This document shows positions 1 to 64,000 of a stretch of DNA of 64,000 bases, piece after piece. Within the stretch, counting starts at the first letter, position 1. Each line of letters starts with the position of its first letter. The stretch comes from an uncultured Clostridia bacterium. Lineage in GTDB: Bacteria > Bacillota > Clostridia > TANB77 > UBA1234. The translations under genes and the position numbers were made by a program. Below the pieces are notes generated by a model. It searched no databases. It saw nothing but the letters and a program-made list of their open reading frames with translations, and had not been told where the DNA came from. The stretch lies in the NCBI GenBank assembly GCA_944393265.1, contig CALXZO010000002.1, forward strand, positions 5,264 to 69,263. The letters are read 5' to 3'.

Positions 1-183
1 TTCATAGTTTTTAGATTCTTTGTTCCCCTTCTTAAAACAGCTGGTATAAGTGCATTAGCTGTCACATCCTCTTTATTTAAATCAGTCAATAAAAAAGCTG
101 CAACTATATTTGACTTAAATCTCTTAGTATCTAAAATGTGTACAAATATTTTGTCATTTAATTTAATTATTTTTTCATCCATG
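1..183 (-). CDS. 5' part of a gene running out of the window (MDEKIIKLNDKIFVHILDTKRFKSNIVAAFLLTDLNKEDVTANALIPAVLRRGTK...); possibly an inactive M16/insulinase-like peptidase N-terminus
   Basis: ATG at about 183 is preceded by AAGGAGGAATATC (rc of 181-200). The ORF continues beyond position 1. It is not in the ORF track because fewer than 62 codons lie in the window. The ..LIPAVLRRGT.. motif resembles M16-family proteins lacking HxxEH. Confidence 0.3.
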
Positions 184-338
184 ATATTCCTCCTTATCTT
201 AGTTAGTATATCTTATGGAAGAGTATTTATTCAAGTATATAAACTAAAAAATGTTTAGCTATATGGATGTAGTTTCAACTTGAGGCAAAAAAAAGACAAG
301 AGAATCAGCTCTCTTGTCTAAATTTTTATTAATATACA

Positions 339-1100
339 CTACGGTGTTGTTGTGTCCAAATAGTTTACTGTCTCGATACCTACAGGTGATACTGCTCCTG
401 GTCCATCTGTATAGAATACTGTTGCTGTATCAACAGTTACGTCTGTAGCGGAATCTTCTGGGGTTGTATCTGCCGTAGCCATAGTAACCTTAACTCCTCC
501 AATATCGAATGATCCTGTAGCACTGTATACCTCTGCAGAATCTGTAGCATCTGATACTAGATATGGCGTTCCGTCAGTTTTCAATAAACGTATTTCATCT
601 GTTACATAAAAATTATCTTGATATGTGTATGGTGGCCATACAAATATTGTTCCTGTGTTTGTAACAAAATATGAAACAGGGATATTTGTACCCTTATCTG
701 TATTTACAGTTATTTCATCAAGTTCTATTCCTAATGTTTTTTCGCCTGATTCATTAATATGCGTGCAAGCAATTGTACTCGCTGTACCTCTTGGAAGCCA
801 AGCCGCTGCTCTTTCAGCACTATCAGCATCTCTATCAAGAGTATCTGCACCTTTAGCTACGAAATTATATACTTGAGCTTCTGTTACAACATTTCTGTTG
901 GCACTTTCATTACCTTGAACAGTTGTAGCTGCTGTTGCGAATGCTGTTTTTACATTATCCATTGCTGTTGTAAATTGTGTAAATGTTGCATTTTCAATAG
1001 TGTCACCTGATGAACTAAATGCAACTGCTGCTAGTATGATTACAACGATGATTGTAATTACTAGTGAAATTAGTGATACACCACTTTGATTTCTTTTCAT
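339..1100 (-). CDS. Type IV pilin-like protein (candidate major pilin, 253 aa) with class-III signal peptide MKRNQSG|VSLISLVITIIVVIILAAV
   Basis: Charged leader, then Gly, then a 20-residue hydrophobic helix. A strong RBS (AAAGGAGGA) precedes it. It is the last gene of the T4P operon, downstream of pilC and pilB. The mature N-terminus has Ser, not Glu, at +5. Confidence 0.65.
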   Translation of the reverse strand: MKRNQSGVSLISLVITIIVVIILAAVAFSSSGDTIENATFTQFTTAMDNVKTAFATAATTVQGNESANRNVVTEAQVYNFVAKGADTLDRDADSAERAAAWLPRGTASTIACTHINESGEKTLGIELDEITVNTDKGTNIPVSYFVTNTGTIFVWPPYTYQDNFYVTDEIRLLKTDGTPYLVSDATDSAEVYSATGSFDIGGVKVTMATADTTPEDSATDVTVDTATVFYTDGPGAVSPVGIETVNYLDTTTP

Positions 1101-1385
1101 AATAAAAATCCTCCTTTATTTTTTGCTTTGTCTAGAGCTATTTAAATTGCCCTAGCTTGCCGTCTTTCAGAGCAATTCCTCCAGACTCGGCATAAATGAT
1201 TTAAACTAGAATGTATATTGATACTCGCACTATATCAATACACATTCTTAAATCTCTTTACAACTTAGAGTATAATAAAACGTTTTAAAGAATGCAATAG
1301 GTTTTATCATTAAATTATTATTACAAGACTATTACATGTTTGTAACATTTTATGCTACTTTTTCTTTTAATTTTCCACACTTTCT

Positions 1386-2738
1386 CTACATTCCATTTGC
1401 CTCGAATAAGAATGAACCCATGTATACTTCCATGATAGGTGTTAATACTAGTATAACGAATGCAATCATTACTATACCCATTATAAGCATACTTACTTCT
1501 GGCAATACCTTCATTACTCTTTCTATTGTTATATTTATATCATCTTGTATAAATTCTACTATCTTATCAACCATTTCAACAATGTCTGTTTCCATACCTA
1601 TTCTAAGCATTTCAAGCACCATAGGTGGCATATTAGGAAGCCTTTCAAACGGTTCTACCCACGATTCACCTTGTTGCAAATTATCTTGCGCCGACTCTAT
1701 AATCGACAGTATAACATAGTTTTTTACAGTTCCCTTACTTACTTCCATAGCGTCCTGCAGCTTTGAATTATTTGCCAAGTTTAGCTGCATGGCTTTAAAG
1801 AACTTTTGCAGTGATAATCTAAGTATAAGTCCACCAAATATCGGCATTTTTATCTTGAACATATCCCACAAATACTGTCCAGATATTGTCTTTTTCCACA
1901 GGATAAACGCTGTTACAATCGCGGCTATTACTGCAGCGACAATATACCAGTGAGCCATCATCCACTTAATAAATCTAGATGCTGCCATAGTAGCTTCTGG
2001 TATCTGGTCTGTAAGTCCCATGCCTCCATATAAATCTTCAAGCATCGGCACACCTACCAATATACCAACAACGGTACCAATCAACATACCAACGGCTTGA
2101 AGAAGCGGACCAACTAGCGCTTTTCTCAAGGCTTTTGTCGTCTTTTCGGTATCTTGTAAATAATTCATTGCCTGAAAAAGCGAATTTGTTAACGAACCAG
2201 AAAGCTCACCAACCTTAATAGTTGCGACATATATATCTGGAAACACCTTATTATAATACTCAAGTGTTGTGTATATGTATTCACCAGATTCAACACCGTT
2301 TAGTATATCCTCTATAATATCTCTCATGGCTGGATTTTCAGTATTCTCTAAAAGTGTCGTAAATGCTCTAACATTTGTAAAGTTTGCTCTTTTTAAAAGA
2401 TATAAGCTTTGCGTGAAAGCAAATAAATCTTTTTTAGTTACTCTTTTTAAGAAAGATAAATCAATCTTAATTTCTTTTTGCAATCCTTTTTTTTGCCTTT
2501 TCCTCTGCTCTTCAATTAATTTTTCTCTCGTATATTTCGTAACTGCGGAAGAAACAACCTTATTCTTTTTTGTTTTCCTTGTAGACAAGGTACTTAGAAC
2601 TTTACTTTTTTCAACTGATATCGGTTTTAGTCCATTTCCTTGAAGCCTTTCCAAAACCTTTTGTCTAGACTCATCATCTATGACACCAGTAACAACTTTA
2701 CCAACTGAAGAAACAGCCCTATATCTAAACTTAGGCAT
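1386..2738 (-). CDS. pilC: Type IV pilus / type II secretion platform protein PilC/GspF family
   Basis: 450-aa polytopic membrane protein with two GspF-type repeats and a Lys-rich insert. It lies next to pilB. Confidence 0.8.
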   Translation of the reverse strand: MPKFRYRAVSSVGKVVTGVIDDESRQKVLERLQGNGLKPISVEKSKVLSTLSTRKTKKNKVVSSAVTKYTREKLIEEQRKRQKKGLQKEIKIDLSFLKRVTKKDLFAFTQSLYLLKRANFTNVRAFTTLLENTENPAMRDIIEDILNGVESGEYIYTTLEYYNKVFPDIYVATIKVGELSGSLTNSLFQAMNYLQDTEKTTKALRKALVGPLLQAVGMLIGTVVGILVGVPMLEDLYGGMGLTDQIPEATMAASRFIKWMMAHWYIVAAVIAAIVTAFILWKKTISGQYLWDMFKIKMPIFGGLILRLSLQKFFKAMQLNLANNSKLQDAMEVSKGTVKNYVILSIIESAQDNLQQGESWVEPFERLPNMPPMVLEMLRIGMETDIVEMVDKIVEFIQDDINITIERVMKVLPEVSMLIMGIVMIAFVILVLTPIMEVYMGSFLFEANGM

Positions 2739-2757
2739 CTTCGTCTCCTTTCACTCA

Positions 2758-4411
2758 TCAGTATGCTAACTTTCTCTTTACCTCTCCTAATGTTGTATGT
2801 CCTTCTATTACTTTATTAAATGCATCTACAATTAAAGGCCTATATCCTGTAGCAAAAGCAGCTTTTCTTATTTCAGTAATAGAGCCTTCAGATATTATTA
2901 AATCTTTTATATCATCATCTACAGAAAGAATTTCATTAGCCGCAATTCTTCCCTTGAATCCCGTATTATTACATTTTTCACATCCAACAGGTTCGTATGT
3001 ATGTGCTCCATCTAAATTAAATGTAGCATCATACCTCTTACCTATTCTTTCAAACTCGGCTTTTTCTTTATCTGTAAATTCACGTTCTTTACAACAATCT
3101 TTACATATTCTTCTAACAAGTCTTTGCGCAATAGATGTAGCCAAAACACTTCCTACATCATAGCTTGATATTCCTAATTTTCTAAACCTTGTTATAACCT
3201 CTATACAGTCTACGGTGTGTATTGTTGATAACACAAAGTGTCCTGTTTGGCCTGCCTGTACTGCTATTTCTGCTGTTTCTTTATCTCTTATTTCTCCGAA
3301 GTAGAATGATATCAGGGTCTTGTCTCAAAATTGTTCTAAGAGAATCTGCAAATGAAACTCTCTTATTTACTTCTACTTGGTTTAATCCTGGAATTCTTAT
3401 TTCAACTGGGTCCTCAACAGTTGTTATATTTATTTCTGGTTTATTAAGCAATGCAAGCGCACTATAAAGCGTCGTTGTTTTTCCTTCACCAGTAGGGGCT
3501 GCTATGACGGCAATACAGTTTCTCTTGTTAAAACATTTCTCCATTACAACTTCTTCCTCTGGATAACCTAAATCATGCAAACCAGCAACTGTTGATTCTT
3601 TCTTCATAAGTCTTAGAACAAACTTTTCTCCACAAACATTCATCTGCGAAGATACACGAATGTTATAATCAGGATATGCTAAGATTCTACCATCCTGAGA
3701 AAGCTGAACTTCTTGATGCATATTTGAAATTGATTTCAATCTTCCTATAATTTGTGGTTGCTTAGATTTTTCAATATTAGCAATAACTATTAAGTCACCG
3801 TCAATTCTATATCTAACACGAACTTTATCCTCCATAGGTTCTATATGAATATCACTGGCTCTTTTCGCCATACCAGACCTTATAATATTATCAACTAACT
3901 GTGATATGTCTTTACCATAAGAATCAAAATTCTTCTCGTCCTCTATCTTGCTTTCTATGTTTTTTACTATTGTATTTATGTATGATTCAAATGTAACAAA
4001 TGGTTCCATCGATAAGCCCTTGCTAAGCAAAATAAGACGTATCATTTTTTGCAACTCTTTATCAGTAGGATCTGCAAATGCTACTTTTATTCTGTTTTCA
4101 TTCAATTCAAATGGCAAAACTTTGTGTTGCTTAACTATATCCATAGAAAGATATTTTGTAAAACTAAACGAAAAAGCATTTGGATCTATTACAGCTGGCT
4201 TAACACCAATTACTTCCGATATTGTATTAAGTAATGCTTGATCATCGCACAATTGTAATATATGAAAAACCTCTCCTAATTTTACATTTTTATGATTGTA
4301 TTGATATTCAATAGCCTTATCAACATCCGACTCTTTTATTAGCCCTTTCCTAATTAGACTAACTCCAAGAGGCGCTTTTTTGGCCGAATTATTATTATCA
4401 AAAATTGCCAT
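2758..4411 (-). pseudogene. pilB: Type IV pilus assembly ATPase PilB/GspE, interrupted by a single-base frameshift near 3296-3301 (ORFs 3281..4411 and 2758..3234)
   Basis: The N-terminal ORF carries Walker A APTGEGKTTT and ends ...RQDPDIILLRRNKR*. The -1 frame at the same spot reads [20 protein letters not shown], then [10 protein letters not shown]... and the C-terminal tetracysteine CKDCC...CEKCNNTG. Deleting one C in ctt-c-gga restores the canonical DPDIILLGEIRD. Confidence 0.85.
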
Positions 4412-4583
4412 TTGTTTTCCTCCTTATCTGTAATTTGCTAACTTGTTCTTTCGTTCCTACCATAAATGCCATTATCACTATATACTTACTTATTATTTTA
4501 TAATATTTGATTAATAAGTCAATAACAAACAATTAAGTTCAAATATTTACTAATAATGACATTTTCAGTAAATATATAAAAAG

Positions 4584-4784
4584 TTATTTTAATGAATCAG
4601 CAATATCATACATCCTACTTACATCTTTAGAATATGCTTCTTGAATTTCTTCTACTTCCGATTCTTGCCTTAAGAAGATACTTACGCTTCTTCCATACAA
4701 AGCAATAGAATAGATTGCAAATACTAACATTACCATAACAGCAGTCATTGTTACCGACCCTCTATTTTTCCACATATACTTCAC
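4584..4784 (-). CDS. Small pilin-like protein (66 aa), N-terminus MWKNRG|SVTMTAVMVMLVF
   Basis: Class-III signal-peptide-like N-terminus (basic, Gly, hydrophobic stretch). Located inside the pilus operon. Confidence 0.4.
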   Translation of the reverse strand: MKYMWKNRGSVTMTAVMVMLVFAIYSIALYGRSVSIFLRQESEVEEIQEAYSKDVSRMYDIADSLK

Positions 4785-4793
4785 TTCCTATTT

Positions 4794-5285
4794 TTATATT
4801 CCTCTACCTACTTTTATAAATTGCTCTGTTCCAAATAAGTTTCCATTTTGCTCATAATACAAATCTAATATTACCCACGCATTTTTCTTTTCTTGATTTA
4901 TATCATCATACGAGTAATCATATTCAAACTTTATGGTAGCCATTTCATCAGTTATTAAAACATTATTTCTATATAATTCATAAACATAAAATGTTTGTTC
5001 TGTGTCACTTTTTTCATTAGCTCTATAGTTTATATTATATTCAACACCGTTATCTAGTTTTAAGTAACTGTCTGAATATTCTAAAACTCTACTAGCAGCC
5101 TTTATATCTGATATTATAAATGCTTGTGCCTTCAGCATTTCATTTGTTTTTTCGCTTCTTGTAGACAATGTAGCAATTTGAGAAATAACGTTTTGATTTA
5201 AAAACGTCAAAGCTACAAAAATTACTGCGGAAACGACTATATATATACTAAGAGATGTAATTGTAACACCCTTATTACTTTTCAT
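4794..5285 (-). CDS. Pilin-like protein (163 aa), N-terminus MKSNKG|VTITSLSIYIVVSAVIFVAL
   Basis: Prepilin-like N-terminus without Glu+5. Located inside the pilus operon. Confidence 0.45.
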   Translation of the reverse strand: MKSNKGVTITSLSIYIVVSAVIFVALTFLNQNVISQIATLSTRSEKTNEMLKAQAFIISDIKAASRVLEYSDSYLKLDNGVEYNINYRANEKSDTEQTFYVYELYRNNVLITDEMATIKFEYDYSYDDINQEKKNAWVILDLYYEQNGNLFGTEQFIKVGRGI

Positions 5286-5333
5286 AGTAATTCTCCCTCC
5301 TATATATTTACTGCCTCTTGCTATATTTAAAAA

Positions 5334-5786
5334 TTATTTTTCTATCTTTAATGTTTGTAATTGTATCTCTTTTTTACTAGCAGGCTCGTTACTCTTGGTA
5401 TAAAATTCAACTGTTGCTGTGAGAAGTTTAACAGATGAATCTTCATACGTTCTTCCATTTTTAGGAGGCAACGTTTCTAGTGTTGTCGTGACCATCATAT
5501 TATTTGTAGGTATATTTGTAACAGTTACTCTCCTTTCTACAGTGTCTTCAGTTACAACTGTGAGTGCAGGATCATCGACTATGTTTATTACGGCATCACC
5601 TAATAATAACTCACGCTCTATTGCTTTAACTGCATATGATAATGCAATACTTTTTTGTTCAGCAAGTCTATAATTTTGATGTGTAGCATCTATAATTGTA
5701 ACACTAAATATCATAAATATCGTAATGATGATAAGTCCTATTCCAATTTCTAGAAGAGAATATCCTCTCTGGGATCTTAGATTCAT
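5334..5786 (-). CDS. Minor pilin / pseudopilin with canonical prepilin motif MNLRSQRG|YSLLEIGIGLIII
   Basis: G|YSLLE with Glu+5 followed by a hydrophobic helix, the classical prepilin N-methylation motif. Located inside the pilus operon. Confidence 0.7.
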   Translation of the reverse strand: MNLRSQRGYSLLEIGIGLIIITIFMIFSVTIIDATHQNYRLAEQKSIALSYAVKAIERELLLGDAVINIVDDPALTVVTEDTVERRVTVTNIPTNNMMVTTTLETLPPKNGRTYEDSSVKLLTATVEFYTKSNEPASKKEIQLQTLKIEK

Positions 5787-5823
5787 TTTTAAAATCCTCC
5801 TTAGTTTTTATTACTATTATAAG

Positions 5824-6633
5824 CTATGCAAGCAATAACTCAAATACACTTGAATTAATTACTTCTGATATAGGCTCCAGATAAGAAATGCCTATTATAA
5901 CAATTGCACTAGATATGCTAAGATAAAAGCCAAATGGCGCTTCTTTTTGTTTTTTTAAAATCATTACAAGAGCTACCATAAATAACGCAATTATAATTGA
6001 AAGAACTTGTAATCCAAATCCAAAGAAAAAACCTATCACTGCAATATATAAAATATCGCCAAATCCTACTGGTAACTCATTTTCTTTCAAAATATTTTTA
6101 AGCAAAGCATTTACTGTTAGCATTATAATTGAAATTAGAATTCCTCCAATAATATTATCTAAAAAATCTTCACCACGTACTGCGTGAAAAATAACATAGA
6201 CAATTGAAACAATAAAGCCATACAATAAAGTTCCTTGATGAATTATCTTTTGCTCTTTATCGATGCCACCAATTATAAATAGCATAACCACAAACAAGTA
6301 AATTAAAAACAAGTTAATAAATTCATATATTGTACTGGAATAATTTATCTTTAGAGCAAATGCAATTAATAAAAACACAAGTCCAGAAAAAATTTCTAAT
6401 AAAATATACCTACTTCTAATTTTTTCTTTGCAATATCTACATCTACCTCGTAAAAAAATATAACTAAATACAGGAATCAAATCAATTAGTTCTAATTTAT
6501 GATTGCAAGAAGTGCAGTGAGATCTCACATGTGTTATATCTTCTCTTCTTGGCAATCTATAAACTGCAAGTGAAAAAAAGCTTCCAAAAACAGTTCCCGC
6601 TATAAATATCATTATGTATAAAAAAACATTCAT
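5824..6633 (-). CDS. pilD: Prepilin peptidase (A24 family, PilD-like)
   Basis: Polytopic membrane protein with an N-terminal Zn tetracysteine motif (HCTSCNHKL...GRCRYCKEKI) and a PilD-like profile. Located inside the pilus operon. Confidence 0.8.
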   Translation of the reverse strand: MNVFLYIMIFIAGTVFGSFFSLAVYRLPRREDITHVRSHCTSCNHKLELIDLIPVFSYIFLRGRCRYCKEKIRSRYILLEIFSGLVFLLIAFALKINYSSTIYEFINLFLIYLFVVMLFIIGGIDKEQKIIHQGTLLYGFIVSIVYVIFHAVRGEDFLDNIIGGILISIIMLTVNALLKNILKENELPVGFGDILYIAVIGFFFGFGLQVLSIIIALFMVALVMILKKQKEAPFGFYLSISSAIVIIGISYLEPISEVINSSVFELLLA

Positions 6634-6774
6634 ATATCTAACACTTCCAACCTTTACTTATTATTAGTTAAGCACTTTACATCACTATTTTGAAATTTCA
6701 CTCCACCATAAGTTTATTAATTAAGGGATATACATTAGCAGCATATCCCTTGGTAATTTTAAACAATCTTTATT

Positions 6775-7152
6775 CTAAGTTCCAGAAGAATTATCTGATT
6801 CTGTACTTGCGATATCACCACTATTTTGGGAAATTACATCAAACGGCAAATCTGTTGTGCTTGTATCTCCTACAAACGGGTTGATGCTTCCTGGAACATA
6901 CCTTACTTCTGTTTGAGATTGATCTAATTCATTCATTGATGCTTCATAAATCTCAGTTTCATTTTGTGCATCTTGAATATCTCCAATAACAGGATATTTG
7001 CTTTTATCAATCGTCTCATACTTTGCAACTAATGGCACATCAACATCTAGCGGTACTTTATCTTTAAACACAAACAAAACACCACCAACAACTATTACTA
7101 TAATAAGCAATACAATTCCTACTTCTTTTAAAACACTTAGAAAATTTTTCAT
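6775..7152 (-). CDS. Small single-pass membrane protein of the pilus operon (125 aa, acidic C-terminus)
   Basis: MKNFLSVLKEVGIVLLIIVIVVGGVLFVF TM segment. Position inside the operon. Confidence 0.4.
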   Translation of the reverse strand: MKNFLSVLKEVGIVLLIIVIVVGGVLFVFKDKVPLDVDVPLVAKYETIDKSKYPVIGDIQDAQNETEIYEASMNELDQSQTEVRYVPGSINPFVGDTSTTDLPFDVISQNSGDIASTESDNSSGT

Positions 7153-7180
7153 TAAATATTTACTCCTTTATAAACTATAT

Positions 7181-7768
7181 TTATTCAGTAGGTGACGTTA
7201 CTATCATTACATCCTCTACTGTAAAATTAGCTTTAACTTGTCCTGCACTAGAGCCTTCAATAATAATCTCATCTATATTAAATTGAAGTTCTGGATCATT
7301 TTCCAAATCATATATAAAGTTTATAACAGAAACATATGTGCCATTTATATCAAAATCCACACTCATACTAACATCGTCGATCGACATTTTCCACTTAACA
7401 TCGTTATCTGAGGCGTATTCTCCAATCTTTATCCATAAATAATCTAATAGATATTTTTCCTCTTTATTAGCCTCAGCAATGTCCTCTTCAGATGCAGTCG
7501 CCGCAAGCAAATCATACTCTTGTTTCCTCGTTTCATAATTTTTCATTTCTGTTTTTACACCTTCTGTTGCATTTGCTATTTCAACATTATTCAAAGAATT
7601 TAATTTTGTCAAATTAGCATCTAAAGTTTCTCTGCTTTTAGTAACCTCTGCATAGCTTGGAATATCAATTTTTATTGTTCCGATAGAATACTCAAATCCC
7701 TGCATTATAACATACCATGAAGCATATCCAAAAAGCCCTATTAACAGTATATACAAAAAATTTTTCAT
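7181..7768 (-). CDS. PilO-like pilus assembly protein (TM plus coiled coil plus C-terminal domain)
   Basis: MKNFLYILLIGLFGYASWYVIM TM segment followed by a coiled-coil segment. Placed immediately after PilM/N. Confidence 0.45.
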   Translation of the reverse strand: MKNFLYILLIGLFGYASWYVIMQGFEYSIGTIKIDIPSYAEVTKSRETLDANLTKLNSLNNVEIANATEGVKTEMKNYETRKQEYDLLAATASEEDIAEANKEEKYLLDYLWIKIGEYASDNDVKWKMSIDDVSMSVDFDINGTYVSVINFIYDLENDPELQFNIDEIIIEGSSAGQVKANFTVEDVMIVTSPTE

Positions 7769-9513
7769 TATGGCAAAACCCCACTTATTAATATTTTAAT
7801 ATTACCACTCATATCAACAACTTCCATGTTAACGTCTAATAATATTTTTTCTAATTTTATTCTAGACACTAAGTATCCTAATTGTGCATGTTGACCAGAC
7901 TCTGCTTTTATTAGCACATTTCCTGTTTCGCTTACATCTATCGATGTAACAACTACATTTGCCGGCATTATAAACATCACTTTGCTTAAGAAATTAGGTA
8001 TATCAAAACCACGAGAAGTTTGCTCATTTATTTTTGTAATAATTGCTTTTAGCTTATTTGTTATTTCAATGTATTCTTCTGCTTGTCCTCTTAAAAACGT
8101 TGCATCTTGATTTGCCGCTGAAACATTAGCGTTAACAAGCGAAATTTGTTTTAATGTATCCGTGTTTTTCTTGTCTATCTGATTTGCGCTGTACACCGCA
8201 ACAACTGAATAAAGCGCTAAAACCATTCCTAACATAATTGCTAATCTACGTAGCCATCCAGCAAGAGCATCAAAATTACGCGTCTTTTTCTCGTCACTTT
8301 CATCATCATTAGCTATTGAAGCAATATCTGCACTTCCCTCTACGAAGTCTATCTTTACTTTTCCTCTTTTTTTCTTTCCTTTAGAAGCGAATGCTGGTAA
8401 CTTTGCTTTAAGTTCATTAAACTTTTCTGTAACCACTTTCTTGGCTTTATCAAGTTTAATTTTCTTTGCAAAATCTTTTAATGATTTCGTTCCTAACACT
8501 TTCTTTGCAGCCACAGAAAACTCATATTCTGGTGACGCCATTCCAATTCCGTCTAGCGCAAGTGCAAGTGCACTATTTACTTCGATTATTTCTTTTATTT
8601 TCGGATTATCCTTTCTAATGAAGAAAGGAATTAAGACTTCGCATGTTGGTTTAGCAAAAATCTGTTGAAAATATAAATCAACGTTATTAATTATAGCTGC
8701 CGTTCCGGTTATATAAACTTTTTTAATAATTTTATTATATGGTTCAACTATAGCTTCAACTCTTTGTCTTATATCATACAACACAGGAATAATTACATCT
8801 AAAATCTCTCTAGCCTCTCCGTCTTGATTTTCAATATCATCTGCATATACCGAAACGCTTTTACATGCTTCATACGCTTTAGCTGTTGAATTGTATTTTA
8901 TAGCAAGCTGATTTATAATTTCCTCAGCCCCAAGTTCAAAAGACTCAAGATGTTGGATTTCATTTTTTGTAAATAATGTTATCGTTGTTTTATCTTCAAT
9001 GTTTATTACTATTGACTCTTCATCAATTGCTTCATTTGCAAATAAATTCTTTATACTTACTGGAAGTGGCTCTATTGAAGCAATCTTAAATTCTGAAAAA
9101 TTTTGATTAATATTAGCCAACTCAGCCTTCGATGTAGAAACGCACAGTGCCAAATTCTTGTCAAGTACTCCTATATTTTGTGCAAGCTTAAATCGCATCT
9201 CCATAATAGATGTTGGGATTCCTTCTTTTGTATTCTTCTCACTATACTCCGCAAGTATTAATTCCATCATATCCTTTTTCTTTAAGTTACTAAAAACTTG
9301 CGTCATATAATATTCCTCGTTAGACAGCGCAACCGAAATCGGCCCATTTCGCATATCCACTTCTTCTGCAATTTCAGCGACTGTTGCTTGCACATTGTCA
9401 TAGAACTTTACTCCATGCGCATCTAAAGTAATCCCCGCCGTTGCTTTATCGGATGTGACTTTTGCATATTTTATAATATTCTTATCAATGTATATTCCCA
9501 AACAACTAGGCAT
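7768..9513 (-). CDS. PilM (actin-like ATPase) - PilN fusion protein
   Basis: N-terminal ~340 aa PilM-like (starts MPSCLGIYIDKNIIKYAKV), a Lys-rich linker, a TM segment LAGWLRRLAIMLGMVLALYSVVAVY, then a PilN-like C-terminus. Confidence 0.65.
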   Translation of the reverse strand: MPSCLGIYIDKNIIKYAKVTSDKATAGITLDAHGVKFYDNVQATVAEIAEEVDMRNGPISVALSNEEYYMTQVFSNLKKKDMMELILAEYSEKNTKEGIPTSIMEMRFKLAQNIGVLDKNLALCVSTSKAELANINQNFSEFKIASIEPLPVSIKNLFANEAIDEESIVINIEDKTTITLFTKNEIQHLESFELGAEEIINQLAIKYNSTAKAYEACKSVSVYADDIENQDGEAREILDVIIPVLYDIRQRVEAIVEPYNKIIKKVYITGTAAIINNVDLYFQQIFAKPTCEVLIPFFIRKDNPKIKEIIEVNSALALALDGIGMASPEYEFSVAAKKVLGTKSLKDFAKKIKLDKAKKVVTEKFNELKAKLPAFASKGKKKRGKVKIDFVEGSADIASIANDDESDEKKTRNFDALAGWLRRLAIMLGMVLALYSVVAVYSANQIDKKNTDTLKQISLVNANVSAANQDATFLRGQAEEYIEITNKLKAIITKINEQTSRGFDIPNFLSKVMFIMPANVVVTSIDVSETGNVLIKAESGQHAQLGYLVSRIKLEKILLDVNMEVVDMSGNIKILISGVLP

Positions 9514-9535
9514 GTCTTCTACTCCTTTTTTAGTT

Positions 9536-18926: not shown

Positions 18927-20012
18927 TTATGATTTTCTTTCATATTTTAAATTTGGATTTTTCTCCATTATCTCAAGCCAATAATACAAGTCATATGCAA
19001 CTTCTTTTTCTCCACCTCTTGCACGGACTCTAGGAAGCGAAAGCAAATTAAGTTTTTCACTTGTAGGTGAAGGTGCGGGCTCAGCTCCAACTAACAACAA
19101 AGCTTTATTCTCATATTTTTCGCCTTCATATTCACCACTTGCTATGTATGACTTATATTCTTTTGAAGAAACTCCATAAGGTAGCGCAAGCGAAGTTATC
19201 TCATATCCATTAGTCAGCTTTTTAACTAAATTAGCAACAGAACCAACTTCTTTTTTTATTGTTTCTATTGATGCCTTGCTAAAATTTATGTGCGTGCTCG
19301 TATGATTTCCGATTTCGAATCCACGCTCTATCAAATAATTTAACTTTTCTTCATCCGTCCCTTCTCCCGGGAAAAAAGATGTAGTATTAATAAAAAACGT
19401 TCCATTTAGTCCAAAGTCAGGATGCTCAGCATAAAACTTTTCCATTATACCAACTGCCGACATGGGATTAGCAACTAACTCTCCTTGCTCGTTTTTTATT
19501 AAATTAAACTGCCCTTTCGTTCCATCATCAAAGGTAAAAATAATTGGCGTACAACCAACAGGCACTTTAATGTTATTATCTAAATAATCATTTAACGAAA
19601 TCACACGATAATTATGTTCATACAAGTATTTTAAGTCGTTATAAAAATTGTCATACGAACGAGTCCACTCATCGTTTTCGACCTGAGCGAACTTGTGAAA
19701 CATAACAATTATAATTTTCCCCGATTCGTTATAAACATACTCTTCCGTGTTCGTTTCTTCATTAATAACATTAGCTTCGTCTCCAGAAATTAAATTTTCG
19801 TTATCCGTAGCCATTTCTTCGCCGGAAAAAAACACATCTCCGCTCGCAAATTCTTTTTCTCCCGACTCTTCAAAGATATCAATATCCATGTTTGCATCAA
19901 CTTCTTCATTACTGTATCTTTCATCTGACACAAACAAATTTCCGCTCTCGCAACCAACGCAAATTAGTATAACATATACAGCCAGTAATGTCAACATAAT
20001 ATTTTTCTTCAT
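18927..20012 (-). CDS. Polysaccharide deacetylase (NodB homology domain) lipoprotein
   Basis: Lipobox LICVGC. IIFTFDDG and NHTSTHI motifs. RBS GAGGGGGAG. Confidence 0.75.
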   Translation of the reverse strand: MKKNIMLTLLAVYVILICVGCESGNLFVSDERYSNEEVDANMDIDIFEESGEKEFASGDVFFSGEEMATDNENLISGDEANVINEETNTEEYVYNESGKIIIVMFHKFAQVENDEWTRSYDNFYNDLKYLYEHNYRVISLNDYLDNNIKVPVGCTPIIFTFDDGTKGQFNLIKNEQGELVANPMSAVGIMEKFYAEHPDFGLNGTFFINTTSFFPGEGTDEEKLNYLIERGFEIGNHTSTHINFSKASIETIKKEVGSVANLVKKLTNGYEITSLALPYGVSSKEYKSYIASGEYEGEKYENKALLLVGAEPAPSPTSEKLNLLSLPRVRARGGEKEVAYDLYYWLEIMEKNPNLKYERKS

Positions 20013-20178
20013 AAATCTCCCCCTCACAGTAAAATAATAATATCACTTATAATTATAAAAAACCACCCTTTATTTTCGGATGGTTTAAAATATAAATTAA
20101 AATTATAAACAATAACTTTTTATAGGAACGTTAAATAATCACTATACTTTTATTAATACCCCATTTTATCAAAATAGA

Positions 20179-20667
20179 CTAAAGACCTCTCTTTATTTTC
20201 TTGAAAACCTTTACTGCTCCGTTTAAAAAATCTATTGATTTATCAACTATTGTCGCACCTACTTTAGTTTTGACTGCCGCGTTAATAATTTTTTGTGTTC
20301 CTTTTAGTATTGACCTAGCTACTCTTTCCACAGCCGTTCCTTTTATTAAAGAATTTACTTTATTTAATCCTTTTTGGAGTAATGATTCATCTTTTTTATT
20401 TTTGTTATTCATGTTATTTTTTAACGATACTGTTTTTTCTGTTATTTCAATAGTTTTCGGGGTATCGTTTTCCTTCACTTCTAACTCTTGTTTCTTTGAT
20501 GTAATTTCTGGGGTTTTTTCATTACTAAGGTTATTTTCTCTTATGTCATTTTTTTCTAAATATTCTTCAATTTGCTTTTTTGTTTCCTCCATTCCCTTAT
20601 TCAAATTAATATCATTTTCCATGATTTGGTTTATGTCTTTAGTTGAATTTAATGCTGATATATTCAC
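20179..20667 (-). CDS. Hypothetical Lys/Asn/Glu-rich protein (162 aa, GTG start)
   Basis: GTG start 8 nt after GGAGAGGAG. The opposite-strand ORF 20201..20767 is a low-complexity antisense artefact. Confidence 0.45.
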   Translation of the reverse strand: MNISALNSTKDINQIMENDINLNKGMEETKKQIEEYLEKNDIRENNLSNEKTPEITSKKQELEVKENDTPKTIEITEKTVSLKNNMNNKNKKDESLLQKGLNKVNSLIKGTAVERVARSILKGTQKIINAAVKTKVGATIVDKSIDFLNGAVKVFKKIKRGL

Positions 20668-21097
20668 TATTAAATCTCCTCTCCGTGATTTATTTTGTGG
20701 TACAAAAAATAAACCTTATGAAAATATTTTCACAAAATCTAAAATATTTTTTTATTTGAAAAATTAGAACTAATTAGAACTTATAAAATTTTTGAAACAA
20801 AAATTTATGAATTTAAAAGCCTTAGACCAGCGGCTCGAGTATAAGATATATTCTTTTAGTTAATTTGTCAACTATATTTTTGTGCCTTAAATTTAATAAT
20901 TTTTTAAGAAGATTTTTCCGTGCATGGAAAAATATATGGTATATTCAATATTTTAGCCGAAACTTTATTGAATATTATTTATCATTTTCATAAATAATAA
21001 TTTTGAATTCATAGAACAAAAGCGGATTATTTTTATTTAGGTCTTCTATAAAAATCCTATTTTATATAAAATTCTATGAGTTTTTAGGAGGTAATTT

Positions 21098-21655
21098 ATG
21101 AATAAGAGAATTTTATTTACACTTACACTCGTTTTAACCATGATGAGCCTTTCTCTAGTATTCGCTACGGGTAGTACTGCTACAAACAACGTCGGAAATA
21201 GTGCAGCAAAATCTGTTGGGAACACCACAGGTAATGTTGTAAATGATATTGGTGAAGGAATTGGCGGTGTAATTAATGGTGCGGGAAGTGCAGTAGACAG
21301 CGTAGGTAACGCCGTTACTAATATAGGCAGAGATGTTGGAAATGGTATAAATAATACTACTAACAATGTAACTGACAATTTAGATAATAATACGAATACT
21401 AACCGTACAAAAAATACTGTCAATACTGATAGGACTACGAACAATTCTACCAATACGTTAAGAAATAGTACTAACACGCGTAATAATGGTACGGTATATA
21501 ATGCTACTAGGACAGCTAGTACTACTACAGGTAATGTAGATACGGCATGGACTTGGATTGTTGTCATAGTTGCAGTCCTTGCAATTATAGGCCTAATATG
21601 GTATTACAATTCAGAAAGTAATCAATCAAATAACAAGAAAAAAGAAAGATATTAA
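21098..21655 (+). CDS. Secreted/membrane-anchored Asn/Thr/Gly-rich repeat protein (signal peptide, ~11-residue xxVGNxx repeats, C-terminal TM anchor)
   Basis: AGGAGG RBS. Signal peptide MNKRILFTLTLVLTMMSLSLVFA. Repeats NNVGNSAAKS / VGNTTGNVVND / IGEGIGGVING. A C-terminal TM segment WTWIVVIVAVLAIIGLIWYY. Confidence 0.7.
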   Translation: MNKRILFTLTLVLTMMSLSLVFATGSTATNNVGNSAAKSVGNTTGNVVNDIGEGIGGVINGAGSAVDSVGNAVTNIGRDVGNGINNTTNNVTDNLDNNTNTNRTKNTVNTDRTTNNSTNTLRNSTNTRNNGTVYNATRTASTTTGNVDTAWTWIVVIVAVLAIIGLIWYYNSESNQSNNKKKERY

Positions 21656-21703
21656 TTTATAATTTCATATTAACTTTACTAGTTCACCGCTATATTTACG
21701 AAA

Positions 21704-21735
21704 TAAAGCTAGTATCTACTGCTTTATGTTTTTGT
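21704..21735 (+). terminator. Terminator after the N/T-rich protein gene
   Basis: AAAGC-N10-GCTTT hairpin followed by ATGTTTTTGT. Confidence 0.45.
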
Positions 21736-21818
21736 AATATTATGCGGTGGATTTTTTATTCGATATGTGCTATACTTCATTTTACAATAGTTCGAATCTA
21801 GAATTGGAGGATTTTCTT

Positions 21819-22283
21819 ATGAAAGGAAAAGTAGATGAGAAAAAAATAATTGCAAAGAATAGTAAAGCGTTTCATGATTATTATATAGATTCCAAAATCG
21901 AGTGTGGAATTGAACTTGTTGGAACAGAAGTAAAATCAATCAGAAATGGTAAAGTCAATATGAAAGATAGTTATGCGACCATCAAAAATGGTGAACTATA
22001 CATATATGCGCTACATATTAGCCCTTACGAAAAAGGCAATATTTTTAATAGAGATCCTTTACGCACGCGAAAATTATTAGCGCATAAAAATGAGATTTTA
22101 AAGTTGCTTGGACTTATAAAACAAAAAGGCGTCACATTAATTCCTCTTTCTTTATATTGGGATAAAAGTCATGTAAAAGTCGAGCTAGGCGTTGCACGTG
22201 GTAAAAAGCTTTATGATAAAAGACAAGATATAGCTAAAAAAGAAGCTAATAAAAGAATTGCACAGCACCTTGCCGAAAAATAG
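21819..22283 (+). CDS. smpB: SsrA-binding protein SmpB
   Basis: [23 protein letters not shown]...[13 protein letters not shown]...LIPLSLYW... is typical SmpB. GGAGG RBS. Confidence 0.9.
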
Positions 22284-22301
22284 CAAGATGCTTTTAATTG
22301 C

Positions 22302-22763
22302 TTATACCATATTTAAGAACAAATTATCTATCGGTGGAAATTTTCCGGCTTCTACTATCGAGACTAATCTTTTTAGCTTATTTTCTGCGTTTTTCTTTTG
22401 TTCAAATGTAATTAATTTTTTTTCATACGCTATCTCAAGTTCATCTAAATCAAGTATCTCATACGCTCCGTCTTTATATACTTTGAGATCAACAAGTAAA
22501 TCTGTTATCATATATGTATCATTTTCATAAGTATATTCTATTATGTCACAATACCAATATAAAAAATCACCACTGCCGTCAAATATTTTGCTAATCTTCC
22601 ATCCCTCTTCTAATATCGTGAATGAAATTCCTCTACTAATATCATCTCTAGGTTTTATTGGGATCCATCTTGTTATCAAAATTTTTTCATTTGCAAAAAT
22701 TAGCTCATCTCCTGAAATATCAATTATTTCATCTGGGATAAATCTTTTTCTTAATACTCTCAT
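22302..22763 (-). CDS. Hypothetical protein, possibly DUF402-like
   Basis: 153 aa, no signal peptide. Only a weak resemblance to the DUF402 nucleoside phosphatase family. Confidence 0.3.
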   Translation of the reverse strand: MRVLRKRFIPDEIIDISGDELIFANEKILITRWIPIKPRDDISRGISFTILEEGWKISKIFDGSGDFLYWYCDIIEYTYENDTYMITDLLVDLKVYKDGAYEILDLDELEIAYEKKLITFEQKKNAENKLKRLVSIVEAGKFPPIDNLFLNMV

Positions 22764-22814
22764 ATGTTCTTTTCCTTTTTATTAGAATGTTTAATTTCTT
22801 AAATTATAATCTAC

Positions 22815-23798
22815 TTAATTTTGAATTTCAACCCCAGTATAGTAGTGCTTTATTATTTCTTCACATGTATACCCGCTTTTCGCCATTTGGTTTGCACCCT
22901 CTTGGCTCATACCAACACCATGCCCGTATCCAATAGTATAAAATGTTATTGTCCCATCATCTGCTTTTTCTACTCTAAAATTAGTTGAGCGTATTCCTAT
23001 TAACTTTCTTAATTCTGTAGCTTTAAGTATTTCATTTCCTATTTGTAAATTGTCTACCCTTCCACTTCCTGTATAATCTATTATATTTATTTCATAATTA
23101 TTTTTATCATAATCCTTTACTACATCTTTTATAAGTTCTGCAAATTCAGTTTTAGTAAAACTTTTAGTTTCTTGAAATAAGTCATCTTCATTTCCACTAA
23201 CACTTTGTAAGTATGGTATCTCTTCTCCTCCCCACACATATTTTACATTTTCGGTTTGACCTCCACTATGTGCATGAAAAAAGGCAGAAATAATTTCACC
23301 ATTATATGTTATATATCTGTTTTTAGTCTCTGTTACTGCATTCTCTAGTTTTGCCCATTTTTCGTTTTCTTCTTTATCATCCCATGAAGCAAATGCGTAT
23401 TCTTTAGTTTTATAGCATTGACAACAATTTATATCATCACACATGTCTGCGCCACTATGACTAGCTGGATTGTTTATTAGTTTATACATAGTATATGTAC
23501 GCGCAACTATTGCTTGTGCTTTAAGGGCTTCTACCTCATAACTTATAGGCACCTCTCCTATTAAGACTCCCTTTATATAGTCATCAAAATCTAACTCAAC
23601 TACATCGTTCGTTTGTGTTAATAATAACTTAATTTTATCTGGGACTGTCGCATTTTCATTTTTTGTATTATCTATTTTTCCATTTAAATCATTTGTTTTT
23701 GAAGGAGATTTTAAATTTATTTTATCTATTAAGAACAAGTTTGGAATCAGAAAGCATATTAACATAAAAAACCAAAAGCATATTATAAACTTTTTCAA
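22815..23798 (-). CDS. spoIID: Stage II sporulation protein D (SpoIID/LytB family lytic transglycosylase)
   Basis: SpoIID domain motifs (...AQAIVARTY..., ...HAHSGGQTEN..., ...YGHGVGMSQ.GA...) with an N-terminal TM segment. Confidence 0.85.
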   Translation of the reverse strand: MKKFIICFWFFMLICFLIPNLFLIDKINLKSPSKTNDLNGKIDNTKNENATVPDKIKLLLTQTNDVVELDFDDYIKGVLIGEVPISYEVEALKAQAIVARTYTMYKLINNPASHSGADMCDDINCCQCYKTKEYAFASWDDKEENEKWAKLENAVTETKNRYITYNGEIISAFFHAHSGGQTENVKYVWGGEEIPYLQSVSGNEDDLFQETKSFTKTEFAELIKDVVKDYDKNNYEINIIDYTGSGRVDNLQIGNEILKATELRKLIGIRSTNFRVEKADDGTITFYTIGYGHGVGMSQEGANQMAKSGYTCEEIIKHYYTGVEIQN

Positions 23799-23861
23799 CG
23801 AAAAAACCTCCTATCCACATAGTTAATTCTATGTAGACAAGAGGTCATTTTAGAACTCTAT

Positions 23862-24209
23862 TTACTTTGAAATAGCTGTTACTATTTGTGAAAATCCGTT
23901 AGGATCATTTACAGCCATCTCTGCAAGCATCTTTCTGTTAATATTTATATTTGCTTTTTTCATTCCATTAATCAAAGTACTGTAATTAATACCATTTGCT
24001 CTTGCAGCAGCATTAATTCTAGTAATCCATAACTTTCTAAAATCTCTTTTCTTTAGTCTTCTTCCAATGTATGCATACTTTAAAGATTTCATAACGGCTT
24101 GTTTTGCCATTCTAAATCTAATACTCTTTGCACCATAATAGCCTTTTGCCATCTTTAAAACTTTTTTATGTTTTTTTCTTGTAATTTTCGCTGTTTTTAC
24201 TCTAGCCAC
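23862..24209 (-). CDS. rplT: 50S ribosomal protein L20
   Basis: [16 protein letters not shown]... Confidence 0.95.
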
Positions 24210-24227
24210 TTTATATCTCTCCTTTCA

Positions 24228-24425
24228 TTAACCATATGGTAACATTTTCTTAACAGTTGCTTCCATTGTTTTGTCAACTGTTGTTGGTCTTCTTAGTCTT
24301 GCTTTTCTTTTCGCTGTTTTTGCATTTAGTAAATGTCTTCTGTTCATTCTGTTTCTCTTAATTTTTCCTGTACCTGTAAAGCTTACTCTTTTTTTAGTAG
24401 CTTTATGTGTCTTCATTTTAGGCAT
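24228..24425 (-). CDS. rpmI: 50S ribosomal protein L35
   Basis: [14 protein letters not shown]... Confidence 0.95.
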
Positions 24426-24548
24426 ACTTAAAACTCCCTTCTTTATTCATCTTTGTTACAATTTTTAATTATATCGTAATCATATTGCCTAATTGCATAA
24501 CGCCTATCATCATGCAATAAACTAAAATAAATTAGTTGTCAAATATAT

Positions 24549-25073
24549 CTAATCATTATTTTTTGGATTAATTATAAGTATCATGCTTTTCCCTTCAAGC
24601 TTAGGCTCTTTATCTACTGTTCCAACATCTTCTAGAGATTTAGCAAATTTATTTAATACATTTGCACCAAATGAAGTATTGTTAACCTCTCTACCTTTAA
24701 ATTTGACTGTAGCCTTCACTTTGTTTCCATCTGTTAAAAACTTTCTAGCATTTCTAGATTTAAATTCAAAATCGTGAGTATCGATAGTTGCTGATAAACG
24801 AATCTCTTTTACTTCAACGACTTTTTGTTTCTTTTTAGACTCTTTTTCCTTTCTTGCCTGCTCATATTTGTATTTGCCGTAATTCATAATACGACACACA
24901 ACAGGACTCGCCGTCGGTGCAACTTCAACTAAGTCTAGCTCTCGCTCGTCAGCTATTTTTTGTGCTTCGCTCGTAGGCATAACTCCTAATTGCTCACCAT
25001 TTTCATCGATGACCTTAACCTCTTTTGCAACAATCTCTTCATTAATAGAAAGCTCTTGTTTGATATAAATCAA
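24549..25073 (-). CDS. infC: Translation initiation factor IF-3 (non-canonical start codon)
   Basis: ELSINEEIVAKEVKVIDENGEQLGV... No ATG. A TTG lies directly at the GGGAGG RBS, and ATT/ATC sit in-frame shortly after it, consistent with the known atypical infC starts. Confidence 0.88.
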   Translation of the reverse strand: MIYIKQELSINEEIVAKEVKVIDENGEQLGVMPTSEAQKIADERELDLVEVAPTASPVVCRIMNYGKYKYEQARKEKESKKKQKVVEVKEIRLSATIDTHDFEFKSRNARKFLTDGNKVKATVKFKGREVNNTSFGANVLNKFAKSLEDVGTVDKEPKLEGKSMILIINPKNND

Positions 25074-25131
25074 CCTCCCTTTTTTATTCTACTTATGAGA
25101 TAATCCAAAGTAGTGTTAATTTTTTATTCAA

Positions 25132-25161
25132 AAAAAAACTTAAGCACCAAGCTTAAGCCAA
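25132..25161 (-). terminator. Leader terminator/attenuator upstream of infC
   Basis: CTTAAGC-TTGGT-GCTTAAG followed by T9 on the minus strand, about 60 nt upstream of the infC RBS. This is the position of the L20-responsive attenuator in Firmicutes infC operons. Confidence 0.55.
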
Positions 25162-25324
25162 ATCCACGACAAAATAATTTACATACAACTCTTTGTGTAT
25201 CAACTATATTGACCAACCATATACATTATGGCGGTGAGAAGTGGATGACTTCTTCTTGAACAGCTCTTATTATAATATCATCCAATGTTCTTGTCAAGCA
25301 CAAATTTTGTTTGCAGCAATTATC

Positions 25325-25426
25325 GTATACATGGGGACGGAGTTTCTGTCTATAATAGTTGAGCATATTATCCTAGACGGACTGATCTTAAGAAGTATGG
25401 ATAGAAACTCCCGTCCCCATGTATAC
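25325..25426. ncRNA. Long, nearly perfect ~25-bp stem with a 42-nt loop in the infC/rplM divergent intergenic region (candidate structured leader element)
   Basis: GTATACATGGGGACGGAGTTTCTGTCTATA ... TATGGATAGAAACTCCCGTCCCCATGTATAC. The stem has 16 perfect bp, a 1-nt bulge, then 7 more bp. It lies upstream of the rplM promoter, so it most plausibly belongs to the minus-strand infC leader. Confidence 0.35.
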
Positions 25427-25443
25427 AAAAGAAAATTTTTCAT

Positions 25444-25472
25444 TGACAAAATGCGCCTTTCGTATTAAAATA
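25444..25472 (+). promoter_or_regulatory. Sigma-A promoter of rplM-rpsI (TTGACA-N17-TAAAAT)
   Basis: Consensus -35, 17-nt spacer, and a near-consensus -10, about 90 nt upstream of rplM. Confidence 0.65.
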
Positions 25473-25560
25473 ATGACGCATGGTATTGAGGATGTCACCC
25501 CGGAAGCATCAAAATACCATAAATTTTGATGATTTATTGAAATGGAGGTTAAGTATTACC

Positions 25561-25995
25561 ATGAATAATACTACATATAGCATAAAAGCTAGTGAAATTG
25601 AGAGAAAATGGTATGTGATTGATGCTGATGGTAAAGTCTTGGGAAGACTTGCTTCAGAAGTTGCTAAACTTTTAAAAGGCAAGCACAAACCTACATACAC
25701 AACAAATATTGATGTTGGAGATTTTGTTGTTGTTGTTAATGCTGATAAAATTAAGTTTACAGGGAACAAATTAGAAGATAAAAAATATAGAAGACATACT
25801 GGTTATATCGGAAACATGAAAGAATTTCATGCAAAAGAGTTGATGGCTAAGGATTCTACAAAAGTTATAATGCTTGCTGTTAAGGGTATGCTTCCTAAAA
25901 ATTCTTTGGGAAGAAAAATGTTAACAAAATTAAGAGTATATGCTGGTCCTGAGCATGAACAAACAGCTCAAAAGCCAGAAGTATACAACTTTTAA
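25561..25995 (+). CDS. rplM: 50S ribosomal protein L13
   Basis: [43 protein letters not shown]... Confidence 0.93.
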
Positions 25996-26009
25996 GGAGG
26001 AGAAAGTAA

Positions 26010-26420
26010 ATGCCTAGAGGAGTTAAAAAAGATTTAGCCGTTTTTTGCGGAACAGGTAGAAGAAAAACTTCAATTGCTAGAGTTAGACTTACACCTGGTA
26101 AAGGAAAAATTGTAATAAATGGAGTTTCTATAGATGAATATTTACCTACAGAAATGCTAAGAATAATAGCAAAACAACCTTTTGCTGTTAGTGGAACTGA
26201 AGGAAAATTTGATGCTTCAATAAAGGTTGAAGGTGGCGGTTTTTCAGGTCAAGCTGGCGCAATCAGGCATGGTATTGCAAGAGCTTTAGTTGAAGCCGAT
26301 GAAGCTAATAGACCTACTATTAAAGCTGCTGGTCTTTTGACTAGAGATCCTAGAATGAAGGAAAGAAAGAAACCTGGTCTTAAGAAAGCAAGAAAGGCTC
26401 CACAATTTAGTAAGAGATAA
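26010..26420 (+). CDS. rpsI: 30S ribosomal protein S9
   Basis: ...[25 protein letters not shown]... C-terminal ...[22 protein letters not shown]. Confidence 0.93.
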
Positions 26421-26440
26421 TATTTTTGGATATGCCAAAA

Positions 26441-26480
26441 ACCCTACAGTTGTTTTTCACTGCAGGGTTTTCGTTTTTTG
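26441..26480 (+). terminator. Terminator of rplM-rpsI
   Basis: CCCTACAGT-N10-ACTGCAGGG followed by TTTTCGTTTTTTG. Confidence 0.7.
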
Positions 26481-26561
26481 TTTCATAGAAAAGTCCTCTT
26501 CTTTTATTTTCCCACATTATACTATTTTGGGCATAAGACTACAATAGTAATATTCTTATCT

Positions 26562-28817
26562 TTAAAAGTCATCTCTTTCAAAGTCGTCGTCTTGCTCAAT
26601 AACTAGCGCCTTGCCTTTTAACGATATTTCAGAATCTTGCTCCAAATATTCTTTCATAAAATCTATTATATCTTTTGTACCTTGTGGAATCATTGTATTG
26701 TACTCAAATGGTGACACTATTTTAATTGCTCTTTTTAACATTCCAACATCCCTTATAGCCTTGTCTAATCTTGTACCTTTCATATAACAAGTCCTAGAAA
26801 GTATTTCCTTGGTCTGCCCATTTGAATCTAGTAACATTACATCATATTTATTTACTGTATCTGAAGTATTATATGCATAATAAAATTTAATGTCAGCCAT
26901 ATCAATTTCCGTAGAATATTTCCCGCTCTCATTTAAGCTTTCCGCTATTTCATGCTTCAAAAACGCTTCTGCAACGGATGCCATTTGATAAGAGAACAAA
27001 TGGGGTACAATTTCAGGATTGATTTTCCCCCTTTTATTATCAATTGATTTAAAAAATTCTGAAACATATTCTCTCCTATCTTCGCCATCCCAGAACTCTC
27101 TTACAGCAAACATATCACGAACACTATTGGGTATGCTGTCATTTCCTTCACATATTGCTTGCGCTATGATTTCAATTTCCTCGTCATCTAACCTGTCAAC
27201 GAGTTTTTCGAGAGGTCCTCTTGTATCCTCAACTTCTTTTATTGCTCCGCCTTGCGATTCTGTAGTTGAATCTACCGTTCCTTGCCAAGTAATTGCTATC
27301 TGCTCTTCTTCTTTACTTTGTTCTGAGGTTTCTCTAGGTAACTCTATATTTACGCCTTCCCCATTTTCTTGCACATATGTAAATGTATCATCAGTTTGAG
27401 GCATTTCTTCATAAATAGCAACTGGACCTGTTCCAACATTTGGTATCGCTATTGTTGCGTCATTTGTTGATACACACCTATTTATTCCACATATCGCTCC
27501 GCCTATAGCAATAATTGCAAGAGATCTTTTAATTAACTTTTTTCTGTCAAACCCTTTTTTTGGCCTCATTCTTCTTGTTTGTGTAGGTATATAATTTTCA
27601 TGTTTAATGACTTGTTCAAAAAAATTATTATCAAATTTTCCTATACGTAGCATTGTCTCTCTCATTTGCTGAACACTATTTTGCGCACCCATTAAATTAT
27701 AGTTTTCAACATCAGCACTTATTTCTTCTAATTCTTTAAGATTTAGACTATCAACTTTTCCAATTCTGCTAGTATACAGCTCTCCATTCTTATCATACAA
27801 GCTTCCAATATTTTTCATTCCACCATTTGCTCTAATCGTATTAAAAAATCTATATCTCAGATTTATTAATCTATCATTAGTGGCTTTGGCATTATATAAC
27901 TCCTCTACTAAACTTGGCATAATGTCCTTAATTATACCATTATTATTTTTAATTATATCAAATAGCTTATCCAACTGGTAACCAAAATATATTCTATCTG
28001 CAATATATTTATAAAATGGAGATTCTTTTCCAACACCTAGCTCTCTCATTCGTCTTTCTATTTCAGCATAGGCATTTTTATCATTATTAGAGTAAGGCGA
28101 AGTACTATTAATGGATTTGCTACTCATAAGGTCATTAAAAGGATTTGTTCGTTCTACTTGAAAAATTGGCCTCTTTTTACTGTTAGAATAATGGACTTCT
28201 CTTTTCTCATCTGTATTATGATGCGGTTGTTGTAGTTTTAGCGGTACACTTGGGCGAATGGTTCTATTATGTATCTTATATCCCTCAATATATAATTCTA
28301 ATTGTTCTGCAAAAAGGTCTGTTGTTCTTTCAGCAAAAGATATCTCTTGCTCTACATCATCTATCTTTGCCATAACTATAGCAGGATTATCGTCGCTTGC
28401 GTATTCTTGTAATAACTCCAATTGATTCCTTAATGTTTCTGACTTTTCCAATCCAAGTTCAAAACCATCACCAAATTCCCCTTTTTCAATTAAATTATAA
28501 AATAGCAACTTATTATTTTTTAGATTTAAATATTGTTCAATTCTGATAGATAACACATCTGCTATTTTTTGTTTTAACTCATCAATCATATTAACTTCTT
28601 CTATATTATCCTCAACAAGTCCACTATTTTTATTGTAAATAATTGTCTGAGCAGTATTCAAAGCATTTTGCGCATTTATTATTTCACCTATATATTTATA
28701 AAATTTTGAATCCTCCGATATTGTACCTAATTGCTCTCCATCTTCATCTACAATTGTTATAAATTTACTTTCTTTATCATCAACTAATCCAACATCTAGA
28801 TATGCAGAATATGCCAT
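26562..28817 (-). CDS. Large orphan single-pass membrane protein (751 aa): ~430-aa cytoplasmic N-domain, one TM segment (LIKRSLAIIAIGGAICGINRCV), ~300-aa acidic extracytoplasmic C-domain
   Basis: ATG with an AAGGA RBS. Its own consensus sigma-A promoter TTGCAG-N17-TATAAT lies at 28853-28881 (minus). No family motifs are recognisable by eye. Confidence 0.6.
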   Translation of the reverse strand: MAYSAYLDVGLVDDKESKFITIVDEDGEQLGTISEDSKFYKYIGEIINAQNALNTAQTIIYNKNSGLVEDNIEEVNMIDELKQKIADVLSIRIEQYLNLKNNKLLFYNLIEKGEFGDGFELGLEKSETLRNQLELLQEYASDDNPAIVMAKIDDVEQEISFAERTTDLFAEQLELYIEGYKIHNRTIRPSVPLKLQQPHHNTDEKREVHYSNSKKRPIFQVERTNPFNDLMSSKSINSTSPYSNNDKNAYAEIERRMRELGVGKESPFYKYIADRIYFGYQLDKLFDIIKNNNGIIKDIMPSLVEELYNAKATNDRLINLRYRFFNTIRANGGMKNIGSLYDKNGELYTSRIGKVDSLNLKELEEISADVENYNLMGAQNSVQQMRETMLRIGKFDNNFFEQVIKHENYIPTQTRRMRPKKGFDRKKLIKRSLAIIAIGGAICGINRCVSTNDATIAIPNVGTGPVAIYEEMPQTDDTFTYVQENGEGVNIELPRETSEQSKEEEQIAITWQGTVDSTTESQGGAIKEVEDTRGPLEKLVDRLDDEEIEIIAQAICEGNDSIPNSVRDMFAVREFWDGEDRREYVSEFFKSIDNKRGKINPEIVPHLFSYQMASVAEAFLKHEIAESLNESGKYSTEIDMADIKFYYAYNTSDTVNKYDVMLLDSNGQTKEILSRTCYMKGTRLDKAIRDVGMLKRAIKIVSPFEYNTMIPQGTKDIIDFMKEYLEQDSEISLKGKALVIEQDDDFERDDF

Positions 28818-28852
28818 TTCCTTACCAGCCCCCAATCATAATTATTAATTTT

Positions 28853-28881
28853 ATTATACTATATACGAAAATATTCTGCAA
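28853..28881 (-). promoter_or_regulatory. Sigma-A-type promoter (TTGCAG-N17-TATAAT) for the 751-aa orphan gene
   Basis: Read from the reverse complement of 28853-28881. About 35 nt upstream of the start codon. Confidence 0.6.
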
Positions 28882-28990
28882 TTTATTAATTATACTTCTT
28901 CATATTTCTAAATACTTATTTGCAAATAAAATTAGAAAAAATAAAAATCTAATTTTTATGCCATAATATACATATACCTTCCTAAAATAA

Positions 28991-29025
28991 AAATGACACA
29001 CTTTTTTCAAAGGTGTCATTTTTTT
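28991..29025. terminator. Bidirectional terminator after the yunB-like gene (AAAATGACAC-N13-GTGTCATTTT)
   Basis: 10-bp perfect stem flanked by A/T runs on both sides. Confidence 0.7.
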
Positions 29026-29708
29026 CAATCCCACATATTAAGCGTATCTTCTGTTGTCAAATTTTCCATCCCCTCTAAGTTATAGAAGGTCTGCGGTACA
29101 TCTCCTATAAGAACTGTTTCTGCTACATTTACATAGTTTACAATTTCTACTTTTTCACTTGTAAATGGAGCAACTATCCACATCTTACTTTTAATTTCTA
29201 AGTACACTCTATGTCTCGTCTGGTTTATTCCTGTAGATATAAACTCTGTTTTAAATTCTAAACTAACTGTTCCTGTAGGAATTATCTTTACTTCTATATT
29301 GGGTCCTCTTCCTGCTAATAAACTATTTCCTGTAAAATTTCCTAATGGTATTTTTATATATGTCGCTTCTAATTCATTATTCATTTCTTGAATTATAGAA
29401 GATATTTCAGAACCTATTCTATTCATTTCTATTACATTTGCTCTTAATGCTAATATTTTTCCTTCATCATCTCTATCTAATATTATTAAATCAAGGTATC
29501 CTATATTTTCCATTACCTCCTGTACTGCTTGACTTGAAATAGATATTCCTAAGCTTTCTGCTCGTACTTTGCAAAGTGCCATAAGAGTAGGTTCTACTAA
29601 ATAAGTAATAAACTCAAACATTAACCACATCGCTAGTATTACTATAATGTATTCAATAATAAATGCCTTTCTTTTTACTTTAGTGAAGCCTAGTCGCTCT
29701 TTATTCAT
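29025..29708 (-). CDS. Sporulation protein YunB-like (N-terminal TM, 227 aa)
   Basis: Size, a single N-terminal TM segment, and a central ...KIIPTGTVSLEF... region resemble the YunB family. The sporulation-gene neighbourhood supports this. Confidence 0.45.
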   Translation of the reverse strand: MNKERLGFTKVKRKAFIIEYIIVILAMWLMFEFITYLVEPTLMALCKVRAESLGISISSQAVQEVMENIGYLDLIILDRDDEGKILALRANVIEMNRIGSEISSIIQEMNNELEATYIKIPLGNFTGNSLLAGRGPNIEVKIIPTGTVSLEFKTEFISTGINQTRHRVYLEIKSKMWIVAPFTSEKVEIVNYVNVAETVLIGDVPQTFYNLEGMENLTTEDTLNMWD

Positions 29709-29709
29709 A

Positions 29710-31275
29710 TCATAATATTTCCACTAGATTTTTCTTAACTTTCCTCGGAATGATTAATTGTTGATTAGGATATATTACATCATCTTTTAAATTATTATTT
29801 TCCATAATATCATTTATTGACGTTTTAAACCTTTTAGCAATTTTCCAAAGCGAATCTCCTGGCTTAACATAGTAAATTACAAGGCTTGGTATTTTCGTCA
29901 TTTGTCCATCTACTACTTCAATATTTTTTATTCCTCTTATTTCTTTATTTTTTTCTACATGAATTATTACATTTGCAACCATCTTTATTTGTATTTGATT
30001 ATCATCAACTTTTTTATAATCAATATTCTTTGCAACTATACTAACGTCTACATCCGCGCCACTTTGCAGATTCGGCACCTTCACAACTTGTTGAAATGGC
30101 AGACTCATTTTTTTGCTTTCTAATATTTTTTTGTTTTCATTATAATACAAAATATTAAAATCAATATTTCCTTCTAATGCAATTTTCCCGTCTAATGTAT
30201 TTTTATTTTGTATATTGGGCTCCGCTTCAATGTTTAATATCTTAATATTTTCTAGCTCAGGAATTAAAAGGCCATGCATTATTTCAATTTCTTCCTTTTG
30301 ATTTATTTGCCCTTGCATTATTTCTAAGCTTTCCTCTTCACACTTTAATTCATTTTCTGTATCATATACATCTGTAATTAATTCCATTTCTCCTTTTTTA
30401 TATACACATGCTTTTATTTCTATAGTACTTTCAACAGAAAAACTAAGCGCCTTCAAGTCTTGGTATACCGGCTTTAATAGAAAAGTTTTTAAATTATACT
30501 TAAGCTCAATATCCATATCCTCACTAATGCCATTATAATCTATAAAACCCATCACAGGAATTGTTGTTTCAAAGCTTTCAATACTTCTTTCATCATTATC
30601 CGCAACATATATTATTTTTATTAATGCATCCGCTTTGGCAAGTATCTTGTTATAACTTATTTTATAATCTTCATTTATAATTTTAATACATGCCTTTAAA
30701 ATCTCTCCAATAGGTTTACAATCTTCATCAAGACTCACACTTTCTTTAATTTCAATGTTTTCTCTCTTGCAATTACAAAGCATTTCCATTCCTATTTTTT
30801 CTTTTTGCAATTCTATTTTCCTATCATCTACAACGTCTTTAGCAATCGTGTGTTCAATCGTATTTGTAGCCTTTAAGTCTAGCGTTATCGGAGACTTTAT
30901 ATTTAATTTTCTTGCATTAACAATCTTACATTCAATCGGGCCCTTATAAAACTTTAGATCTATTATAGTATCTTCATTTGCTTCAGGGACATTAAAAGTC
31001 TCATAAAAATTAAACGAATTATTTAAGCTCTTGATTGTTCCACCATCATCTTCTGCTAGATACAAAACACAGATTTCCATTGTGCCTTCAACATTTACTT
31101 TGCCATTTAAAGCCTCTGTTTTTGTTATAAAAACATCACTATCTACATTAATTAAACTAAGTATATCTGGCTTTATATCTGGAACAGAAATATCTCCTTC
31201 TAATACTTTTGTTTTTTTCTCGCAACCAATGACTTTAGTAGAATTTATAGTTTCATTTATCGTTTCGACATTCAT
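29710..31275 (-). CDS. DUF3794 (SPOCS) repeat protein with C-terminal LysM domain
   Basis: C-terminal YYVKPGDSLWKIAKRFKTSINDIMENNNL...IIP is a LysM domain. Start MNVETINE with a GGAGGG RBS. The ORF-track N-terminal extension is probably not translated. Confidence 0.6.
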   Translation of the reverse strand: MNVETINETINSTKVIGCEKKTKVLEGDISVPDIKPDILSLINVDSDVFITKTEALNGKVNVEGTMEICVLYLAEDDGGTIKSLNNSFNFYETFNVPEANEDTIIDLKFYKGPIECKIVNARKLNIKSPITLDLKATNTIEHTIAKDVVDDRKIELQKEKIGMEMLCNCKRENIEIKESVSLDEDCKPIGEILKACIKIINEDYKISYNKILAKADALIKIIYVADNDERSIESFETTIPVMGFIDYNGISEDMDIELKYNLKTFLLKPVYQDLKALSFSVESTIEIKACVYKKGEMELITDVYDTENELKCEEESLEIMQGQINQKEEIEIMHGLLIPELENIKILNIEAEPNIQNKNTLDGKIALEGNIDFNILYYNENKKILESKKMSLPFQQVVKVPNLQSGADVDVSIVAKNIDYKKVDDNQIQIKMVANVIIHVEKNKEIRGIKNIEVVDGQMTKIPSLVIYYVKPGDSLWKIAKRFKTSINDIMENNNLKDDVIYPNQQLIIPRKVKKNLVEIL

Positions 31276-31434
31276 ATAAAAATCCCTCCTAATGTTTTTA
31301 GTATATACACTAAAATATATTAGGAAGGATTCTTTTTTAGAACAAGCAGGAAAAATTTTAACAAAAAAAATAGCGCACAAGAAACTACGCGAACCATCAG
31401 TCACGTACGTTCCTGCCGCTATTACTTTCTTCTT

Positions 31435-31719
31435 TTATAAATTAATCTTTGGATTCATCTCATCTAATATTGAATTAAAATTTCCATCAACATTAACGTC
31501 TAACTCAACTGTTCTTGTTAATACCTCTGTATACGTATACGTATAATTACGATTATTATCATCCATCTTTACTAAAAAAAGATTGGGATATGTATTCAAT
31601 AGGGTGCCCTCTCGCTCAAATGTCTTATTTCTCCCCAAACTTCCTCTTAGTACTACTTTTTCGCCAACACGTTCCTGTATGTTTTTCATAACCTCACTAA
31701 TATTGCTCTTTTCTATCAC
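31435..31719 (-). CDS. veg: Veg protein (biofilm/sporulation-associated small protein, DUF1021)
   Basis: ...EKVVLRGSLGRNKTFEREGTLLNTYPNLFLVKMDD...YTYTEVLTRTVEL... matches the Veg family. GTG start after GAGGGGTGG. Confidence 0.8.
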   Translation of the reverse strand: MIEKSNISEVMKNIQERVGEKVVLRGSLGRNKTFEREGTLLNTYPNLFLVKMDDNNRNYTYTYTEVLTRTVELDVNVDGNFNSILDEMNPKINL

Positions 31720-31753
31720 AATGAACCACCCCTCTTATTCTTCAGTATGCGTC

Positions 31754-31782
31754 TAGTATAGCACAAAAAAGTCTCAAAGTCA
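31754..31782 (-). promoter_or_regulatory. Strong sigma-A promoter of veg (TTGACT-N17-TATACT)
   Basis: Read from the reverse complement of 31754-31782. The veg promoter is classically strong. Confidence 0.65.
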
Positions 31783-31944
31783 AAGTATAATTATTCCTTT
31801 GTATCCGTTGCACGCCAAGGGATTCATAGTTCAATTATGTAAAGAAAACATAATAAATTTATATGCTTCTATTTAATTTTTATATAACAATTGTGTTTAT
31901 TATTCAAATGAAAATTGACATTTAAAAATTATAAGTTTTTTACT

Positions 31945-34782
31945 TTAATTTCTTTGCTTTAGCATCTTTTTTAAAAATTTTCCCGTATAAGAATTTTCGT
32001 TTTTTATAATTTGCTCAGGTGTTCCTTCTGCTATAATCTCGCCTCCATTTATACCACCTTCAGGTCCTAAGTCAATTATATAATCCGCAATTTTTATTAT
32101 ATCTAGATTATGTTCAATTATAACCATACTATTACCTGTATCTACTAATCTATTTAGCACTTCAATTAATTTATGAATATCTGCTATATGCAAACCTGTT
32201 GTAGGTTCATCTAGTATATACATCGTTTTGCCCGTAGGCTTTTTACAAAGCTCATTTGCAAGTTTTACTCTTTGCGCTTCGCCACCAGAAAGAGTCGTCG
32301 ACGATTGCCCTAGTTTTATGTATCCAAGTCCAACATCATATAATGTTTGAATCTTTGTTTTTATCTTTGGAATATTGGCAAAGAAATCTAATGCTTCTTC
32401 TACCGTCATATCTAAAATATCATAAATATTTTTTCCTTTATATTTTACTTCTAAAGTTTCTTTGTTGTAGCGCTTACCACAGCAAACATCACAAGGCACA
32501 TAAATATCTGATAAGAAATGCATCTCAATTTTTACAATGCCTTCTCCTTCGCAAGATTCGCATCTTCCTCCACTCACGTTAAAGCTAAATCTTCCTTTTG
32601 AATATCCACGCATTTTAGCTTCATTTGTTTCTGCAAACAAATCTCTTATTAAATCAAATACACCAGTATATGTTGCAGGATTCGAACGTGGCGTCCTTCC
32701 AATCGGTGATTGATCAATGTTTATTACCTTGTCTAAATTATTAATTCCTTTTATTGCTTCACACTTTCCCGGCTTTAAAGAAGCTCTGTTTAATTCATTC
32801 GCTAATCTTTTATATAATATTTCATTTATTAGTGAGGATTTTCCAGAACCAGAAACCCCGGTAATTGCAGTCATCATGCCCAATGGAATTTTAACATCTA
32901 TATTTTTTAAATTATTTTCTGCGGCACCAATTATCTCTAAATACTTTTTGTTGCCTTTTCTTCTTTTATCTGGCACTAAAATTTTTAGCTCACCACTTAG
33001 ATATTTACCTGTTATTGATTTAGGATTCTTCTTTATCTCTTCTGCTGTTCCCTCAGCAATTACTTCTCCACCATGGATTCCAGCACCAGGTCCTATATCT
33101 ATAATATGGTCAGCAGCATACATTGTGTCTTCATCATGCTCTACAACAATCAACGTATTTCCCAAATCCCTTAACTTTTTCAATGTTGCTATTAATTTTT
33201 CGTTATCTCTTTGATGCAGTCCTATGCTTGGTTCGTCTAAAATATATATTACTCCCATTAATCCAGAACCTATTTGTGTTGCAAGCCTAATTCTTTGAGC
33301 TTCCCCACCTGATAATGTTCCCGCACTTCTTGATAATGTTAAATATTCAAGTCCAACATCCATCAAGAACTGTAATCTTGCATTAAGTTCTTTTATAATT
33401 TGATTTGCAATCATTTCTTCTTTTGGTGTTAGCACTAAGTTATGTATAAACTTTTTAATTTCATTTATTGGCATAGACGTGACTTCGTATATGTTTTTAT
33501 CTCCAACAGTAACTGCTAAAGCATTCCTATTTAGCCTTGCACCATCGCATTCATAGCAATGAGATGCAGACATATACATTTCATAAAATTCTCTCATGCC
33601 GTTAGAAGAAGTCTCTTTATATCTTCTCTCCATAGTATTAATAACACCCTCAAATGGTGCCGTAAACCTTCTTACACCAGAGGTTTTGCTTTCATATTTA
33701 AAATCTATCTTTTCATCACCAGTTCCATACAACACTTTATCTAAAAACCACTCCGGTAAGTCTTTGGCTGGTTTTGATACATCAACATTATAATGCTCCG
33801 CAAGTGACTTAAGGTACATAACTCCCATATTATTATCTTTAGATTGATTCCACCCCATGCCTTTTAGAGCACCGTCAAGAAGCGAAATATTTCTATCTGG
33901 CAATATTAAATCTTCATCCATTTTTAATATATCTCCAAGCCCACTGCAGGTAGGACATGCACCATATGGATTATTGAAAGAAAATAATCTAGGTGTTAAT
34001 TCCTCGATACTCACATTACAATCAGGGCAAGAATAATTTTGCGAAAACAAAATTTCCTCTTTACCAACTACATCAACTAAAACTAATTTATTAGCGTATT
34101 TCAAAGCTGTTTCAATAGAATCATTAACCCTATTTCTAACATTATCTTTCACAACTATTCTATCTACAACAATTTCAATATTATGCTTCTTTGTCTTGGT
34201 CATTTGTATTTCATCTTCACTTAAATCATACATAGTGCCATCAACGCGAATCCTTACAAAACCATCTTTTTTAGCATCTTGAATTAATTTTGTATACTCT
34301 CCCTTTTTGCCTCTAACGACTGGGGCTAATATTTGAATTTTAGTTCCTTCTCCAAGCTCCATAATTGTGTCAACAATCTGATCTATTGACTGTTGCTTTA
34401 TCAATTTTCCGCACTTAGGACAATGAGGAATACCTATTCTTGCATATAAAAGCCTTAAATAGTCATATATTTCTGTCACAGTGCCAACTGTTGAGCGTGG
34501 ATTTTTTGATGTAGTCTTTTGGTCAATTGCAATTGCCGGAGATAACCCTTCGATATACTCAATGTCAGGCTTTTCCATTATACCTAAGAATTGTCTAGCA
34601 TATGACGATAAGCTTTCCACATATCTACGTTGCCCCTCAGCATAAATCGTATCAAACGCAAGCGATGACTTACCTGACCCACTTAGTCCTGTTACAACAA
34701 CTAGCTTATCTCTTGGAATTGTTACATTAATATTTTTTAGATTATTAACTTTTGCTCCCCTAATTTTAATATAGTCTGCCAT
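31945..34782 (-). CDS. uvrA: Excinuclease ABC subunit A
   Basis: [18 protein letters not shown]...[23 protein letters not shown]. Two ABC modules and zinc fingers. RBS AAGGGG. Confidence 0.96.
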
Positions 34783-34954
34783 AAACAAACCCCTTTCCGC
34801 AACTCACATGCTTTTTTATTATACCACACTCAACATTATTTACAACTATAGTCAGAATTAAATCGTAAAATAATTATGTTTATTTTATGTGTCTAATAAT
34901 TTACGTAATGATTCTATTCTAATATTTAGCTTTTTATCAACAAAACTATATATG

Positions 34955-34989
34955 AAAAAGCGTATTACGTGGTATGTAATACGCTTTTT
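34955..34989. terminator. Terminator between the nuclease-like gene and uvrA (AAAAAGCGTATTACG-TGG-TATGTAATACGCTTTTT)
   Basis: Long perfect hairpin flanked by A/T runs. Confidence 0.7.
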
Positions 34990-35032
34990 CATTTAATAAA
35001 ACATCAATATGTTTTATTATCAGATAACATTT

Positions 35033-35917
35033 TTACATGTTATCGCTCTCTTGTTTACCGCAAGATTCTTCTATGTTTGGCAATGCATCGCCAAACGTAC
35101 ATTCAAAATTCTTAGTGTCGCAAACTTTGATATCGTATATATCATTTAGTCCAGTCATAGCTTCATTGTCGATTCCTGCAACTATCAAGAATCGATGTTC
35201 GGCCGGAACATGCATAATCTTAGCACGATTGACGTACTTTTCTATGTATCTTTGATAGTCACCCGTCTTACATTCTACACTGAACAGTTCTCCTCCAATC
35301 AGTGTCAAAATGTCCCACTCAAAAATATCGCCATTTGGCATTTTCCCTTTCACGTTCACGAAAATGTTTTGATCATATCCGTGCTCCCTTAATGCCCTTG
35401 CTACGACTTTAGCAGTAAAGTATTCTAACCACTTTCCGTTGAAGAAAGCAACACTTTTGGAATGAGGATTGGGCTTTATCTTCAATATGTAATGAGGCGC
35501 CCTCTTGTACTCGTAATACTCCAAAAATGCCAATTTTTTCATTCCACTAAATGTGGAACACATTCCTGTAATTGCGTTCTGAGAATAGTCCTTCAAGTTT
35601 ATTGTGATAACATTCCCGCTTTTAAGTGACTCTTTTATTCTCTTTAAGATCATATCCATTTCGCAAAAAAAGTACCCTATGTTATACGCTGAAAATATCA
35701 ATGTCTGATTTATATCTTCGAACAAAGTATATTCCAACACTTCTATCCCGCATTTTTGCATGTAGCCTTTTAGGAGTTCCCCCTTATTTACCACAGGTTC
35801 ATTCTTTTCGTCATCATGACCGTCATTGCTTGATTTTTTTCCATGTGCTGCTGTCAGTTTTTCAAGTTCCACTAAAATCCGTGCCAATGTCTCGTTCAGT
35901 TTCTCAAGTTCACCCAT
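35033..35917 (-). CDS. Hypothetical protein with C-terminal PD-(D/E)xK (restriction-endonuclease-like/Hjc-like) nuclease core
   Basis: The C-terminal segment GKWLEYFTAKVVARALREHGYDQNIFVNVKGKMPNGDIFEWDILTLIGGELFSVECKTGD fits the G..E...L...G....D(I/L)..-E.K pattern of PD-(D/E)xK nucleases. It has an N-terminal coiled coil and a strong RBS AAGGAGAGG. Confidence 0.5.
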   Translation of the reverse strand: MGELEKLNETLARILVELEKLTAAHGKKSSNDGHDDEKNEPVVNKGELLKGYMQKCGIEVLEYTLFEDINQTLIFSAYNIGYFFCEMDMILKRIKESLKSGNVITINLKDYSQNAITGMCSTFSGMKKLAFLEYYEYKRAPHYILKIKPNPHSKSVAFFNGKWLEYFTAKVVARALREHGYDQNIFVNVKGKMPNGDIFEWDILTLIGGELFSVECKTGDYQRYIEKYVNRAKIMHVPAEHRFLIVAGIDNEAMTGLNDIYDIKVCDTKNFECTFGDALPNIEESCGKQESDNM

Positions 35918-36064
35918 TAAATAACACCTCTCCTTTTTTGATAATAATCATTCAAGGTTATCCTAGTTATCACTTCCAGCCTCATTTTATCACTATATCT
36001 TTTAAATATCAACTAATTCAAGTAATGTATTTTTCACTTATATCTATCATTACTGTTTTATTGT

Positions 36065-36073
36065 ATGGTATAA
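36065..36073 (+). promoter_or_regulatory. Extended -10 (TGGTATAAT) of the promoter for the amidase-like gene
   Basis: TTGTAT ... TGGTATAAT about 25 nt upstream of the AGGAGTG RBS. Confidence 0.45.
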
Positions 36074-36096
36074 TGATGTTGTTAGGAGTGATTAAA

Positions 36097-36660
36097 TTGA
36101 AAAATATTTTTATCATACTTACTCAGCCTATGACCAGCATTGCAAGGCTTTTGCGCTTTTTTTCACATGATAAATTTAATCATGCTTCTATTTGCATAGA
36201 TGAAAACTTTTCTGAGTTCTATTCTTTTGGAAGAATATTTGTTAATACCCCTCTTTTTGGTGGTTTTTTAGTTGAAACAGCTTTTACTCACGTGTTTGGG
36301 AAATATGACAATATTCCATGTATGGTATTAAGGAAAAGCGTTTCAGATGAAGAATTTAATATAATTAAAGCTACTATTTCCGAATTTGTTGAGAATCCAA
36401 AGAAATATAAATATGATAAACTTAACTTACTACTTGCAAAAACTAGTATTAGCTTTCCTAGGCATAACAAGTTCTTTTGCTCTGGTTTTGTTGCATACGT
36501 TTTAGAACGCGCTAATATTAGAGTTCCAAATATTAAAGAGAAAATTAGACCAATGCAATTTCTTGAACTTGAAGGTATAGAAGTCATTTACGAAGGTGAA
36601 CTTCATAAGTGGTGTAAAAATCCCGCTACCATGGCTCAAAAAAGCACCTCCGACAATTAG
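36097..36660 (+). CDS. YiiX/YaeF-like permuted papain-fold (C92-type) amidase family protein (TTG start, ~188 aa)
   Basis: An N-terminal motif ...RLLRFFSHDKFNHASICIDEN and a C-terminal ...FFCSGFVAYVLE match the permuted His...Cys arrangement of the YiiX/LRAT-like family. The ORF-track extension upstream of 36097 overlaps the opposite-strand gene and is not credible. Confidence 0.45.
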   Translation: MKNIFIILTQPMTSIARLLRFFSHDKFNHASICIDENFSEFYSFGRIFVNTPLFGGFLVETAFTHVFGKYDNIPCMVLRKSVSDEEFNIIKATISEFVENPKKYKYDKLNLLLAKTSISFPRHNKFFCSGFVAYVLERANIRVPNIKEKIRPMQFLELEGIEVIYEGELHKWCKNPATMAQKSTSDN

Positions 36661-36708
36661 TTAATAACTAGCGTTGGAGGTCTCTTTTTATTTTGTCTAT
36701 CCAATAAA

Positions 36709-36752
36709 GCTCGCTTTTAACCATGAGGTTTTTATTGTTTCATACGAAAAAG
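36709..36752 (+). repeat. Partial copy C (3' half) of the intergenic repeat element
   Basis: GCTCGCTTTTAACCATGAGGTTTTTATTGTTTCATACGAAAAAG versus copy A GCTCGACTTTAAATATGGAATTTTTGTTGTTTCATACGGAAAG. Confidence 0.6.
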
Positions 36753-36796
36753 TTCTTAATGGCATAATACATTAGACTTTTTTCTACTTTTACATG

Positions 36797-36830
36797 AAAA
36801 AACAAGGGACTTAAAAAAGTCCCTTGTTTG
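36797..36830. terminator. Bidirectional terminator (AAACAAGGGACTT-AAAA-AAGTCCCTTGTTT) shared by rpoC and the amidase-like gene
   Basis: Perfect 13-bp stem flanked by A/T runs. Confidence 0.8.
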
Positions 36831-36835
36831 TCTTC

Positions 36836-39800
36836 TTATGCATTGCTTCCTTCTGTTGCTAATGCTTGCTCTTCTTCTGGCTTTGGAACTGTAAGAGCTG
36901 TTGGCTCTCCAGTTTCTGCAGATATTGGTTGCATTTCCCTGTATCTCATTAAGCCTGTTCCAGCTGGAATTAGTTTTCCTATAATAACATTTTCTTTTAA
37001 TCCCACTAGCGGATCTACTTTTCCTTTTATAGCAGCTTCTGTTAATACTCTCGTCGTCTCCTGGAATGATGCAGCTGATAAGAATGAATCCGTTGCAAGT
37101 GAAGCTTTTGTTATTCCTAGCAATAATCTCTTTCCTGTAGCTGGTTTTCCACCTGCAGCAATTGCTTTTTCATTTTCTTCTTCAAACGTTAATACATCAA
37201 CCATTGTTCCAGGTAACAAGTCTGTTGTTCCTTGCTCCTCGACTTTAACTTTTCTAAGCATTTGCCTTATTATTGCTTCTATATGTCTATCATTTATATC
37301 AACACCTTGGCTTCTATAAACTTTTTGAACTTCTTGTACTATATATCTTTGTACCCCTTCTGCTCCTTTGATTCTCATAATATCTTGCGGATAAATTGAA
37401 CCTTCTGTAATCTCATCTCCAGGTTCAACTTCGTCCCCGTCGTGAACTAAAAGCCTTGATCCGAAAGGTATTAAATATGATTTAGATTCTTTGTCATTTG
37501 TTATAACTGCTTCTCTCTTCTTCTTTGTGTCATTTATCGTAACTTTTCCTGCTATGTCAGATATTATAGCAAGTCCTTTTGGTTTTCTAGCTTCAAATAA
37601 CTCTTCAACTCTTGGAAGACCTTGCGTTATATCTCCTCCTGCAAGACCACCCATATGGAACGTTCTCATCGTAAGCTGTGTTCCCGGCTCACCAATTGAT
37701 TGAGCTGCAATTATTCCAACAGCTTCACCAATATTTACGACTTGTCTTCCAGACAAATCATTACCATAACATTTTGCACAAACTCCACGTTTTGAACGAC
37801 ATGTAAGCAATGTCCTAATCTTAACCCTTGTCACGCCTGCTGCAATTATTTCATCTGCTATTTTGTCTGTAACTAATGTATCTTTTTTAGCTATCACTTC
37901 TCCACTCTCAGGATGTATAACATCTTCTATCAAAAATCTTCCTGTTAATCTTTCTGCTAAACCTTCAATTAATTCATTTCCATTTTTTATGTCTGTAACC
38001 CACATTCCATCTGATGTACAACAATCTTCTTCTCTAACAATTATTTCTTGGCTAACATCTACAAGTCTTCTTGTTAAATAACCTGAATCAGCTGTTCTAA
38101 GTGCTGTATCAACTAGTCCTTTTCTTGCTCCGTGCGCAGATACGAAATACTCTAGCACATCCATACCTTCTCTAAAGCATGATCTTATAGGTATCTCGAC
38201 TGTTCTACCAGCAGTATCCGCCATAAGTCCTCTCATAGCTGCAAGCTGTCTTATCTGCTTCATATTACCACGAGCACCTGATGTTGCCATCATGTATATT
38301 GGGTTTCTCTCATCAAAATTTTTAATCATGGCATCTGTAACCTCATTCGTTGCTTTATCCCAAACCTTGATTACAGAATTATATCTTTCCTCATTTGATA
38401 TTAAACCTCTTTTATATTGCTTTGTAATTTCATCAACTTTTTGTTCAGACCTTGCAAGAATTTCTTTCTTTTCTTCTGGAATCATAACATCCGAAACCGA
38501 AACTGTTATAGCTCCTTTTGTCGAATATTTATATCCTAATGATTTGATATTATCTAGTAATTCTGCTGTCTCGCTTATTCCTTTATTTTTAATACATGCA
38601 GAAATTATTTTTCCAATACTTCCTTTAGTTACTGGGAAGTTTACCTCTAAGTCAAACAACTTTTCAGGATTGCTTCTATCTACTAGTCCCAAGTCCTGTG
38701 GAATTATATCATTAAATATAACTTTTCCGATTGTTGTGTCTATTATCTTTGACCTAGTTTCTCCATCTACCTCTTTAAACATTCTAACTTTTATCTTTGC
38801 ATGAGCTGCTATAACACCATCTAAATATGCCATCATAGCCTCGTCTTTATCTTTGAATATCATGCCTTCGCCTTTTGCGCCATCTTCTTCTATTGTTAAA
38901 TAATATGATCCAAGAATCATGTCCTGAGTTGGAACTGTTACTGGTTTTCCATCTTGAGGTTTTAATAAGTTATTGGCTGATAACATAAGATATCTTGCCT
39001 CGGCTTGGGCTTCTGGTGTTAATGGTAGGTGAACAGCCATTTGGTCACCATCAAAATCGGCATTAAACGCTGTACATACAAGTGGATGTAATTTTATTGC
39101 TCTACCTTCAATTAGGACCGGCTCAAAAGCTTGTATGCCAAGCCTATGTAGTGTTGGTGCACGGTTTAGCATTACAGGATGATCCTTTATAACATATTCT
39201 AAAACATCCCAAACTTCTGGTTTTAATCTTTCCACCATTCTTTTTGCGTTCTTTATGTTATGCGCAATGCCTCTAGAAACTAGCTCTTTCATAACAAATG
39301 GCTTAAATAATTCGATCGCCATTTCCTTTGGAAGTCCACATTGATATATCTTAAGCTCTGGTCCAACAACGATAACAGAACGTCCAGAATAGTCAACACG
39401 TTTACCAAGTAAGTTTTGTCTAAATCTACCTTGCTTACCTTTTAGCATATCAGATAAAGATTTAAGTGCTCTGTTTCCTGGCCCTGTAACAGGTCTTCCC
39501 ATTCTTCCGTTATCAATTAGACTATCAACTGCTTCTTGAAGCATTCTCTTCTCATTTCTTACTATTATTTCTGGTGCACCAAGTTCTAATAACCTTTTTA
39601 GTCTGTTGTTTCTATTAATTATTCTTCTATATAAGTCATTCAAATCAGAAGTCGCAAACCTTCCTCCATCTAGTTGTACCATTGGTCTTAAATCTGGAGG
39701 TATTACTGGTAAAACTTCTAGTATCATCCATTCCGGCTTATTACCAGAAAGTCTAAAGCTATCAATTGTTTCAAGCCTTTTTATTATCTTAGCTTTCTTT

Positions 39801-40405
39801 TGTCCATTAGCTTTAGCTAGCTCGTTTTTTAACTCTGCCGCAAGCTTTTCAACATCTATTTCTTTTAACATTTCTTGTATGGTTTCAGCTCCCATTCCTG
39901 CTTTAAAAGAACCTTCACCATATTTCTCAATGCTCTCTCTATACTCCTTTTCAGTAATCACTTGCCCTTTTACTAACGATGTCTCACCTGGATCAGTAAC
40001 TATATATCCTGCAAAATACAATACTTTTTCAAGAGCACGCGGTGAAATATCCAACATAAGTCCAAGTCTGCTTGGTATACCTTTGAAATACCAAATATGA
40101 GAAACTGGGGCAGCAAGCTCTATGTGACCCATTCTTTCTCTTCTAACTTTAGATTTAGTTACCTCTACTCCACATTTATCACATACAATTCCTTTATATC
40201 TTGCTCTCTTATATTTTCCGCAGTTACATTCCCAGTCCTTAGTAGGCCCAAATATCTTTTCACAAAATAATCCATCACGTTCTGGTTTTAGAGTTCTGTA
40301 ATTAATAGTTTCTGGTTTTTTAACTTCACCTTTCGACCATTCCCTAATTCTTTCAGGAGACGCAAGTCCTATTTTTATACGGTCAAATACCTCTGAATCA
40401 ACCAT
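36836..40405 (-). CDS. rpoC: DNA-directed RNA polymerase subunit beta'
   Basis: ...[14 protein letters not shown]..., Zn motif [16 protein letters not shown], and NADFDGDQM. Confidence 0.97.
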
Positions 40406-40450
40406 TTTTTTACTCCTTCCTTATTACATAATCTTTAAATTAAAATATGC

Positions 40451-43400
40451 TTACTCGTCATCATCTTCTTCTGTAAAAAGCTCTATATCAGTATCAAATA
40501 TCGCATCTTCATCATCGTCAAATTCGTCCTCTTCTTCGTTATCTTCTATATTGCCTTCTCCGTCATCTATAAGCATATTATTTCTCACTTCTTCTTCATC
40601 CGCGACCGGAGTAACGATATTCGGAATAACTTCTTCATCGTCAATTTCTTCTTTCAACTCTACTTCATTTTCCTCGCTTTGACTATAAAGTTTTATATCT
40701 AATCCCAAACTTTGTAGTTCTTTTACAAGCACCTTAAAGCTCTCAGGAATTCCAGGCTCAGGAATGTTTTCACCTTTTACTATTGATTCATAAGTTTTTA
40801 CTCTACCTACAACATCATCAGATTTCATTGTTAAAATCTCTTGAAGTGTGTATGCAGCGCCATATGCTTCAAGTGCCCAAACTTCCATTTCTCCAAATCT
40901 CTGTCCACCAAATTGTGCCTTACCTCCAAGTGGTTGCTGAGTAACTAACGAATATGGTCCAGTAGAACGCGCATGTATCTTATCGTCAACTAAGTGATGC
41001 AGTTTCAACATATACATTATTCCAACCGTAACTTCGTTATCAAATGGCTCACCAGTTCTTCCATCATATAAAACTGTTTTTCCCGATAATGGGAGATTAG
41101 CTTTAGTAAGCATCTCCTCTAAGTCCTCATCTCTTGCTCCGTCAAATACTGGAGTAGCAATCTTAAAGCCTAGTGCCTTTGCCGCATATCCTAAGTGAAC
41201 TTCAAGCACCTGTCCAATATTCATACGAGATGGAACTCCTAGTGGATTAAGCACAATTTCAAGAGGAGTACCATCAGGCAAAAATGGCATATCTTCTTCT
41301 GGTAAAATACGTGATATAACACCTTTGTTTCCATGACGTCCTGCCATTTTATCTCCAACAGAAATTTTTCTCTTTTGCGCTATATATACTCTTATTACTT
41401 CATTTACACCAGTTCCTAATTCATCTGAATTTTCCTTTGTAAATATCTTTACATCAACAATTGTTCCAGCCTCTCCATGTGGACAGCGAAGCGATGTATC
41501 TCTAACTTCTCTTGATTTTTCTCCAAAGATTGCTCTTAACAATCTTTCTTCTGCCGTTAGCTCAGTTTCTCCTTTAGGTGTAACTTTTCCGACTAATATA
41601 TCCCCTGCCCTAACTTCAGCTCCTATTCTTATAATTCCTCTTTCATCTAGATCTTTTAAAGCATCGTCTCCAACATTAGGTATGTCTCTCGTAATTTCTT
41701 CAGGTCCTAATTTTGTATCACGGCATTCGCAATCGTATTCTTCTATATGTATCGAAGTTAATGCATCCTCTTTTACAAGTTTTTCACTTATTAAAATTGC
41801 ATCTTCGTAGTTATATCCTTCCCATGTCATAAAGCCTATTAATATATTTCTTCCTAAAGCTAATTCTCCATTGTCAGTTGAAGGCCCGTCTGCAATTATT
41901 TGTCCAGCTTCTACTTTTTCTCCTAACTTAACTATTGGTCTTTGGTTTGAACATGTTCCTTGGTTTGAGCGTTTAAACTTAATTAAATTATATTCATCAA
42001 TACCTTTTCTAGTTTTTATAGTAATTTTGTTAGCTGTAACTTTAGATACTGTTCCAGCGTTTTCGGCGATTACACAAACACCCGAGTCTTTTGCCGTTCT
42101 ATATTCCATTCCTGTTCCAACTATAGGTGAATCTGTTTTTATTAGTGGCACTGCTTGACGTTGCATGTTCGCTCCCATTAGGGCACGCTTAGCATCATCA
42201 TGCTCTAAGAATGGAATAAGTGCAGCACCAACTGATACAAGCTGTCTTGGAGATACATCCATTAAATCAACTTCATTTGGACTTACTTCCATGATTTCAT
42301 CTTTAAATCTTACTTTGATTTTTTGATTTATAAATTTTCCCTTCTTATCTAAAGGTTCGTTTGCTTGTGCTATAACAAAATTATCTTCTTTCTCAGCAGT
42401 GAAATATTTAATTTCTTCTGTTACCATGCCCTTCTTTTTATTAACAATTCTGTATGGTGTTTCAATAAATCCATACTTGTTTATTATAGCGTATGTTGAT
42501 AACGAGCCGATAAGTCCAACGTTTGGTCCCTCAGGGCTCTCGATAGGACATAACCTTCCATAATGTGAATGATGTATATCTCTAACTTCCATTCCTGCTC
42601 TATCTCTCGAAAGACCACCAGGTCCCAAAGTAGAAATTCTTCTTTTATGTGTAAGCTCAGTAAGAGGGTTATTTTGGTCCATGAATTGAGACAATTGGCT
42701 ACTTCCAAAGAACTCTCTAATTGATGATACAACTGGCTTAATATTAATTAATGATTGTGGAGTAACAATATCTAAATCTTGTACTGCCATTCTCTCTCTT
42801 ACAACTCTTTCAAGCCTTGTAATACCTATTCTGAATTGATTTTGTAATAACTCCCCAACACATCTTACACGTCTATTTCCCAAATGGTCTATATCATCTG
42901 TCTGACCAATTCCATTTGCCAAGTTATTTAGATAATTTATCGATGCTACCATATCTTCCTTAGTAATATGATTTGGCAATAATCTATCTATGTTCTCCTT
43001 AAGCGCTTTGTATAAATCTTTTTCTTTTGTTGACTCTATAATTTCTTTTAGTACTGCATAATTAACTCTCTCGTCAATTTCCAATTCACTTAAGTCACCA
43101 TCAACAAAACTATTTATCCATACAGTACCATTACCTATTACATTTATTATCTTATCTTCCACTTGCACTTTGACTTCGTTGATTCCAGACTCTTGTATTG
43201 CTTCTGCTATCTCAGGAGTAATAGTTTTCCCTTTTGATATTAATAATTCTCCTGTCTCAGGATTAACAACTTTTTCAGCAGCGAGTTGTCCCTCAATTCT
43301 CGTTGCAAGAGACAATTTTGTATTATATTTAAATCTACCAACCTTCGTTAAATCGTATCTTCTTGGATCAAAGAATAAAGCTGAAAGCAAATTTCTCGCA

Positions 43401-44143
43401 GCGTCAACAGAAGGCATCTCTCCAGGTCTTAGCCTTTTATATATTTCTATTAAAGCTTCTTCCTCCGTTTTAATAGGGTCTTTAGCAAGAGTGGCCACTA
43501 TCCTTTCATCTTCTCCAAAAAGTTCTAAAATTTGGCTGTCAGTTGCAATTCCTATTGCTCTTAAGAACAATGTAACTGGTAGCTTTCTAGCCTTATCAAT
43601 TCTTATATTAAATACATCATTAGAATCCGTTTCGAACTCAAGCCAAGCTCCTCTATTAGGCATGATAGTAGCAGTATAAAGTTTCTTACCCAATTTATCA
43701 TATTCTCTTGCATAATAACATCCTGGAGAACGCACAAGCTGTGATACTATTACTCTTTCAGCACCATTTATGATGAATGTTCCATAATCAGTCATTATAG
43801 GGAAGTCACCCATAAATATTTCTTGCTCCTTAATTTCTCCAGTTTCTCTGTTAATAAGTCTAACTTTAACTTGCAGTCTCGTAGAATATGTAGTATTTCT
43901 GGCTTTTGCCTCCTCAATTGTATATTTAGATTCCTCATTAAAATGATAGTCCACAAACTCAAGTATAAGCTTGCCAGAATAATCTGAAATTGGTGAACAT
44001 TCAACTAAAACCTCTTTTAATCCCTTAGTTACAAACCAATTATAGGAATCTTTTTGAACCTGAATAAGATTTGGCATTTCTATAACGTCTTCAATATTAC
44101 CAAAATACATTCTACTAGTTTTTTCATTCTTCACTTCACGCAT
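40451..44143 (-). CDS. rpoB: DNA-directed RNA polymerase subunit beta
   Basis: 1230 aa with canonical beta-subunit blocks and an acidic C-terminal tail. Confidence 0.97.
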
Positions 44144-44562
44144 AAAAACTAATCACCCCATCATTTAAATTCATCATACTTAAGATTTACTTCACATTTC
44201 ATAGCATTTTTAGCTTTCAATTCACTTAAAACACATATGTCGCTACTCTTTTGTTCCGTAAGGTTATCTCTATGTTTCTTGCGTCAAAAAAGTTATCACT
44301 AGGGTTGACATAAAGATAAAAAGAAACGACAAAAAGGCAATTAGCGAAATTATGAAATTTGCTAATTACCTTCTATGTTATTTATCTTTTTTCTCTATCA
44401 TATGATAACTTTTTTATATTAATCAACCCTTACTTAATACATTATCGACTGGTATTATATCAAATGTATTTTAAACATGTCAATAGTATTTATGAATTTT
44501 ACTAAAACTATATTGAAGGTTAATCAAACATATATCTATCCCCATGTTTATTTTAAAAAATA

Positions 44563-44590
44563 CAGGGTGGAAAATTTAATTTCCATCCTG
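44563..44590 (-). terminator. Terminator of the small ORF (CAGGGTGGAAAA / TTTTCCATCCTG, then a T-run on the minus strand)
   Basis: Hairpin directly after the stop codon of the 58-aa ORF. Confidence 0.55.
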
Positions 44591-44633
44591 CATTTCTTTA
44601 GGGGTTCTTGCATCCAAATAAAATTTGAGATGT

Positions 44634-44810
44634 TTACTTTTTTATTGCTCCTTCCTCTTCTAATCTAGAACGTATTACTTCCGATGTGTTTGGATTTGTG
44701 GCTATTGCATATCGTACCTTCCAATTTTTGTCGAAAGATAACTTATTTAGCTTTTCTTTCGATGTTTCACAGTTTTCTGCCAATCTCATCCGTTTACTAA
44801 TACCCATCAT
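44634..44810 (-). CDS. Small protein (58 aa: MMGISKRMRLAENCETSKEKLNKLSFDKNWKVRYAIATNPNTSEVIRSRLEEEGAIKK)
   Basis: Below the ORF-track length cutoff. GAGGAGG RBS 6 nt upstream. Its own consensus promoter and terminator. One HEAT/PBS-lyase-like repeat. Confidence 0.55.
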   Translation of the reverse strand: MMGISKRMRLAENCETSKEKLNKLSFDKNWKVRYAIATNPNTSEVIRSRLEEEGAIKK

Positions 44811-44891
44811 TGTAGCCTCCTCACAATTTTTTTGAGTATTGTCAGAGAAAAAACAAATTTTCCCCTTCTCACGAACTATATTTCCGGTGAC

Positions 44892-44928
44892 ATTATATAT
44901 TAGGTTACAAATTGTGTCAATTTGTAAC
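44892..44928 (-). promoter_or_regulatory. Consensus sigma-A promoter (TTGACA-N17-TATAAT) with its -35 embedded in a perfect 25-bp palindrome GTTACAAATTG-TGT-CAATTTGTAAC (44904-44928)
   Basis: Read from the reverse complement. Operator-like 11-3-11 palindrome overlapping the -35. Drives the 58-aa ORF. Confidence 0.6.
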
Positions 44929-45336
44929 TTTATACTGTTTCATTTATTGCCAATTTTTTATTTTGTTATATTATCTTTCTACCCATATTCTTTCTGTATA
45001 ATTTACCTATTTAAATTTTCTTTCTTTTATGTTATTATTACAACACTTTTGATTACCTCCGATATTTGTTTTGTTTTTGTCAACCAACATCGTACCATAT
45101 GTAATATTATGTATCTTTTTTGTTTATCCTACTTGCTCATTTAATTTTATCATTTATAAAATACAATGGTACTAAAAAAATGAACCTTGCATCATTTCTA
45201 CTCAAAGTTCATTTTCTCCGAGGGCTTATTACAGCCCAATATAAAAGCTTTTAATAACATGGATACGTTTTTGTTTCCCATGGGATAAAATAGGATACCC
45301 GCCACGCGCACTTGCACGTGACGGGTATTATTGTGT

Positions 45337-45600
45337 TTAGTTTTTTCTCCTCTTGTTTACTAACCAGGATGCAAACATGAGCACAATAACAACCAAAATG
45401 GCTATTCCACCCGTTTTCAAGATTTCCTCTAAACGGGTGACCACGGAAAATGCTCGAAGAGCATCATCCTGTATTGCCCTCCAGGCAGTAACGAGCAAGA
45501 TCAACAAAAAATGTGAGACCACCAATCCTGCCCATATTGCCAGAAACCGCCCGATCCATCTGACCTTACTTGTCTTTCCAGCCATTTCCTTCTCCTCCAA
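45337..45600 (-). CDS. Small two-TM membrane protein (87 aa); the gene is distinctly more GC-rich than its surroundings
   Basis: MEEKEMAGKTSKVRWIGRFLAIWAGLVVSHFLLILLVTAW...GGIAILVVIVLMFASWLV. GC is about 45-47% against a ~30% background. A GC-rich terminator hairpin lies at 45293-45335. Confidence 0.5.
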   Translation of the reverse strand: MEEKEMAGKTSKVRWIGRFLAIWAGLVVSHFLLILLVTAWRAIQDDALRAFSVVTRLEEILKTGGIAILVVIVLMFASWLVNKRRKN

Positions 45601-45661
45601 TCAATTTTATGGAATGCGTTATTATTGTATCAAAATTATGTAACCTTTTCAACTAAAATTT

Positions 45662-47245
45662 TCATCTTTTCTCAAAAATATTATATATCATCTTTGCCAC
45701 TTCTGCTCTCGTTACATTTCTTGTTGGCCTATATGTATTATCTAAATATCCGTTTATTATCCCCTGCTGCTGTAATTTTTTTATATACTTATATGCCCAA
45801 TCTTCGCTACTTACATCTGAAAAATCCACAATTTCCTCATTTGTCACTATATTGTCTTCTAAAAGAGATGACAATATTTTTGCGATTTCAGCTCGCGTTA
45901 TTGGCTGTTCTGGTCTAAATGTATAATCAGCGTACCCTTCAACAATTCCCAACTCTGTAATTTCATTTATCTCTTTAGATGCCCAGCTCTCTTTCGTATC
46001 AATATAATATTCTTTTTCCGTAGTTGCACTCCTATCAAGTATTCTACAAAGCATTGCAGCTACTTCTGCTCTCGTAATATACGCTTCCGGATCAAATTTG
46101 TTTTCGCCCTTTCCTTCTACCCATCCTTTTTCTTTTAAGAAAGCTATTGCTTCATTTGCCCAATAACTACTACTCACATCTTGAAATGCTCCTTCATCAT
46201 CAATTATGTATTCCTTAAAAATATCCCACATACTTTTTACTTCCATTCCAAGCCTCCAAGTACCAACGCCTTTTATATTATATTTATCAACCAAATTAAG
46301 CTTAGCTCTAAGACTATCTTCATTTTCATACCAAATAACATATGTTCCGGTATTTAATATCTTTCCATATATTTTAGGCTTTTTGTCGCTACTTTTTATC
46401 TTTATAACAGCTTTTACAGATTCCGTTTCTTTATCATATGTAACTGTACTTTCATAATCATTTACTAATGTTTCTATTTTTTCGAGTGAAATTGCCTGTC
46501 CGCCATAAGACGCTCCTTCTTTCCAGTATCTCCCATATAAAGGAATTCCCATCACGATTTTTTCACAATCAACATATCTCAACGCATATTTTATTGAATC
46601 TTCTACAAATTTTATTCCAGCAACGCTTCCTGCCTCTCCACCCTCAAAATGTTCATCATATGTCATAATCATAAGATAATCAGCATATTTTGCAAGTTCG
46701 GCATAATCATATGACGCATGCCAACCGCTAGTCCAGTTATAAGGGTTTGCAGCCACGCTTACAACGACCATTTTTTCACTAGATAACTTTTCTCGAAGCT
46801 TTCTCACAAAGTCGCTGTACTTTGTTCTTTCCTTTTCAGAAACATTTTCAATATCTACGTTTACTCCATCCAAATTATATTTTTCGATGGCATTTACAAT
46901 ATCTGTTGAGAGCTTATCTGAATTATTAAGTGCGGCTTTTCCAACTGCTTTATCCCAGTGATTACTAAGAAATGGTACTACTTTAATTCCTTGTGAATGC
47001 ATATTATTAACTAAGTTTATATCTACTGTGTTTAATATTAAGTTTCCATTTTCATCTATATCAAAATAGCTTGGTGAGACTTCATTTAATGTATTTTGAG
47101 TCTCATCAATCATCGATATATAATTTCCGCTACCATATAGATATGTCATATTGTACATTTTAGCATCGACTTCAATTTGCCTCAGAAAACAAAGTACCCC
47201 CACTAATAAAAAACATATTATGTATTTATATTTATTTATTTGCAT
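45662..47245 (-). CDS. Glycoside hydrolase family 18 (chitinase-like) protein with three C-terminal SLH domains
   Basis: DGVNVDIE catalytic motif. Signal peptide MQINKYKYIICFLLVGVLCFL. Three SLH repeats (..ITRAEVAAML.., ..ITRAEIAKIL.., ..VTRAEVAKMI..). Confidence 0.8.
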   Translation of the reverse strand: MQINKYKYIICFLLVGVLCFLRQIEVDAKMYNMTYLYGSGNYISMIDETQNTLNEVSPSYFDIDENGNLILNTVDINLVNNMHSQGIKVVPFLSNHWDKAVGKAALNNSDKLSTDIVNAIEKYNLDGVNVDIENVSEKERTKYSDFVRKLREKLSSEKMVVVSVAANPYNWTSGWHASYDYAELAKYADYLMIMTYDEHFEGGEAGSVAGIKFVEDSIKYALRYVDCEKIVMGIPLYGRYWKEGASYGGQAISLEKIETLVNDYESTVTYDKETESVKAVIKIKSSDKKPKIYGKILNTGTYVIWYENEDSLRAKLNLVDKYNIKGVGTWRLGMEVKSMWDIFKEYIIDDEGAFQDVSSSYWANEAIAFLKEKGWVEGKGENKFDPEAYITRAEVAAMLCRILDRSATTEKEYYIDTKESWASKEINEITELGIVEGYADYTFRPEQPITRAEIAKILSSLLEDNIVTNEEIVDFSDVSSEDWAYKYIKKLQQQGIINGYLDNTYRPTRNVTRAEVAKMIYNIFEKR

Positions 47246-47418
47246 ATGACTCGCTCCTTTACAATTATCTCTTAAGATAATTGTAAATACTAAAAAGAAG
47301 CGTATCAATGCAAAAAAGATGGGTGCTTTTCCATTTTTACCCAGTTATTTTTTTAATTACTATCTTTTCAATAAGGTCAAATGATGTTATAATCCCTTAT
47401 TGTTAGGAGTGAGGAGTT

Positions 47419-48120
47419 ATGCCACATATTACTTACAAATCAAGAAAAATTGAATACGACCTTGCTAGAAATGCAAAAAAGAATATCAATATAACATTAA
47501 AAAATAAAGGCGACCTTTTTGTATCAGCGCCTAAAAGAGTACATATTGCGGAAATAGAAAACGTTTTGTTCTCAAAAATCGATTGGATATTGAAAACAAA
47601 GCAAAGTTTAAAATCTAAAAATATGATAAAAAATACATTTACATTTAATACTTCATCAACCGTTTATATCTATGGCAGGCTATGCCATATCGATGTTATA
47701 CCGGCAGACAGCAATTATATTGTGTTAAACGATGATACAGTTTTGTTTTACGTTAAAGAAAAATATATAGATAATTTAAAATATAAGAATACTCAATTTA
47801 ACAAACTATTGAAAGAAGAACTAAGACGTACTATTGTTAAATATTTAGAAAAATATCTTACGTTATTGTCTAAAAATCTCTCTGTGTTAGAAATAAGAAT
47901 AATGAAAAGCCGTTGGGGCACGTGCATTCCCGCAAAGAAGAAAATAATATTAAACTTCAATTTGGTACATTGCCCTAAGAAGGCGATAGAATATGTTGTG
48001 CTTCATGAAGTTATACATTTGATATATCCTAACCACGGAAAAAATTTTTACAACATGCTATCAGCACACATGCATGACTGGAAAGAAAGAAAAAACTTGT
48101 TACAAGATTTTGTAATGTAA
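47419..48120 (+). CDS. DUF45/YgjP-like (M48-type) metal-dependent hydrolase
   Basis: C-terminal HEVIHLIYPNH (HExxH) and WGTC motif typical of the YgjP/DUF45 family. Confidence 0.6.
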   Translation: MPHITYKSRKIEYDLARNAKKNINITLKNKGDLFVSAPKRVHIAEIENVLFSKIDWILKTKQSLKSKNMIKNTFTFNTSSTVYIYGRLCHIDVIPADSNYIVLNDDTVLFYVKEKYIDNLKYKNTQFNKLLKEELRRTIVKYLEKYLTLLSKNLSVLEIRIMKSRWGTCIPAKKKIILNFNLVHCPKKAIEYVVLHEVIHLIYPNHGKNFYNMLSAHMHDWKERKNLLQDFVM

Positions 48121-48147
48121 AAATATAATTAAACACTGTTAATCTCG

Positions 48148-48200
48148 GGGAATTACGATATTGAATTTATCTAATTCCCTATTTTTTTTATTAATTAAAG
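48148..48200 (+). terminator. Terminator after the DUF45 gene (GGGGAATT-N18-AATTCCC plus T-run)
   Basis: Hairpin followed by TATTTTTTTTATT. Confidence 0.5.
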
Positions 48201-48211
48201 GTATCTCTTTA

Positions 48212-48454
48212 TTATTCAATAAATTCTACCATTGCCTCTGTATCAGCTTTTTTTACAACATTTTGAATCTCTTTTACTTTAAATTTTATAATTTTTTCTC
48301 CGTATTTAATTTCAATTATATCATTTATTTTTACATCATAACTTGCTTTTGCCGTCTTTCCATTAACTACTATTCTTCCAGCATCACACGCTTCGTTTGC
48401 TACCGTTCTTCTCTTGATTACCCTACTGACTTTCAAAAATTTATCTAATCTCAT
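48212..48454 (-). CDS. S4-domain RNA-binding protein (YabO/Hsp15-like)
   Basis: MRLDKFLKVSRVIKRRTVANEACDAGRIVVNGK... S4 motif. Located next to hup, as in the B. subtilis yabO region. Confidence 0.75.
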   Translation of the reverse strand: MRLDKFLKVSRVIKRRTVANEACDAGRIVVNGKTAKASYDVKINDIIEIKYGEKIIKFKVKEIQNVVKKADTEAMVEFIE

Positions 48455-48583
48455 TTATACCTCCAAAATTTTATAAGACATCATTTAAAATATTAAAAGG
48501 GCTACGTAATGTAACCCCCCTAATAACAACGTTCAGCTGTTTTTTAACTTAAAATAATCATCCTCTTTTATACAAAAAACAAA

Positions 48584-48862
48584 CTATTTCTTATTAACTA
48601 AATCTTTAAGTGGTTTACCAGCTTTGAATACTGGAGCCTTTGATGCAGGAATTCTAATTTCCTCTTTAGTTTGAGGATTTCTACCTTTTCTTGGTGCTCT
48701 CTTTCTAACTTCGAAAGAACCAAATCCAACTAATTGAACTTTTTCACCTTTCTTTAATGCTGTCTCAACAGCCTTAATAAATGCATTTAGAGCAGCTTCA
48801 GCTGATTTTTTAGAAAGTTCTGCTTCTTCTGCAATTTTCGCAACTAAATCAAGTTTGTTCAT
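48584..48862 (-). CDS. hup: DNA-binding protein HU
   Basis: [32 protein letters not shown]...[20 protein letters not shown]... Confidence 0.92.
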
Positions 48863-49034
48863 TTAAATTACCTCCTATTAGATTATCTTTATTTGATATA
48901 GTATCTCTACTACAATCACTATAATTAGAATTCGCCATTTTTTTTAATAATCCTGCTATTTTTCAAAGTTTTTTTATAAAAATGTTGATTTTTCAGTAGT
49001 TTACGTAGTTATGTATACTACAACTGTCTCTGCT

Positions 49035-50748
49035 CTAAGATTTGACGACTTTGATTTTTTCTAAAAACTTGTAAATTTTATCTCCGTACGGCAACATATG
49101 ATAATCCTCTCTATCAAATATTTTTAGCTTTAAAATTCCAAAAAAGTATGTCAAAATTGCTATTAGTAATGTAATTATTGTTACTATACTATTTGAAATA
49201 TTTAATCTACCAATATATTCATAAGACAGCAATGTAACGGCACTCATTAAAAGAGTTGCAATTACAGGCTTAATTATCGCTTGAGTTTTATTAGTATTAA
49301 GTTTCATGTTTTTTCTTAAAACTATTAATTCAATTATTGTAGTAGTAAACGACGCTGCCACTGAGCCAATAGCGGCACCATAAATTCCAATGTTAGGATT
49401 AGTTACAAGAAGCAAATTTAAAACAAGTTTTACTCCAGCACCAATAGCTAAACTAATCGCAGGAACAAATACTTTTCCAAGTCCTTGAAGAGCGCCACCA
49501 ACTGTTTGATTTATTAACGTAAATATAATTGTAAATGAGCTAATCTGTAGCAATGGAGCAGCTTCAGGAGCGTAAACATTAGGGAATAATAAGTTCAATA
49601 TCGGCTCTGCAATAGTGCACATACCTATTGCGCAAGGAAGCGCAATTAACAATGTCATCCTTATCGAAAAAGTTATTCTTCTTCTAGCTGTTTCAACGTC
49701 TTTGTTAGCCATGGCCTCCGATACGGCAGGAACTAATGCTGTTGCAAAAGCAACATTAAGCGCTGTTGGCAAGCCTATTAAAGTATCAATTCTTCCAGAT
49801 AAAATGCCGTATAATCTAGTTGCTTCATCAGTTAGTGCTTCTACAGAAGAAAAAGAATTTGCAAGCGCAACCTTTAATCCATTAACGACTGTGAACGTAT
49901 CAATGTTTCTGTTTATTGCAGAAACTATAGAAGCAAGTGAAATAGGAATTGAAATTGAAAGAATTTTTTTCATTATTCTTGTCGTCTTTTCTTTTTTATA
50001 TTCCTTATTTGGACTAGTATTTATGTTTTTCCAAATTTGTTTTTTTGTTTTCTGATAAAACAAAAGCAAATACCCTGCACAAATAATTGTAGCTATTGTT
50101 GATGCTAAGTTAGCCGCTGTGGCCATCGCCACAGTCACGTTTTCCTCAGATAAATTCAGACTTGCTGATAGCTCAATCGGATTTACTATTGCCAAATAAT
50201 ATACAAGCAAAACCAAACCAATTGTCAAAATACTCTTAAATAATTGTTCAAGCATTTGAGAATTAGAAGCAACTTTCATATTGTACATGCCATTAAAATA
50301 TCCCCTTATCACCGCAGCTACGGCAACAAAAAATACTGCCGGTGAAAGAGCAACCATTATATTCTTAACATCTGAGTTTCCAATTAACTCAGTTGCTATA
50401 TAATCAGCGCCAAAAAATAAAATAGCACTTCCTATAAGGCCGATAATACCAAACAAGGTTAACGCTGTCTTAAAAATATCATGCGCCTCTCTATTTTTCC
50501 CGAACGGCAATTCTCTCGGATACTAGTTTTGATATCGCACTAGGAACTCCAATCGACGCTATAGCAAGCAATAGCGTGTAAATCTGATATCCTGCAGAAT
50601 ATAGACCATTTCCTGTATCACCAAAATAAGGTACATTAGTAATTACTAGCCTATACACAAGGCCCAACACTTTTATAATAATTTGTGCAATTAAAATCGT
50701 TAAAACTCCTGCCATAAAGGATTGCTTTTTATTTATTTCTGTTTTCAT
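49035..50748 (-). pseudogene. SpoVB/YabM-like polysaccharide-biosynthesis (MOP/Wzx-type) flippase, split by a 1-nt frameshift near 50495-50512 (ORFs 50491..50748 and 49035..50510)
   Basis: The N-terminal ORF ends ...AISKLVSERIAVREK*. The other frame continues (L)PFGKNREAHDIFKTAL... Removing one C from gtt-c-ggg yields SERIAVGKNREAHDIFK, the family consensus. It sits in the conserved spoVT - spoVB-like - hup neighbourhood. Confidence 0.75.
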
Positions 50749-50949
50749 TACCCCTCCGATTTAAAAATATATTTAATAATTCTATATACGATTATATTGT
50801 TTTTATTCCAACTTTTCAAGATATCTATCCCTTATACTTTTTATATCTTATATTTTAGAGGGCCTTCAGGCATATTGTCTAGGAGCACTAACATCTATTA
50901 CATCTTTAGTAGAATAAAAACATGTTAAATTCCTTATCCATTAACGCAA

Positions 50950-50985
50950 TAAAAAGGAAGCTAATCTTTTAGCTTCCTCTTTATA
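50950..50985 (-). terminator. Terminator of spoVT (GGAAGCTAA-N6-TTAGCTTCC plus T-run on the minus strand)
   Basis: Perfect 9-bp stem followed by TTTTTATTG. Confidence 0.7.
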
Positions 50986-50995
50986 AATGATAAAT

Positions 50996-51553
50996 TTACT
51001 CTTCCATTTGCTTTCCTAAAAATCCAGCTGCCGATTGAACTACTTTTAGTTCCACATCGTTCATCTTTGCACTCGGCTCCGTAGAAAGTAGCATTACCGT
51101 ACCTATTGTATCGCCTTCTGCTATTATTGGATATATAACTTGCGACGTATATTTCTCTTCTGCATCATTTTCCATTAGTAAGACCGGTATATGCTTTTCG
51201 TCTTTCCCTTTCGATGACCAAATTACCTTGTCCTCCATTAATTTTTCAAGCTCCGTACTAACACTTTTTTCTAAATACTCCTTTTTAGGCGCTCCAGATA
51301 CAGCTATTATCGTGTCCTTGTCGCTGATGCATGCAATGTGCCCGGTTGTTTTCGCTAACGTTTCTGCATACTGTGATGCAAATTCATTTAGCTCACCTAT
51401 AGGAGAATATTTTTTTAATATTATTTCTCCTTCTTTATCTGTAAAAATCTCTAACGGATCTCCTTCTCTAATTCTTAATGTTTTTCTAATTTCTTTCGGA
51501 ATTACTATTCTTCCTAAATCGTCTATTCTTCGCACTACGCCTGTTGCTTTCAA
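50996..51553 (-). CDS. spoVT: Stage V sporulation protein T (AbrB-type N-domain plus GAF domain)
   Basis: MKATGVVRRIDDLGRIVIPKEIRKTLRIREGDPLEIF... AbrB/MazE swapped-hairpin N-terminus, 185 aa. Confidence 0.85.
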   Translation of the reverse strand: MKATGVVRRIDDLGRIVIPKEIRKTLRIREGDPLEIFTDKEGEIILKKYSPIGELNEFASQYAETLAKTTGHIACISDKDTIIAVSGAPKKEYLEKSVSTELEKLMEDKVIWSSKGKDEKHIPVLLMENDAEEKYTSQVIYPIIAEGDTIGTVMLLSTEPSAKMNDVELKVVQSAAGFLGKQMEE

Positions 51554-51585
51554 TGTTTTCCCTCCTTTTTTCTTGTTGTTTACTC

Positions 51586-51615
51586 TTATTATGACAATTT
51601 AGGAAAAAATTATTC
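51586..51615 (-). promoter_or_regulatory. Forespore-type (sigma-G/F-like) promoter of spoVT: GAATA-N17-CATAATA
   Basis: Read from the reverse complement GAATAATTTTTTCCTAAATTGTCATAATA. Matches the sigma-G consensus (GnATR ... CATnnTA), consistent with sigma-G control of spoVT in Bacillus. Confidence 0.5.
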
Positions 51616-51629
51616 ATTATTATATATTT

Positions 51630-64000: not shown

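Follow-up and report, generated by a model that had tools for sequence, protein, structure and literature searches.

A probably real small gene of two tandem LRV repeats upstream of rpoB in an uncultured Clostridia bacterium

Introduction

Upstream of rpoB in an uncultured low-GC Clostridia lineage lies a 58-codon open reading frame (ORF) that is framed by a promoter, a ribosome-binding site and a terminator, and whose promoter is overlapped by a perfect palindrome. Does this ORF represent a gene, what kind of protein would it encode, and might the palindrome control it? We addressed these questions in a stretch of 64,000 nucleotides with 32% GC, here called the window, for which a first-pass annotation had been made from the sequence alone. 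This annotation had proposed a tightly regulated small-protein gene whose product resembles one HEAT/PBS-lyase-like repeat. On balance, we favor the interpretation that the ORF is a real, independently transcribed and lineage-specific small-protein gene, which is probably expressed, and which would act through protein contacts and be gated at the palindrome.

Results and Discussion

Anatomy of the transcription unit

On the minus strand between positions 44300 and 45200 we found, in reading order, a palindrome, a promoter, a leader, a ribosome-binding site, the 58-codon ORF and a hairpin with a U-tract. The promoter TTGACA-N17-TATAAT (44892..44920, minus strand) is of the SigA/Sigma-70 type and matches the consensus at 12 of 12 positions, with the -35 hexamer at 44920-44915, a spacer of 17 nt and the -10 hexamer at 44897-44892. 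Taking transcription to start about 7 nt after the -10 hexamer, a start near 44885 is predicted, and the 5' UTR would then measure about 75 nt (44811..44885) rather than the roughly 80 nt that had been given for it before. This leader is without significant structure (fold z-score -0.28). It contains a Shine-Dalgarno sequence GAGGAGG at 44822-44816, one of three occurrences of this motif on both strands of the window, located 5 nt before the ATG at 44810. The coding sequence (44634..44810, minus strand, 58 aa) runs from this ATG, which is the first start codon past the upstream in-frame stop, to a TAA at 44636-44634.

The ORF is followed by an intrinsic terminator (44555..44598, minus strand; dG -21.4 kcal/mol, z -7.8). 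A GC-rich hairpin (44590-44563) with the arms CAGGAUGGAAA...UUUCCACCCUG is preceded by an A-tract and followed by a U-tract with the tail UAUUUUUU, so that a stable, GC-containing hairpin and an immediate U-tract, the two features by which an intrinsic terminator is recognized, are both present on the transcribed strand. A consensus terminator scan listed only the plus-strand version of this element because of one A.C mismatch in the hairpin on the minus strand. The ORF with the peptide sequence originally quoted, its ribosome-binding site, the promoter and the terminator (44598-44555) were all recovered as the first-pass annotation had described them.

Promoters with a perfect 12/12 match were found three times in the 64 kb, against an expectation of 0.12. 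The other two precede rpoBC (44483..44454) and the infC-rpmI-rplT operon (25297..25269). Judged by its hexamers and spacing, the promoter of the small gene would fall into one class with these two, whose operons are among the most heavily expressed in the window. The rpoBC promoter lies 70 nt downstream of the terminator of the small gene. On the other side an AT-rich spacer (44929..45294, 26% GC) without a convincing gene separates the palindrome from the terminator of an upstream membrane-protein gene (45328-45295).

We considered a riboswitch or other leader element in the 75-nt 5' UTR and rejected it, as the predicted structure did not exceed that of shuffled sequences and no Rfam match was obtained. 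The Rfam 15 covariance models gave no match at gathering scores in the whole window, and a permissive search of positions 44100-45400 returned only sub-threshold matches of 17-22 bits, with cut-offs at 54-100 bits.

A palindrome covers the -35 hexamer

The palindrome noted by the first-pass annotation is a perfect 25-bp dyad with 11-nt arms and a 3-nt spacer (44904..44928), which extends imperfectly to arms of 17 nt (44898-44934). It reads GTTACAAATTG-TGT-CAATTTGTAAC on the plus strand and GTTACAAATTG-ACA-CAATTTGTAAC on the minus strand (44928..44904), and spans about -43 to -19 of the promoter. The -35 hexamer does lie inside it, as had been stated, but does not form its exact center, being made up of the final 3 nt of one arm and the 3-nt spacer. 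Consensus -35 and -10 hexamers are hence found together with a dyad-symmetric site that overlaps the core promoter. No second copy of the palindrome occurs in the window with up to 3 mismatches, none of 100 shuffled sequences contained a match, and the half-site GTTACAAATTG did not recur in the 64 kb with up to one mismatch.

Judged by its geometry, the most economical reading of this palindrome is a candidate operator for a dimeric repressor. The tight regulation by an ideal dimeric operator that the first-pass annotation had proposed is likewise a reading of this geometry. Promoters that are repressed by a dimeric protein at a palindrome in the -35 and spacer region resemble the present one in having a perfect dyad over -43 to -19 of a consensus promoter. 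The small gene differs from this class in that its site came without a cognate regulator, further copies or a match to an operator consensus known to us. Among the neighboring ORFs scanned, only SpoVT was recognized as a transcription factor. To our knowledge none of the operators of Rex, LexA, Fur/PerR, CodY, TnrA, BirA, FabT, OhrR, NrdR or CopY/BlaI fits the palindrome in both sequence and orientation.

A genome-wide search with the palindrome had been suggested earlier as a way to define a regulon. No regulon emerged from the 64-kb window, from viral contigs (0 matches) or from a metagenome collection, which does not contain the locus of the window itself and yielded seven stretches in five unrelated loci. 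Coding sequence harbors some of these stretches, and one belongs to a longer hairpin that resembles a terminator. In one of the five loci, from a higher-GC organism (L092/L093), identical 11-nt arms stand beside phased GTTACA/TGTAAC hexamers and a promoter-like unit downstream of pyrE. This locus shares no gene content with that of the window, and we regard the identity of the arms as a lead rather than as evidence.

The palindrome might also have nothing to do with repression, a possibility that we rate clearly below that of an operator and that is independent of the alternatives for the ORF discussed further below. It could then be a hairpin, either fortuitous or structural, or bind an activator or a nucleoid protein, or serve recombination or some other function at the level of the DNA, and the gene would be expressed constitutively and at a high level. 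Several observations are in line with this. A 12/12 promoter needs no activator, a repressor is postulated from geometry, and the same arms occur in the unrelated metagenomic contexts just described, including coding sequence and a terminator-like hairpin. Two more 11-3-11 palindromes, likewise perfect but unrelated in sequence, occur in the window (58685-58709 and 58821-58845); they are intergenic and located near another promoter, upstream of a recD2-like gene, so that such dyads appear to be a recurrent feature of this genome. However, a perfect 25-bp dyad placed exactly over -43 to -19 occupies the classic position for steric repression, and its chance expectation in 64 kb is approximately zero. 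A role as an RNA element in this transcript is contradicted by its location upstream of the predicted transcription start; the palindrome is without a U-tract on the minus strand and reaches only -10.2 kcal/mol when folded as RNA or single-stranded DNA. Repression by a dimeric protein remains our preferred reading of the site.

The small ORF looks coding

A phmmer search with the peptide against 1.84 billion representative proteins returned 2,830 matches at E<=1e-3, 599 of them at E<=1e-10. The top matches listed were long proteins of 233-2244 aa, each of which was matched at 5-20 separate places, and this multiplicity is the signature of a repeat unit. When six of the matched proteins were scanned against Pfam, all six carried LRV (leucine-rich repeat variant) repeats (PF01816) far above threshold and five of the six also carried LRV_2 (PF25591).

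Codon usage pointed in the same direction. Scored against a codon table derived from 22 long window ORFs, the small ORF gave 0.25 bit per codon in its own frame, where 58-codon chunks of real genes reached 0.38 +/- 0.15 and spurious ORFs of 40-90 aa inside real genes -0.46 +/- 0.31. None of the 101 spurious ORFs attained the score of the small ORF, and its five alternative frames were all strongly negative. The ORF had been called unannotated, which was true of the ORF track available to the first-pass annotation; public gene calls already list the product, with the 58-aa protein predicted on all six contigs shown among the 23 contigs read with this sequence. The peptide is present without a name in NCBI, ENA and Logan sources, and samples carrying the species include ERZ17292905, ERZ28614030, ERZ24773261, SRR14620901 and ERR10610618. 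On four independent lines, namely homology, repeat architecture, codon usage and gene calls, the ORF looks coding. The proposal of a small-protein transcription unit is thus supported: the unit is self-contained, its signals are very good and the content of its ORF is protein-like, with LRV homology and native codon usage.

The peptide consists of two LRV repeats

The predicted protein has 58 aa, a mass of 6.7 kDa, a pI of 9.7 and a net charge of +5. Two LRV repeats of 24 residues each stand in tandem at residues about 7-53, with 6 residues of the ORF before and 5 residues after them. A profile of the matched stretches with the consensus RLAVAENPNTPPEVLEKLAKDKDWEVREAVASNPNTPEEILERLAED aligned without gaps to residues 7-53 of the peptide (RMRLAENCETSKEKLNKLSFDKNWKVRYAIATNPNTSEVIRSRLEEE), and the two-repeat alignment over these residues reads RlavAeNpnTppevLekLakDkdweVReaVAsNPnTpeeiLerLaed. 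The two-repeat profile, derived from 541 stretches matched in LRV proteins of the database, gave 75.8 bits, a score that is partly circular as the profile was seeded by this query. The same profile found nothing else in the six frames of the whole window, including both flanks of the ORF. The peptide accordingly shows the tandem 24-residue LRV signature and no long array, there being two repeats only and no other LRV-like sequence in any of the six frames.

In a Pfam scan the peptide remained below the Pfam gathering thresholds (PF25591 LRV_2, 12.2 bits vs 27, E 0.19; PF01816 not reported at E<=1), which is expected for only two, somewhat divergent repeats. A search of NCBIfam with the peptide gave no match. 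The HEAT model (PF02985) matched no more than residues 23-37, with 12.5 bits where 23.5 are required, and no PBS-lyase family was reported. The likeness to one HEAT/PBS-lyase-like repeat that had been suggested for the peptide was rejected on the basis of this sub-threshold HEAT score, of the LRV nature of the proteins found with the peptide and of the best hit of the derived profile, which was 1LRV. This profile, made from an alignment of the peptide with 38 homologous segments (A1), found PDB 1LRV with E 2.6e-15. It also found a 23-residue designed peptide, LRV_M3delta1 (PDB 6HQE, 52 chains in one entry), at profile positions 18-38. As read from its sequence, the peptide is two tandem LRV repeats of the PF01816 type.

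An AlphaFold model from the single sequence consisted of one long helix with a poor pLDDT of 69 and was discarded. With alignment A1 the model showed helices at residues 4-12, 18-24, 30-37 and 44-53 and a pLDDT of 93.7, a value that largely reflects the repeat family used as alignment and is no proof of the stability of the 58-residue fragment. A Foldseek search with this model retrieved 1lrv at rank 11 (TMq 0.50, rmsd 3.4, E 2.3), which is not significant at this query length. All matches of the fold search were alpha-solenoids, HEAT, ARM, alphaRep and CpcE/F structures among them, and none was significant. The basic charge was considered as a hint at nucleic-acid binding and dismissed, as the repeat core carries +2, which is within the range of the homologous segments, 27% of which are as basic or more so. 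Tryptic peptides of the protein include LAENCETSK, LSFDK and YAIATNPNTSEVIR.

The closest known system is the LRV family itself (PF01816 and PF25591 LRV_2), with the Azotobacter vinelandii protein (PDB 1LRV) as prototype. The peptide has the same 24-residue signature ..VR.aVA.NPnTp.e.L..La.D.dw.. twice in tandem, and two short helices per repeat are predicted for it in the alignment-based model. It differs from the family in standing alone with two repeats, whereas 1LRV has about eight, and in its length of 58 aa, where the listed database matches have 233-2244 aa with 5-20 matched stretches. It also has no capping sequence at either terminus, carries a net positive charge (+5, pI 9.7) and falls below the Pfam cut-offs. 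1LRV carries an N-terminal Fe-S domain. With the HEAT and PBS-lyase HEAT-like repeats (PF02985; phycocyanin lyase CpcE/F) the peptide shares the class of alpha-solenoid helical hairpins. However, the weak match to these covers only 15 residues, the repeat of the peptide measures 24 residues compared to about 31 positions of the HEAT model in Pfam, and its NPNTP turn motif is specific to LRV. Canonical HEAT repeats comprise about 40 residues.

The nearest precedent for a free-standing LRV unit are the designed single-repeat LRV peptides. Their assembly has reportedly been read as nanotubes. As in the present case, a very short piece of LRV forms an independent chain in 6HQE, and the 52 chains of the 23-residue peptide in this entry show that LRV units on their own are able to stack into assemblies. 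The designed LRV_M3delta1 peptide is synthetic and has one repeat with an optimized consensus, whereas the natural protein has 58 residues and two repeats; by analogy, self-assembly of the latter may only be inferred. The designed LRV peptides appear as reference 132 (Hughes et al. 2019, PNAS) in PMC8755899. A full-text literature search for the function of LRV proteins found nothing established, and its matches concerned almost only Leishmania RNA virus.

Conservation and genomic neighborhood

We screened one genome per GTDB species for the N-terminal part of RpoB. The best match was L007 with 87% identity, and all others were below 60%; further relatives were reached via RpoB fragments (L094/L095 with 85% and L096 with 81% identity). 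No LRV-like ORF was present upstream of rpoB in these three related species (87%, 85% and 81% RpoB N-terminal identity) or in 80 other Clostridia rpoB loci (about 0.95 Mb). An ortholog search of 5.8 billion protein clusters with a word index returned only the peptide itself. A lack of conservation in relatives had been named by the first-pass annotation among the findings that would refute its proposal, and such a lack was seen in part, with the ORF absent upstream of rpoB in the three related species and no ortholog found. As far as can be seen, the gene appears to be restricted to one species. Within this species, six contigs from different samples showed 2-8 differing positions to the window in 6.2 kb, none of them within the unit (diversity about 0.1-0.2%). 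With so few polymorphisms, and none in the unit, purifying selection (dN/dS) is not measurable within the species.

In the nearest relative, L007, the syntenic order comprises a YgjP-like gene (237 aa), a small membrane-protein gene, a terminator, and the rpoB promoter with its leader, without the small ORF. The small membrane protein is 42% identical to the product of 45337..45600 in the window. DNA homology between the two resumes only at 44464, inside the rpoB promoter, and the window has about 830 extra nt (45295..44465, 26-29% GC), which correspond to the AT-rich spacer plus the ORF unit. It further has an extra GH18/SLH gene (45662..47308). Of the two further relatives, L094/L095 and L096, one has ClpB and a membrane protein as upstream neighbors of rpoB, and the other a gene that is transcribed divergently. 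Rearrangements upstream of rpoB were seen in every one of the four related species; judging by these comparisons this region is evolutionarily fluid, and the position of the small gene beside rpoB is not conserved.

Searches of phage and plasmid collections with DNA and protein revealed no similarity beyond one marginal LRV match on a Calothrix plasmid, a PHROGs search gave only E 0.054, and no direct or inverted repeats flanking the unit were credible as mobile-element ends. An origin from a mobile element was rejected on these grounds, namely the missing phage or plasmid similarity and the lack of credible flanking repeats. Nor did we retain the idea that the ORF belongs to a longer LRV gene in decay, as the six-frame profile search of the window found no further LRV sequence.

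This neighborhood does leave room for a second, unlikely explanation, in which the ORF is evolutionary debris: the remnant of a larger LRV gene or a piece of foreign DNA, transcribed or not but without function, and with expression signals that would be incidental to an AT-rich intergenic insertion. The unit indeed lies within about 830 nt of AT-rich DNA (26-29% GC vs 32% in the window) that the nearest relative does not have, the ORF is found in one species only, the region is rearranged in all four related species, and LRV proteins typically form long arrays, with 233-2244 aa in the matches listed. However, LRV-like sequence flanks the ORF in no frame, so that decayed repeats beside it are missing. 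The ORF extends from 6 residues before to 5 residues after the two repeats, its codon usage is native, and the unit is without similarity to phage or plasmid DNA and proteins. A perfect promoter, a well-spaced, strong Shine-Dalgarno sequence and a strong terminator are furthermore very unlikely to have come together by chance around one ORF. That the functional product is instead an RNA, a small regulatory or dual-function transcript of about 330 nt in which the ORF is secondary, is very improbable: the unit does run from its own promoter to its own terminator at an sRNA-like size and the whole transcript folds better than shuffled sequences (z -3.7), but most of this value comes from the terminator (5' UTR alone z -0.28), Rfam yielded sub-threshold matches and none at gathering scores, and LRV protein homology and frame-specific codon bias are unexpected of a non-coding RNA.

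Proposed function and mechanism

For the small-protein gene that we favor, we infer the steps from transcription and translation to repression at the palindrome, and the way in which the protein works, as follows. The strong SigA-type promoter, whose intrinsic strength would equal that of the rpoBC and infC operon promoters, would give rise to a monocistronic mRNA of about 330 nt, and the strong Shine-Dalgarno sequence would support efficient translation of the 58-residue basic protein. The terminator would end the transcript before the rpoBC promoter and so insulate the unit. A dimeric repressor bound to the palindrome would block recognition of the -35 hexamer and would keep the gene off until a signal removes it.

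The protein itself would be a minimal alpha-solenoid of two uncapped LRV repeats with four short helices. As a two-repeat fragment cannot close a hydrophobic core, it would probably act by protein-protein contact rather than as an enzyme, either through self-stacking or by docking on a partner. A far more speculative extension, to which we attach little weight, is that of a recently born or captured, species-specific mini-solenoid. Its uncapped repeats might polymerize head-to-tail, or might cap or dock on a larger partner, conceivably the transcription machinery encoded next to it, with a burst of expression upon release of the repressor. If this were true, the protein would parallel in nature the designed LRV peptides that self-assemble, and would offer a tractable case for the origin of a new gene from a repeat module.

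Conclusions

The small gene is probably real and would encode a minimal, species-specific LRV protein that belongs to a known repeat class and comes with an unusually clean anatomy. The understanding of rpoBC regulation is unchanged by it, since the unit is insulated by its terminator and absent from relatives. For genome annotation the locus illustrates that a 58-codon ORF under common length cut-offs can be supported by repeat homology and codon statistics even without an ortholog. A repressible expression cassette for low-GC Clostridia could be built from the perfect promoter together with the perfect palindrome. If expressed, the gene would come with an unusually clear on/off promoter architecture and would be a clean case of a lineage-specific small protein made from the minimal unit of a widespread, functionally poorly understood repeat family, and its product could reveal the role of an isolated LRV repeat pair.

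Genes upstream of the small ORF

Upstream of the small ORF (the gene for the two-repeat LRV mini-protein) the window encoded on the minus strand for a small membrane protein of ~82-95 aa (45337-45600) that belonged to no Pfam family; a strong terminator (45328-45295) lay behind this gene. Its counterpart in the nearest relative's rpoB locus, L007 (5272-5557), was 42% identical, and the same place in the related locus L094 was taken by a 117-aa membrane ORF that was apparently unrelated. Between this gene and a YgjP-like gene the window further encoded for a glycoside hydrolase of family GH18 that carried three SLH domains (45662-47308, minus strand; 548 aa as an ORF, 527 aa in the gene calls of public contigs). 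The hydrolase gene was absent at the syntenic place in L007, which represents a second lineage-specific difference adjoining the small ORF.

Further palindromes and a recurrence of the small-ORF palindrome arms

Two other perfect 11-3-11 palindromes, AAGATTAACTT-N3-AAGTTAATCTT (58685-58709) and AAAATCAAAAA-N3-TTTTTGATTTT (58821-58845), were both located in intergenic DNA, upstream of the gene for a recD2-like helicase (57061..58653). The former lay directly downstream of a promoter-like site (TTGATA-N17-TATAAT). By our own estimate from base composition, chance alone would produce ~0.06 such dyads in 64 kb.

The 11-nt arms of the small-ORF palindrome were also found, identical and with the spacer AAA, downstream of pyrE in a metagenomic locus (L092, 7395-7461; same locus as L093) of an unrelated, higher-GC organism. 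These arms were followed by TGTAAC/GTTACA hexamers spaced ~21 bp, a further promoter-like site (TTGAAG-N17-TATAAT) and a unit of ~110 nt with a terminator at its end. The unit may represent a regulated small RNA.

rpoBC and its leader

Among public metagenomic contigs from related species, several had rpoB called as at least two separate genes, e.g. of 320 aa and 127 aa (L094, 7487-8925; also L095, L096 and L097), and the best matches among those listed in the RpoB search were all short split products (287-695 aa). These split calls probably reflect assembly frameshifts.

No Rfam family reached its gathering score in the whole 64 kb, and ARAGORN found neither tRNA nor tmRNA there. This was despite the presence of infC-rpmI-rplT, rplM-rpsI and smpB, at which ribosomal-protein leaders are known in many Firmicutes; in this deep-branching lineage such leaders may have diverged too far.

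The rpoBC genes, which were not preceded by rplKAJL, had in the window a 12/12 promoter of their own, followed by a ~310-nt leader (promoter and leader region 44144-44483, minus strand; counterparts L007 5655-6000, L094 7227-7486 and L096 116-331). The leader, without match to any Rfam family, started with the block GATAATGTAT, which was conserved across the four related species (window, L007, L094 and L096), and contained the further conserved blocks TACGGAA, CTTGAA and GGTGATT. Both the window and L007 showed a long-range pairing, AGGGTTGA...TCAACCCT (44410-44430 with 44301-44321), and a match of 44403-44415 to 44286-44298 at 13/13 positions. The region could represent a leader element of rpoB that has not been described before.
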